DNA of 64,000 nt, taken from NCBI RefSeq assembly GCF_004010195.1, contig NC_057730.1, forward strand, positions 46,985,065 to 47,049,064. Direction: 5' to 3'. Positions 1 to 64,000 of this stretch are shown piece by piece (position 1 is the first letter of the stretch; every line of letters starts with the position of its first letter). This DNA is from Chiloscyllium plagiosum (Eukaryota). The notes beneath the pieces are model-generated. The model was given only the letters and a program-made list of their open reading frames with translations, was not told the DNA's origin and searched no databases. The position numbers and the translations under genes are program-made.

Positions 1-880
1 AAATCTCTCCTCTCACCTTAAAAATAATGCTCCCTAGTCTTGAAATCCCCCAATCAGACACATGCCATTCACCTTAGCTATACCCATGCTTTTAGAAAGC
101 TTCAAGGCCACCACTCAAAATCCTATACTCCAGTCAAAAACATTCAAGCCTATCCAGCCTCTCCTTTTAACTCTAACTATCCATTCCTGCCAACATCCTA
201 GTAAATCTCTTATGAACCCTTGCCAGCTTAATATTATCCTTCCTCGAACAGGGTGACCAGAACTGGACACAGTATTCCCTAAGAGGCCTCAGCAACATCC
301 TGTACAATCTAAATATGACATTGCAAATCCTATACTCAAATGGGCTGAGCAATAAAGGCAAGTATGCTAAATGTTTTGTTAACCATCCTATATGTGCTGC
401 AAACTTCGATGAATTATGCACCTGAACCCCAAGGTCTCCTGTTCTACCACACTACCCAAGGCCCTACTTTTAAGTTTTGAAGTCCTGCCCTTGTATTTAT
501 CAAGATATCTTGGTAATCTTAGGTTACCTGCTTCACTAGATGACCAACTTTGGTGTTGCCCGCAAACTTATTAACTGTGCCTTTTATATTCTCATTTAAA
601 TCATTTAAACAAATGAAACAAAACTGGACCCAGCACAAATACCTGAGAAGCACTGCTGGAAACAGGCCTCCTGTCTGAAAAACCCCTCCACCACCATTCT
701 GTCCCCTACCATTAAGATAATTTTGTGCCCAATTGACAAACTCTCTCTGAATCCCATGTGATCTCACTTTACTAATTAGTCTACCACACAGAACCTTGTC
801 AAGGGCTTTACTGAAGTCCAAGTAAACAATGTCTTACCCCTCTGCCCCCATTAATCTTTTTGGTTACTTCCTCAGACAAA
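1..880 (-). mobile_element. CR1-type LINE fragment (decayed RT ORF2)
   Basis: Minus-strand remnants MDFSKALDKV..., NKFAGNTKVG (FADD motif), EYCVQFWSP...RFTRMLAG. Confidence 0.85.
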
Positions 881-2615
881 AGACACTCGTTACCCTTGCC
901 TCTTTGACCAAGCTCATGCTTATCTGCCCTCTGACATGATATGATACCACAACTTTTCAGTAGAGCTCCATTAAGAGTCTTAGGGTAAAGGACTACAAAT
1001 CCATGTTTCATTCTCCAAGTGAAATAAAGATTTGATCCAAGTTAAGGCAAGAATATACAAGTTAATTTAACATTGAAGTGGAAATAAAGGATCAATCCAG
1101 TGACAATGAACAAAGCTGGAAAGAGCTCAGTAAGATGGGAAATTGAGACAAGGTACTGCTGAGAAAACAAGCACAATAAAGGAGGTGCTCAAACTTAGAT
1201 TAATCTTTCAAGGTGTTTGCTGATCATCCAACTCAATCTCACATCCCTCAGCGTCATTCCAACAATTCAGTCAATTGAGTCAAGAACTTGCGCATCTTAG
1301 TCCTAAACAACAAACCCCGTTATACATACTTCTAATCATCCTGTTCACAGACATTATGCATAGACTGAGGGTTGGTGGGATCTGAACCTGGACGTTCTGA
1401 CAGAGGTACAGGCACAAAACGTCACCTCAAAAGCCCTCCTGCAGCTTCAACATCTCAGCATCAGGATTAGTGTGTCACAGACCTTTGGATATTCTGAGGT
1501 TATGACCCTGCACAGTCCCTGAAGAATATTTACATTTGATTTGATTTGTACAAACTCTAGGCAATTCATGCTTCATCGTCTTGAACATTCCTCAAGTTAA
1601 ATCTAATGGATATGGTGCACATTCTAAAGTGAAAGATCTTTAAGCAGAGAACAAGCCTCAATACAGTAAAACTTCAGGTTTGGTCTCAAATGCTATGCAT
1701 TATTTTATTAGTTACACTTATGCTCCAATTCCTTGGTAACAAATGCTAACATGCCATTTGCTTTAATTAATTGTTTACTCTAAGTTAACATGGGCAATTA
1801 CATCCAGGAGCCTCACAACAAACATTTCCCAGGGTTTTTAAAACAAGACGTTCTGCCATATTGTATTCTCTTTCATATTCTTGCCCATTCTCAACGTGTA
1901 TCTTTTCTGTAGCCAGCCATTCACGTTTGAGTGTTAAATCAATGTTTTGGAAAATGAAGAGCGGTTATAAAGCAACAGAACTTCTTTGTGGCAGTCTTAG
2001 CCAAGACAGACAGCAGATGAAACGGGTCAAGGATATCAATAAATGAAAGTTTTGTAGACTAAAAATAATAGTTGAGCGAAATTTGTGAAGAAATGGCAAC
2101 ATTTTCACTGCTCCAAAGGGCAAAACATCAATAAAGCCAATCGCCCAATGGAAATATAAACTAAGCATATATCATACAACATAGATCAAAATATTCTTGA
2201 TGGTGGGTATTCAGATTAGTCCCTTTTAGCATCAATTTATTAACTAATTAGAATAAATCAATTAACATGAAGGGTACACAGTGAACTGTGCTCTTCTGGT
2301 CTCAACTTCCAGTCAAGTAGCCACCAGAAAAATTGTTCTTTGGTTATTAATATAGAAAGGCAAGCAACATTAAAAAATAATAAAGTGAACAGACTTGCTA
2401 ACTTAGACAAATCTACACAATATGAAACACTGATTACACATCTTAAGGCAAATCCTCTTCACATCACTGAATACTTTCCCACATTCAGTGGTAGAATACA
2501 GCAATTCTATGACTGCATTTTCTTCTTTGTATACAGGCCTTACATTTGAGTTCTGCATTACTTTAGTCACAACCTAATTATAAAGAAAGCAATACTTTAC
2601 ACTGTCATAACTCAC

Positions 2616-2729
2616 CATTTCTCCACAGAGAGTCTTCCACAGACACAAGCGTTAATCTGCACCAATCCAATTAACTGGAATATTGAAGATTGCATGCACC
2701 ACTTGCAGGTAGATCTAAGAACAGCCGAG
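2616..2729 (-). other. Candidate USP7 cassette exon with premature stop (poison exon), 114 nt, intron 2
   Basis: Branch point CTAAC then tatttcattttag| acceptor; consensus donor AAATG|GTGAGT. Spliced to exon 2 it reads ARLFLDLPASGACNLQYSS* (TAA at 2673-2671). Confidence 0.7.
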
Positions 2730-4669
2730 CTAAAATGAAATAGTTAGAGAACAGAAGAGGACGGTGGGTGGTTTATGTCTGTGTGGAAGATCCTCCTTTA
2801 GAGAAGTGGGAGTTATCACTATCATGTACTATATTCTTTAAATCAGATAATTTGCAGGCATTTTCGCACCATAGATGTACCATTTACAGGACTACAGGCA
2901 AGTGTACATGGAGACAGCATCTTTTTCCAATAGGGAGAGAAGAGTCAATAGTTAAGTACACAAGGACAAAAAACTACAGAAACAAATGTCTGCAAGCTCC
3001 TAGGATTTACTTACCAGCCAATTATTTGTACAAAGTGCATACTGCAGGGGACTGCCACAGCTTTTATTTTACCCAATACTTTTGTTCTCCTTTTTATTGG
3101 CAGAGTACAAAGTCTCTTTAATTATTCTGCATTCTTCTAATACTCAGGTCACCTCAAAAACACAATTTTCACCCCAAGTTATTGAAATTATCTAGGGTCT
3201 TTCAGCATCACTTGTCATTCTTCTTCTGTACATTCTGGTGACATCAAAATTGGGGCTTGAGGAGGAAAACATGGCAAAGCTTTGGTAGTGAGATACAATC
3301 TTCCTGACTTTTTTAAACCTAATATGCTGAAATATGTAGTCCTCATCAAGTTACTTGTTAAGGCCAAAAGAAAAATAAAACATTCCTCCTACCCCTAGTG
3401 GATTATTTAGATCTTGATGAAAGCCCACGTCCAAAACAAGGTTTGTTTTGCACAAGTAATCTTGTGCAGAATGCACAAGGTAAATAAGCTCATTCAACAT
3501 ATGCTCGACTGGACCCCCAGTTATTGCAATTGAGCTCAGTTTCAGAGGTCACAGATACTGATTGCCTCAGTTTTCCCAACATTTTGTCCCTCAGGTTTTA
3601 ACAATGGGTCTAGAACTTAACATTGCTTTGCCATTGTTTATGTTGCATGCTGTGCCTCTACCAAGTTATTGAAGGCCAAAATACATTGATCAAAGACTGC
3701 AGATTTTCAAACAGCTGGAGGTAGCTTCCAATATGTGAGGCACTGAGACTGGTTGAGACAGTTCAGCCACTACACCCACAGCAGTGTTGCGGTTGCACAA
3801 GTGAAAGACATCCACAGATACAGTGAAAAGACAGACCAATTTTGGAAAATGGAAATTGAATAAATGCTACTCCCTCATGTGTTTTTTAGGTTTACATCTT
3901 TAGTTAATGAAGTTAGTAATCCAAAAGAAATGGGGGTGGGTGAAAAAGCAAATTACCATGACAACTTACTCACTTTTACACATTCCCAACTACGTCTGGA
4001 AATAATTGTTCTGTGACTCAGCTCAAAAAGCAGCAGTTTGTCAAAGGACAACACGAATGATACCCAAGTGTCATAAGCTCTTACAAGAAATAGCAATACT
4101 CAATCATCAGTACCACTCATGGAAGGATGAGGAAGTAGTTATGAAGTTTCTTCAGGTTTGGAATTTTGAGAAGTATTGTGCAGAGCAGATTGCTGAATAT
4201 AGTCAAGGCTGAGTTAGACAGATTATTGATCAACAAGGGAGTCAATGATTTTCGGGCTCTGGGGAAAAAAATACAAACAGGAAAATAGAGTTTACTCCCA
4301 AATCAGAGCCACTTAAGAACAGCAGAGTAGGCTTTGCAGTCTGAATGTTCTGGTCTTCCTTGTGTTTCTTACGATCTTATTTCAGGAGACTTAGTCAGTG
4401 ATGCATCGCAAGAAAATGAGGCAAGAAATATCACAGAAGAGTTGCATATATTTTCATAGAAGAACACTTGATTCAACAGTCGTTTTTTGAGCAAGGGGAG
4501 CAGTAGAATGACCTTCTATCACTCATTCTGCTCCAGGGGAATAATCAAAAGTGCTGCAAAACCTGGCTACATTGAAGTGACAAGAAACATTCATGTTGCA
4601 AAGCCTGGATACAATCTCCCACAAATGTTTAACCATGAATGAAATTGAAATTCTTTTCTCCACTCATGT

Positions 4670-4890
4670 GACATGAGCTTTTATTGCCCATCCTTAGTTG
4701 CCCTTGAGGTGATGATGAAGGGCCTCCTTGAACCACTGCAGTCCAAGTGCTGTCGCTAGACCCATAATGCCATAAGGAGGGAACTCCATGACTTTTACCT
4801 CGTGACAGTGAGGGAACGGCAATATATTTCCTAGTCAAGACAGTGAATGACTAGATGGGGAGCTTGCAGGTGGTGGCGTTTCCACATAAA
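4670..4890 (-). mobile_element. Old LINE/SINE 3' tail (gggatgggcaataaa-type)
   Basis: tttattgcccatccttagttgcccttgag motif, with related copies at ~22740, ~39920 and ~46065. Confidence 0.55.
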
Positions 4891-5061
4891 TGCAATTACT
4901 GCTTTCAGTTCAGGAACCAAATATTTGACAATAAGCTCACCTCCTGACTTGCCAAAGCTGCTGCATAATCTTTAAAACAGAAGTCGTAATTCCAATCAAG
5001 TCTTGCTCTCTTGCTCAGACAGGTGCAGCAGCAACATCACAACAGCCTGACAAATCAATTG

Positions 5062-5780
5062 TCCTAGGGAGTGTTGCTGAACAAAGAGACCGCGGAGTGC
5101 AGATTCATAGCTCCTTGAAAGTGGAGTCGCAGGTAGATAGGATAGTGAAGGCGGCGTTTGGTATGCTTTTCTTTATTGGTCAGAGTATTGAGTACAGGAG
5201 TTGGGAGGTCATGTTGCGGCTGTACAGGACATTGCATGCAATATTCCAACAGTGGCCTAACCAGTTCTATCAGAAAGATGTTGTGAAACTTGAAAGGGTT
5301 CAGAAAAGATTTGTGAGGATGTTGCCAGGATTGCAGGATTTGAGCTACAGGGAGAGGCTGAACAGGCTGGGGCTGTTTTTCCTGGAGCTTCGGAGGCGGT
5401 GGGATGACCTTATAGAGGTATACAAAATTATGAGGGTTATGGATAGGATAAATTGACAGTCTTTTCCCTGGGGTTGGGGAGTCCAGAACTAGAGGGCACA
5501 AGTTTAGGGTGAGGGGGGAAAAGATATAAAAGAGACCCAAGGGGCAACTTTTTCATGCAGAGGGTGGTACGTATATGGAATGAGCTGCCAGAGGAAGTGG
5601 TGGAGGCTGGTACAATTGCAACATTTAAAAGACATTTGGATGGGTATATGCATAGGAAGGGTTTGGAGGCATATGGGCTGGGTGCTGGCAAGTGGGACTA
5701 GATTGGGTTGGGATATCTGGTTGGTATGGATGGGTTGGACTGAAGGGTCTGTTTCCATGCTGTACATCTCTATGACTGTG
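5062..5780 (+). mobile_element. 5'-truncated CR1/HER1 LINE 3' end
   Basis: ORF 5097-5456 (QVDRIVKAAFGML...LERVQKRFVRMLPGL) and 3'UTR ending gggtctgtttccatgctgtacatctctatgact. Confidence 0.92.
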
Positions 5781-7729
5781 ACTTTATACACTCCTTCTAT
5801 TGACATAGATCTCACCCATAGCCAAAGCTTCTTCAATGACTAGAGAACCAATTATACTTTCTACCCAAAGGGACATGGCTGAATGTACTGAACATCCAAA
5901 ACACGCACAACCAGTATTCCCACCACCTCCCTCCCTGCCAAGCTACAGCACAAACACTGCCTCCTCCACATTTCACTCCAGCCCACGAAGAATCACCCAG
6001 ACTCAAAACGTTAGCTTGCTCTCTCTATGGATGCTGCCTGACTCACTGTGACCTCCAGCATTTCATGTTTTCAGGCCTGACTTAACACATGGGTCAAAAT
6101 TCTGTAATGTTTGTCTAACATTAAAAACACTTCCATTACATGCTCAACAGCTATCCAGGGCAACTCCCATTTACAATAGCTATGAACAGAAAAATTAGAT
6201 GATCACTCAGCCACTTGAGCCTGCTCTGCTAGTCAATAAAGGTAGAGGTTAAGCAAATTACTCCACATTTTCATCTACCTCTTTCATTCCATCTTATCTA
6301 TAATTTACCTCTCACTTAAAAATATTCAAAAGATGTTACTTCAATCAACTTAAAAAAAAAAAAGGTCCTAAGACATTACCCTTTGAGAAAAACGTTTCCT
6401 GATCCCAATCAGTATCTCTTGTTTTGAAACTGAAGTTCCATATCCCATTACGTATAAAACTACTGCAATGCCTAAATGCAGATCAACAGCATTACTGCTT
6501 AATTGGAACAAAAACTGGACAATTGCCTGATGACAAAAAAAAAAATTGCTGACTTGCGACATGACTGGATAAAGCAGGAAGGAACTCAATGTTCTCTTTA
6601 GTTAGCACCGCAGTAGGCCATATCATCTTTCAAAAGCACTCCCTGCTTTAAGCCAACTCTTTGCCTGACCTGGATTTGCAGATTTTCTTGTAACTGAATA
6701 ATTCTGGCTTTCAAATTCAATGAATAACTACTTTCAAAAACATTAGCACAAGTTTGACAATTCTGAAACTGCACTGAAGATCGGCTAAAACGTCAGTGAC
6801 TTGAGGGGAAACCTCTACTTTACAAATTTCAAATTCAGCACTATAACCAAACCCACTAATGTAGCCCTTAGGGACCAATATTGAGAAGCATCAACTTAGG
6901 GAAAACATTCTTAAAAATATAGTTAAATTTGAAAAAACATTTTTGCAGATTTTCCATAATAAATCTCATCCTATAATGAGGAACAAAGCAAAAGAAAAAA
7001 AAAATCAACAGCAAGACAAATTCAAGGGAAGTACAGTCTTAAACCAGAGGAGGGAAGATCATCTGACCAAAATGCTAGTGCAATGGTGAATTTCTTAAAA
7101 TGCTCATTCCCTCTTCCACCTCCTCTATCAAATAACTGAAATTCCTATTTATATGCAGAAGTTGAATGAATGAGGAAGAATTGAGGAAACTCTCATAACA
7201 TGCTCCAAGTAGGAAAATAATTCCTTGTGACCAGGATTTTTAATCAGAGAGCACCTACCCCATGGGGAGGCATCTTGCTAGAACTGTGTGCAATTCTCAA
7301 TCTTCCGTTTAGCTGCGCAGGCATATAAAACCCACAAGTGTTCATTTGTAGAATATCTGATCTGGAGGAGAATGTGTATAATAAATCTGGTCTTCAAGAA
7401 AGATTTAGCAAAATATAACCAACAGCATTGTTATTAGTCCCATTTTCATCAAAACTGTTGTTCAACCTTAAAAGTTTCACAATAGGTATCAAAACATCCA
7501 AAGCTATTTTAATAATTACTGCTACATATCTAGAATTAAAGACAAAACAGTTCTGCCACCAAACAAAAACAACTTTAGTCACATTTACTATCTTGATTCA
7601 GAATATTAAGTTGGCATATGCATTTGAGATTGTCAATGTATGAAATATGCCTTCAAAAAATTTTTTTGCAAACCTTTACCTAATTCAAAGGAAGTGGAGC
7701 TAACTTCTTTGCTAGGTTTAAAAACTTAC

Positions 7730-7826
7730 TCGTGGATCATCTATTCTCCAAATTTTAGGGAGCTACCGGAAACGGATTTCAAGGAGTTTCAATGTTTCCA
7801 GTTATTCCACCTTTAGTATTATTCAG
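7730..7826 (-). other. Second candidate stop-containing cassette exon, 97 nt, intron 2
   Basis: Acceptor cttttttcccctaaattgttttaag|CTGAATAA, donor CACGA|GTAAGT. In the USP7 frame it reads A-E-stop. Confidence 0.5.
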
Positions 7827-8554
7827 CTTAAAACAATTTAGGGGAAAAAAAGATACTATCAAAACACCAGTTGCAGAGCCTCAGGTTTCATTCCCCAGCA
7901 TTTTGCATTATGTAATAACAAACTAAACCTAGCACATTTGTAAATCAGTCACAATCTATTATTAATCTTCAAGTGGAATACTTCCATGTAACCCATTTCA
8001 AGTACATTTATTCTTGACTGATTTTCTCGTTTGAAAAAGCAAGAACAATCAGAAAATATACATGGAAAGGAGGTCAAAGTGGATGGTATGTCATCTTTTC
8101 ACAGCCAATCACGTGTTACGACATTGTCCAATCAAATGAATTGGAGAAATCCACACCAAGCTGTCAATATTCAGCCCAAATGTATGGAGGTCAAATCAAT
8201 GGCTGCTGCTTAAGCAATCTATTGATGATATTAAAACATCCTGCAGAGGGGGAGGGAGAAAGGAAGTTCAGCTGTGTAACCGGACATTCAAATATCCTTA
8301 AAACAGATATGACAAAATATTTTCATTTCCAGCACAGCCATCACTACTTTGCTATGCAAAAGAATTAGCCACCCAACATAAAACTTAAGCCATGAAGATA
8401 GAAAGTCATTGGTTGGATGTGAAGTCTTAAATAAAATAGTTTCAGTTTATTGTTCGAATAATTTTCCAGAAACATTTTTCAAGTTATGCCTTCTACCAGC
8501 AAACATTTGTAGAGCAAACTTTTGAAAAATAGATGCTAGCCTAACTTAAGACTA

Positions 8555-8740
<186 letters not shown>

Positions 8741-9329
8741 TTACTGCTAAAGGCAACAGGTTTTCACCACAGAATTTGCGTTTTCTTAAGCATTACTCTA
8801 AATTAGGACACTTAACATTTACACTTTTCCTAATAATCTGTAGATCATAACTGCATTGTATGTTTATATCACAAAATAAGGTTACAATTTAAGACTGGGG
8901 AATATTAAAGACATCACAATCAAATTACAGGAAATGCAAAAGCCACATTTGAGGCCGTTTTAAAAAAAGCAAATACCATTCCAACACAAAAAATGACCAT
9001 AACATTTAATTACTAAGAAGAAAGGACAGCAAGTTAGTCAGTGTGCCACTATTTGGTTTACACTGTGCACTGAAGTGTTTTATTCTCACTTCAATATTAC
9101 TTCTAAAGAACAGCCGTGTAGCAAGGTAGCAGATGGCACTAAAAAATGCTGGATAGCAGTAATTTCCTATTGCAGTAACTTCTTGATATGTAATCAGAGG
9201 CCAGGCTAGAAGGAAAGTCAACTCTCTGAACTCACGTTACTAACGAACTATGATTTGCAATACCATAACCCCATTGAAATCAGTTCTGAAATAAAAACAA
9301 GTATCACTATCTCCATTCCTCTCTAAATT

Positions 9330-9810
9330 TAGGAAGAACTTATATGCATTGGAGGCAGATCAGAGGATGCTTACAAGAATCATAACTGAATGAGCAAGTT
9401 GCCTCAAAAAAGACTGGACAGGCTGAGCTCCTTTCCACTGGAGTGTAGAAGAGTAAGTGATTTGATTGAACTCCATGAGGTCTTGAGGGTGGACATGGAA
9501 AGAATGTTTCCTTATCAGAGTCAGTCGAGAACTAGGACGTATGATTTTAAAATTAGGGATACCCTTTTAAGATAGAGATGAGATTATCCCTCCTCACAGC
9601 TTGTGCTACTTTGGTACTCTGACTCAAGGTCATGGGGTCAAGGTCACTTTTTAAATAAAAGACAGAGCTACATAAATTCTGGTTAGGCAAGGGAATCAAA
9701 AATCGTCAGGGATAAATGGTAATGTGGAATTTAGAACACAACAGATCAGCCAAGACCTTGAATGTCAGAGATTGCTCACGGGGTCAAATTGACTACTTGA
9801 GCCCCATAAA
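9330..9810 (+). mobile_element. Old CR1 LINE 3' fragment
   Basis: Decayed LDRLSSFPLECRR..DLIE..ERMFP motif and CR1-like 3'UTR. Confidence 0.7.
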
Positions 9811-12800
9811 AACAAGTATGGACGTAAAACTAGTACAGCAAAATATTTTCCAAATTGAGCTGGAAAACTTGTAATATGGAAAATAATCACTTGAACAACT
9901 TTATCACTTGGGTTTGGTTTCCTCTTTGAACACTGGGTTGTCAAGAAAATTATGGGAAGAAAAATCTTCCTAGAAGACTACGGCTTACAATAGCTACCAT
10001 AAATTATGGACTAGATTTGTTAACACTATTAACCTAAAAATCACACTTGCCAGTACTTCCAAGGAGCAGAACCACATGCAACTTGGAGTTGTATAGAATT
10101 GACAACTACATAATTCTAGTCCCAAGTTTTTAAGACAGGGAAAAAATAAGAGGCAGTAAACTGAAATATGTGGTAACAGCAGCCTAACTGCAGAAGATTC
10201 TGCCTTTTACTTGCAGACAGTTCTAAGCAAATCTGAAAGCAATAAACTCCTGATTAACCCAGAACCTTACTCCACCTTCAAATAGAAGGAAGAGACTTCT
10301 AGGTCTGACTGCACTGTATTTCACTCAAAATCAAAACACAGGTTTACTGAAAGTAGTTTCCTTAAAACTTATGGTTCACATTCATCCAACTGTAGACATC
10401 AACACTTCATGAGCTTTGTAGTAAGTAATCAGCAAAGAAAGCAAGTATGAAAAATGTGAATGACATTTGTGACACTTTCACTGTGCATTTCATTACAAAG
10501 AGGTGGCTCGTAAAATACGGTGTTAGATCAATGATGTCCTTAAATGCATTTGTAGCAAAAACAGACCCAGTAACACAGACCGAGGCAGCTACGCAGGGGA
10601 AGCTCTCAAGACATACCAAACCTGATTGTGAATGGTTGACAAGATGTCTTCTATAGACCAGTTTATCCTTCCCAGCAAAATGATCCGGAAAGATTCTAGG
10701 CTCAGCATGGATGGTGTTGCCTGGTGAGAGCTTCCAATTGATAAATACAAGCTTTTTTTCCCCAGGGGGTGGTGAGCACAGCAAGATCCCACTTCAGCCC
10801 CATCAACCTGGGCTAATGTACCTCTGCCATACCCTCTTCTCCCACTCTGCGCCCAGACATATTGGTTTGCCCCCAGGGAAGCAGGTTCCTCCTGAACCAA
10901 TGCAACAGACACTTAATAGGGTCGCTTTGCAAGACCTCAACTCAGACAGTGCTAACAGCGGTCACAAAGGCTGATCAATTGCTCTTTGATGTGAGGACAC
11001 CACCTCTTGACTTGCACAGAAGAGCAGAATAGGCCATTTGGGCATGCAATTTCACTCCACCATTCAGTATGATCATGGCTGATCATCCAACTTACCACCA
11101 TACTAGAACTTCTATTCTGAACCACTCCAAGCACACTAAAGAGAGATTAGTTTAGTTTGGGATTAGGGTTGTCATGTACTGGATGGACCAAAGGGTGTGT
11201 TTCCATGCTGTAGGACTGTAAGAACTCTATCAGTAAACTAAGTCATTCTTGAACAATGTACCTAATTTGCACATAAAACTAACAGTAAATTAGATAATTA
11301 TTGTTTCGTAATTAAGGGAGAATAATACAAGACATGAAATGGTGTAACTGGATCTTTTACTTCAAGCAGCTCAGATATCGCATCGGAATTGAATGACAGA
11401 ACCATAGGGAGACAATGTAGCACTTGTCATCGATTTAGGTGTTAAGTCCAAACAGCGCACTCAAGTCCTTTAGATGAGCTGGAAGCTAACCTTCTGGTTC
11501 AGACAATCAACCAAATTAAAAACCTGAAAGGACTGCTTCTTTGTGAACAGAAAGGGATGTCTGTATGTGCTTTGCAAGACACATCCCAGGCTCAAAAGGG
11601 AAAATAAAAGTTCACCTGCACATTTGATAATGATAAATTGCAACATAGAAATTAATATTAAACAAATCAGCAACAGCAAACTGAATGACAATTGGGGTCT
11701 AGCCAGTGCACAAATGCCACAATAGCACACCAACTAAAATTTTAATTAATTGGTAGCCATAATTTGTGAAATGCAGAGAATGACTAATTCTCATCACTAA
11801 ACCTTGGCTGAGCAGAAAGCACCAGTTGGCTTTAGATGCTACATAAAAACAGTAACTATGTGAAAACAGAAGAAGTCTTTCCTTGCAGATAGTGACAAAA
11901 GAAGCAACTGCACTGTGTATTATGGTTACATAACAGATCAAAAACAACTTTTCCTGATGGTTCTAAAGCAGCCAAAACAACAAAATATATTCTACAGCCT
12001 ATTTAGTCGGATTGCTGTGTCATGGGCTTACAAATGCTTTTGTTGCCAAATGCAAACTGCCTATTTAGGCAGATATCCTTACTTTGTTACATTGAACAGT
12101 AAAGCAATGATCCAAGTGATACTGCCCTTTCAGGAAAGTAATGTGTGAAGGACAAAATTCCAACACTAACTTCCAGAGGGAAATGAAACAATTTAAGACA
12201 GTTTAATCCCTAAACTGTCCTTAAAGAATGCCTTAACCATGCAAAAATCAATAAGGTATGTTAATCAACAAGTCAAATCACTAGCCTTTAAGCATACAAT
12301 TACTGAAATTTAGTCTTTTGCACCAGTGCCATTACTTCAAATCCTCTGAGTCATTGTCCATTTTTTTCAAGTATTTTATCTTTGAGGTATTATGGCTTCT
12401 AACACAAAGTTATTGCGAGATATATTCTAATGTTCATTTGTCCAGCTACATGCATTAAGAGACAATGCAGCTTCTTGTATGGCCCTCATTAAATGTTTTT
12501 CTAAAATGTATGCAATTCCTTTTGGCTAATGATCAAGTCTGAAACTCCTTGTTATTAATTAAACAGGGGAAAGACTTGCATCATATTCATATAGAACATT
12601 GAACAGTAATTCCTTCTTAAAACTTCATACTCTTTCAAGGATATCCATGAGCATGTTTCCTTTACTTTTTATTTCTGCTGGAGGAAAATTGAACCTTGGT
12701 TCAGAAGTAAACCTCTTTTATTCAAAGATATAAAAGAGCAAAACGGATAGATGGAAATGAGACATAATAATCAAAACATATACAATAGTAACAAGTCAAA

Positions 12801-14244
12801 GATAATGGTCCCAAAATCCAGAAGGTATGCAAATAATTAACAGAACACATACATGGATAAAAGTTGAAGGCTTTTGCCTTGGATTCACCAGAAATATAAA
12901 GAAACCAGACTTCAGAGGAGCACAAATTAATGCAGCGCAAGGTAATGGTGCTGATTGGTTGGGCCAATGACATGGAGATGTAGCAGGAACAGGTGACCTT
13001 TAATCTTAGTCCATAGGCTAGGTAGGTAGACAGACTGATCAGTGTGTTGTTATGGCACATGAGAGACTGGCAGTTCTCATAACCACTTCCCCAACAAAAA
13101 GAGCAGTTGACAAATTTCTTTTGCTGACTTCAAATAGTCAGAGCCCTGTGTTCACACACACGCTTTCCAGCGCACAAATGCAAGCATGCCAGATAACATT
13201 CAAATGGTTTCCATGCAATTCCAAGTACAGATTAGTCATCAGCAATATAATTAGTATTACTGACCTTATTATTAGCATAATTTGCAATCATTTATTCCCA
13301 ATCCCATTATGTTATGGACATGGTGTCCAGAAGCTTACAAGCATGGCTAGTTCAGCATTATCAGTCTACTGCCAGCAGTCAATGGGACATGTTTGATACA
13401 GTCTGCCAGCTGCTGGAAAATGTGCCATTGTAGAAACACAGCAGCCACAGGTCTTGAAACTAATATCACATCACCTATTTACACAGTAGGCTGCTTGACA
13501 AATTTGCAAGATACATGCAAATATGCAAGATACATGCACGGTGTGTAATGTCATTGTGTACTGGCTCTGATCTGAGAACTAAGGTTGGAAGATGCCTGTT
13601 CCTGCTCCATCTCCATGCCAACAATCAACAGGCCAATCAATCAACACCCTATTCTCAGGCTGTAGAAATTGGTGTTCCTACTCCAAAGTCTGTTTCTTGT
13701 GTCCTACCCCTGCTGACTGCAAGGTGAAAAGTTACAACTTTGTATCTCCTTTCAGCAAAGCTTAAAGTCTGCCAATGTCTTCAACAGCTTTCTTTCGTGT
13801 CTCTTGCTTCTCAAATTGTTCAAAATACAACAGAACCAAAATATATGTTTGTTATTTTTAATTTCACATTTTCAGCATTGTTTAGCTTCATTTTTTTTTT
13901 AAATCTAGAAATGCACTACTTTTGTGTTTGAACCCAAAAGAGATTTTATTTTTTAGCCCTTCATGAGTCTTAAACATGCAAATAGAATAAAAGTTCTAGA
14001 TGTATTACAATGTCCTTACCATTTCTGACATTTTCACCTAAAATTTATGATGAACATATCTGTCTTAACCTAATTATCCATTTCTACAATTTTGCAGTCC
14101 ATCTGTGGGGTTATGGTATAGTTTGGAATTGCATCAGAGCAATTATGTGAAGGCTCAGAAAACTAATTCCTGGGAGAATATTGTCAAAAAGTTATCCAAA
14201 TTTGTTATGCTGGGCCTGTACCCATTATGGTTAAAATTGGTGAC

Positions 14245-14610
14245 CTGGAGGAGATGGTGGTGTAGTGATAATATCATTTGATTCAAACCAAAGTCCCAGT
14301 TAATTCACTGGTGATATGGGTCAGACACCAGCAGAGCACTTCTTACAATCTAAATTCAATTAACATATCGGAAACATAAAGCTAGTCCGAGGAATGGTAA
14401 AAATGACAGTTTTCAATCTTAAAAATCCAGCCGGTTATTAACTTCCTTTTCACAAAACATATGACATCCTTAACTGCTCAACATCTGCCTCCTGATTTAC
14501 AGCAATGTGGTGGACTCTTAACTATCTGCCACAAAAGCTAGAAAGTCACTCATTTCAAAGGTAATTAGGGATAGGTAACTATCACCAGCCTTGCTCACTA
14601 TGATTCTTTT
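14245..14610 (+). mobile_element. Old tRNA-headed SINE with L2/CR1-like tail
   Basis: A-box-like ggtggtgtagtg head; body similar to copies at 24760-24930, 39640-39970 and 42000-42350. Confidence 0.55.
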
Positions 14611-15134
14611 AACTTCTTTAGTTTTGGGTAGACCTTGGAGGTCCACACATGTCAAAAGCTTCAATAAGTGGAAGCCATTCATTCACACACTAATTGGCAT
14701 GTATGGAGTCCCAGAGTCACTGTGCAGCCACACCGTTCAGTGTTGCCTGCTTGGAGGGTTGTTACCAGTGGAACAGTCTTCCCCAGAAAGTAGTCAAGTG
14801 TGTTATTGAATTTCTTGAAGCCAGAATCAGCTTCTTGAAACACAGTGGATTCACAACCTATTGGGAGCTGACAGTAATTCAGGGTTGAAACCACAATGAA
14901 ATTAGTCATGACGTTATTGAATGACGCGACAGTAGAGGATGGTCCAACCTGGCTCCAAAAGCCCACCTTTTCCCCCCAAAATCTGCAATTCATTTATAGT
15001 CAAAAAATTCTGGCACCAAACTTCAATGCCATTCTCATACACATGCACCAATTCATATTTTTAAATCTCTATAAAGCATTACCCAGATTCCATGTGATTA
15101 AAATGCACTAATCTACAGGGTCTGGTGACAGACG

Positions 15135-17010
15135 TAGAACATAGAACAGTACAGCACAGAACAGGTCCTTCAGCCCACGATGTTGTGCCGACCACTGATC
15201 CTCATGTATGCACCCTCAAATTTCTGTGACCGTATGCATGTCCAGTAGTCTCTTAAATGTCCCCAATGACCTTGCTTCCACAACTGCTGCTGGCAACTCA
15301 TTCCATGCTCCCACAACTCTGTGTAAAGAACCCACCTCTGACATCCCCTCTATACTTTCCTCCAACCAGCTTAAAACTACGACCCCTCGTGTTAGTCATT
15401 TCTTCCCTGGGAAATAGTCTCTGGCTATCGACTCTATCTATGCCTCTCCTTATCTTGTATACTTCAATTAGGTCCCCCCTCCTCCTCCTTTCCTCCAATA
15501 AAAGTCCGAGCTCAGTCAACCTCTCTTCAGAAGATAAGCCCTCCAGTCCAGGCAGCATCCTGGTAAACCTCCTGAACCCTCTCCAAAGCATCCACATCTT
15601 TCCTATAATAGGGCGACCAGAACTGGACGCAGTATTCCAAGTGCGGTCTAACCAAAGTTTTATAGAGCGGCAACAAGATCTCACGACTCTTAAACTCAAT
15701 CCCCCTGTTAATGAAAGCCAAAACACCATATGCTTTCTTAACAACCCTGTCCACTTGGGTAGCCATTTTAAGGGATCTATGTACCTGCACACCAAGATCC
15801 ATCTGTTCCTCCACACTGCCAAGAATCCTATCCTTAACCCTGTACTCAGCTTTCAAATTCGACTTTCCAAAATGCATCACCTCGCATTTATCCAGGTTGA
15901 ACTCCACCTGCCACCTCTCAGCCCATCTCTGCATCCTGTCAATGTCCCGTTGCAGCCTACAACAGCCCTCTATACTGTCAACGACACCTCCAACCTTTGT
16001 CGTCTGCAAACTTGCTGACCCATCCTTCAATCCCCTCATCCAAGTCATTAATAAAAATGACAAACAATAGAGGCCCAAGGACAGAGCCCTGTGGAACACC
16101 ACTCACCAGACTTCCAGACAGAATATTTTCCTTCTACTACCACTCGCTGTCTTCTGTTGGCCAGCCAATTCTGTATCCAGACAGCTATGTTCCCCTGAAT
16201 CCCATTCCTAATGACCTTCTGAATGAGCCTACCATGGGGAACCTTATCAAATGCCTTGCTGAAGTCCATACACACCACATCCACAGCTCGACCCTCATCA
16301 ACTTTTCTAGTCACATCCTCAAAGAACTCTATAAGGTTTGTGAGGCATGACCTGCCCCTCACAAAGCCGTGTTGACTGCATTTAATCAAGCCATGCTCTT
16401 CCAGATGGTCATAAATCCTATCCCTCAGAATCCTCAGAACACCTTGCAGACGACAGAGGTGAGACTTACTGGTCTGTAATTGCCAGGGATTTCCCTATTT
16501 CCTTTCTTGAAGAGAGGAATTAAATTTGCCTCTCTCCAGTCCTCAGGTACGACGCCAGTGGAGAGCGAGGAGTGACGAAGCAATTGCATTTCTCGTTTCC
16601 CAAAGCAGCCGAGGACAAATCTGGTCTGGGCCTGGCGACTAGTCAATCATAATGTTTGACAAAATTTTCAGCACACCAGCTCCCTCTATCTCTATCCATT
16701 TCAGCATGCACACCTGCTATTCAAAGGTTTCATTCACTACAAAGTTAGTTTCTTTTGTAAAGACAGAAGCAAAAAAAAAAAAAAAAAAAATTCATTTAAG
16801 GCTTCCCCTACCTCCTCAGACTCCACACACAAATTCCCTATGCTATCCCTGATCGGCCCTACTCTTTCTTTGACCATTCTCTTATACCTCAAGTGTAAAA
16901 TGCCTTTGTGTTCTCCCTAATCCGTTCTGCCAAGCCTTTCTTGTGCCCCCTCCTGGCTCTCCTCAGACCATTTTTGAGCTCCTTCCTCACCTGTCTGTAA
17001 TTCTCTAGAA
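15135..17010 (-). mobile_element. CR1 LINE, ~1.9 kb, relatively young, frameshifted RT
   Basis: Overlapping minus ORFs: GNYRPVSLTSVV, QHGFVRGRSCLTNLIEFFE..DFSKAFDKVPH, LQRDIDRMQRWAERWQVEFN, HLEYCVQFWSPYYRKD. Tail agaacatagaacagtacagcac. Confidence 0.95.
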
Positions 17011-19759
17011 ATGTTGCCATTTCTGGAGCAGAATGTCCAGGTTTAGATTCCCCCCTGTGTCAGAGATGTTATAACATACCCAAAAATGATGATTCAAAAT
17101 AATTTACAACATCTATCAGCTGCCATGATTTCTAATCACCACTCCAACCCCAATCTTATTCATGCACCTTATCAAAGGACGACTGGAAATCTATAAACAT
17201 CCAATACGTAGACCAAAATCTTCAAAAATCTTCCAAAAAATTAGTCATAAAATGTTAGATCAATTGCTTGAGCACGTTCTGCAGACTATAGTCTATAGAT
17301 GACACCTAGCTTACACTGGGCAGAGTCTCATTTACTGAATGCCTGTTAAATTGGCTTCAACCACACAAAAAAGCATCCATCTTGAAACAGCGATGGAAAA
17401 AATTGTTAACAGATCAATGGAAGTGGTACATAAATTTTCAAAGAGCTCCATCTGAGATGCTCTCCAAGCCTGCATAAGGTGAAATCACTTCAGTTATATT
17501 GTGTGCCAATCCATGGGACTCCAATGAACATCTATAAAACTGGCACAACCAAATAGAACACAAACAGATTTTTAGTTCCGGCTAGAATCTGAGATAAAAA
17601 AACAAAAAGGATAGCAAGGTTAGAGGTTGGCAAGTTGACCTGAATTACATTCAGACTACGTTAACCACATAAATCACAATTAACTTGGGAATCACCTTGA
17701 AATTTGCATAAAAAGCGTAACCAAAAAGATCAGCATTCTCAGTATTTACAAGCACAGTTTTATAGCTTAATACTATTTCAGGTATGAGGTATAAATAGCC
17801 TTTAAAGCACATCATATTGGTCTTGCAGTTACCTGTACATTGCTAGAGACGTCTTTAAACTGAAGTAGTTTATGAAGCTCAAGTACGTCAAGTATTCTGT
17901 AATAAATTTCCCACTTCAAGATGATCTCGGTAGCCCATTTCATGCTAAGTGAACTGGACATTTAAATATGATCCAGGTTCAGATGGAATATGATACTTTA
18001 AGAGCCACCAACAGTTGCCACTTAGCATGAAGCTGCCATTGCTAGAAGCTCGCAAATTTCAGGATTTTCCATTACTAGGCTGACATAGCTAAGCTCAGTT
18101 GCAACCCGCAGTCTGATTTCTGATGCCAGATCCCAACACGACGGTTCTTCCACACAAGACAAGGCATTTGGGTAACCTTGAACACTTAAATCGCCAAAAA
18201 CAATGCTTCTGGATGTTGACCCATTCTCCTAAAGTGAATGGTCAAAGGGAAGGCAAGCTATTTATGTACTACAGTTACATCACAGTTTCAGGATCGAACT
18301 CAGTAATCTCCTTTCTCAGACATGGAAACTAGAACTTAGCATCCACGGTCTAAACACATATAGCTTTGGACTGTAAGCCATCAACTCTCAAGTATCCTGA
18401 GAAAGTCCTGACTTGAGGAGGTCTGACATCCAGTCCCAAATGAAAGACAACATTTGAAATCTATCCTAATACTTGGGAGAACAATTATTGGGAAGGATGG
18501 GAAGGCCAAATGTACTATGTTTCTGGACCATTAGTGATTGCTATACTGGCCTCGAGCTTTTGTCAACATTTTGCATAATCAGTAAAAAATCTAAGGTTAC
18601 TTTTGCATTTTTGGAGGTTATTGAAACAACAAATATTTAACCCATGCAGTTATTTTTCCCATGGAGCTTGAGAGAACAATGGTGGTCATTTGGCGCAATT
18701 TCATGTTTTGGCGCTTTCAAAACATTTTACTACTTATTCCAATCATTGAATAAAAAGTGTCTCCAATAAAACACTTAGTGAGGTTAATTTTAATACAATA
18801 CTGGATGTTTTCACACAAACCAATCAAGGTTCTAAAAATGGCTGATCAATTTGAATCAAGTTCTAGATCAGTTGAAATAGTAAAGTTATATTCCGAGATC
18901 CTATTACATCGCTCTCAATGGTCTAGCCTCAGTCACAAGAAACTTAACAGCTCATTCAGCACCATATAACTAGCATTATTGTTTTACAAATCTCAACTGT
19001 AGCCAACAAGCCATAACTTATAATGCACAAGGATATACTCTATCACCCAAACACTTGAAATTGTTATTTTCTGTATGTCCCAGAATCCAGGAACTAAAAT
19101 TTTGCGACCTGCTTTAAATGTATTCTTAAGCTGCTTCTTGAAGCACTGATTCGAAGTTGTAGATGGAAGCATGTTTTGCTTAGAATGCTGAGCTCCAGGA
19201 CTGAAACGGATACAGGAATGAACCAACTATGAACATGTTTGACCACAAGACGGTTTTCCAGCAGACAAGATATTCTTGCAGAACGGTGCACAAGCTCTCC
19301 AGTGCTGGAAGTTACGCAATGAAAACAGGTTCTGGTGGCTACAAAGGATCTACAACATCCAGTACTGGCATCAAATGCTTAAGGTCCATCCAAGGAAAGG
19401 TCACAGCAGGCTGCGAACATCTGGCAAATAGCAAAGGCAAAAGCATATCGGTCATTTAATAAAAATCAAAGATTGACAAAACATATCTTATTGGATCTAG
19501 GGACACCAGTTTCCCATTTTCATGGGAGAATGTATGCAAACCGGCTGTTCCTGAGCATGCGACCCACACATGGAAAAACTTGGATAATACAGAAACAGCA
19601 GATATGGTTGGTGAGTGAAAAATTAAATCAATTAATCACTGGTAACATTGCCACTATAATACTGAGCATTAAAACACTGAAGGCTCTGGTTCAAATTCAG
19701 GTCTATGCTCAGATGTGGCAGAATTTGTTGTGCTTGAATTAGTCTCTGTGCTGGGGGAG

Positions 19760-21595
19760 AACAAGTATAAGAGGGACATCAGGAGGGCCAAGGGAGAACA
19801 TGAGACAGCCTTGGCAAATAGGGTTAAGGAGAATCCAAAGAGATTATACACATACATTAAAATTAAAAAAAATAGGGAGAGAATAGGACCCCTTAAAGAT
19901 CAACAGGGCTGCCTCTGAATGAAACCACAGAACATGGGTGAGATACTAAATGAGTATTTTAGACCAGTGTTTGCTGCAGAAGGATATGGAAGCTAGAGAA
20001 CTTGGGAGAAATAAACAGTGATATCATGAGAAGTGCCCATATTACAGAGGTGGGGGTGTTGGAAATCTTAAAATGCACAAATGGATAAAGCCTGGGGACC
20101 TGATCAGGTGCAACCCAGAATTTTATGGGAAATTAGGAAAGGTTGGGCCCCTTGCAGAGATAGTTGTACCATTGATAGCCATGGATGAGGTGCTGGAAGA
20201 CTGGAGGTTGGCTAAAATGGTGCTTTAATTTCAGCAAGCTGGTAAGGAAAAGCCAGGCAACTACAGACCAGTGAGTCTGACATCAATGTTGGAGGCAATT
20301 CTGATTGACAAGATTTACATGTATTTGGAAAGGCAAGTACTGATTCGGGATAGTCAATATAGCTTTTTGCATGGGATATTGTCTAACTTGATTCATTTTT
20401 TTAAGAAACCAAGATGATTGATGAAGACAGAGTAATGGACATTGTCCATGTGGACTTCAAGGCATTCAACAAGGTTCTGCACATTAGACTGGTTATCAAG
20501 GTTGGAATCACATCAAATTTAGGGAGAAAAACCATTTGGGTGGAAAACTGGCTTGAAAGTAGGAAGAATGTGGTGCAGCATTCTTTTGGACTGGAGGCCT
20601 GTGACCAGTGGTATGCCATTAGGATCAGTGCTGGATCCACTGCTTTTTGTCATTTAATAAATGAATTGGATGTGAGTATAGGAGGTATAGTTCTTAAGGT
20701 TGCAGATGATACCAAAATTGGTGGTGCAGTGGACAGCGAAGAAAGTTACCTCAATATAGTGGGACCTTGATCAGATGGGCAAATGGGCCAGAGTGGCAGA
20801 TGGAGTTTCATTTGGACAAATGAGGTGCTGCATTTTGGTAAGGCACATCAAGATAGGATTAATGAGTACATTTAATGTTCCTAGGTAGTATTGCCAAACA
20901 AGAGACCTTGGGATGCCGGTTCATTGTTCCTTGAAAGTGGACTTGCAGGGAGACAGGACAGTGTAGGCATCACTTGCCTTTATTGGTCAATGCATCGAGC
21001 AGAGCTGGAAGTCACATTGCAGCTGTACAGGACCAGTTAGACCACTTTTGGAATACTGCATTCAGTTTTGGTCTCCCTGCTAGAGGAACAATGTTGCGCA
21101 AATTAAAAAGGCTCAGAAGAGATTTACGAGAATGTTGCCAGTGTTGGAAGATTTGAGTTATAGGGAAACACTGACTAGGCTGGGGCTATTTTCTGTGGAA
21201 TCTAGGAGGCTGAGGGGTGACCATATTGCGATTTATAAAATCATGTGGGGCACGGATAGGGTGAATAGTCAAAGTCTTTTCCCCAGAACAGGGGAGCCCA
21301 AAAATAGAGGGCATAGGTTTATGTTGAGAGGAAAGATTTAAAAAGAGACCCAAGGGGCAACTTTCTCATGCAAAGGGTAGTGTGTGTATGTAATGAGCTG
21401 CCAGAGGAAGTTGAGGCGGCTGGTACAATGACAACATTTAAAAGACATCTGGATGGGTAAATGAATAAGGGTTTAGCAAGATATGGGCTTTCACCTGCTG
21501 GCAAATGGGACTAAATTAATTTTGGATATCTTGCCTGCATGGATGAGTTGGACTGAAGGGTCTGTTTCCATGCTGTACATATCTATTACTCTAAC
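19760..21595 (+). mobile_element. CR1/HER1 LINE, ~1.8 kb, decayed
   Basis: RVKENPKRLYTYIK, DFKAFNKV, VADDTKIGG, LSYRETLTRLGLFS remnants; 3'UTR like the 5062-5780 copy. Confidence 0.92.
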
Positions 21596-22399
21596 TTAAT
21601 CAGGGATTCCAAGCAACTGCAAAAGGTGTCAACACATTAAGGTGCTGCTTCATTCTCCACAATCAATTAGAATCATCAACTCAAACTATTAAATATTTAA
21701 AGATGTTTAAATGATATTTTTTATTTCTATAACCATGCAATTGACACAATCACAGGCAGTATACTCTCTCTGTACAAGACCCAATATCCAAATGGACCAC
21801 CTGACTGTCAAAATCTACAAATGATGCAAATTTCAACTTATTAAAACCTCATTACGTTTATCAAATGAGTTAAGCTGTACAAGTTCAGGATCCTGATGTT
21901 CTCACTGTTCTCTCTGGTCTGTAGTGTTAGATTACTTCTGGATCAACACCTGACGTACTAAAACTATGTTCATTCCCTAAATTTGGAGGAGGGATAAACA
22001 GTTGGGAGTGGTTTGAAGATTGCGATCCAGCAACATCTGCTTTAGTTGTGTGCAACAAGCATTTGCTAACATCAAAAGAGATCTTGGCAGCAAAGCCTTT
22101 TACAGTCAAAATGCTTCTCGACACTCACTGAGGCTTGTGTCTGAAGTGCAGACAAACTGCACAGGACTACATAGAAAGATGCACCTTCAAGAACTTCACT
22201 ACTTCAGGGGAGGCAGTTAACACAACTAGAGAAGTTAAAAATTTATTTCCATTTACTCATAATAAAATTAATTTTTAAAACTAGGAACTTGGGGTTCTAC
22301 TGTTGCACTGTGATTTAGTTAATCAAATTCCTTCAAACTTAACATCCGAGAACACCAAAGGACGACCTGGCAACAAATGTTTCTGCAGTCAAGAAGCTT

Positions 22400-22780
22400 G
22401 ACACTATTCAGCAGATCAATTGACTGGCACTCCATCCACCACAATGAGCAGTGTATGCCATTTCAAAGATCCACTGCAACAATTCACCAAAGCTCCTTTG
22501 ACAGCATCTTCTAAATCCCCCCAACCTCTCCCATTTAAAAAAGGAAAATGGCAACAGATGTGGGAACACCATCTCCAGCAAGTTCACCTCCAAACCATGC
22601 ACTATTGTGTTGGAATTGTACCACCTTTGCTTCACTGTTGCTGGGTCTAAACCCTGCCACTCCCTTCCTAATAGCACGGTGGATGTAGCAACACAATTGA
22701 CTGCATTAGTTCAACCACTTTTTTCTTCCGTACAATGGCAATAAATGCTGGCAAAAGCTGCGAAACATCCCATGAACAAA
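22400..22780 (+). mobile_element. Old L2/CR1-like LINE 3' end
   Basis: Shares the ...ggcaataaatgctggc tail and body with 41075-41250 and 47640-47960. Confidence 0.55.
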
Positions 22781-25700
22781 ATGTTTTTGAAATTTGTAAT
22801 TTCTTGTACATACTGAGAAGAGAAGCTAACGTTTTAGTACTGTTAAACTCTTGAGTCCATTTACATTGGCAGTTCAGACATATTTTCCTCCCTTCAAAAA
22901 AAATCAATTCTAAACTGGCAATTTTGTTTTTACCTAGCTCTAAACAAGAATTAATAACAGTTTGTTTTACTAGAAGTGTACAATTAGAATGTACCTTGCA
23001 CAAAATGTCAGTTAACTAGGTTCTTGTGCTGGAACTTATCTTGTAGCTAATGGAAAATGAGCAGGCCCAAATGAATGAGGAGTAGACCTTCCCCAGTGCC
23101 CTTGCTCACATCATGATGGCTTCCCAACATGCCAATTGAGATTTTTAAAACTAAAATCCAGGTTTTGAAGCCTCAACTTTTGGAGGAAACAGTTCTGTAT
23201 TATATCCATCCACTTACTTTTCATGGTCTCTTGTTTGCCTGCTGTTCTTCAGCTAACAGCCCAACAACTGTGAGCAGTAATAAACTTAAATATCGTAGTG
23301 TGAAATAAATTTACTCAACGCTCCATCATTCTCATTCTAAACTGTCTACAAAGAAAACAATTCTTTACACCACAGGAACAGGGGAGAGCTGAGAAGCACA
23401 AGAAACATGTGTAGTAAATGATGTCACCTAATCTTTTCTTTCAGAAAATAAATATTGGCCTGTAAAATATATATCTAGTTAGGCTGTAAGTTCTTACTGT
23501 TGCAACGTCTTCTGTGCCAGAAGAACTTTCTCATGATGTCATACAACAGCCCAACTGCCTTCAGCATTCAACACATTCAAAAGTAATTAGATTCCATAAA
23601 GTAACAAAGCTACGACTTCAGTGGTACTTCATTGGAGGTAACAATTATGAATTCTTTTATAAGGCCAAATGGCAGAGGGGAAATTCTCATTATGTTACAA
23701 TCAAAATAATCTAGTTGCTAGCAAATACCAGAGTAGATTACCAGTCTGACCAACTCCTGTACATGTAACTTGATTTCCATCTAGGAAAGCCGTAGTTAAG
23801 ACTGTTTGGCTGAAAACACAATGTGCTTCAGCAAAGAGCTTATTTCTAGTGTTACAGGGTCAAATTTGTTCCTAGCCAGCCACAGAATGCATCCACCTTT
23901 AGTTAAATGCAATAACTGCAATCATTTTGGTTAATTCTAGACAGATGCCCATCATATGGTTAAAACTGCAATAATGCAGTCACAGATCAAGTAATTGAAA
24001 TAATGTGACACAATCTGAAATCTACCAAATGATTCACCAGTGATGAAGATGCTCATGTGGCTGGTTCATAAATTGTTAAGACTTACTAAATAAACAGTTA
24101 ACTCACTCTACAGATCATAACTCGAACAAAATATAAAAAGTACACTTGAAGGGATCAGTAAAAAGTACAATGTACAAGCCCATGGAGAAACTCAATTAGA
24201 GGGGTATAGATTTCTGTTCACCTGACATTAGCCAAAGTATTATTCCGCTACTGTAACTGCAAACTTTGCTATACTCTTAAGAAATCAACAAAGTTATTTC
24301 AAATAGGAGTCTTAGATTACTTAAAATAAGCATTTATATACATATATCCCAGTTAAAAAAATTTTAATCCTGGCATTGAGAATAATCTCTTTTATGAGCA
24401 CAACAGTAACAGCAGATTTAAGGACAGAAAGGGACCAGTAGTTGACAAAGGAAGAAGCTTTGTGTTAGGAGAAATAGAGTTTGTGACGGAAAACAACTTG
24501 TGAACACAGAAGGCCTCTGAAGTCAGATTCTACGTTCAAGTAGCTTTCAGGGAACTGGAGCCTGACTGGTTAGTTCAATGATCATAAGGATAACAAAGGT
24601 AGAAATCATTAACAAATAGACTTTAAATATAAAGCACAAAAAAAAATTAGGTTACTTTACCACTGAAGACAAAATGGGCTAAATGACCTCCTTTGCTGCC
24701 ATTTTTGGTAATGCTTTCAATTCACAGTTTAAAAGCACTTAATCCTCAGACAAATATCACTTGTTGGAAAAGCCCACTTGGTTCACTAGTGTCCTTCAGG
24801 GAAGGAATTTGCCAACCTTACCTCGTCTGGTCTACATGCGACCCCAAACTCAGAGCAATGTGACTGTTCGACTGTCCTCAGACAATTAGGGATGAACAAT
24901 ACATGTTGACCTAGCTAATGATGTTTAAATGCCATAAATGAACCAAAAGATTTAAGTCACCAAAGGAATCTGCCAGTAAAGAAACATTAGTAATAATCAC
25001 ACAGGAATAAATAAAAGGGAAAGCAGTGTGCGCTCTGGAAACGTCTAAACAAATAGAATTATAGCACAAGACCATAGAAGGACTTGAAAAACTAATGAGT
25101 TTCTTTCATGGGACACAAGAGGCAAAGCATGAGCAGATTTCTTATCTCACGAAGAAAACTCTCACTTGTTGGCTCAAAAATTCTAATCCCAACCCATGAA
25201 AATTATTCAAAGCAATCATAGCTGAGTAGGAAACGAAGGTTGCTTGCCTCTTGGTTTGATTGAGCAAGCATTCAAGGAAACTGAAGTCAATGCAAGATTG
25301 AAGATGGTAAGAGTCAAACATGGATAACAATTACCTTGACCACATTAAGACAGATTTAAAGTGGGGGAGCTGAGAAGGGGTAGTTGGGAAATAATCCTAA
25401 AGCAGATTTAAATTAAGTGAGATGCCAAAAAGCACAATATTCTTGTGCATAGAACACAAAAGTTAGCATAAATTTGCAGCAGGTAATGCAGGAAAATTGA
25501 ATTTTGGCTTTTCATGCTAAAGGATTGGAGTTAGTAGTTTTAAAACTGTACAGACTGTTAGTGAGTTGCACCTGGAGCAGCGTACAGGTTTGGTGTCATA
25601 TTTTCAAAGCATATACTGGCATTAGAAGCAATTCAAAACAGATGCATTGGACTGATTCCTGTGATGAAAGGGTTGAATTACCAAGAACAGCTAGACATGG

Positions 25701-25834
25701 TTAAACTTATTCGGTACTTTAGAATAATGATGTGTGACCTTGGAGTGTAGCAAATTCTGAGGGGGCTGAAGAGGACAAATAATGAAAGAAAAATGTCATT
25801 AGTCGGAAAATCTTGAACGAGGGGACATGGAATT

Positions 25835-27510
25835 AGAACACAGAACAGTACTGCACAGTACAGGCCCTTCAGCCCTCTATGTTATGCTGACCTCCAAGAC
25901 CAAACTAACCTACATAACCTTAAATTTAACTATTATCCATGCACCTTTCCTAAGAGTCGCTTAAATATCCACGAATGTATCTGGCTCTCGTCCCACTGCT
26001 GCCAGTGCATTCCACACAACCACGACTGTGTGAAGAACCTACCTCTAACATTTCCCCTAAAACTTCCCTCCAATCACCTTAAAATTCTGATCCCTTGTGA
26101 CAGACATTTCCACCCTGGGAAAAAGTTTCTGGTTATCCACTTCATCTATGCCTCTCATCATGTACATCTCGACCAAGTCACCTTTCACCCTTCATCATTC
26201 CAATGAGGAAAGCCTTAGTTCACTGAACCTTTCTTCAGAAGGCATGCCCTCCAGTCCAGGCAGCACACTGGTAAATTTCCTCTGCAGTCTCTAAAGCTTC
26301 CACATCGTTGCTATAATGAGGCAACCTGAACGGAATACTTACTCCAATTGTGGGCTAAACATGGCTCCATGGAGCTGCATAACCTCATAAGCTCTTAAAT
26401 TCAATCCCCCTGCATATGAAAGCCAACACACCATATGCCTTCTTAATAACCCTATCAACTTGGGTGGCAGCTTGGAGGGATCTATGATCTCAAGAACCCT
26501 CTGTTCCTCCATACTGTATTTTGCAATGAATCACTTCACTTTTCCTGGTTAAACTCCATCCGCCACTTCTCAGCCCAGCTGTGCATCCTCAACGTTCCAG
26601 TGCAACTTACAACAGCCCTCCACCCTATCCACAACTCCACCAACCTTTGTGTCATGGGTAAACTTACTAAATCACCCTCCCACATCCTCATCCAAGTCAT
26701 TTACAAAATCACAGAGCAGAGGTCCCAGAACAGATCCCTGTGGAGTACAACTGATTACTGAGCTCCAGGTTGAATACTTTGCATCTACTACTACCCTGTC
26801 TTCTATGGAACAGCCAATTGTTTCCAGATAGCCAAATTTCTCTGTATCCCATGTTTCCTTCCTAAATGAATGAGCCTACAATAGGGAACCTTTCAAGCGC
26901 CTTGCCCAAATCCATGTACACCACATCCACTGCTCTACCTTCAATGTGTTTTGCCACATCCTCAAAGAATTCAGCAAAGTTTTGGGACATGACCTGCCCC
27001 CTCAAAGCAATGCTGACTATCTCTAAACTATACTTTTCCAAATAATCTAAATCCGGTGTCTCAGGATATTTCCCAATAATTTGCCTATCAGACATAAGAA
27101 TGACTTCTGTAATTCCCAGGGTCATCCTCAATCATTTTCTTGAACAAGGGAACATTTACCACCCGCCAATCATCTGGTACTAATGCAGTGGACAGTGACG
27201 ACACAAAGACCATCGCCATAGGCGCAGCAATTTCCCACATCGCCTCCCGTAGTAACCTGAGGCGTATTTTGTCTGGCCCATGGGACTTAACTATCCTCAT
27301 GTTTTTCAAAATTTCCAACAAATTCTCCTCCTCCCATTACCCTCTTCGGGCATATCAGCCTGTTTCACACTGTCCTCTCAGATGACAGCAGTCCCTCTTG
27401 TTAGTGAATATTGAAGCAAAGTATTCATTAAAGGACTTCCTCCACCTCTAGGCACAGGTTCTCTTCACTATCCTGGATTTGCCCTACCGTCACTCTGGCC
27501 ATCCTCTTTC
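25835..27510 (-). mobile_element. CR1 LINE nested inside an older plus-strand CR1 (25400-25830 and 27510-27745)
   Basis: Minus RT remnants (GPDKIRLRLLREA, EFFEDVAK..VDVVYMD). The flanks continue one plus-strand CR1 3' end across the insertion. Confidence 0.85.
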
Positions 27511-30500
27511 AGTGGTGATTCAAAGGAATTCTTCTGTCATAAGATAGTGAACATCAAAAATGTTCAAATCCAGGGTGTTAGCAAAGTCTTTGTCATGGAA
27601 CTAAGTAGATTTTAGAAATATCAGAGCTGAGGGCAATGAAGAATATGTATCAAAGTTGAGGCCTGAGGCAGATCAGCCATGACCTTATTCAATGATGGAT
27701 CAAACTTGAGGGGCCAAATGGCCTACTCCAACTTCTTATATTCTTTGAAGTATACAAGGATCGCTAGAGCTCATACATCAAAAGTTAATTAGAATCTTGG
27801 GTTTCTGTATAAGCCTAAGATTCTTACTTTCAATTAATATGATTCATAATACATGAGTAGGATTAATATGACTTCAAGTTTAATATATATTTTGTATGAA
27901 GCATTATGAAAGGGAAGGCATGAGTAGGTAATTGAGAGCTTGAAGCCATGATACTGGCATGTCAAGAGGATGTTTTTGGCATTCATGCTAACATTTCACA
28001 TATCAAAACTGATGTTGTCTTACAACCAGGGTCCAATGACAAGTGATAAAACAAAGTCAGCAGTGTGGTGCATTCAGAATAAACAACTACTGGACACTGT
28101 TTAGGGAACTTCATTAATGCTGTTCTGAAGTTGAAGTAATGTTGAATTTGACTTGTTTAGGTATCAAAGAAACAAACAACAAATGAAGGGAAAAAGCCTC
28201 CAGTAACCACAAAGAAATTTGCCAAAAGGAAACCGATTACAACTAGACCCACCTGAATCTGAGCCTGAACCAGGAGCTAGGAGCTTTGGGGTGGAAATAG
28301 TACTAACTCCAGACAGAGGGTTTGGCGTTTGTAAGGATATTGTTGAAAAAGGGTAGTGGGAGAATGAATTCTTGGAGGCCCAGGATGAAACTTTTATTTC
28401 GCCTAGTGTAATATAACACTTATCATTTAAGAAATAAATTCTAACTACACTGGTCACCTTTTGTTAATGTACTTAAACTACCTCCATGATTTAAAGAGAC
28501 AAAGTTCAGATCTTACAAGCCATGTTTCAATCTGGAATCTGACTTGTCCAGTATTCCCATCAGTTAGGAATCATTACATTAAAAGAGATAAGATTTCACT
28601 GTTCTCATTGTATGCATTGATAGATCACTACACTATCAGGAACAAAATAAGATACAATTCTCAGCATATTTTCTTCAGATAAAGCATGTTTTCATCTCCA
28701 CATTTCTCTCCACTACTCTCCCTCCTTCCACCCCCCCGCTCAAAACCCTCCAACCGCACAGTGAAGACTACGCACTTCACAACAAATGGCCACAGGTGTA
28801 CTCTGATATATTTGGTTCTTTGCCAATAACTTCACAAACTATCTGGGATAAGCATATGCAGTCATTAGTGTACGAAAACCAACAAGGTTTTTCACCAGTG
28901 GTTGGAAACATCAGCGTTTTCTACCAGTTCTTTACCAGGTTTCTTCAAACACATGAAGAAATAGTCTGCTGCAACAATGGCTACTCACAGCTATAAAGTT
29001 GAAGTGCTACAGAGTGCAAAAATAAAGCTTGCACATTCTGATGCATAAACTTGAAGTTCTGAACAACTTGAGCACAAAATATGAACATGCATAAATTATA
29101 TTGACAATTACAAGTACAGAAGTAATCTCTCCATGACTAATACATAATAAAGACAATTTAAAATAATGCCTAAACTAGACTAGCCTTTTTCAATGGAATA
29201 CGTCCCTTTTGCTGAATTTGGCATAGACATTTAAAGAACAACTTCATAGCAAGATTGTCTCTCTATAGCACTAGCATGTTAAAATAGATTTGCATAAATT
29301 GCAAGACATTAACATCTGAACATAAAGATTTATCATGGTTCACATGAACATTCAAGCATTTAACAATACTAAAGGTGTTTATAAAGTCAAAATTTCATTG
29401 CGACTATTACAAGGCACAACATGAGCAGTCAGGGGAGGAGGGTGACAGCAATTAAAATCACATGGGCAAAAACTTGAAATATAGAAATTACATTCTCACA
29501 GTTATAAGGAAAAGGAATCTGCACCAAATTCTCTTGTAGCAAAAGTTCCAAACAGATAAAGTTATCAAAATAAAGATTCAACTTTTTAAATAAATCTACA
29601 TTTGACTTTCCATTGCTTCTATATTATGCCCCAGAAGATAAAGTATTGGTCATAGGACCTGCAAATGGACTAGTGTATTGGCCTGTACCCATGAATAACC
29701 ACAGCTGAAGCTAAACTTAGGCAGTTATGGTATCAAGTGTGTATTAACTTTACCAAAAACCACAGATGATGCTTGTGTGAACATACACAAAATTATGGTA
29801 CAAGTCCCAAAGCTCTGCAATTTTCACCAACATTGCCTGATAAATTATCTTGGATGGATCCATGAAAACTTCCACATTGCTATCTTTGAACTACAAAAGA
29901 TTAAATTTAAAAAGCAGTACACTTTAAAATTGGAGACCATTAATATGCAATGCACATTCAAAACAGTACAATTAAGCCAGTAAGCAGATACTAATTTAAT
30001 ATCAATTTACTGTAAAATGAGGAGAACTATAATCTCTAGGTTGTGGCAACTTCATTTTAAAACAGAACTGCATCTTTAGATATGCACACAAAAGGCTTCC
30101 TTTTTATACTTATAAAATGTTGGAATAAGCTTATAATATTACCTTTTGTTCCTAACTAAGCTTGTAGACCAATCAGCTTCCCAACATTGATCCATGCTAA
30201 CCACATGCAAAACCACAGACTACATCGTGGGAAAAAAAACAACTTCCAACATTTCACTTGATTGGCTTGGTTTTGCTCTGACTTAGACTGCATATTCTAC
30301 TCTTGTCCCTCTGCCCAGCCAAGATGACTATGGCAATTTCAGATTCAAATATTGCCGCACCACTGGAGTTAGGCCTCCGAAACAGTAGGAAACAGCACAT
30401 CTGGTAATCCTCTGCTCCAGCTGTTAGCTTGGTTTCCATCTGCAAGGATTATGATATTGTATCTTCTAGCCATGGTCCTTCACCTTAATGAAAGGCATTT

Positions 30501-31539
30501 ACCTCTTACTCAAAGTCTGGGTTTCAAACCAACATAAAATATATTCAGTAAATCAGTGAAGTAACATGTTTGAAGCCCAAAGTGGTAAACATGAAAAGTG
30601 ACAAGAAAGGAAGATAGTGTACAAAAAGCATGGGAACAAAGGAAACATGCCAGGAAAACTGGAATAAAATGGTTATAGCACAAAAAGAGGCAGACAAAAA
30701 AGTTTTCCATCACATTTGACTTTCTATTACCTTCAAAGTAAAATGTATAATGCAAGCACAGTTCAGAGCACCTGCCATTTGGATTTGCTCTCCGACAATG
30801 AATGAATGACTTCAGCTCCATCTCAACTTCAGCATTTTTTCTTGCATCCGCTTCAAAAATGATGTCTTCTGGTTGTCTTCCCATCCACCAATTAGAATAG
30901 CTTCTTTACCGACTGTTCAACACCTCTGACAAATCCTCTCCCAACTTTCTCTACAACCGGCTTGTCTAATGTGTACCAAGAGTCTATCATCTCAGGGTGT
31001 CATGACCATTTTCTCTGCACACTCTCCAATGGATTCACAACATTCCCAAAGTGTAGAATTTTTCCCAAGATTGAACAGAGTATTGTAGCTGAAGCTAAAG
31101 CAGTGCATATTAAAGATTAACCATAGCATCTTCGCTTAAATATTGTACGACTCCCATTATAGTGACCAACACACAAACAATTAACTGAAAACAAAACTAA
31201 CAGTGAAAGCCTTTTTTGCTTGTCAGCAAAAATCATAAATCAATTTACTTGATAACTTGAGTGGCTGCTCTCCTCAGTCTATTTTAACTCATTTCCTCTA
31301 CATTGCAATAATTAGGTGTGATTAAATTGACTTTAAGCCTGCCTCTAAAATGTCTAACTTCATTGCAACACATATTAAACTAAAATCATGCTCTCTTAAA
31401 TATATTTTAATAAATTATACAGTGTAAAAGGCAAGTTAAAGTAGTATGGTGGTATCTGCAAGATGTTTTCATTCCAATCACTTTAGCACCTTTTAAACTG
31501 TACTGGAAAGTTTGTTTTAAAATAATGACGACTTGGGTA

Positions 31540-32170
31540 TAAATCACAAGTCAGAACAGCCACAAGGGCTTTTACAGCCATTGAAAAACTTGAAGATATT
31601 GGACAGTGGCAGTCAATTTGCACACAGTAAGGTCCCTAAAATAGCAAATCAATTATGACTGGATATCAGTCTTAGTGGTGATGGGATGATCAATACCACC
31701 ATGGTGTAATTTATATGCACCTGGGTGTAAACAGTACCTAGGTTTAACATTTCATGTGAAAGCCTGCATCTTTGAAAATGCAATACTGAGGGAGTGCTGG
31801 AATGAAATTTTAGCCTGTGCATGGTGGCTCAGTGGTTAGCCTGCTGCCTCACAGCACCATGTACCCTAGTTAGATTCCTGGCTCAGGCAATTGTGTGTGA
31901 AGTTTGCACATTCTCCCAGTGTCTGCGTGGGTTTCCTCCGGGTGCTCCGGTTTCCTCCCACAGTCCAAAGATGTGCAGGTTAGGTGAATTGGCCATGCTA
32001 AATTGCCCGTATGAGGTGGATTAGTTAGGGGTAAATGTAGGAGAATGCGTCTGGGTGGGTTGCTCTTTGGAGGGTCGGTATGGACTTGTTGGGCCAAAGG
32101 GCCTGTTTCCACACTATAGGGAATCTAATTATATGTTCCAGGCTCTAGAATGAAGCTTGGACCCAAAAGG
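31540..32170 (-). mobile_element. Decayed DeuSINE-like element interrupted by an HE1 SINE
   Basis: ggtttaacatttcatgtgaaagcctgcatctttgaaaatgca resembles the reverse complement of the Deu domain (from recall) and resumes after 32128. Confidence 0.45.
31818..32128 (+). mobile_element. HE1-type tRNA-derived SINE
   Basis: A box tggctcagtgg, B-box-like agattcctgg, core gggtttcctccgggtgctccggtttcctcccacagtccaaagatgtgcagg, HER1-like tail gggcctgtttccacact. Confidence 0.92.
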
Positions 32171-33684
32171 CAAGATTCTACATGATCAGTGAAATGCAAC
32201 AGCTTACTAAAAAGGGGTGCACAGGATCACAACAGAACACATGAGGTTTTATCAAAAAACTGTAGAAAACTCTGAAATGTTCTATCTACAACATTTTTTA
32301 GAAACAGACTGCACAATTTAACTATTACCCACGGTCAAATTACTTTCAGGAAAATTCAATCTGTGATTCACATGGTGTGATTTTATAATTTCATGAACTG
32401 CCTGCCCAAAGATGTCATAACGTGTCATCAGTCAGAGAAATAAGACTTCAAGTAATGAAACCTGTCACACAACCATTTCCTATCTTCAGTCAACATCAGC
32501 ATCCAAGATCTTATTAAAAGTATGCTTGTGTTTTGGTTGAGAAGGCAAGTAATTTAATCTATCCATGAACCTGTCATTTGAAAAGAGTGTTCCATCTCAA
32601 TAATTCTTCCTTCCTAAATCCCACATTCCGAGTACACTTAAACATTAGCGCTTCAGGACAAGTTGTACCTGTTATACAATTCGTCCCCCCAAGTAACACT
32701 AAGAAAAATGTCCTCGCCTTAAACATTTAGTGCATGTTATAATTCTATTAGATGTATCAAATTTATCGCATTGGAGGTTGAGCAATATTTTATTTTGATG
32801 CTCATTTGCCTTTCAACATGTTAGGATGTTAACTATCAAGGCAGACCAACAAAATTTGAATTGCAAGTCCCAATAAAACAAACCCAAATTTTCATTGGCA
32901 TCGCTTGGGTTTGGGGAAAGGGAAGATAACATTGAATAGAACTTCTACTTGAAACGCAGAGTCAACAATTTAACTATTACTAACTATAACTATTCCCAAA
33001 CTTCAATTTCAGCTCAGGACTTGGAGAACGTATCTCTGCCAAGGTGCGCTGCAAAGTACAATTCAAAATTTTAGATCTTAAAAAAAAAGAGCCAAATGAG
33101 GTATCTATAAATTTCAAAAAAGTGCATGTAGGCATTGGAAAAAAGCATCATGCCACATTAGTTTTCTGGCAAATTAATGGTCGGTGCAACATGAAACGGC
33201 ACTGACAAATTCCTACTGTACTTCAATACTCAAACGCAAAGATTGAGACTAGCAGCCCACTCCCGCTTGCATCCCGACTTTAAAACAGTTACTTTAATTG
33301 GTGTTAGGAGTCATCTGGTGTCACAGCTGAAGACGTAATTCTGTGTATATGCATTCTAGCAGGTTACTCCTAAAAATTGATCAAAAGGAAGCATGCAATT
33401 TTCTTTTTACCCCTCACTGAATAGAGGTGGAGACAAACTCCATACAGTAACTGAAGCCAAGTCTCAACTTGATCTTCCTGGTCAATATGGCTCAGTATTC
33501 TACTTGGCCATATATTTAGATTAACAGATACTACTGGAAAATCCAAAAGACATTAAGCTTGAGGTAATGAGAGCCTTATATCAAAACTCATGACTCAACA
33601 TCACTAAGAACAGATTATCTGGTCATTATCACTTTGCCACTTGTGGAACCTCATTGCATAAAAACTCTATATTTCAGGACTTCA

Positions 33685-33969
33685 AGATTCCCTACAGTGT
33701 GGAAACAGGCCCACCGACCCTCTGAAGAGTCCCAGCCCCATTTCTCTTCGAATGATGCACCTAACAGTATGGGCAATTTAGCGTGGCCAATTCACCTGAC
33801 CCGTACATCTTTGGACTGTGGGAGGAAACCGGAGCACCTGGAGGAAACCCACACAGACACGGGGGAGAATGTGCAAACTCCACACAGACAGTTGCCAAAG
33901 GCTGGAATCGAACCTGGGATCTTGGTGCTGTGAGGCAGCAGTGCTAACCACTGAGCCACCGTGCCGCCC
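33685..33969 (-). mobile_element. HE1-type SINE
   Basis: Reverse complement of the same A/B box, core and tail. Confidence 0.92.
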
Positions 33970-35199
33970 CATGTACAGTGCTTCAGGGTGTCCAAAAATT
34001 GTAGAAGATGCTGTGAAAATATCTATGACTGACATATTGCCAGTAACTACAAAATAATTAACATTATAACTTTGTCAATTATTTCTCAGCTGTGTAGATA
34101 CAACCTGGGTCAGAAAAATACGGAGTCTTTCTAGGTAAGTAAATTCTGGGTCCTAATAGCAATTTACAGATGCACACAGTACCAAAGATTCATGCCATGT
34201 AAATTGTAAATCCCAAACTGTTTATTTTCACACACTTGTGCAATGGCTGAATACAATCAATTTTACAACAGCTGATGGATGTTTCAAATGGCCTGCGAAA
34301 AGGTGACAAAATGGCACAGATTAAGGGTTAGCATATGTATGACTGAAGAATGAAATAAACCATTTTCCCAGATAAGAGTAGTTGTTAAGACAGTTACAAA
34401 CAAAAAGGAAAATATAGAAAAGGCTTGCAAATGAGAATTAAGACCACCTCCAATTCAAAAGTTATTGACAATGGGACTGAATAGTTCCTTGAACTATATT
34501 TTTGGATGCAAGAAAAATTGAAGTGAAGAACTCATCAAAACATTATTCTTGCACAGAAAACATTTCTTGGTGTTTATGACTCTTTCATTTAGTCTAATCC
34601 TTGGGAAATAGAATCCTACTATACTTGGTCTCGAAGAAGCTTGGAAAACTGCTTTTAAAACAGTGAAAACCATGATCTGAGAGGTTTAAATACAGAACCT
34701 AGTTTTAAGACTCGTGATCAATGTTCATTTCCAAATATGAACAAATGTAAACTGTAGAGGGCAAAACTGAAATTACACAACAGGCTCAAAAATTCATACT
34801 TTACAATAAGGCAAAATCAAGTCTTAACGGGCTTGAGCTTTCAATGAATTTAATGCAACATACAAAAAAAAACTAGAGCAAATATCCACTTTGATTGCTT
34901 TAAAACATCTACTACACTTGAAGGGGCACTTGAGTAAAGGCTTATGAATATACCGTCGTTCCCAGATCTCGATGTGTGGGGGGTGGCAGATGAAATAAGA
35001 TAGCTTTGAAATGCCAGCATGAGCTAGCAAATACTGCAGGAAGAGACTTCTGAGAGCAGTCGTCTCCATCACCTCTCAAACCCCCTCCACGAAAGCGGGC
35101 CTTATTTGTTTTATTTGCGTTTAGCAAATCGAGGGCGAGAGAGGGGAAGGATAAACAAGGCCACAAACATAAATAAACGGGGGGGGGGGGAGAAAGAGA

Positions 35200-36660
35200 T
35201 GGAGAAGTGAGAAAAGAAGGAAAGAGAGATTGTCAAGCTTGGGAGATGCAAAGCGGTCGGGCTTTCACATTCCACGTGAATTCAGATATTCCCCCCCCCC
35301 CCCCCCCGCCCCCGTCAATGGGGCTGAAAGCAAAAGCGCACACGCTGATGGGGAACGGCCAGGGGATTGAACACAGGGAAGGCTGCAGCATGGCGCCTGT
35401 GGCCTACGCGTGGTTCCCATTACCGGGGGGGGGGGGGGGGCAGGGATAGGTGAGAAACCCCGCGCTCACTCGGCCCTGAGGCCTAACCGTCACTTCACAC
35501 TTTGCTCACATGAACAGAGAGAGATAATTTTAAAAAATTGAACCGGATTTCAAAGGATGAGGTAGGACCTGGGGGGGGGGGGGGGGGGGTGGTGAAGGGA
35601 TTGGGAAGGGTCGGGGTTGGGGGAGAGAATAGCCCTCCCCCCCACACACAAACACCAGGCCTCGGTCTCGCCTACCTTCCATCTCCATCTCCTCGGGCTC
35701 GCTGAGGTGCTGCTCATTCTGCTCGCTCGGCTTGGTGCAGTGGTTCATGGTCTCGGAGAAGGCCTCGGCCTTCCTGGCGGCGGCGTTGGCGGCCGGCGGC
35801 GGCGGCTGGGACGACGTGAGGGACGGCTCGCGGCTGGCAGGAACGGAAACCCGGACGTATTTGCTCGCTATGCGCCCAATCTCGGCCGAGTGCTGCGCTC
35901 GAAGCTCCCTCCCCCCTCCCCGTTTGTCACGGCAAAGGGGGAACTCGCCTCGACCTGCCCCGAGAAAGGTGCGGGGAGAGCCAGCGCCTCTCCCCCTCCC
36001 CGGAGGAGTTTTTTTTTGAAACCTTCCCCCTAGTGAGGAGAGTGCAAGGGTGTGGGTGGGGGGGGGTCTTGGCGGTGTACTTTTAGAGAGAGGGGGGGAA
36101 ACGTATGGGCTGTTTGTTTGTATGGGGTTTGGGAACGGGGGTGGGTGAAGGGATGGGGGGGGGTGGGAAAGGAGAGGTGGGAGGGAAGAGGAGGGGGTTT
36201 GGCTGATTGTGACTTGTTGTCGTCCCTGTGGCGGGGCAGACGGCCGCCGGGGCCCCCACCCCCCGGACAGTGGTTCTGGTCCTCCTCCTCTTTTCCTCAG
36301 GCTGCACAGTCCTCGTCTCTTTCCTTTTGGTTTATCCCCCTCCTCTCTCTCTTTCTTTCTTTCTTTCTTTGACTCTCCCTCTCTTCTTTCTTCCTTCCTT
36401 CTCTCTCTGGCCTCCGTTCTCCTCGGCCCCGCTGGCTCCGCACGGTGGAGAAAATGGCGGCGCGACGCAGATGTCAACTCGACACCGCGCAGGCGCAGCT
36501 ACGCGGCTCCGATGGGAAAGGGGGCGGAACCAAGTGGAGACAGGGGTGGGCTTTTGTGGGAAAATGGGCGGGGCCCGGTCGCAAGGGGGCGGAGTTTAGG
36601 AAGGGGTGGGCCGTCTGATGTCACGGACATCCTCCACAACACCAGTATTTTCAGGGTGGG
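35200..36660 (-). promoter_or_regulatory. CpG island / USP7 promoter and long GC-rich 5'UTR
   Basis: Sharp rise in GC and CpG against an AT-rich, CpG-poor background. YY1 motif AAAATGGCGG at 36451-36460, NRF1-like GCGCAGGCGCA at 36487-36497, GC boxes GGGGCGGA at ~36521 and ~36586. No TATA box seen. Confidence 0.9.
35676..35748 (-). CDS. USP7: USP7 coding exon 1 (MNHCTKPSEQNEQHLSEPEEMEME + 1 nt)
   Basis: ATG at 35748-35746 in Kozak context GAGACC-ATG. 24 codons plus 1 nt, ending at donor GAAG|GTAGGC. Matches the vertebrate USP7 N-terminus (human MNH...[13 protein letters not shown]). Sits in a CpG island. Its phase-1 end fits exon 2. Confidence 0.95.
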
Positions 36661-37199
36661 TTGGGCAGCCAGGGTGGGGTATTGGGCTTGACACTGGAAC
36701 AGGCCCCTCCAACCTATTCCACCACCCACTGAGATGATCTGTGGCCTAACTCCACCTAACCTTCCCCAGTGAAGAAGTGGACTGGAAATGTTAACTCTGC
36801 TTTGTCTCCACAGAAAATGTGATGTGGAGGTGCTGGGGTGGACAAAGCCAAAAATCTCATGACACCAGTTTATAGTCCAAACTCGCAGTTTCAAGTAAAC
36901 TGTTGGACTATAACCCAGTGTGGTGTGAATTTTGACTTTGTTCATGGAAAAGAACCAATGCTGGAGATCATAGCGGGTCTGACGGCATTCATGAAGAGAC
37001 AGCAAGCTAATGTGTTGAGTATAGATGACTCTTCATCAGAGCTGAAGTGAAGTGTCTTGCCACAGATACTGCTGGATCTAGCCATAGAGTCATACAGCAT
37101 AGAAACATGCCTATGTCTATGTTGAACAACAAATACCAAACTATACTGATCGCATTGACCTGCACTTGGTCCACAGGCTACTATGTCCTGGCATTTTAC

Positions 37200-38655
37200 A
37201 TACATGACTAGGGTAGGAATAGGTCCAATCAAGGATAGTAGTGGGAAGTTGCGTGTGCAGGCTGAAGAGATTGGGGAGACACTGAATGAATACTTTTCGT
37301 CAGTATTCACTCAGGAACAGGACATTGTTGCCGATGTGAATACTGAGTCACAATTAAGTAGAATGAATGGCTTTGAGGTATGTAGGGAAGAGGTGTTGGA
37401 AATTCTGGAAAGGGTGAAAATAGATAAGTCCCCTGGGCCTGATGGCATTTATCCTAGGATTCTCTGGGAAGCAAGGGAGGAGATTGCAGAGCCATTGGCC
37501 TTAATGTTTATGTCCTCGTTGTCTACAGGAATAGTGCCAGAAGACTGGAGAATAGCAAATGTGGTNNNNNNNNNNNNNNNNNNNNNNNNNNNNNNNNNNN
37601 NNNNNNNNNNNNNNNNNNNNNNNNNNNNNNNNNNNNNNNNNNNNNNNNNNNNNNNNNNNNNNNNNNNNNNNNNNNNNNNNNNNNNNNNNNNNNNNNNNNN
37701 NNNNNNNNNNNNNNNNNNNNNNNNNNNNNNNNNNNNNNNNNNNNNNNNNNNNNNNNNNNNNNNNNNNNNNNNNNNNNNNNNNNNNNNNNNNNNNNNNNNN
37801 NNNNNNNNNNNNNNNNNNNNNNNNNNNNNNNNNNNNNNNNNNNNNNNNNNNNNNNNNNNNNNNNNNNNNNNNNNNNNNNNNNNNNNNNNNNNNNNNNNNN
37901 NNNNNNNNNNNNNNNNNNNNNNNNNNNNNNNNNNNNNNNNNNNNNNNNNNNNNNNNNNNNNNNNNNNNNNNNNNNNNNNNNNNNNNNNNNNNNNNNNNNN
38001 NNNNNNNNNNNNNNNNNNNNNNNNNNNNNNNNNNNNNNNNNNNNNNNNNNNNNNNNNNNNNNNNNNNNNNNNNNNNNNNNNNNNNNNNNNNNNNNNNNNN
38101 NNNNNNNNNNNNNNNNNNNNNNNNNNNNNNNNNNNNNNNNNNNNNNNNNNNNNNNNNNNNNNNNNNNNNNNNNNNNNNNNNNNNNNNNNNNNNNNNNNNN
38201 NNNNNNNNNNNNNNNNNNNNNNNNNNNNNNNNNNNNNNNNNNNNNNNNNNNNNNNNNNNNNNNNNNNNNNNNNNNNNNNNNNNNNNNNNNNNNNNNNNNN
38301 NNNNNNNNNNNNNNNNNNNNNNNNNNNNNNNNNNNNNNNNNNNNNNNNNNNNNNNNNNNNNNNNNNNNNNNNNNNNNNNNNNNNNNNNNNNNNNNNNNNN
38401 NNNNNNNNNNNNNNNNNNNNNNNNNNNGGTAGGTATAGGGCAGATGTTAGGGGTAGGTTCTTTACTCAGCGTGTCGTGAGTTCATGGAATGCCCTGCCAG
38501 TAGCAGTGGTGGACTCTCCCTCATTATGGGCCTCTTTATGGGCATTGGATAGACATATGGAGGATAGTGGGCTAGTGTAGGTTAGGTGGGCTTGGATCGG
38601 CACAACATCGAGGGCCAAAGGGCCTGTACTGCGCTGTATTCTTCTATGTTCTATA
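37200..38655 (+). mobile_element. Young CR1 LINE spanning an assembly gap, nested in an older minus-strand CR1 3' end (37085-37200 and 38655-39190)
   Basis: Uninterrupted GETLNEYFSSVFT..KSPGPDGIYPRILWEA..PEDWRIANV before the gap; GRYRADVRGRFFTQRVV and 3'UTR after it. Confidence 0.9.
37566..38427. other. Assembly gap (862 N)
   Basis: Run of N. Confidence 1.
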
Positions 38656-40416
38656 CTTATCCAGGTGTTTACTAAATGTGAGAGTACCTTCCTCCAACAG
38701 CATCTCAGGCAGCATGTTCCATATTTTTTACCACCCACTGTGTGAAAAGTTTAGGTCTCCTCTCAACCACCTATTCCTTTCCTTCAGTTTATGTCAATTC
38801 TAAGGAAGGGTCACCCGACCCAAAATGTTAACTCTGATTTCTCTTCAAGACCTGCTGAACTTTTCCAGCAACTTCTATTTTTGTTAAACTTATGCCCTGT
38901 GGTCTTAGATACATTTGCCATGGAGAAAAGATTCTCATGATCTACTTTGTCTCTGCCGCTCATAATCTTGTATACCTCTGTCAGATCCTCCCTCAACCTC
39001 TCTTGCTCCAAGGAAAACTAATCCAGCCTATCCAGTCTTTCTACATAACTGAGTCTTTTCATTCCAGGCAAAAACCTGGTAAAACTCCTCTGCACGCTTT
39101 CGAGTGCAATTATGTCTCTCTCGTAGTGCAGCATCTGGAACTGCACACTGTTATGCTATCTGTGGCCTAAACAATGTTTTATAAGATTGTTGAGTTTCTC
39201 TAGCAATTTTTGTTTTTTCTTCCATATACCAACCTTTGGCCCATATCCCTTTCTGCCTTTGCTTCAGAAAAATCTGTCTTTCTCAAATTTAAAATTAATA
39301 ACTGATCTGGCATCAACTATTGTTTGTGCAAGAGAGTTCCAAACCTCTTACCACACTTTGTGTGTAAAAGTGCTTCCGAACTTGTCTCTTGAATGGCCTG
39401 GCCCTAATTTTTAGACTATGTCCTGGGTAGAAATCAAGAATCCTAGGCGAATGTTATGGAGACATAGATTTGATTGAATTCAATTTAAAATCTGCACTTA
39501 AATGCAAGCAATGGGCTATGCATATAAATTGAAAAATTGGAAATACAAGTGATTTAATGGTGATTTGTTAGTCGGACAAAAAGCTATTCAGTTGTTTGTG
39601 ATAAAAGCTTCCAGATAAAGAAGCAAAAGTATTAAAAGCTAGTCTAATGAGACCATTGTCAACTGTCATAAAGAACCATGTGGTTCAATGACATCCTTCA
39701 AGGAAGACAATCCACTGTCATTATCCAGTCTGGCCTACATGTGATTCTACTCAGTTAGAAATCTGGAATTAAAAAGTAATCTAATGGCAGCCATCATCAA
39801 TTCTTGTAAATACCAGTGTGGTTCACAAACACCCTTCAATCTGCTGTCCTTATCCATTCCGGCCTACATTTGGCCCCAGACCCACAGTGATTCTTAACTG
39901 CCCTCCTTGGTGCTAAGAGATGGGCAATAAGTGACACTTATAGCCAGAGACACTTGAATGACATGAGTGAATAACAAAAACAAATATGGAGCTGACACAC
40001 CTCCCAATTACAATTGTCTGCCCGCTCAGAAATTGTATTCTTTCGCCCCGCCCCACTTCTAGTCTTGTTTCTCCCTGAACAATTCCAGAAGTAAAACAAA
40101 ATGAGTTTCAAAGAAGAGTCATACCAGACTCAAAACATTAACTCTTGTTTCTCTCTCCACAGATGCCGTTGGACTGACTGAGATACTCCAGCACTTTCAG
40201 TAAGACCTCCTCAGCAAATACTGAATCTTTCCAATTTGAAAAGTTATGATGTTTTCAAAAATGACCCTCTCCAGCCAGGTGCACAAGTAGCTCCCAGAGA
40301 CAAAAATCAGCAAAACTTTCGAAATGATTCACACTGGTTCAACTCTCGTATACCTCAAAATGTAATTGCAGTACATTTCTTTTTTTTTACTGGTATTTCT
40401 CCAGAAGGTCATCCTT

Positions 40417-40770
40417 GGGCAGCATGGTAGCTTAATGGTTAGCACTGTTTCATCACAGTGACAGGGACTCGGGTTTGATTCCACCCTGGGGTGACTGTGT
40501 GGAATTTACACAGTTCCTCCATGTCTGTGTGGATTTCCTCCAGGTGCGTGTGTTTTCCTCCCACAGTCCAAAGATGTGCAGGTTAGATGGATTGGGCATG
40601 CTAAATTGCCCATAATGTCCAGGGATGTGCAAGCTAGGCAGATTAGACATGGGAAATACAGGATTATAGGGATAGAGTAGGGAGGTGAATCTGGGTGAGA
40701 TGCTCTTCAGAGTTTCGGTGTGGACTCTATGGGCTGAATGGCCTGCTTCCACACTGAAGGGATTCTATGA
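40417..40770 (+). mobile_element. HE1-type SINE (longer subfamily)
   Basis: tRNA-like head, HE1 core and tail. Confidence 0.88.
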
Positions 40771-41249
40771 TTTGTACCTGCTCCATTCTTAATAAGTGTT
40801 GTGACACAGTGACATTGAACACAAGGTGATACATGCCTGAGCTCAGTCATGATCATTTATGATCTGAAGGGGAACTTGGAGTTGATGGTTTTCTCATGCT
40901 GATATCTGATTACTCCAAATTCCTACCATCCCGATAACCCTTGATCCCCTCGCTCATCTATATTCTATTTACCTCTGTGTTAAAAATATTCAAAGACTCT
41001 GTCCTCACTGAATTTCAAGGTCAAGAGTTCTAAAGTCTCACTGCCCCCTGTGAGAAAGGGGTCTCATCTCTGTCCAACATGGTCATGATACACACACCAT
41101 CCTCCAATGGAATAATATGCCATTCCTTCACTGGCTCAACATCCTGGAACTCCCTCCCTACCAGCACCATTGGTGTATCTACTTACCCTTTCCCATGCTT
41201 GGACTACAACAACTCAATAAGTTATCTCACCACCACCATCTCAAATGCA

Positions 41250-41870
41250 ACTAGAGTCAATAGAGATGTACAGCATGAAAACAGACCCTTCAGTCCAACC
41301 CATCCACGCCGACCAGATATCCTAAATGAATCTAGTCTCATTTGCCAGCATTTGGCCCATATCCCTCTATGCATGTCTCTGTCCAGCTTTCTTTTAAATA
41401 TTCTAATTGTACCATCCTCCACCACTTCATCTGGCAGGTCATTCCATATGCACACCACCCTCATCATGAAAAGGTTGCCCCTTAAGTCCTTTTTAAATCT
41501 TTCCTCTCTCACCTTAAAGCTACACCCTCTAGTTTTGTACTCCCTTACCCTGGGGAAAAGACCTTGGCTGTTCATCCTATCCATGGCCCTCATGATCTTA
41601 TAAACCTTAAGCAGGTCTCCCCTCAACCTCCGACACTCCAGGGAAGATAATCCCACCTGTTCAGCCTCTCCCTATAGCTCAAATCCTCTGACCCAGACAA
41701 CATCTTTGTAAATCTTTTCTGAACCTTTTCAAGTTTCACAACATAAATCTTAGAACAGGAAACCAGAAATGAACGCAAGTATTCTAAAAGTGGCCTAACC
41801 AATGTCCTGTACAGCCGCAACATGACATCACAACTCTTATACTCAAAGCTGTGCCCACTAAAGGCAAATT
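41250..41870 (-). mobile_element. CR1/HER1 LINE 3' end
   Basis: LRLYRTLVRPLLEY, ECRRLRGDLLKVYKIMR, 3'UTR. Confidence 0.9.
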
Positions 41871-42489
41871 AGGCAAACACAATACGTACTGGCCTAGCTA
41901 GTGATACTCACGTCACAAGAATGAATACATTTTTTAAAAAGTGATCGTGTTATTGGAATCCCGGCCAACCTCGAGGAATGGATGAGTAATTCAGAGAATG
42001 ATGAGTCCAGATTCCACCACAGCAGTTTGAGAATGTGATTTTAGAAAGGAAGGAAATGTCGCTGGAAATATTTTTTAAATGTTAATATCTGTGGAAGTGG
42101 CCATGAAGTTGTATGAAAAATCAGATTTTCTTCATGTTCTGTTCTAAAAAAATCCAATGTGGACTGACTGTGACTCCAGCAAGGCCAACTGCCTTCTGAA
42201 GTGTCTCTGAAGCTGTCATTGAATTAAACTGTAGTGGAGAGTATTTAACATCAGTATCCAAAATGACTCAACCAAAAAAGCCCTCGTCATCTTTCTAGGG
42301 CAACTAGGGATTGGTAATAAATATTGCCCCTGCCAGAGTTCACAAGACGTTGGAGCAGAAGGACATCGAAACATAGAAGATAGGTGTAGGAGTAGGCCAT
42401 TCAACCCCTCGAGCTTGTTCTGCCATTCATTATAATCATGACTGATCATTGAACTCAGTATCCTAATCACACCTACCCCTCATATCATA

Positions 42490-44090
42490 TAGTCATAGAG
42501 ATGTACAGCATGGAAACAGACCCTTCGGTCCAACCCATCCATGCCGACCCAATCTAGTCCCATCTCCCAGCATCCGGCCCATATCCCTCCAAACCTTTCC
42601 TATTCATATACCCATCCAAATGCCTCTTAAATGTTGCAAGTGTACCAGCCTCCACCACTTCCTCTGGCAGTTCATTCCATATAAGTACCACCCTCTGCGT
42701 GAAAAGGTTGCCCCTTAGGTCTCTTTTATATCTTTCCCCTCTCACCCTAAACCTATGCCCTCTAGTTCTGGACTCCCCGACCTCAGGGAAAAGACTTTGC
42801 CTATTTACCCTATCCATGACCCTCATAATTTTGTAAACCTCTATGAGATCGTCCCTCAGCCTCCAACATTTCAAGGAAAACAGCCCCAGCCTGTTCAGCC
42901 TCTCCCTATAGCTCAAACCCTCCATCCTTGGCAACATCCTTGTAAATGTTTTCTGAACTGTTTCAAGTTTCACAACATCTTTCTGATAGGAAGAATTGCA
43001 CACAATATTCCAACAGTGGCCTAACTAATATCCTGTACAGCCGCAACATGACCTCCCAATTCCTGTACTCAATACTCTTACAAATAAAGGAAAGCATACC
43101 AAACGCCTTCTTCACTATCCTATCTACCTGCAACTCTGCTTTCAAGGACCTATGAACCTGCACTCCAAGGTCTCTCTTTGTTAAGCCACACTCCCTAGGA
43201 CCTTACCATTAAGTGTATAAGTCCTGCTAAGATTTGCTTTCCCAAAATGCAGCACTTTGCATTTATCTGAATTAAACTCCATCTGCCACTTCTCAGCCCA
43301 TTGGCCCATCTGGTCAAGATCCCGTTGTAATCTGAGGTAACCCTCTTCGCTGTCCACTACACCTCCAATTTTGGTGTCATCTGCAAACTTACTAACCGTA
43401 CCTCTTATGCTCGCATCCAAATCATTTATGGGATTCCCTCCAACAACCTGCCCACCACCAACGTTAGGCTCACTGGTCTAAAGTTCCCTGACTTGTCCTT
43501 ACCACCCTTCTTAAACAATGGCACCACGTTAGCCAACCTCCAGTCATCTGGCACCTCACCTGTGACTATCGATGATACAAATATCTCAGCAAGAGACCCA
43601 GCAATCACTTCTCTAGCTTCCCACAGTGTTCTCGAGCACACCTGATCAGGTCCTGGGGATTTATCCACCTTTACGCGTTTCAAGACATCCAGCACTTCCT
43701 CCACTGTATTATGGACATTTTGCAAGGTGTCACTATCTATTTCCCTACAGTCTATATCTTCCATATCCTTTTCCACAGTAAATACTGATGCAAAATACTC
43801 GTTTAGTATCTCCCCCATTTTCTGCGGCTCCACACAAAGGCCGCCTTGCTGATCTTTGAGGGGGCCTATTCTCTCCCTGGTTGCCCTTTTGTCCTTAATG
43901 TATTTGTGAAAACCCTATGGATTCTCCTTAATTCTATTTGCCAAAGCTATCTCATGTCCCCTTCTTGCCCTCCTGATTTCCCTCTTAATTAGACTCCTAC
44001 TTCCTTTATACTTTTCCAAGGATTCTCTCGATGTATCCTGTCTATACCTTACATATGCTTCCTTCTTTTTCTTAAACAAACCCTCAATCT
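42490..44090 (-). mobile_element. CR1/HER1 LINE with an internal deletion of part of the RT core
   Basis: Minus ORFs 43426-43833, 43181-43420 (KFADDTKIGG), 42963-43163 and 42554-43003. The QHGF..DFSKAFD..QGS segment is missing at ~43430. Confidence 0.92.
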
Positions 44091-45400
44091 TAATCTAATG
44101 TATTCCCATTTGCCAGCAGTTAGCCCATATCCCTTTAATCCCTTCATATTCAAGTACCCATCCTGATGCCTTTTAAATGTTGTAATTTACCAACCTCCAC
44201 AACTTCCTCTGGCAGCTCATTCCATACACACACAAAACTCTGCGGGAAAAAGTTGTCCCTTAGGTCCCTTTTAAATTCTTCCCCTTCACCCTAAACCTAT
44301 GCCCTTTAGTTCTGGGCTCCCTCAGCCCAGGGAAAAAACCTTGTCTATTTACCCTATCCATGCCCCTCATGATTTTATAAACCTCAAGTTTCACAACATT
44401 CTTCCTATAGGAGGGAGACTAGAATTGCTCACAACATTCCAAAAGTGGCCTAACCAATGCCATTGATCCCTTTAGCCACAAGCTCTCAACCATTTTCTGT
44501 GGCAGTGAATTCCACAGGCTCACAACTCACTGAATGAAGAAAGTTCTCATGTCAGTCCTAAAATGTTTGCTGCTATATCCTTAAACTATGACCCCTGCAT
44601 CTGAACTCGCCGATCATCAAGAATGTCCTTCCTGCATCTGACCTGGCTCGTCTTCTTAGAATTTCATAGGTTTCTATGAAATCCTCCCTCATTTTTCTAA
44701 ATTCCAGTGAATACAATTCTAACTGACTCAGTCTCTCCTCATACATCGGTCCTACCAATTTTGCTTCAATCCCTCTAGAGCAAGAATATCCCTCCTCAGA
44801 TAAGGAGACCAAACACTGCACACATTCCAGGTCTGGCCTCACCAATGCCGTTATAATTACACTAAGGCATTCTTATTCCTGTACTCAACTCCTCTCACTA
44901 TGAAAGCCAACATACAGTTGGCCTTCTTTACCACCCGCTGCACCTACATACTTACTTTCAGTGACTGGCGCATGAGGAGACCTCGGTGTCATTGAACATT
45001 CCACTCTCTCAATTTACAGCCATTCCAATAATAATCTGCCCTCCTTTTTGTTACCAAGGTGGATAGCCTTATACTTATCCACATTAAACTGCATCTGCCA
45101 TGCATTTTCCAACTCGGCCTGTTCAAATCACACTGCAACAACGCTTCATCCTCCTCACAGCTCACCCTTCCACCCAGCCTTGTGTCATCTGCAAATTCTG
45201 AAATGCTACATTTTGTTTCCTCATCTAAATCTTTAATGTGTATTGTGAATAACTGTAATGCTCGGCCCAATTCCTGTAATACTCACTGGTCACTGTTTAC
45301 CAATCAGAAAAAAAGCCCATTTATTCCTCCTCTTTGTTTTCTGTTTGCTAATCAATTTTCTATCCATTTCAAAACACTAACTCCAATCAAGTCCAACAAG
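44090..45400 (-). mobile_element. Further CR1 fragments (44090-44460 HER1 3' part; 44460-45400 older CR1 whose tail lies at 42365-42485)
   Basis: EFADDTRLGG and YEERLSQLELYSLEFR remnants; the tail is separated by younger insertions. Confidence 0.8.
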
Positions 45401-45524
45401 TCTGCACCATCATTAAGTGACTCCATGGCGAATCTAAAAATCCTCAATTTCACTTCACTGCTTTATCCTCATAAACCTGACTCTTTTGATTAGAAATCTG
45501 TGTGTTTTCATAGGATTTTCATAG

Positions 45525-45985
45525 AATTAAAGAATCCCTACAGTGCAGAAGGAGGCTTTTCAGCCGGTTGAGTCTGCACTGACCCTCCAAAGAGCATCCT
45601 ATCCAGACCCAGGTCCCTATCTTATCCTGTAATCCCACATTCCCCATGGCGGATCCAACTAGCCTACATATCCCTGAAGGCTAAGGACAATTTCAGCATG
45701 CCCAATCCACCTGGCACATCTCGCAACATTTAAGAGGCATTTGTATGGGTATATGAATAGGAAGGGTTTAGAGGGATGTGAGCCAGGTGCTGGCAGGTGG
45801 AATGAGATTGGATTGGGATATCTGGTCAGCATGAACAAGTTGGATTGAAGGATCTGTTTCTGTGCTGTATGACTCTACGATTGTATCTCTGGACTGTGGG
45901 AGGAAACTGGAGGACTCAGAGGAAACCCACCCATACACAAGATGGAAACTCCACACACAGTTGCCTGATGCTGGAATCGAACCCA
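45525..45985 (-). mobile_element. HE1-type SINE interrupted by a plus-strand HER1 3' end (45722-45880)
   Basis: SINE tail at 45525-45720, core ggactgtgggaggaaactgg resuming at ~45885; LINE 3'UTR in between. Confidence 0.8.
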
Positions 45986-47989
45986 GGTCTCTGGCTCTGT
46001 AAGACAGTTTTGAATAGACTTAACAAGCCAGTGTCAACAGTGGGTGTTGCTGGCTGGGCCAGCATTTATTGCCCATTCCAAACGGTAGTTAAGAGTCAAC
46101 CACATTGCTGTGGGTTGGAAGTTACATGGAGAGCACATCAGGTAAAGTCAGCAGTTTCCTTTCCTAAATGACATTAATGAACCAGATGAGTTTTTCCTAA
46201 CAATCAACAAAGATTTTATCATCATCATTCGACTCTTAATTCCATATTTTTATTGAATTCAAATTCAAATTTTATTGAATTCCTCAGAACGTTATCTGGG
46301 TTAATAGTCTAATAGTGATTAATCTAATAATGATAATATCATGAGGCCATTGCTTCCTCTTTGTTGCTCATCCCTAACTGGGCTTGAGAAGCTTTGCCTT
46401 CTTGAACTGGTACGGTCTAAGAGTTGTAAGTACACTTACATGCTGTTTAGAAAGAGGATGTGTTGGATACTTTCTTCAACCTAGAATTGCATTTGTTTTA
46501 ATTATTTTTCTTCAAGAATATCTGTCTATCGGAAATGACCCCACAGGTAAGTTCACCATCATACCTTTTCTAATTAAGACCCTGAGTGTTGTCCAACTAT
46601 GAGCAAAAATCATTTCCCTTCTTAGAGATGCAGAACTGATAAAGAACTAAACCATAAAATGTTTCGAATGCATAATTGAAGACCATTATTATCCAGTACA
46701 TGCTCCAGCCTCTGCAGTGCTAACTGATTGTGCTGAAAACAATGTTTTTAATTAAAATGTTTCTGTAAATTTAGAATTCCACTTTAAAAACTACTGACAT
46801 TCTTTCACTTATGGTGGCAGCATTTGGCTTGAGGCTGCATGTCCTAGATAAGTTGAATTGCTACCGTTTACATATGCTAGTATTAAAAAGTCACCCACTG
46901 CAGCATTTACAAATGACAGTCAAATTTGAACTGCTTCTTAAAATGAGAATTCTGTTTCTTTACAGGAGAAATATGAATAACGTGCATAACTCACTGGAAC
47001 TGTCAAATCTCGAGTCTCCAATGTGGGAATCGCAGGACGGCATCTTCAATGACCTCTGTTCAAACATAGAAACTAAAGGTCAGCAGAATTATGGAGCAAT
47101 AAACAAAAACTACATGTTCTTTTTAATGGACTTTTAAGAAAAAAAATGGTGAACATCTTAAAAGTCACAGTAAGACTCAGAAAACCTATCAAAACCAAAA
47201 GTCTAGAAAGCAATATTGATGACAGAGGGAATGATAGATTATTGGGGATATGCAGAAATGTAGTGTTGATGGTAAATCAAATCAGCTATGATCTTACTGA
47301 ATTGAAGCCCAATGGACTTACTTTTGTTTCTTGTTCATGTGTCTGTATGTTCATAGAGGTGTTTTTTTAATGTACACAAGAGCAAATGTCAGCAGACAAA
47401 ATAAATGAAGATAATTTCTCAAAGCATCTCAACTTGATTTGAAAAATACATAATGAACCTGCAAGTTGACGATGCACTTAAAAATATAAAGAAAAACCTA
47501 AAAACGAAACTAAAATGTTCATAATATACGATAAAGAAAATACTTTTTGATATTCTATCAACCACAAGGCACAACTCAGGATTTTCATGAAATAGTTTAG
47601 GTGAGTGCATATCAAAAAACACACAAAAAGCCTAAAACCATTCAAGGCAAAGCAGCCTGCTTGACTGGCAACCCATTCACCATCTTAAACAGTCACTTCT
47701 TCCATGATCAGTGTACAGGGCAATAGAGTGTCCTTTTAACAAGTACAAGATGCACTGCCACAGCTCATCAAGGCTCCTGTGGCAGCATCTTCCGAACACA
47801 GGAGCAGGAGCATTTGAAAGACCTCAGTTTCTCCTTCACGTTACACACCATTCTCATTGAGGTCAGGCAGGTATCCCTCACTGTTCCTTCAATATCACTG
47901 AGTCGCAATGCTACAGTTCCTTCACTAAACCACATGAGCTGTAATGGGTCAAGAAGGATGCTCTTGCTCTTGAAGAAGTGCAGCCAGGA

Positions 47990-48470
47990 TTTACCAGGCT
48001 GATTCTGGGGATGGTGGGACTGACGTACAAGGGGAGATTGACTCGATTAGGATTGTTTTCACTGGAGTTCAGACAAGTGAGGGGGAACGCATAGAGATGT
48101 ATAAAAGTCTAGCAAGACTAGACAGGTTAGATACAGGAAGGATGTTCCCAATGGTGGGTGTGTCCAGAACCCGGGTCACAGTGTGAGGATTTGGGGTGGA
48201 CCTTTTAGGACAGAGATGAGGAGACATTTCTTTATCCAAAGAGTGGTGAGCCTGTGGAATTCATTACCACAGGAAGTAGTTGATGTTAAAACATTGAATC
48301 TATTCAAGAGGCGACTAGATATAGCACTTGGGGCAAATAGGATCAAAGGTTATGGAGAGAAAGCAGGAGTAGGCTATTGGGCTGGATGATCAGCCATGAT
48401 CATGATGAATGGCAGAGCAGTCTTGAAGGGCTGAATGGCCTTCTCCTGCTCCTATCTTTTATGTTTCTAT
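47990..48470 (+). mobile_element. CR1 LINE 3' end
   Basis: PFRTEMRRHFFIQRVVSLWNSLPQEVV ORF remnant; tail ending atgtttctatg. Confidence 0.88.
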
Positions 48471-49319
48471 GATTCAGAACCAACTCTTAAGGGTAAATTA
48501 GAGAAAGCAATAAAGGCAAGCGGTACTCACACCCTATGAATATATTAAAAATCAAAGCAAATAGTAACATAAATCAAGATGGAATGGAATCAATTTCGAT
48601 AGCTTTCACAGTATGGGCACAATTGTCCAAAATGCCTCTTTCTATGCTGTCTTATTGCATGATTTTACAATTGTTCAGAAACAGTTTCAGGACTAGTAAT
48701 GGGAAAAGTTAAACAAGAACGAGGTTCTGTTTAAGATATACTGGAGTAAACGTACATTAGGTATTTATCAGATGATAGCAGAGAATAAATCCTCTTACTG
48801 GTTGAATTGGTGAGTGCAATGATTAGCATAGAAGTGAACCATGCACAAACAGATAAGAGGCTGGATTTTCAGACTTTGGTGAACATCAGCTCAGGTGGTC
48901 ATGGAAACACTAAAAGTGCCATCATGGACTCCAGTCCATTATGGAGAAATGTCTGCTCCTCATTGCTGTGATTGGAAGTGCCATCACTGGCAATCAGATA
49001 AAGCCAGATTTGTCTTAGGTTCAATTTCCCCGGTGTTTGATCTTCACTGTTTACATTTTTGTATGGAAGATGTTTTTGTTCACAAAATGTTGACTTCAAA
49101 AGATGTTAGCAGGTTTCCAGCAATTGATAAGCTGAAGAATAAATGATGCACTCGGGTTTGAAGAGAAAGTAATGATTAACTGAAATTTAAGCATTTGAAG
49201 GTAATCATTGAATGAAACAAAGGTAATAAAATAAAGTACAACACGCACTAGTAGATGCTTTGGAGAATCAAATGGTTTCCCTCAGAATTTGAAGGCGCAA
49301 AATGTGAATCCAACCTTTG

Positions 49320-50310
49320 ACCTTGTGTGATCTTGACTTGCTTTCCCTATTTCCACATTCCCACAATCCAAAGGGTGGACACAGGTCTTATTACATTTCA
49401 CTGAGATAACGCACTAGAAATCAAGCCCCATTATACCCAGAGTCAGTTAAGGATTTTAAAACATGTGCAGAATTCCCCAATTTACCTATATTTCAGACTC
49501 ATGTTGACAGAATGCATGGACAGATTTCTGTACTTAACAGGAATGACTCTTTAGTGCAAGTAACTATAAATAAACAACTATGAATTATAGGCATATAACT
49601 CCACTAGTTAATGCTCTAACTCAATTATAAAACTGTACATACACACACACAAATTAAGATAGGTATTATGGACGAAAAGAAAGACTGGGAAGACATGTCA
49701 GTTGTCCCAATCCTCAAAGTTTGCTTAGATGATCCTTTTACTGATCAGGACGTTGTTTCTCAATCTTCCTTCTCCAGGTACGTTCACTTGTTTGAAGGAG
49801 GCGCAGGGTGACTTGTTCATAGTTCCAGTGGTCTCTAGTCTATTAATTAAAAGTCACAATTTTTTGCAAATTGTAAGGGGAATCAACTGGCTATCTTCAG
49901 GCTTGAGATGCTTTTTACTACAGACCACAGACTGCTCTTTCATTGTTGGAAATCTGATGCTTCTGATCCGAACATTTATACCCCAAAGTGTTTAGCAACC
50001 TGGGAGCCAATTACACAGTTGTTAACAGGCAGAAAGCCTTTGTCATTGATGACTGGTCATCTTACCAAATCAGTTACTGATTGCCAGTCAAATCTCCATT
50101 CATACACAATCCCCCGACTCTAGCTGCTGTTGTCTCCAACGTTAAATATCCTGTGTGTTTTTCTCAATAAGGGAATCCCAGCCTTCCTTTGACCTGTAAC
50201 AACCAAATTACCAGTCTATTTTCAGGTAAATATTTGAACATGTCACATAATTGCTTTCATTTACCCTAAGTTTACAAAACCATCCCAAAGCAAAATCATC
50301 TTATAATCAG
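49320..50310 (-). mobile_element. Possible solo LTR (boundaries uncertain)
   Basis: Composition and motifs resemble shark LTR-type repeats from recall; TG start near 49324; no TSD confirmed. Confidence 0.3.
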
Positions 50311-50329
50311 TGAATTCAGAACATTAGGA

Positions 50330-52030
50330 AGGATTTGTTTGGCTTTGGACAGAGTATAGCATAGATTTACCAGAATGATGACTGGATTCAAGGGTCACGA
50401 TCGACAATTTACAAGTTAGGCTTCTATTTCCAAGAATTTAAAAATTTAAGAAATCAGTTGATCCAATATTTCAAAATAATTAAGGGGACCAGATGGACAG
50501 AAAGAGAAACCATTACTGCCAAATAGGGAGTGCAGAACAAGGGAATCTGACTTTTCAAGAATGAAATTAGGAAACATTTCTACCCACCAAGGATGAGTGA
50601 TTTTTTAAAAATTTGAACAACAATTAATGTTAAATCAGTTGTTCATTTCAAATCTGACATTGATAGGTTATGACTTGACAAAGGTATTAAACAATAAAGG
50701 TTTGGAACAGAGGCAGGTATCTAGAATTAAGTCACAGTTCAGCCATAAGCTCATTGATTGGATGCAGTAGCCCCTATAGATTAAATGATTCCTCAGTCTG
50801 TTGCCACTTTCTTATTTGAAATTCTCTGGGAATGCAGCAGAATTGGGAAATGAAAGTAAGGTATTCTGATGTTTTGTAAATGTTTTGATAAAATTTCTCA
50901 CAGGAAAAGTAACACTTCACATGCAATTAAAGGAAGTTTGAGCATAAATGGACTATGATTCCTGTGAGAAAGTACTGGAGATAATGATGACCCTTGGAAT
51001 TATTTTGTATCGGTTTTGATTAATATACTTGTAAAATATACTAGTCTTGAGACAAAGATCAAAGAAAGGTGAAAACCTTTGAAACTCAAGGTTTTAACTT
51101 TTAAAGAGGAGAGAACGTGGCATTAAATGGAATGTTCACATATCTTTGTCTCTTTGTTGTTAGGAGTCTGGATAGTGTCCTTTAACTTTTTGATGTGAAT
51201 TTGAATTCAGCCAGAATAGTGAGGTAAGGTATCAAGTATAAGGATTGAGTTTAGGCAAGTAGACATCCTCTTCCCTGGCATGATTTATAATTTTTTTGCA
51301 AGATTACTGTGATTTTCCAAAATTCCCCAGATTGAAGAATAGTCCCAATGGAAGATACACTTGCAAATGTAACAATCACATTAAACAGGGAACGACAGGA
51401 CAGTTAGCCTGACATCCGTTGTCATGGAAATTAAGGTATTATGGAAGTCTTAGAAAATCAGACAATGAGCAGATGGAATGAACACTGTTTTCTGAAAAGG
51501 AAATGGTGTTTGACAAATATGTTAAAGACTTCTGAGGATGTAACTAATAGGATCGATAAATAGGAATCAATTGATATATTATTCTTGGACATCCAAAAGG
51601 CATTCAATAGATGCTATACAAAAAGGATAATCTGCAAGATAAGGGCTTGTGAAGTAAAATATCAGTGTGGTTTCCTGATTGATTAATAGGCTGCAAGCAG
51701 AGAGTGGGGAGCACAGCTGGAGTACTGTTCATATTTTGTATCTCCATATTTAAGGGAGGATAGCATTGAAGGAAAGACAGTGAAAGTCCACAAGTTTAGT
51801 TCCATGGATGAGACTCTTATCCTATGATGAGAAGCTGGGTAAATTGGCCATCTACTTTCCAATGTTTAGCAGCATAAGAGGGGTTCACAGGCAAGCACTG
51901 AATGATTGTTTCCCAGAGCTGAGGAATTTGGTCACAGTCTCAGGATAAAAGGTTGATCATTTCAGAATGACATCAGATATTTTTTTAGCTTGGGGGGGGG
52001 GGAGGTTGTTGTCAAGGGACATGGGGAATG
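50330..52030 (+). mobile_element. Highly decayed CR1 fragments (50330-50790 and 51200-52030)
   Basis: Degenerate RT-coding DNA (gttagcctgacatccgttgtc, tgtttgacaaat, ttggacatccaaaaggcattcaatag). Confidence 0.6.
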
Positions 52031-53061
52031 GGTTGAAGTGACAGAGGGCAGCTTGCTCCAATGAGAGTCTCCTTAGGATGTGTGAGTTAGACCAACAACA
52101 AGACATCAACTGATGTTAGATCATCAGAGTGGGTGGAACTTTTACCCCAAACAAAGTGCATTGGTATTTGTCAAATTGGAAAATTCAGATCTATAAAGTT
52201 AGGGAATGTTGAAAGAAATCAATGAGGTTAGACTTATTTACACTGAAGAGAATGGATGGGGGAGGGGGTTACGATTATTAAGGAAATCTTAAATTCAATG
52301 TGACTGAAAGACGAACTGCTTCAGATCAGCTTGTTCAGGCCGATTTTAATGTCTGTTGTCAGAACTGGTGGCATGTCCACAAGTATTGCCCACAAGTTTG
52401 CTATTTCTAGGTTCAGCCAAATTTCCATCATGTCAGCGAGCTGCAGTCATGAGTCATGCCTGGAACTGGGAGCTGGCCTGTTAGGGAACAGGAAATTGCA
52501 TGCTGCTGGAGTTCTGCCAAGGAACTGGAGCAAATGCTTAAAAGGATAGTGGTGTTCTTGCTGCCAAAGAAGTCAATAGCCACCCTATGGGAAATAGACA
52601 GCGACCTTGGGGAGAGTGCACAGGCAGAGGCATGAAATGTAAGCAAACAAGAACAGCTAACAGTAGCGCAGGAAGAGAAAAGGGCCAACAACCAGAGCAT
52701 ATCCATATTTTTCTCTGAATGGGAATGCAGGCCACTCCAGTTTAGTTTTTCTTCAGATCATGAGGTTTTTTTTCTGAATATGATTGATTATTAGAGGCTT
52801 AACTGGAGAATGTTCCATGGAATTTTCAGCCCAATGTGCTGAATAATGTGGAGGAGACTACAAATCTCTGCATATGGAGTTTTATTGTTCAGCACCTCGC
52901 CATGCAGCACCTCCTCATGCTGAGCTAATCTGCAATAGTGTCGCTACGAGGGAGCCTGAAATGGAATAGGACCCTTGCGCAGGAGTAGAATCGCCATACA
53001 GTCCCTGGGGTCTACCACCTCATCTTCCGAGAGGGAGGCATTGAGACAGTCTCCAGTTAGT

Positions 53062-53390
53062 GGGCGGCACGGTGGCACAGTGGTTAGCACTGCTGCCTCA
53101 CAGCGCCTGAGACCCGGGTTCAATTCCCGCCTCAGGCGACTGACTGTGTGGAGTTTGCACGTTCTCCCCGTGTCTGCGTGGGTTTCCTCCGGGTGCTCCG
53201 GTTTCCTCCCACAGTCCAAAAGATGTGCAGGGTCAGGTGAATTGGCCATGCTAAATTGCCCGTAGTGTTAGGTAAGGGGTAAATGTAGGGGTATGGGTGG
53301 GTTTCGCTTCGGCGGGTCGGTGAGGACTTGTTGGGCCGAAGGGCCTGTTTCCACACTGTAATCTAATCTAATCTAAATCTAAATCTAATC
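53062..53390 (+). mobile_element. Young HE1 SINE with (AATCT)n tail
   Basis: CpG-rich, intact A box TGGCACAGTGG and B box GGTTCAATTCC, microsatellite tail. Confidence 0.95.
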
Positions 53391-54204
53391 TTAACTCATT
53401 GACTCTCATTGAATCTGTTCATTGTATGAGCATAGAATCAATCCTGTAATGACCACAGCACAGAAGGATGTCATTGATTGTGGCTATGCTGGATCTCTGT
53501 AGGAGCCGCTCAACAAGTACCAGTCCCTTGCCCTTTCCCCGGCGGGTGTGTTGGTGTGACAGTTCCCTGAGGCAGGGATGACATGGACTTGGTACATGTT
53601 GTCGCCTTTACAAATCGCAATACTCCAATGGCATTCCACTGCTGTTGTCTGGTCAGTATACAAACACCACAAGTCAGTCAACTAGACTGTTCCCACACTT
53701 GCTGAAATGAAGCAAAAACATCAACTTGAATTTACGTTGAATTGTTAACTGAATAAAATGTCCCAAGGTGCTTCATAGGCATGTTAGAAGCCAAAAAAAA
53801 CCTGACATTTAATCACATTTCACAATGTTAGGACAGATGAGCAAAAGCTTGGTCAAAAATGTAGGTTGGAGGGAGAAGGATATAGTCAATTGCTGAAGAG
53901 GTTTAGTGAGGGAATTTGAGTACATGAAGGCATGGCCAACAGTTATCGCGCAATTGAAATTGGGATTCTGAGGAGATTTGAATTAAATGAAATCTTAGAG
54001 CGTAATGAGGTTCGAGGACATCAGGATTGAAAGACTGAAAAACTAGGACGTGAATTTGATGATTGAATCATTGCTTAATTTAAAGCAAATGTGGGTCAAT
54101 GAGACCATGAGTAAGTGAATGAGACTTGCTGCAACTTTGGACATGGACATCAGAGATTTGGGGTGACCTCAAGTTTATGGAAATGAGAGTCTGGCCAGGA
54201 GTGA

Positions 54205-54437
54205 CATGGTTGCTCTGTGATTAGCACTGCTGCCTCACAGCACCAGGGACTCAGGTTCAATTCCAGCCTTGGGCGGCTGTCCGTGTGGAGTTTGTTATGT
54301 GTGTAAGTTAGAAGAATGAGCTGTGGGAAATGCAGGGTTATAGGGTAGGGGTGGGGTGTGGGTGGGATGCTCTTTGGATGGTCGGTGTGGACATGATGGG
54401 CCAAATGGCCTGTGTCCACACTGTAGGGATTCTATGT
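54205..54437 (+). mobile_element. HE1-type SINE with internal deletion
   Basis: Head and tail present, central core missing. Confidence 0.8.
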
Positions 54438-54769
54438 TCCTTGGAGTATTTAAGCATAAAGGCAACATGGTCGTGGATGAAGCTTTCAGCACCAGGTGAA
54501 CTGAGTTCATGGAGGAAGTGAGCAATGCACTTGAGGAAAAAATATAAAATCCAGATGATGTTGTGGTTATGTGGTCAGAAGTCAATTTCTGGTCAAAGTT
54601 GACATCAAAGTTAAGAGCAGTCTTGTTCAGCCTCAGATAATTGCCAGGGGGAGAGGGATGGAGTCAATAAGTAGGGAACTGATTTTATGGTAAGGTCATA
54701 ATCTTTCCCGATATTTAACTGGAAGGAATTCTGTTCATCCAATACAGGATGTCAGACAGAGAGTGTTGG

Positions 54770-55245
54770 TGCAGGCTTGCTTTAAAGATGAGAGACCTGT
54801 GACCAGTGGAGTGCCACAAGGATCTGTGCTGGTCCACTGCTTTTCATCATTTATATAAATGATTTGGATGTGAATATAGGAACTATTGTTGGTAAGTTGC
54901 AGCTGACACCAAAATTGGAAGAGTAGTGAACAGTGAAGAAGGTTACCTCAGAGTACAACGAAATCTTGATCAGATGGGCCAATGGGTCGAGGAGTGGCAG
55001 ATGGACTTTAATTTAGATAAATGTAAGATGCTGCATTTTGGAAAGCAAATCAGGGCAGGACTCATGGACTTAATAATAAGATAGTGTTGCTGAAAAAAGA
55101 GACTTTGGAGTACAGGTTCATAATTCCTTGACAGTAGAGTCACAGGTAAATATCTTATACTTGCCTTTATTGGCCTGTGCATTGAATATCAGAGTTGGGA
55201 GGTCATGTTGCTGCTGCAGAGAATATTGATTAGGCCCCTGTTGGA
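54770..55245 (+). mobile_element. CR1 LINE fragment
   Basis: accagtggagtgccacaaggatctgtgct (SGVPQGSV) and later RT remnants. Confidence 0.85.
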
Positions 55246-56040
55246 ATTTAGTATATTGACAATCTTAAAAGCCAATGACACAATCTGATGCTTTGGGGTA
55301 TAAGACCGGGGAAAATTGACCAGTTGGGAGGAGAACTGCCAATAAAAGCTAACACACCGTATGCCTTCTTATTACAAAGGTGTAGAAGTGTACTATAACT
55401 TTAAGAGAGTGAAGGACTTGGCAAGCAGACCGAGTGCTGGAGCATTTACAAAGTAACATTTGGTTCAGAACAGATACCACTGACTGAGGTGCGATGAGAC
55501 AAAAAAAAATTCTAATTCAGCCAATCAGTTTAAATTATACCTCGAAAATACCAAATCCCAATCAAGTTTGAATTTAGTATATTGACAATCTTAAAAGCCA
55601 ATGACACAATCTGATGCTTTGGGGTATAAGACCGGGGAAAATTGACCAGTTGGGAGGAGAACTGCCAAGCCAGCATCTGCAAACTGCCCAGAGAATTGCT
55701 CTTTATCGATCAGTAATCAGTGAAGCAGAGTCCCCATGAAGTAGAAAAGAAGACAGGAATACAGAGAAGAATCAAAAGCAGCCTGGTTTTGAGATAAGAA
55801 GTTTTGTTTTGTCAATCTTAATTAGGAGTTTTATCGGACTAGTATTATGGAAGGAAAGGTAAAAGATAGGTTAGAGGAAGGAGTTGTAAACAGTTGTTAG
55901 TTAATTATTCTCTGTTATACCTTAAGAAATAAAGTAGTTACTTTTACTTTAATTAGTTCTTGACCTCATGAAGTTTCAGAGATTATTGCACAGGAAATAT
56001 CTGTTTTAAATTAGCAGAGGGTTTACCCCATGTCAGAACA
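55244..56040 (+). mobile_element. LTR-like element with a 99-bp perfect direct repeat
   Basis: CCAAT boxes, TATAA, downstream AATAAA (~55928), CA terminus at 56040; 55244-55342 is identical to 55570-55668. Confidence 0.6.
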
Positions 56041-56965
56041 CTTCTTAACAATCCTATCAACCTGAGTGGAGTGTGTGGTGCTGGAAAAGCACAGCAGATC
56101 AGGCAGCATCTGAGGCAGGAGAATTGGCATTTTGGACATAAACCCTTCATCGGGAAGAAGGGCTTATGCCCGTAACTTTGATTCTCCTGCGGCTTGGATG
56201 CTGCCTGACCTGCTGTGCTTTTTTAGCACCACACTCTCGACCGTGATCTCCAGCATCTGCAGTCCTCACTTTCTACTATCAACTTGGGTGGCATCTTTCA
56301 GGAATCTATGTAAATGGACACTGAGATCTCTCTGCTCATCCACACTACGAAAAATCTTAACCATTAGTCCAGTACTCTTTATTCCTGTTATTCCTCCCAA
56401 AGTGAATCACCTCACACTTTTCCGCATTAATCTCCATTTGCCACCTCTCAGCCCAGTTCTGCAGCTTATCTATATCCCTCTGTAACCTGCAACATCCTTC
56501 AGCACTATCCACAATTCGATCAACCTTAGTGTCATCTACAAATTTACTAACCCATCCTTCTACACCCTCATCTAGGTCATATATAAAAATGACAAACAGC
56601 AGTGGCCCCAAAACTGATCATTGTAGTACACCACTGCTAACTGAAATCCAGGATGAACATTTCCCATCAACCACCACCCTCTGTTTTCTTTCAGCTCACC
56701 AACTTCTGATCAAAACCACTAAATCACCTTCAATCCAATGCCTCCATATTTTGTGCAATCGCTTACCGAGGGGAACCTTATAAAATGCCTTACTGAAATC
56801 CATATACACGATATCAACTGCTTACCCTCATCCACCTGTTTGGTCACCATCTCAAAGAACTCAATAAAGTTTGTGAGGCATGACCAACTCTTCACAAAAC
56901 TGTGTGACTGTCCCTAATCAGCTTATTCCTCTCTAGATATTTACAAGTCCTATCTCTTATGAGCA
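56041..56965 (-). mobile_element. CR1 LINE fragment carrying a nested palindromic insertion
   Basis: [32 protein letters not shown] remnant. Confidence 0.9.
56070..56275. repeat. Palindromic Penelope-like terminal repeat with a 16-bp TSD
   Basis: Arms gtgtggtgctggaaaagcacagcagatcaggcagcatc / gatgctgcctgacctgctgtgcttttttagcaccacac. Flanked by ctatcaacctgagtgg (56054-56069) and ctatcaacttgggtgg (56276-56291). Confidence 0.75.
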
Positions 56966-57446
56966 TTTGCTTTGTTCCTAACCTTTTGTTCCCACTCTTC
57001 TCCCCAGAATGACCTCTGAATCATTGTCAGCATCCCAGAAGGAAAAGGCAATAAAACTGGTGAATGAGACATACTGGTCTCACTCATCTTGTACATTTCC
57101 AAATGGAGGACCAGTACCAATATTACTGGTTTCTTACTGGTTTTCCCCTCTAGTAAGTCATCTGATAATTTATTTTATATCTGCACAAGATGCCCATGGA
57201 TTTACAACAGCTGCTGACAGCATACACAAGAAGTATTAATAAGGCCTGAGGACTGAGGGGAGCTTGGGACAGCTTAAGCCTTGTAGTTAGATATGGTTTT
57301 GTGAAGGGTAGGTCGTCCCTCACAAACTTTATTGAGTTCTTTGAGTGGTGACCAAACAGATGGATGCGGGTAAAGCAGTTGATGTGATGTACATGGATTT
57401 CAGTAAAGCATTTGATAAGGTTCCCCACTGTAGTCTATCGATATGT

Positions 57447-57800
57447 AGGGCGGTATTGTAGCTCAGTAGTTAGCACTGTTGCCTCACACTGCAAGAAGCC
57501 TGATTCAATTTCACCCTTGGGTGACTGTCTGTGTGGAATTTGCACATTCCCCCTGTGTCTGTGTGGGTTTCCTGTAGGTGCTCCGGTTTCCTCCCACTGT
57601 CCCAGGAAGTGGAGGTTAGGTGGATTGTCCATGAGAAATTGCCCGGCGTGTCCAGTGATGCCAAGACTAGGTGGATTACCCATGGGAAATTCTGGATTAC
57701 AAGATAGGGTGGGGTGCGGGGGATGGGGGTCTGGGTGGGATGCTCTTCAGAGGGTTGATGTGAATTCGATGGGCCCAATGACCTGTTGGAATTCTATGAT
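57447..57800 (+). mobile_element. HE1-type SINE (older), preceded by a CR1 fragment at 57290-57430
   Basis: tRNA-like head, HE1 core and tail. Confidence 0.85.
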
Positions 57801-60800
57801 ATTGCTGATTATCAACCCAAAATCAGGCTGCTACCCAACACCAGCAGCTAGTCTCTAAGCAATCAATTTTTATTTTCCAGTATCAAGTTGTGCCGAATTA
57901 TCATAAAATAAAGATGTTGCGGCTGTTGGTGGGAAAGAAGGAGTCCGCGTGTGGAAAATGATTGATTACCTGCATATAGAAAAAATCCTTTGTGTTCACA
58001 GAATTTGACGTCTTGACAAGGACATGCAGAACAACATATGCAACTGATGACATCCTGCACAAATCTGGGCAATAACAAAGTCCTTTACTCTTCTTTGCTG
58101 TTTCCATTGGGAAAATAGTGAAGTTGTTTTTGAAGAGAGACATCAGTGATTTGCTTCATCAAATGCCAACTCAAAACTGGCCAGTGTTACTGATGTCCCA
58201 CTGACATCCTGGAAGGAGGGTGAGGTGTAAAAGTCATGACCTTTTATATCGAAAAGAAATGCAGCCCCTGCGCTGGAGATTGTTTGCATATTATCTGGCG
58301 ATGCTGCGTACAGCAGAGTTGTATTGCCTTTTCCATAAACCCACAAGCATGTACCCTGGCCTGTATACTCAGTTGGAAAGGTAATTGGAGCCGTCCTTTT
58401 ACTACTCACCATCCCTTAAACTTCATCTTTATAGTCTTCCACCTCCACATCCTGCTATGCACTAAACAAAGAGGGCTTCCCATAAGTGGTAGGAAGTGTT
58501 GGAAGAGATGAAAAGCCTTTAAAAATGGAGTCACTTCCTCTAAAACAGCACCTCGCACAAAGTAAAGAATATTCATTGAGTCAGACAATCATAGAGCACG
58601 GAAACATTCCCTTTGGTCCAACTGGTCTACACCGAACATAATCCCAAACTAAACTAGTCCCAACTGTCTGTTTCTGACTGATATCCCTCCAAACATTAAA
58701 GAAGAAGCAAGTTCCAAATGGTGAACACTTGCACATCCCTCTAAGAAAATGTTAATTCGAACAAAATACTTCTGGATCGATGGATGCCCAAGTTATCCAT
58801 CTGGGCAGGATAAAAGGTCAGGTTAATCACACTCAGCATCACAAAGTTGTGAAACTGTGAAAGTGGTGTAACATTTTTTTCAAATTAAAATGATTTTGAT
58901 GACTTATTTTTGACAGGAGTTTCTGCCCAGTCATGCCTCACCAGAAAATATCCTGCTGTGAACATTACCAAACTGTTGACTATTTCGTACATAATTTCAT
59001 TGCTTCTAAGCTTGTAGCTGACACATTAAGATGAGTAAAGTTTTCTCCATTAACCAAAAGAGCCATCCAGTGAAATAATTGCAGACTCATGGAAGCATTC
59101 AAGATAGGAACTAGACAGATTTCCATTTCTACTGAAGATTAAAGGAGGACAATGACGATAGTTTGAAAGATGCAGTGGGTTGAGTGTTTCATTGACAGGT
59201 ACCTCTAGGTTGATAAATGAGTTTTGTTTCAACAGGTCAACTCTCCTGCATGCAGGATTGAAGTGATTGAGAGTGGCTTGCGAGTCTGATGCAGACTGGG
59301 CAGCAACATTGCAGTCATTGCCTGAAGCCAACTCTAAAGCATTTTGGCAAAGCCTCTGCAAAATCAGCTGCGATGGACTGAACAGTGTTTGAAGAAATGC
59401 AGTTACTATTACTGTACAGACTGGCTTGCTGTAGTTCATTTCAGCTCCCCCCACCCACCAACAAGTGCTGTAAGTGCCGTTGTGTGCAGTCCGTTGCAGC
59501 CATTAAACATATAACTGAAAGATGGTTTCAGGAATGATGCAGCTGAAAATGTGTGGATTTTCAGAACTGGGAGACAGCCAACTACTGAAAGAAGCAGAAT
59601 GAAAGATAAGCAGCTGTCTGTGAAGTTGAATTTCTGAGTAAATCAAAATTGCTGTGCATTTTCCACTCCCGACAAATGCGGAAATGAAAGGAATGATCTA
59701 GACTGGATTCAAATTTATCCATTCAGTAGCAAATATATGAAATAGTCACAGGATTAATTTAAAAACCTGAGCATATTAGTGTAGCAACCCTTCCATCAGT
59801 GCTGGGGAAAGAGTGTTCCAAATTGTACTGCAGCAGGGGACACACCAAGGAGCTGAAAAGGCAACAGGAAAGATTTTGCAGACTTTGAAGACAATTTTGA
59901 ACTCTGCACTGATGTGACTCATGAATGGTATCAGCTTGAGTCTCTGAATGAGAACAGGTAAAGCTTTGCATTATGCTCAGTGACATTCCAGGCTGAATGA
60001 AATTGACATTATTAAAAAAAGAAAAATTATTTGCAGAAGAATGAGCAGAAACATGGGGTAGGATGAAAAGATTGCACAAGATATCACACAAAGGAAATGG
60101 GAGATACAGAGGTCTAACTGTAAAGCATTAAATCAATTGACAGAAAGGATTTCGCTTGAAATAAGCTAAATGAGCCAATAAAGATGGCTGCTAGAGAGAT
60201 GTCAGTTGATGAGTTCAACAAATCACTCTACACCATACAACAGTTTGGCATCATCAGGTCAAAAGATAATAAAAACAGCTGTTACAATGGAGGCCACAGA
60301 AGGAGAGTGTCAAGTAGCTGTAAAGTATAAGGTCGACATCAGTACTTTGTTCAATATAATTAGCTTCACAGACCAAGTGGCTCAAGATGGTAACCAGGAA
60401 TGAAGATCTTAAAAATGACCTTTAAGTTATCTGATGAAGCCAAGAGGTCAAATGGAGTTGAGGTCCAATGCAATCGGAATAAAGAAGACCTCGAATTCCA
60501 GATAGCAGACATTAAGCAAAATCCTCTCAATCCAGCTGAAGCAAGTCTAAAACTTGGATTAGTAGCCCTGAACATGTCAGAAGAGATTTAGGAACAGAAA
60601 CAGAAACAGGCGATTCAGCCCATTGAGCCTGCTCCAGTGTTCAGTATGGTCTTGGCTGATTGAATGCTTCAGTATTTTGGATGCTTGTTGGACTTCTCGA
60701 TCAATTCCGTCACAAATTGCGCCAAAGCCCATGTCACTCAGACCCTTGTAGGATTTCACCCTATGTAGGTAAAGCTTATGCAGAGACTGATGAAACCTGA

Positions 60801-61746
60801 CCAGAGTTAATACTGTTAACTGTGTTCTGTTCGTGGTGTCAAATGTAGATCATTGTGTGTTGGGTAACGTGTAAGATGTAACCGCAAATGATATTGCATG
60901 CAATGTTGTTTTGTTTTCTCATGTAAAGCGGGATGTTTGGAGAAATGCAGTTGCTCTTAGGGCTGGCTTGCTATTGTCATGTGACTTCTACCTTTGTTGG
61001 AAGCACCAATGTATGTGGTTTTTGGCTGCCTTAAACTCATATCATTTGAAATAGATAGTGTCTCGAAGGTTAAAATGCATCTTCCCTGGCAGATTCTATT
61101 TTCTCACCTATCAATGCATCAACATTCCGGAGGAAGCCAAAGAAAATTTGACAAGGATGCTCTGAATCTTTCTTTGAAGAGCAGAAGCTATGACTCAGAG
61201 CAGCTTGGTAGCATGTGTTCAAAATGGTGACAACTTGTCCGTCAAGCCACATTACCCAGAGGAGGAAACTAAAGGAAACAAATCCTGGACTGTAGATACC
61301 CCTGCCCTGTAGGTTGCACTGCTCCATGTCCAAAACATCTGCTTGAAAATCAGTCTCTTCAGTTCCATGAAGACCCATGACAAAAATTTGAGTTAACATC
61401 GTCATTCAATTGAGGGATGGCCAATGATATGGTTCAATCCTCCACACCTCATTCAATATACACACCTCTTCAATATCTGAAGATGGGTCACTGGACCCAA
61501 AATCTTAACTCTGATTTCTCACTACAGCTGTTGCCAGACCTGCTGAGCTTTTCCAGCAATTCTTGTTTCTATGTTAATCCTAAGTGAATTTATGTTTTGA
61601 CTGGTAGAGAAGTGAGACTATAGAGATCTAGTGCATTGTTCCCATTTCTATCATAATATAAGATGCAGGGCTTGAGGGCTGGCTGGTACAAAAGATTACC
61701 TGCACTGTTGCTGGAAACGAACACTTATTTCTGGAACATTTGAATA

Positions 61747-61961
61747 CAGATTGTTCTGCTATAATGTATGTTTCGTCAACACAAATTCACTGTCATGCGA
61801 TTGATGAATTGGGGATGCTGTTTCTCACGCAAACTTTTAAAACATGCATTGGCTGCAACGCGATTGCATCACCAACACTTTAAGTGCTTTTCGAAAGCAT
61901 GACTTTCTATAACGCAGGGTAGCACAAGAGCACAACCATCGCATTATAGAAGAACTGACTG
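61747..61961. mobile_element. Tc1/mariner-type MITE, 215 bp
   Basis: TA target duplications at 61745-46 and 61962-63; imperfect TIRs cagattgttctgctataatg / cattatagaagaactgactg. Confidence 0.8.
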
Positions 61962-62046
61962 TACCACAATGCCTGTGATGAGTGCACCTGTACTGACTAT
62001 CAGACATCAATACCCACCACCAGATAATTCATTATTCAGCAACCTT

Positions 62047-62333
62047 GGGCGGCATGGTGGCTCAGTGGTTAGCACTGCTGCCTCAGAGCGCCAGGGACCC
62101 GGGTTCAATTCCCACCTTTGGCAACTGTTTGCACATTCTCCGTGTGTGTGTGTGGGTTTCCTCCGGGTGCTCCGGTTTCCTCCCACAATCCAAAGATGTG
62201 CAGGTTAGGTGAATTAGCCATGCTAAATTGTCCATAGTGTTAGGTGTAGGGGAATTGGTCTGGGTGGGTTGCTCTTCGGAGGGTCGGTGTGGACTTGTTG
62301 GGCTGAAGGGCCTATTTCCACACTGTAGGGAAT
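62047..62333 (+). mobile_element. HE1-type SINE
   Basis: A/B boxes, core and tail as in the other copies. Confidence 0.92.
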
Positions 62334-64000
62334 CAGTACCAAAGCAACTGCATGAATCAACGTTGAGGATTGGTCTGTGCATCTTAAACTAAATTCTTGT
62401 TGGTTATTGTCAAAATTCTAACACACGCCTACAATGTCAGTTTGCAAAAGGTTTTCAGAACCCATCATGGAGCAGCATGAAAAGATACTATGTGGGTTTG
62501 TAGCTTTGATTTATTCTCCTACCTTGAGTTGCTAATTACAGTCAGATATGTGAGGAAGCAATTCTCCGTAGGGAAGCAGGGGAAACTTGAAGATGATTCA
62601 GTCCAAGTTCTGGTGCATCTCCTAGCAACTGGTCACAAAGCAGCATCAGCAGTGGCCCAGGAGCAGGTTGACGCCCTGCTCCCTCAGTCAGGGAATGGAG
62701 CATGGGGTGGAGGAACCTGCAGAGAAGCAAAACGTGTCTTCTCAAACAAATAATTAATGTATGATTAAGCGAGAGGCAAATTGTACTGATTTCAAAAACA
62801 AGCATTAGAAGCATAAACGCCAACATAAAAGGACTAAAAATTAATAAAAACTACACAAATTTTGCTTTACTTATGGCTACTACTATTTGCACATTCAGAG
62901 CAGTAATTCTGGCTCCTAACACATGAATCTTCTGTAAATATTAGACTCTCAGCTGATATACATGAAGGAATATGAGAATATGATGTTTTCAGACATCTTG
63001 TTTGGCCGAATCCACCAAGGAGATCGAATCGAAATTCATGCCTTTGGAATCTTTGAGATTGTGGGGACCAATTGCCTGAATATGTGCTTTACCTCTTCAA
63101 ACACATCAGCCATGAAAATCTTCAGAGCCCTGTGGTATGATCTGATCATTCCCTTCGCATCGGATTCTCTGGCCACTCCATACCTGCTCCTCTTTCTCCA
63201 CTGCAACTTTCCAATAAAATGCACTCTGAGAAACACCATGTAAAACTGCTGCACCGAGAGAATACAGTGAAAGGAGTGAGGGGGTGCAGTACCTGTGATG
63301 CTCCTTGAGGGAAAATGGCCGACAGAGAGAAAAAAAAATCTGCAGGTAGTGATATAATAATGACCCACTGACATCACAAAACAATTTTAACTACATCTCT
63401 GAGGCACCAAAACCCTCCCCTGAACAGCAAACGAGGTGTAGGTGAGTAAATACCTGCACAGGTAGGCTTGACTGACTGTGGAACAGCAAAATCAAATGTG
63501 AGTCACGATCATCTCAGTTTTATCCAGCTATTTAGCATGACTGACAGATTACTGGCCATCCAACCTAGCTGTGTGAGAGGTGTCAGCTAACTGGATGGAA
63601 TTGAAATGTGTATTTGTGTTAAGGATTCAAGATTGTGAGTTGAGAAGGCTTTGTGCTGTCATTCTACCTTTGTGATGTCAAATACATGGAATTGCTTCCA
63701 CTTCCAAGGCTGGTTTGTAGAGAATTTGGGTTGCTCGTGTCACAAGATGTATCTGCACACAAGCACAATGACAGACACCATGTCCCAGATGTCAGGGAAC
63801 TATGTCATCTTTGTATATGGGATGTGCTTGTGAGGCCATACCTTAGAGCAACGCCACTTTCCTGGGCCAAAGAAACCTTTATGTAAAATGTCAACTTTGT
63901 AATGAGGTGTTAGCAAACACAATGAAAATTCTCAATGCAATCCTGGCCAAATATCTTTGATCGATGCAGGTACAGTTACAACATTTAAAAAACATTTGGA

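Follow-up and report, generated by a model that had tools for sequence, protein, structure and literature searches.

The window analyzed here, a stretch of 64,000 nt of the Chiloscyllium plagiosum genome, carries the 5' part of the USP7 gene on its minus strand, with exon 3 lying just outside it. Exon 3 matched the USP7 chains of the PDB with an E value of 1e-40, and the exons were placed as follows:

35676 to 35748, minus strand: coding part of USP7 exon 1, with the ATG at 35748 and ending in phase 1, from the sequence and its donor
8614 to 8718, minus strand: USP7 exon 2, 105 nt, phase 1-1, from 71 homologous proteins
L002 8016-7818, starting 1984 nt beyond the window, minus strand: USP7 exon 3, 199 nt

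Intron 2 is 10,597 nt long, and both of its junctions are in phase 1. The segment under study, originally proposed as a frame-preserving poison exon, lies 5884 nt past exon 2 and 4599 nt ahead of exon 3. Its components, together with those of a possible longer form, are the following:

2616 to 2729, minus strand: candidate poison exon in its short form, 114 nt, from the sequence; inclusion not observed in 8 sequencing runs
2616 to 2795, minus strand: putative long form of the candidate exon, 180 nt from an AAG acceptor at 2795, or 177 nt from 2792
2730 to 2772, minus strand: region of the 2729 acceptor, with its pyrimidine-rich run, CTAAC (2747-2743), and AG, from the sequence; few changes in relatives except for a deletion of about 10 nt in organism D
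2671 to 2673, minus strand: in-frame TAA, which would be codon 79 in a message joining exon 2 to the segment
2610 to 2615, minus strand: 5' splice site GTGAGT, predicted to be paired

The 2729 acceptor reads ...tttcattttag, with its AG at 2731-2730, and the donor reads ATG/GTGAGT (2615-2610). The putative branch A, 15 nt before the candidate exon, would be at the short edge of the usual branch-point range. The TAA is located 55 nt ahead of the segment's own 3' junction and 254 nt ahead of the end of exon 3, the former distance being of little relevance because more junctions come after exon 3. All these sequence features (the 114-nt length, phase 1-1, acceptor, donor, CTAAC, the single TAA at 2673-2671, the 55-nt distance and the encoded peptide) were exactly as given in the original prediction, which had missed the upstream acceptors at 2795 and 2792 as well as the long hairpin described below. 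Both long forms also carry an early stop, and the 2795 acceptor has pyrimidines at 12 of 14 positions.

The location within USP7 intron 2 was likewise borne out by the identification of exons 2 and 3. In line with unique DNA free of transposable elements, the candidate stretch gave a single match in the 3.56-Gb genome even at E<=10, a count that is a lower bound, as the search skips common words. No repeat overlapping it was detected in a search of the 144-kb neighbourhood, in which repeats were found at -241..869 and 5061..6065, and no tandem repeats were detected in window positions 1-10000.

Splice signals against the intronic background

In order to compare these signals with chance, a crude splice consensus was defined (donor of at least 8/9, at least 10/14 pyrimidines, and CTAAC), and segments passing it were counted in introns 1 and 2 and in an antisense control. 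Two such segments were found in the 37.5 kb of introns 1-2 versus none in the 144 kb of the control, whereas with a looser branch motif the numbers were three and two, respectively. On this crude consensus, the splice signals of the candidate are thus among the best in introns 1-2 and partly above chance. The in-frame stop, on the other hand, was rejected as a sign of selection, since 87% of random intronic 114-mers hold at least one stop in a given frame (24% exactly one). The decisive non-chance feature of the candidate is its conservation.

Two further exon-like segments were noticed on the minus strand of the same intron. One, at L002 8085-8270 and about 70 nt upstream of exon 3, is 186 nt long, a multiple of 3, and contains one stop between strong consensus signals; therefore, such patterns also arise elsewhere in intron 2. 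The other, at window positions 7730-7855, is a single-copy segment within the repeat-free first 2.5 kb of the intron, with a donor CGA/GTAAGT 884 nt past exon 2 and an acceptor either at 7855, giving 126 nt, or at 7826, giving 97 nt.

Conservation and predicted folding of the element

Sequencing runs matching the window came from seven organisms (A to G), probably cartilaginous fishes, none of the runs being recorded as RNA; 24 runs were listed and 8 of them compared (X1, X2, X3, X20, X8, X12, X13, and X14). Window positions 1000-3500 were aligned at 80% to runs X8, X12, X13, and X14 of the more distant organisms D, E, F, and G, and the only long aligning pieces fell inside one block:

2580 to 2865, minus strand: conserved intronic block of about 280 nt, at 91-94% in D, E, F, and G

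Organism G aligned over 2580-2846 (17 other letters and 2 gaps in 267 nt), E over 2616-2865 (22 other letters and 3 gaps in 250 nt), and F over 2718-2865 (14 other letters and no gaps in 148 nt), while D aligned in two pieces, 2600-2717 (8 other letters and 1 gap in 118 nt) and 2747-2848 (8 other letters and no gaps in 102 nt). The contigs of E and G extend into flanks that fail the 80% threshold, except for pieces of 35-78 nt. Short conserved pieces were seen in E and G at 3364-3439, 2245-2322, and 2413-2476.

Regarding the splice signals, the acceptor AG is kept in all four relatives, in D after the deletion of about 10 nt, which brings CTAAC next to the AG, so this motif cannot be the branch point in D. 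The unpaired pyrimidine run at 2772-2745 is nearly invariant, as expected for an acceptor or a PTB-type site. The premature stop is kept or replaced in the three relatives that cover it: as TAG in E and G, and in D, where the TAA is lost, through a 1-nt deletion at 2677 that shifts the frame onto a TAA at 2654-2652 (frame read by hand). The donor is intact in G and rearranged to a weak form in E, as read from a loose end, and in D it falls in the zone within about 30 nt of piece ends, where differences are not listed. Of the splice sites and the stop, for which the original prediction asked about conservation in relatives, the acceptor AG, a premature stop and the donor of G are retained, but the donor of E is not. 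In contrast, frame preservation, presented in the original prediction as a meaningful trait, did not survive the comparison, as the length of the segment changes by -1 (D), -2 (E), and +2 (G), and the multiple of 3 is lost in every relative covering it. The suggested conservation across all jawed vertebrates is not supported either: in several fish-like USP7 copies (P0071, P0079, P0082, P0084, P0086, and P0087), intron 2 spans about 20-33 codons and reads through in frame, therefore being too short to hold the element.

The sense strand of the conserved block is predicted to fold into a single rod-like hairpin of about 60 pairs, most of them with p>0.9, the ends of which (2848/2572) coincide with the edges of the block:

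2773 to 2848, minus strand: 5' arm of the predicted hairpin, from folding, holding the pyrimidine tract and AAG of the alternative acceptor at 2795
2572 to 2648, minus strand: 3' arm of the predicted hairpin, from folding, holding the donor and the last 33 nt of the candidate exon

The predicted energy of the sense fold was -84.5 kcal/mol (z -4.92, with none of 200 shuffles as good), and that of the antisense fold -74.6 kcal/mol (z -3.37). The sense z score was the lowest of 69 windows tiling intron 2, and the predicted duplex between the arms (-67.6 kcal/mol) was the best of 513 arm pairs, followed by one of -53.2. The two windows with the next-lowest z scores, 3320-3599 (-3.38) and 2270-2549 (-2.81), both on the minus strand, flank the main hairpin and contain the short conserved pieces of E and G given above. 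In a 1.2-kb context, the stem pairs hold p>=0.95. This model places the donor (2616-2610) opposite 2808-2813, positions belonging to the pyrimidine tract of the acceptor at 2795; for the GTGAGT itself (2615-2610), the partner is 2809-2813, with p of about 1.0. The 2729 acceptor is in turn covered by a predicted inner helix. The outer stem contains 9 G-U pairs and two A-C mismatches (2806/2618 and 2791/2632).

The differences in relatives provide a suggestive pattern of pairing, of few sites and short of statistical proof. The three core-stem substitutions with a covered partner (2778 and 2814 in G, 2642 in D) all keep a G-U pair, which by chance would happen about 1 time in 8, and the pair 2828:2593, U-A in the window, is reversed to A-U in both D and E, as judged by eye from loose ends, probably through one event. 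A single interior loop (2626-2628, placed by hand) takes up the indels of both E and G, and the inner helices are mixed, about 6 being kept and 6 broken in a hand count. A search with Rfam covariance models gave no match over 2570-2870 up to E 5, and the stem was absent from the 25 longest of 77 pairs of a gapless inverted-repeat search, which missed it because of its bulges and G-U pairs.

Search for spliced forms, and known USP7 NMD exons

Evidence of splicing was sought in the 8 runs, 7 of them available as contig sets, which drop rare forms, and one (X20) as raw reads with next to no cover and about 1-2x on exon 3. The junctions implied by the original prediction (8614 to 2729 and 2616 to exon 3) were not encountered, and no other spliced junction was detected at the candidate in these runs. 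The exon-3 contigs of X1, X2, and X3 (depth 53, 111, and 248) do not run into the candidate, with joints read from 15 of 63 and loose ends from 24 of 721. In addition, X1 contained one unspliced 3954-nt contig through the candidate at a flat depth of 15.8, and X2 one unspliced 151-nt piece across the donor. In X8, X12, X13, and X14, from the distant organisms, all the ends at splice sites go on as intron. Across this 10.6-kb intron, no aligned stretch spanned both exon 2 and exon 3. As contigs lose rare isoforms and NMD targets are rare, the unspliced contigs amount to absence of proof only. At the protein level, peptides joining exon 2 to the candidate or the candidate to exon 3 were not found among 71 exon-2 and 70 exon-3 short USP7 proteins, and a weak search of the candidate peptide against longer proteins returned 2 candidates, none of which scored. 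A metagenome scan for vertebrate contigs with exon 2 yielded 2 loci, ending 35 and 73 nt past the exon.

Alternative splicing coupled to NMD through intron 2 of USP7 is already known in human, the new part here being the predicted hairpin. The human exon (NMD_in, chr16:8929368-8929543) is listed in PMC13078869 as 175 nt long, between the 105-nt exon 2 and the 199-nt exon 3, and 749 nt past exon 2; on cycloheximide it shows a dPSI of +0.062 (FDR 2e-5), with a gene log2FC of 1.24, and the score of the same source predicts weak NMD for it. The mouse Usp7 exon (chr16:8533609-8533783, also 175 nt) is listed as NMD-stimulating in PMC11188260, its PSI rising from 0.10-0.15 to 0.41-0.50, with a flank PhastCons of 0.896; its equal length to the human exon points to intron 2 as its intron. 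In the literature searched, the USP7 intron-2 NMD exon has so far appeared just as a row in supplementary tables, and no paper was found that describes a hairpin in a USP7 intron or such an exon in shark USP7. USP7 was absent from the supplements of PMC11632617, PMC7347940, PMC8052449, and PMC11162794, whose larger tables, hosted elsewhere, may bear on this claim.

The candidate lies in the same gene and the same intron as the human exon, between flanking exons of matching length (105 and 199 nt). The mammalian exons introduce a stop and, being of 175 nt, shift the frame, whereas the candidate has 114 nt, a multiple of 3, and its 177/180-nt long form is near them in size. Their inclusion has been shown, while that of the candidate was not seen, and the table rows for the mammalian exons mention no hairpin. 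Regarding position, the human exon sits 749-924 nt past exon 2 and the candidate 5884 nt, so that the segment at 7730-7855 (884 nt) fits the human place better. In this comparison by intron, length and place, rather than by sequence, size favours the long form of the candidate and place favours the 7730 segment.

Similar arrangements are described for other poison exons. In SF3B3, a poison exon is covered by a stem-loop that conceals its branch sites, an effect demonstrated by mutation and SHAPE (Li et al. 2024, PMC11162794), and the likeness lies in a conserved local RNA stem hiding poison-exon splice signals, which in SF3B3 lowers exon use. However, the SF3B3 stem hides branch sites, whereas the predicted USP7 stem would hide the donor, paired with the upstream acceptor tract, and USP7 does not encode a splicing factor. 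BRD2 (exon 3b) and BRD3 (exon 5b) have also been reported to carry poison exons accompanied by conserved regions that are complementary and pair with each other (Petrova et al. 2024, PMC10789245), the arms lying to either side of the poison exon of a dosage-sensitive regulator, as they would here; their arms are placed in the flanking introns, in contrast to those of USP7, which overlap the donor and the exon end in a nearly continuous stem of about 60 bp. More generally, complementary regions were noted to flank 25% of cryptic poison exons (PMC11632617).

Proposed structure-gated inclusion and its alternatives

Like poison exons in general, the segment is bounded by canonical acceptor and donor sites within the intron of a protein-coding gene, and its stop, if included, would precede a later junction by more than 50 nt; furthermore, a stable stem is predicted over the splice signals, as in poison exons of the structure-gated type. 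The explanation we consider most likely, with about an even chance of being right, is that this conserved intron-2 element of about 280 nt, with a long hairpin predicted to bury the donor of the stop-carrying segment, is a structure-gated poison exon of USP7. With the stem closed, as it would normally be, U1 would have no access to the GTGAGT donor, the pyrimidine tract belonging to the 2795 acceptor would be concealed, and exon 2 would be joined straight to exon 3, as in the main exon-3 contigs. Opening of the stem, possibly by a helicase or an RNA-binding protein or through the speed of transcription, whether slow or fast, would allow inclusion of the exon, which would measure 114 nt with the 2729 acceptor and about 180 nt with that at 2795, and the resulting premature stop after about 67-78 codons would lead to NMD and a lower USP7 dose. 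The rheostat by splicing-coupled NMD of the original prediction thus gains from a block conserved above its flanks, with AG and stop retained, and from the human NMD exon of the same intron and the mouse NMD exon of equal length, but not from any inclusion seen in the 8 runs.

An autosomal dominant neurodevelopmental syndrome results from loss of USP7 function (PMC10996728), and a conserved stem over splice sites, if real, would be a concrete and testable control point for USP7 dosage. In that case, a deubiquitinase would join splicing factors, helicases, and BET genes among the genes with structure-gated poison exons. In a bolder version, which we regard as unlikely, the mammalian USP7 NMD exon would descend from this element, gated by an ancient hairpin that pairs its own acceptor tract with its own donor, so that one stem would shut both sites and the dose would be set by the frequency of its opening. 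If such a descent were true, an oligonucleotide stabilising or blocking the stem could raise USP7 in haploinsufficiency.

A possible alternative, to which we give a smaller though substantial chance, is that the conserved hairpin is not spliced in, acting either as a decoy unit of splice sites that slows the removal of intron 2 (intron detention) or as an ADAR substrate, with its motifs bound or masked and rarely used. All the contigs over the element in 7 runs being unspliced is consistent with this, as are the intronic depth of 15.8 in X1, where a spliced exon-3 contig has a depth of 53, the decay of the donor in E, where pairing nonetheless persists, and the two A-C mismatches of the outer stem. 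An A-C mismatch in a stem is a typical editing context. However, the AG is kept in 4/4 relatives and the unpaired acceptor tract is conserved, contigs lose rare isoforms, and the runs are guessed to be RNA. As for editing, the X1 contig showed 1 other letter in 2444 nt, none of them in the stem, and the X2 piece none, so majority A-to-I editing was ruled out in X1. Were the element not spliced, it would still be a strongly conserved and unexplained intronic hairpin.

Rather improbable, in our estimation, is conservation at the DNA level, as an enhancer or as the relic of an ancient palindromic transposon, with hairpin and splice signals as by-products. Slowly evolving vertebrate genomes commonly contain conserved non-coding elements, no splicing was seen, and a good fold is predicted for the antisense strand too, which is the behaviour of an inverted repeat. 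Against it, the predicted fold of the sense strand is 10 kcal/mol more stable, with 9 G-U versus 2 A-C in the outer stem, and each run contained one orthologous contig set and no family at 80-85%. The search for copies of a miniature inverted-repeat transposon returned one match in the genome, again a lower bound from a weak search, and no family depth in the 8 runs, a result with which an ancient relic would still be compatible.

Finally, it is very improbable that the segment is a frame-preserving exon whose stop is bypassed by near-cognate re-initiation to give an N-truncated USP7 with a novel 18-residue start, as originally offered: in this genome, the reading frame beyond the TAA continues without a stop into exon 3, but the frame that re-initiation needs is broken in 3/3 relatives, no such protein appeared among the 2 candidates of the weak search or the 70 exon-3 proteins, and an ordinary AUG in exon 3 (MVMPRF) would serve whatever the frame of the exon.

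Elsewhere in the window, a 90-codon open frame at 58146-58415 (minus strand), with no Pfam match, resembles a coding exon of a neighbouring gene, and an assembly gap of 862 N, at about 37570-38430, falls in a LINE-like element upstream of the USP7 promoter.
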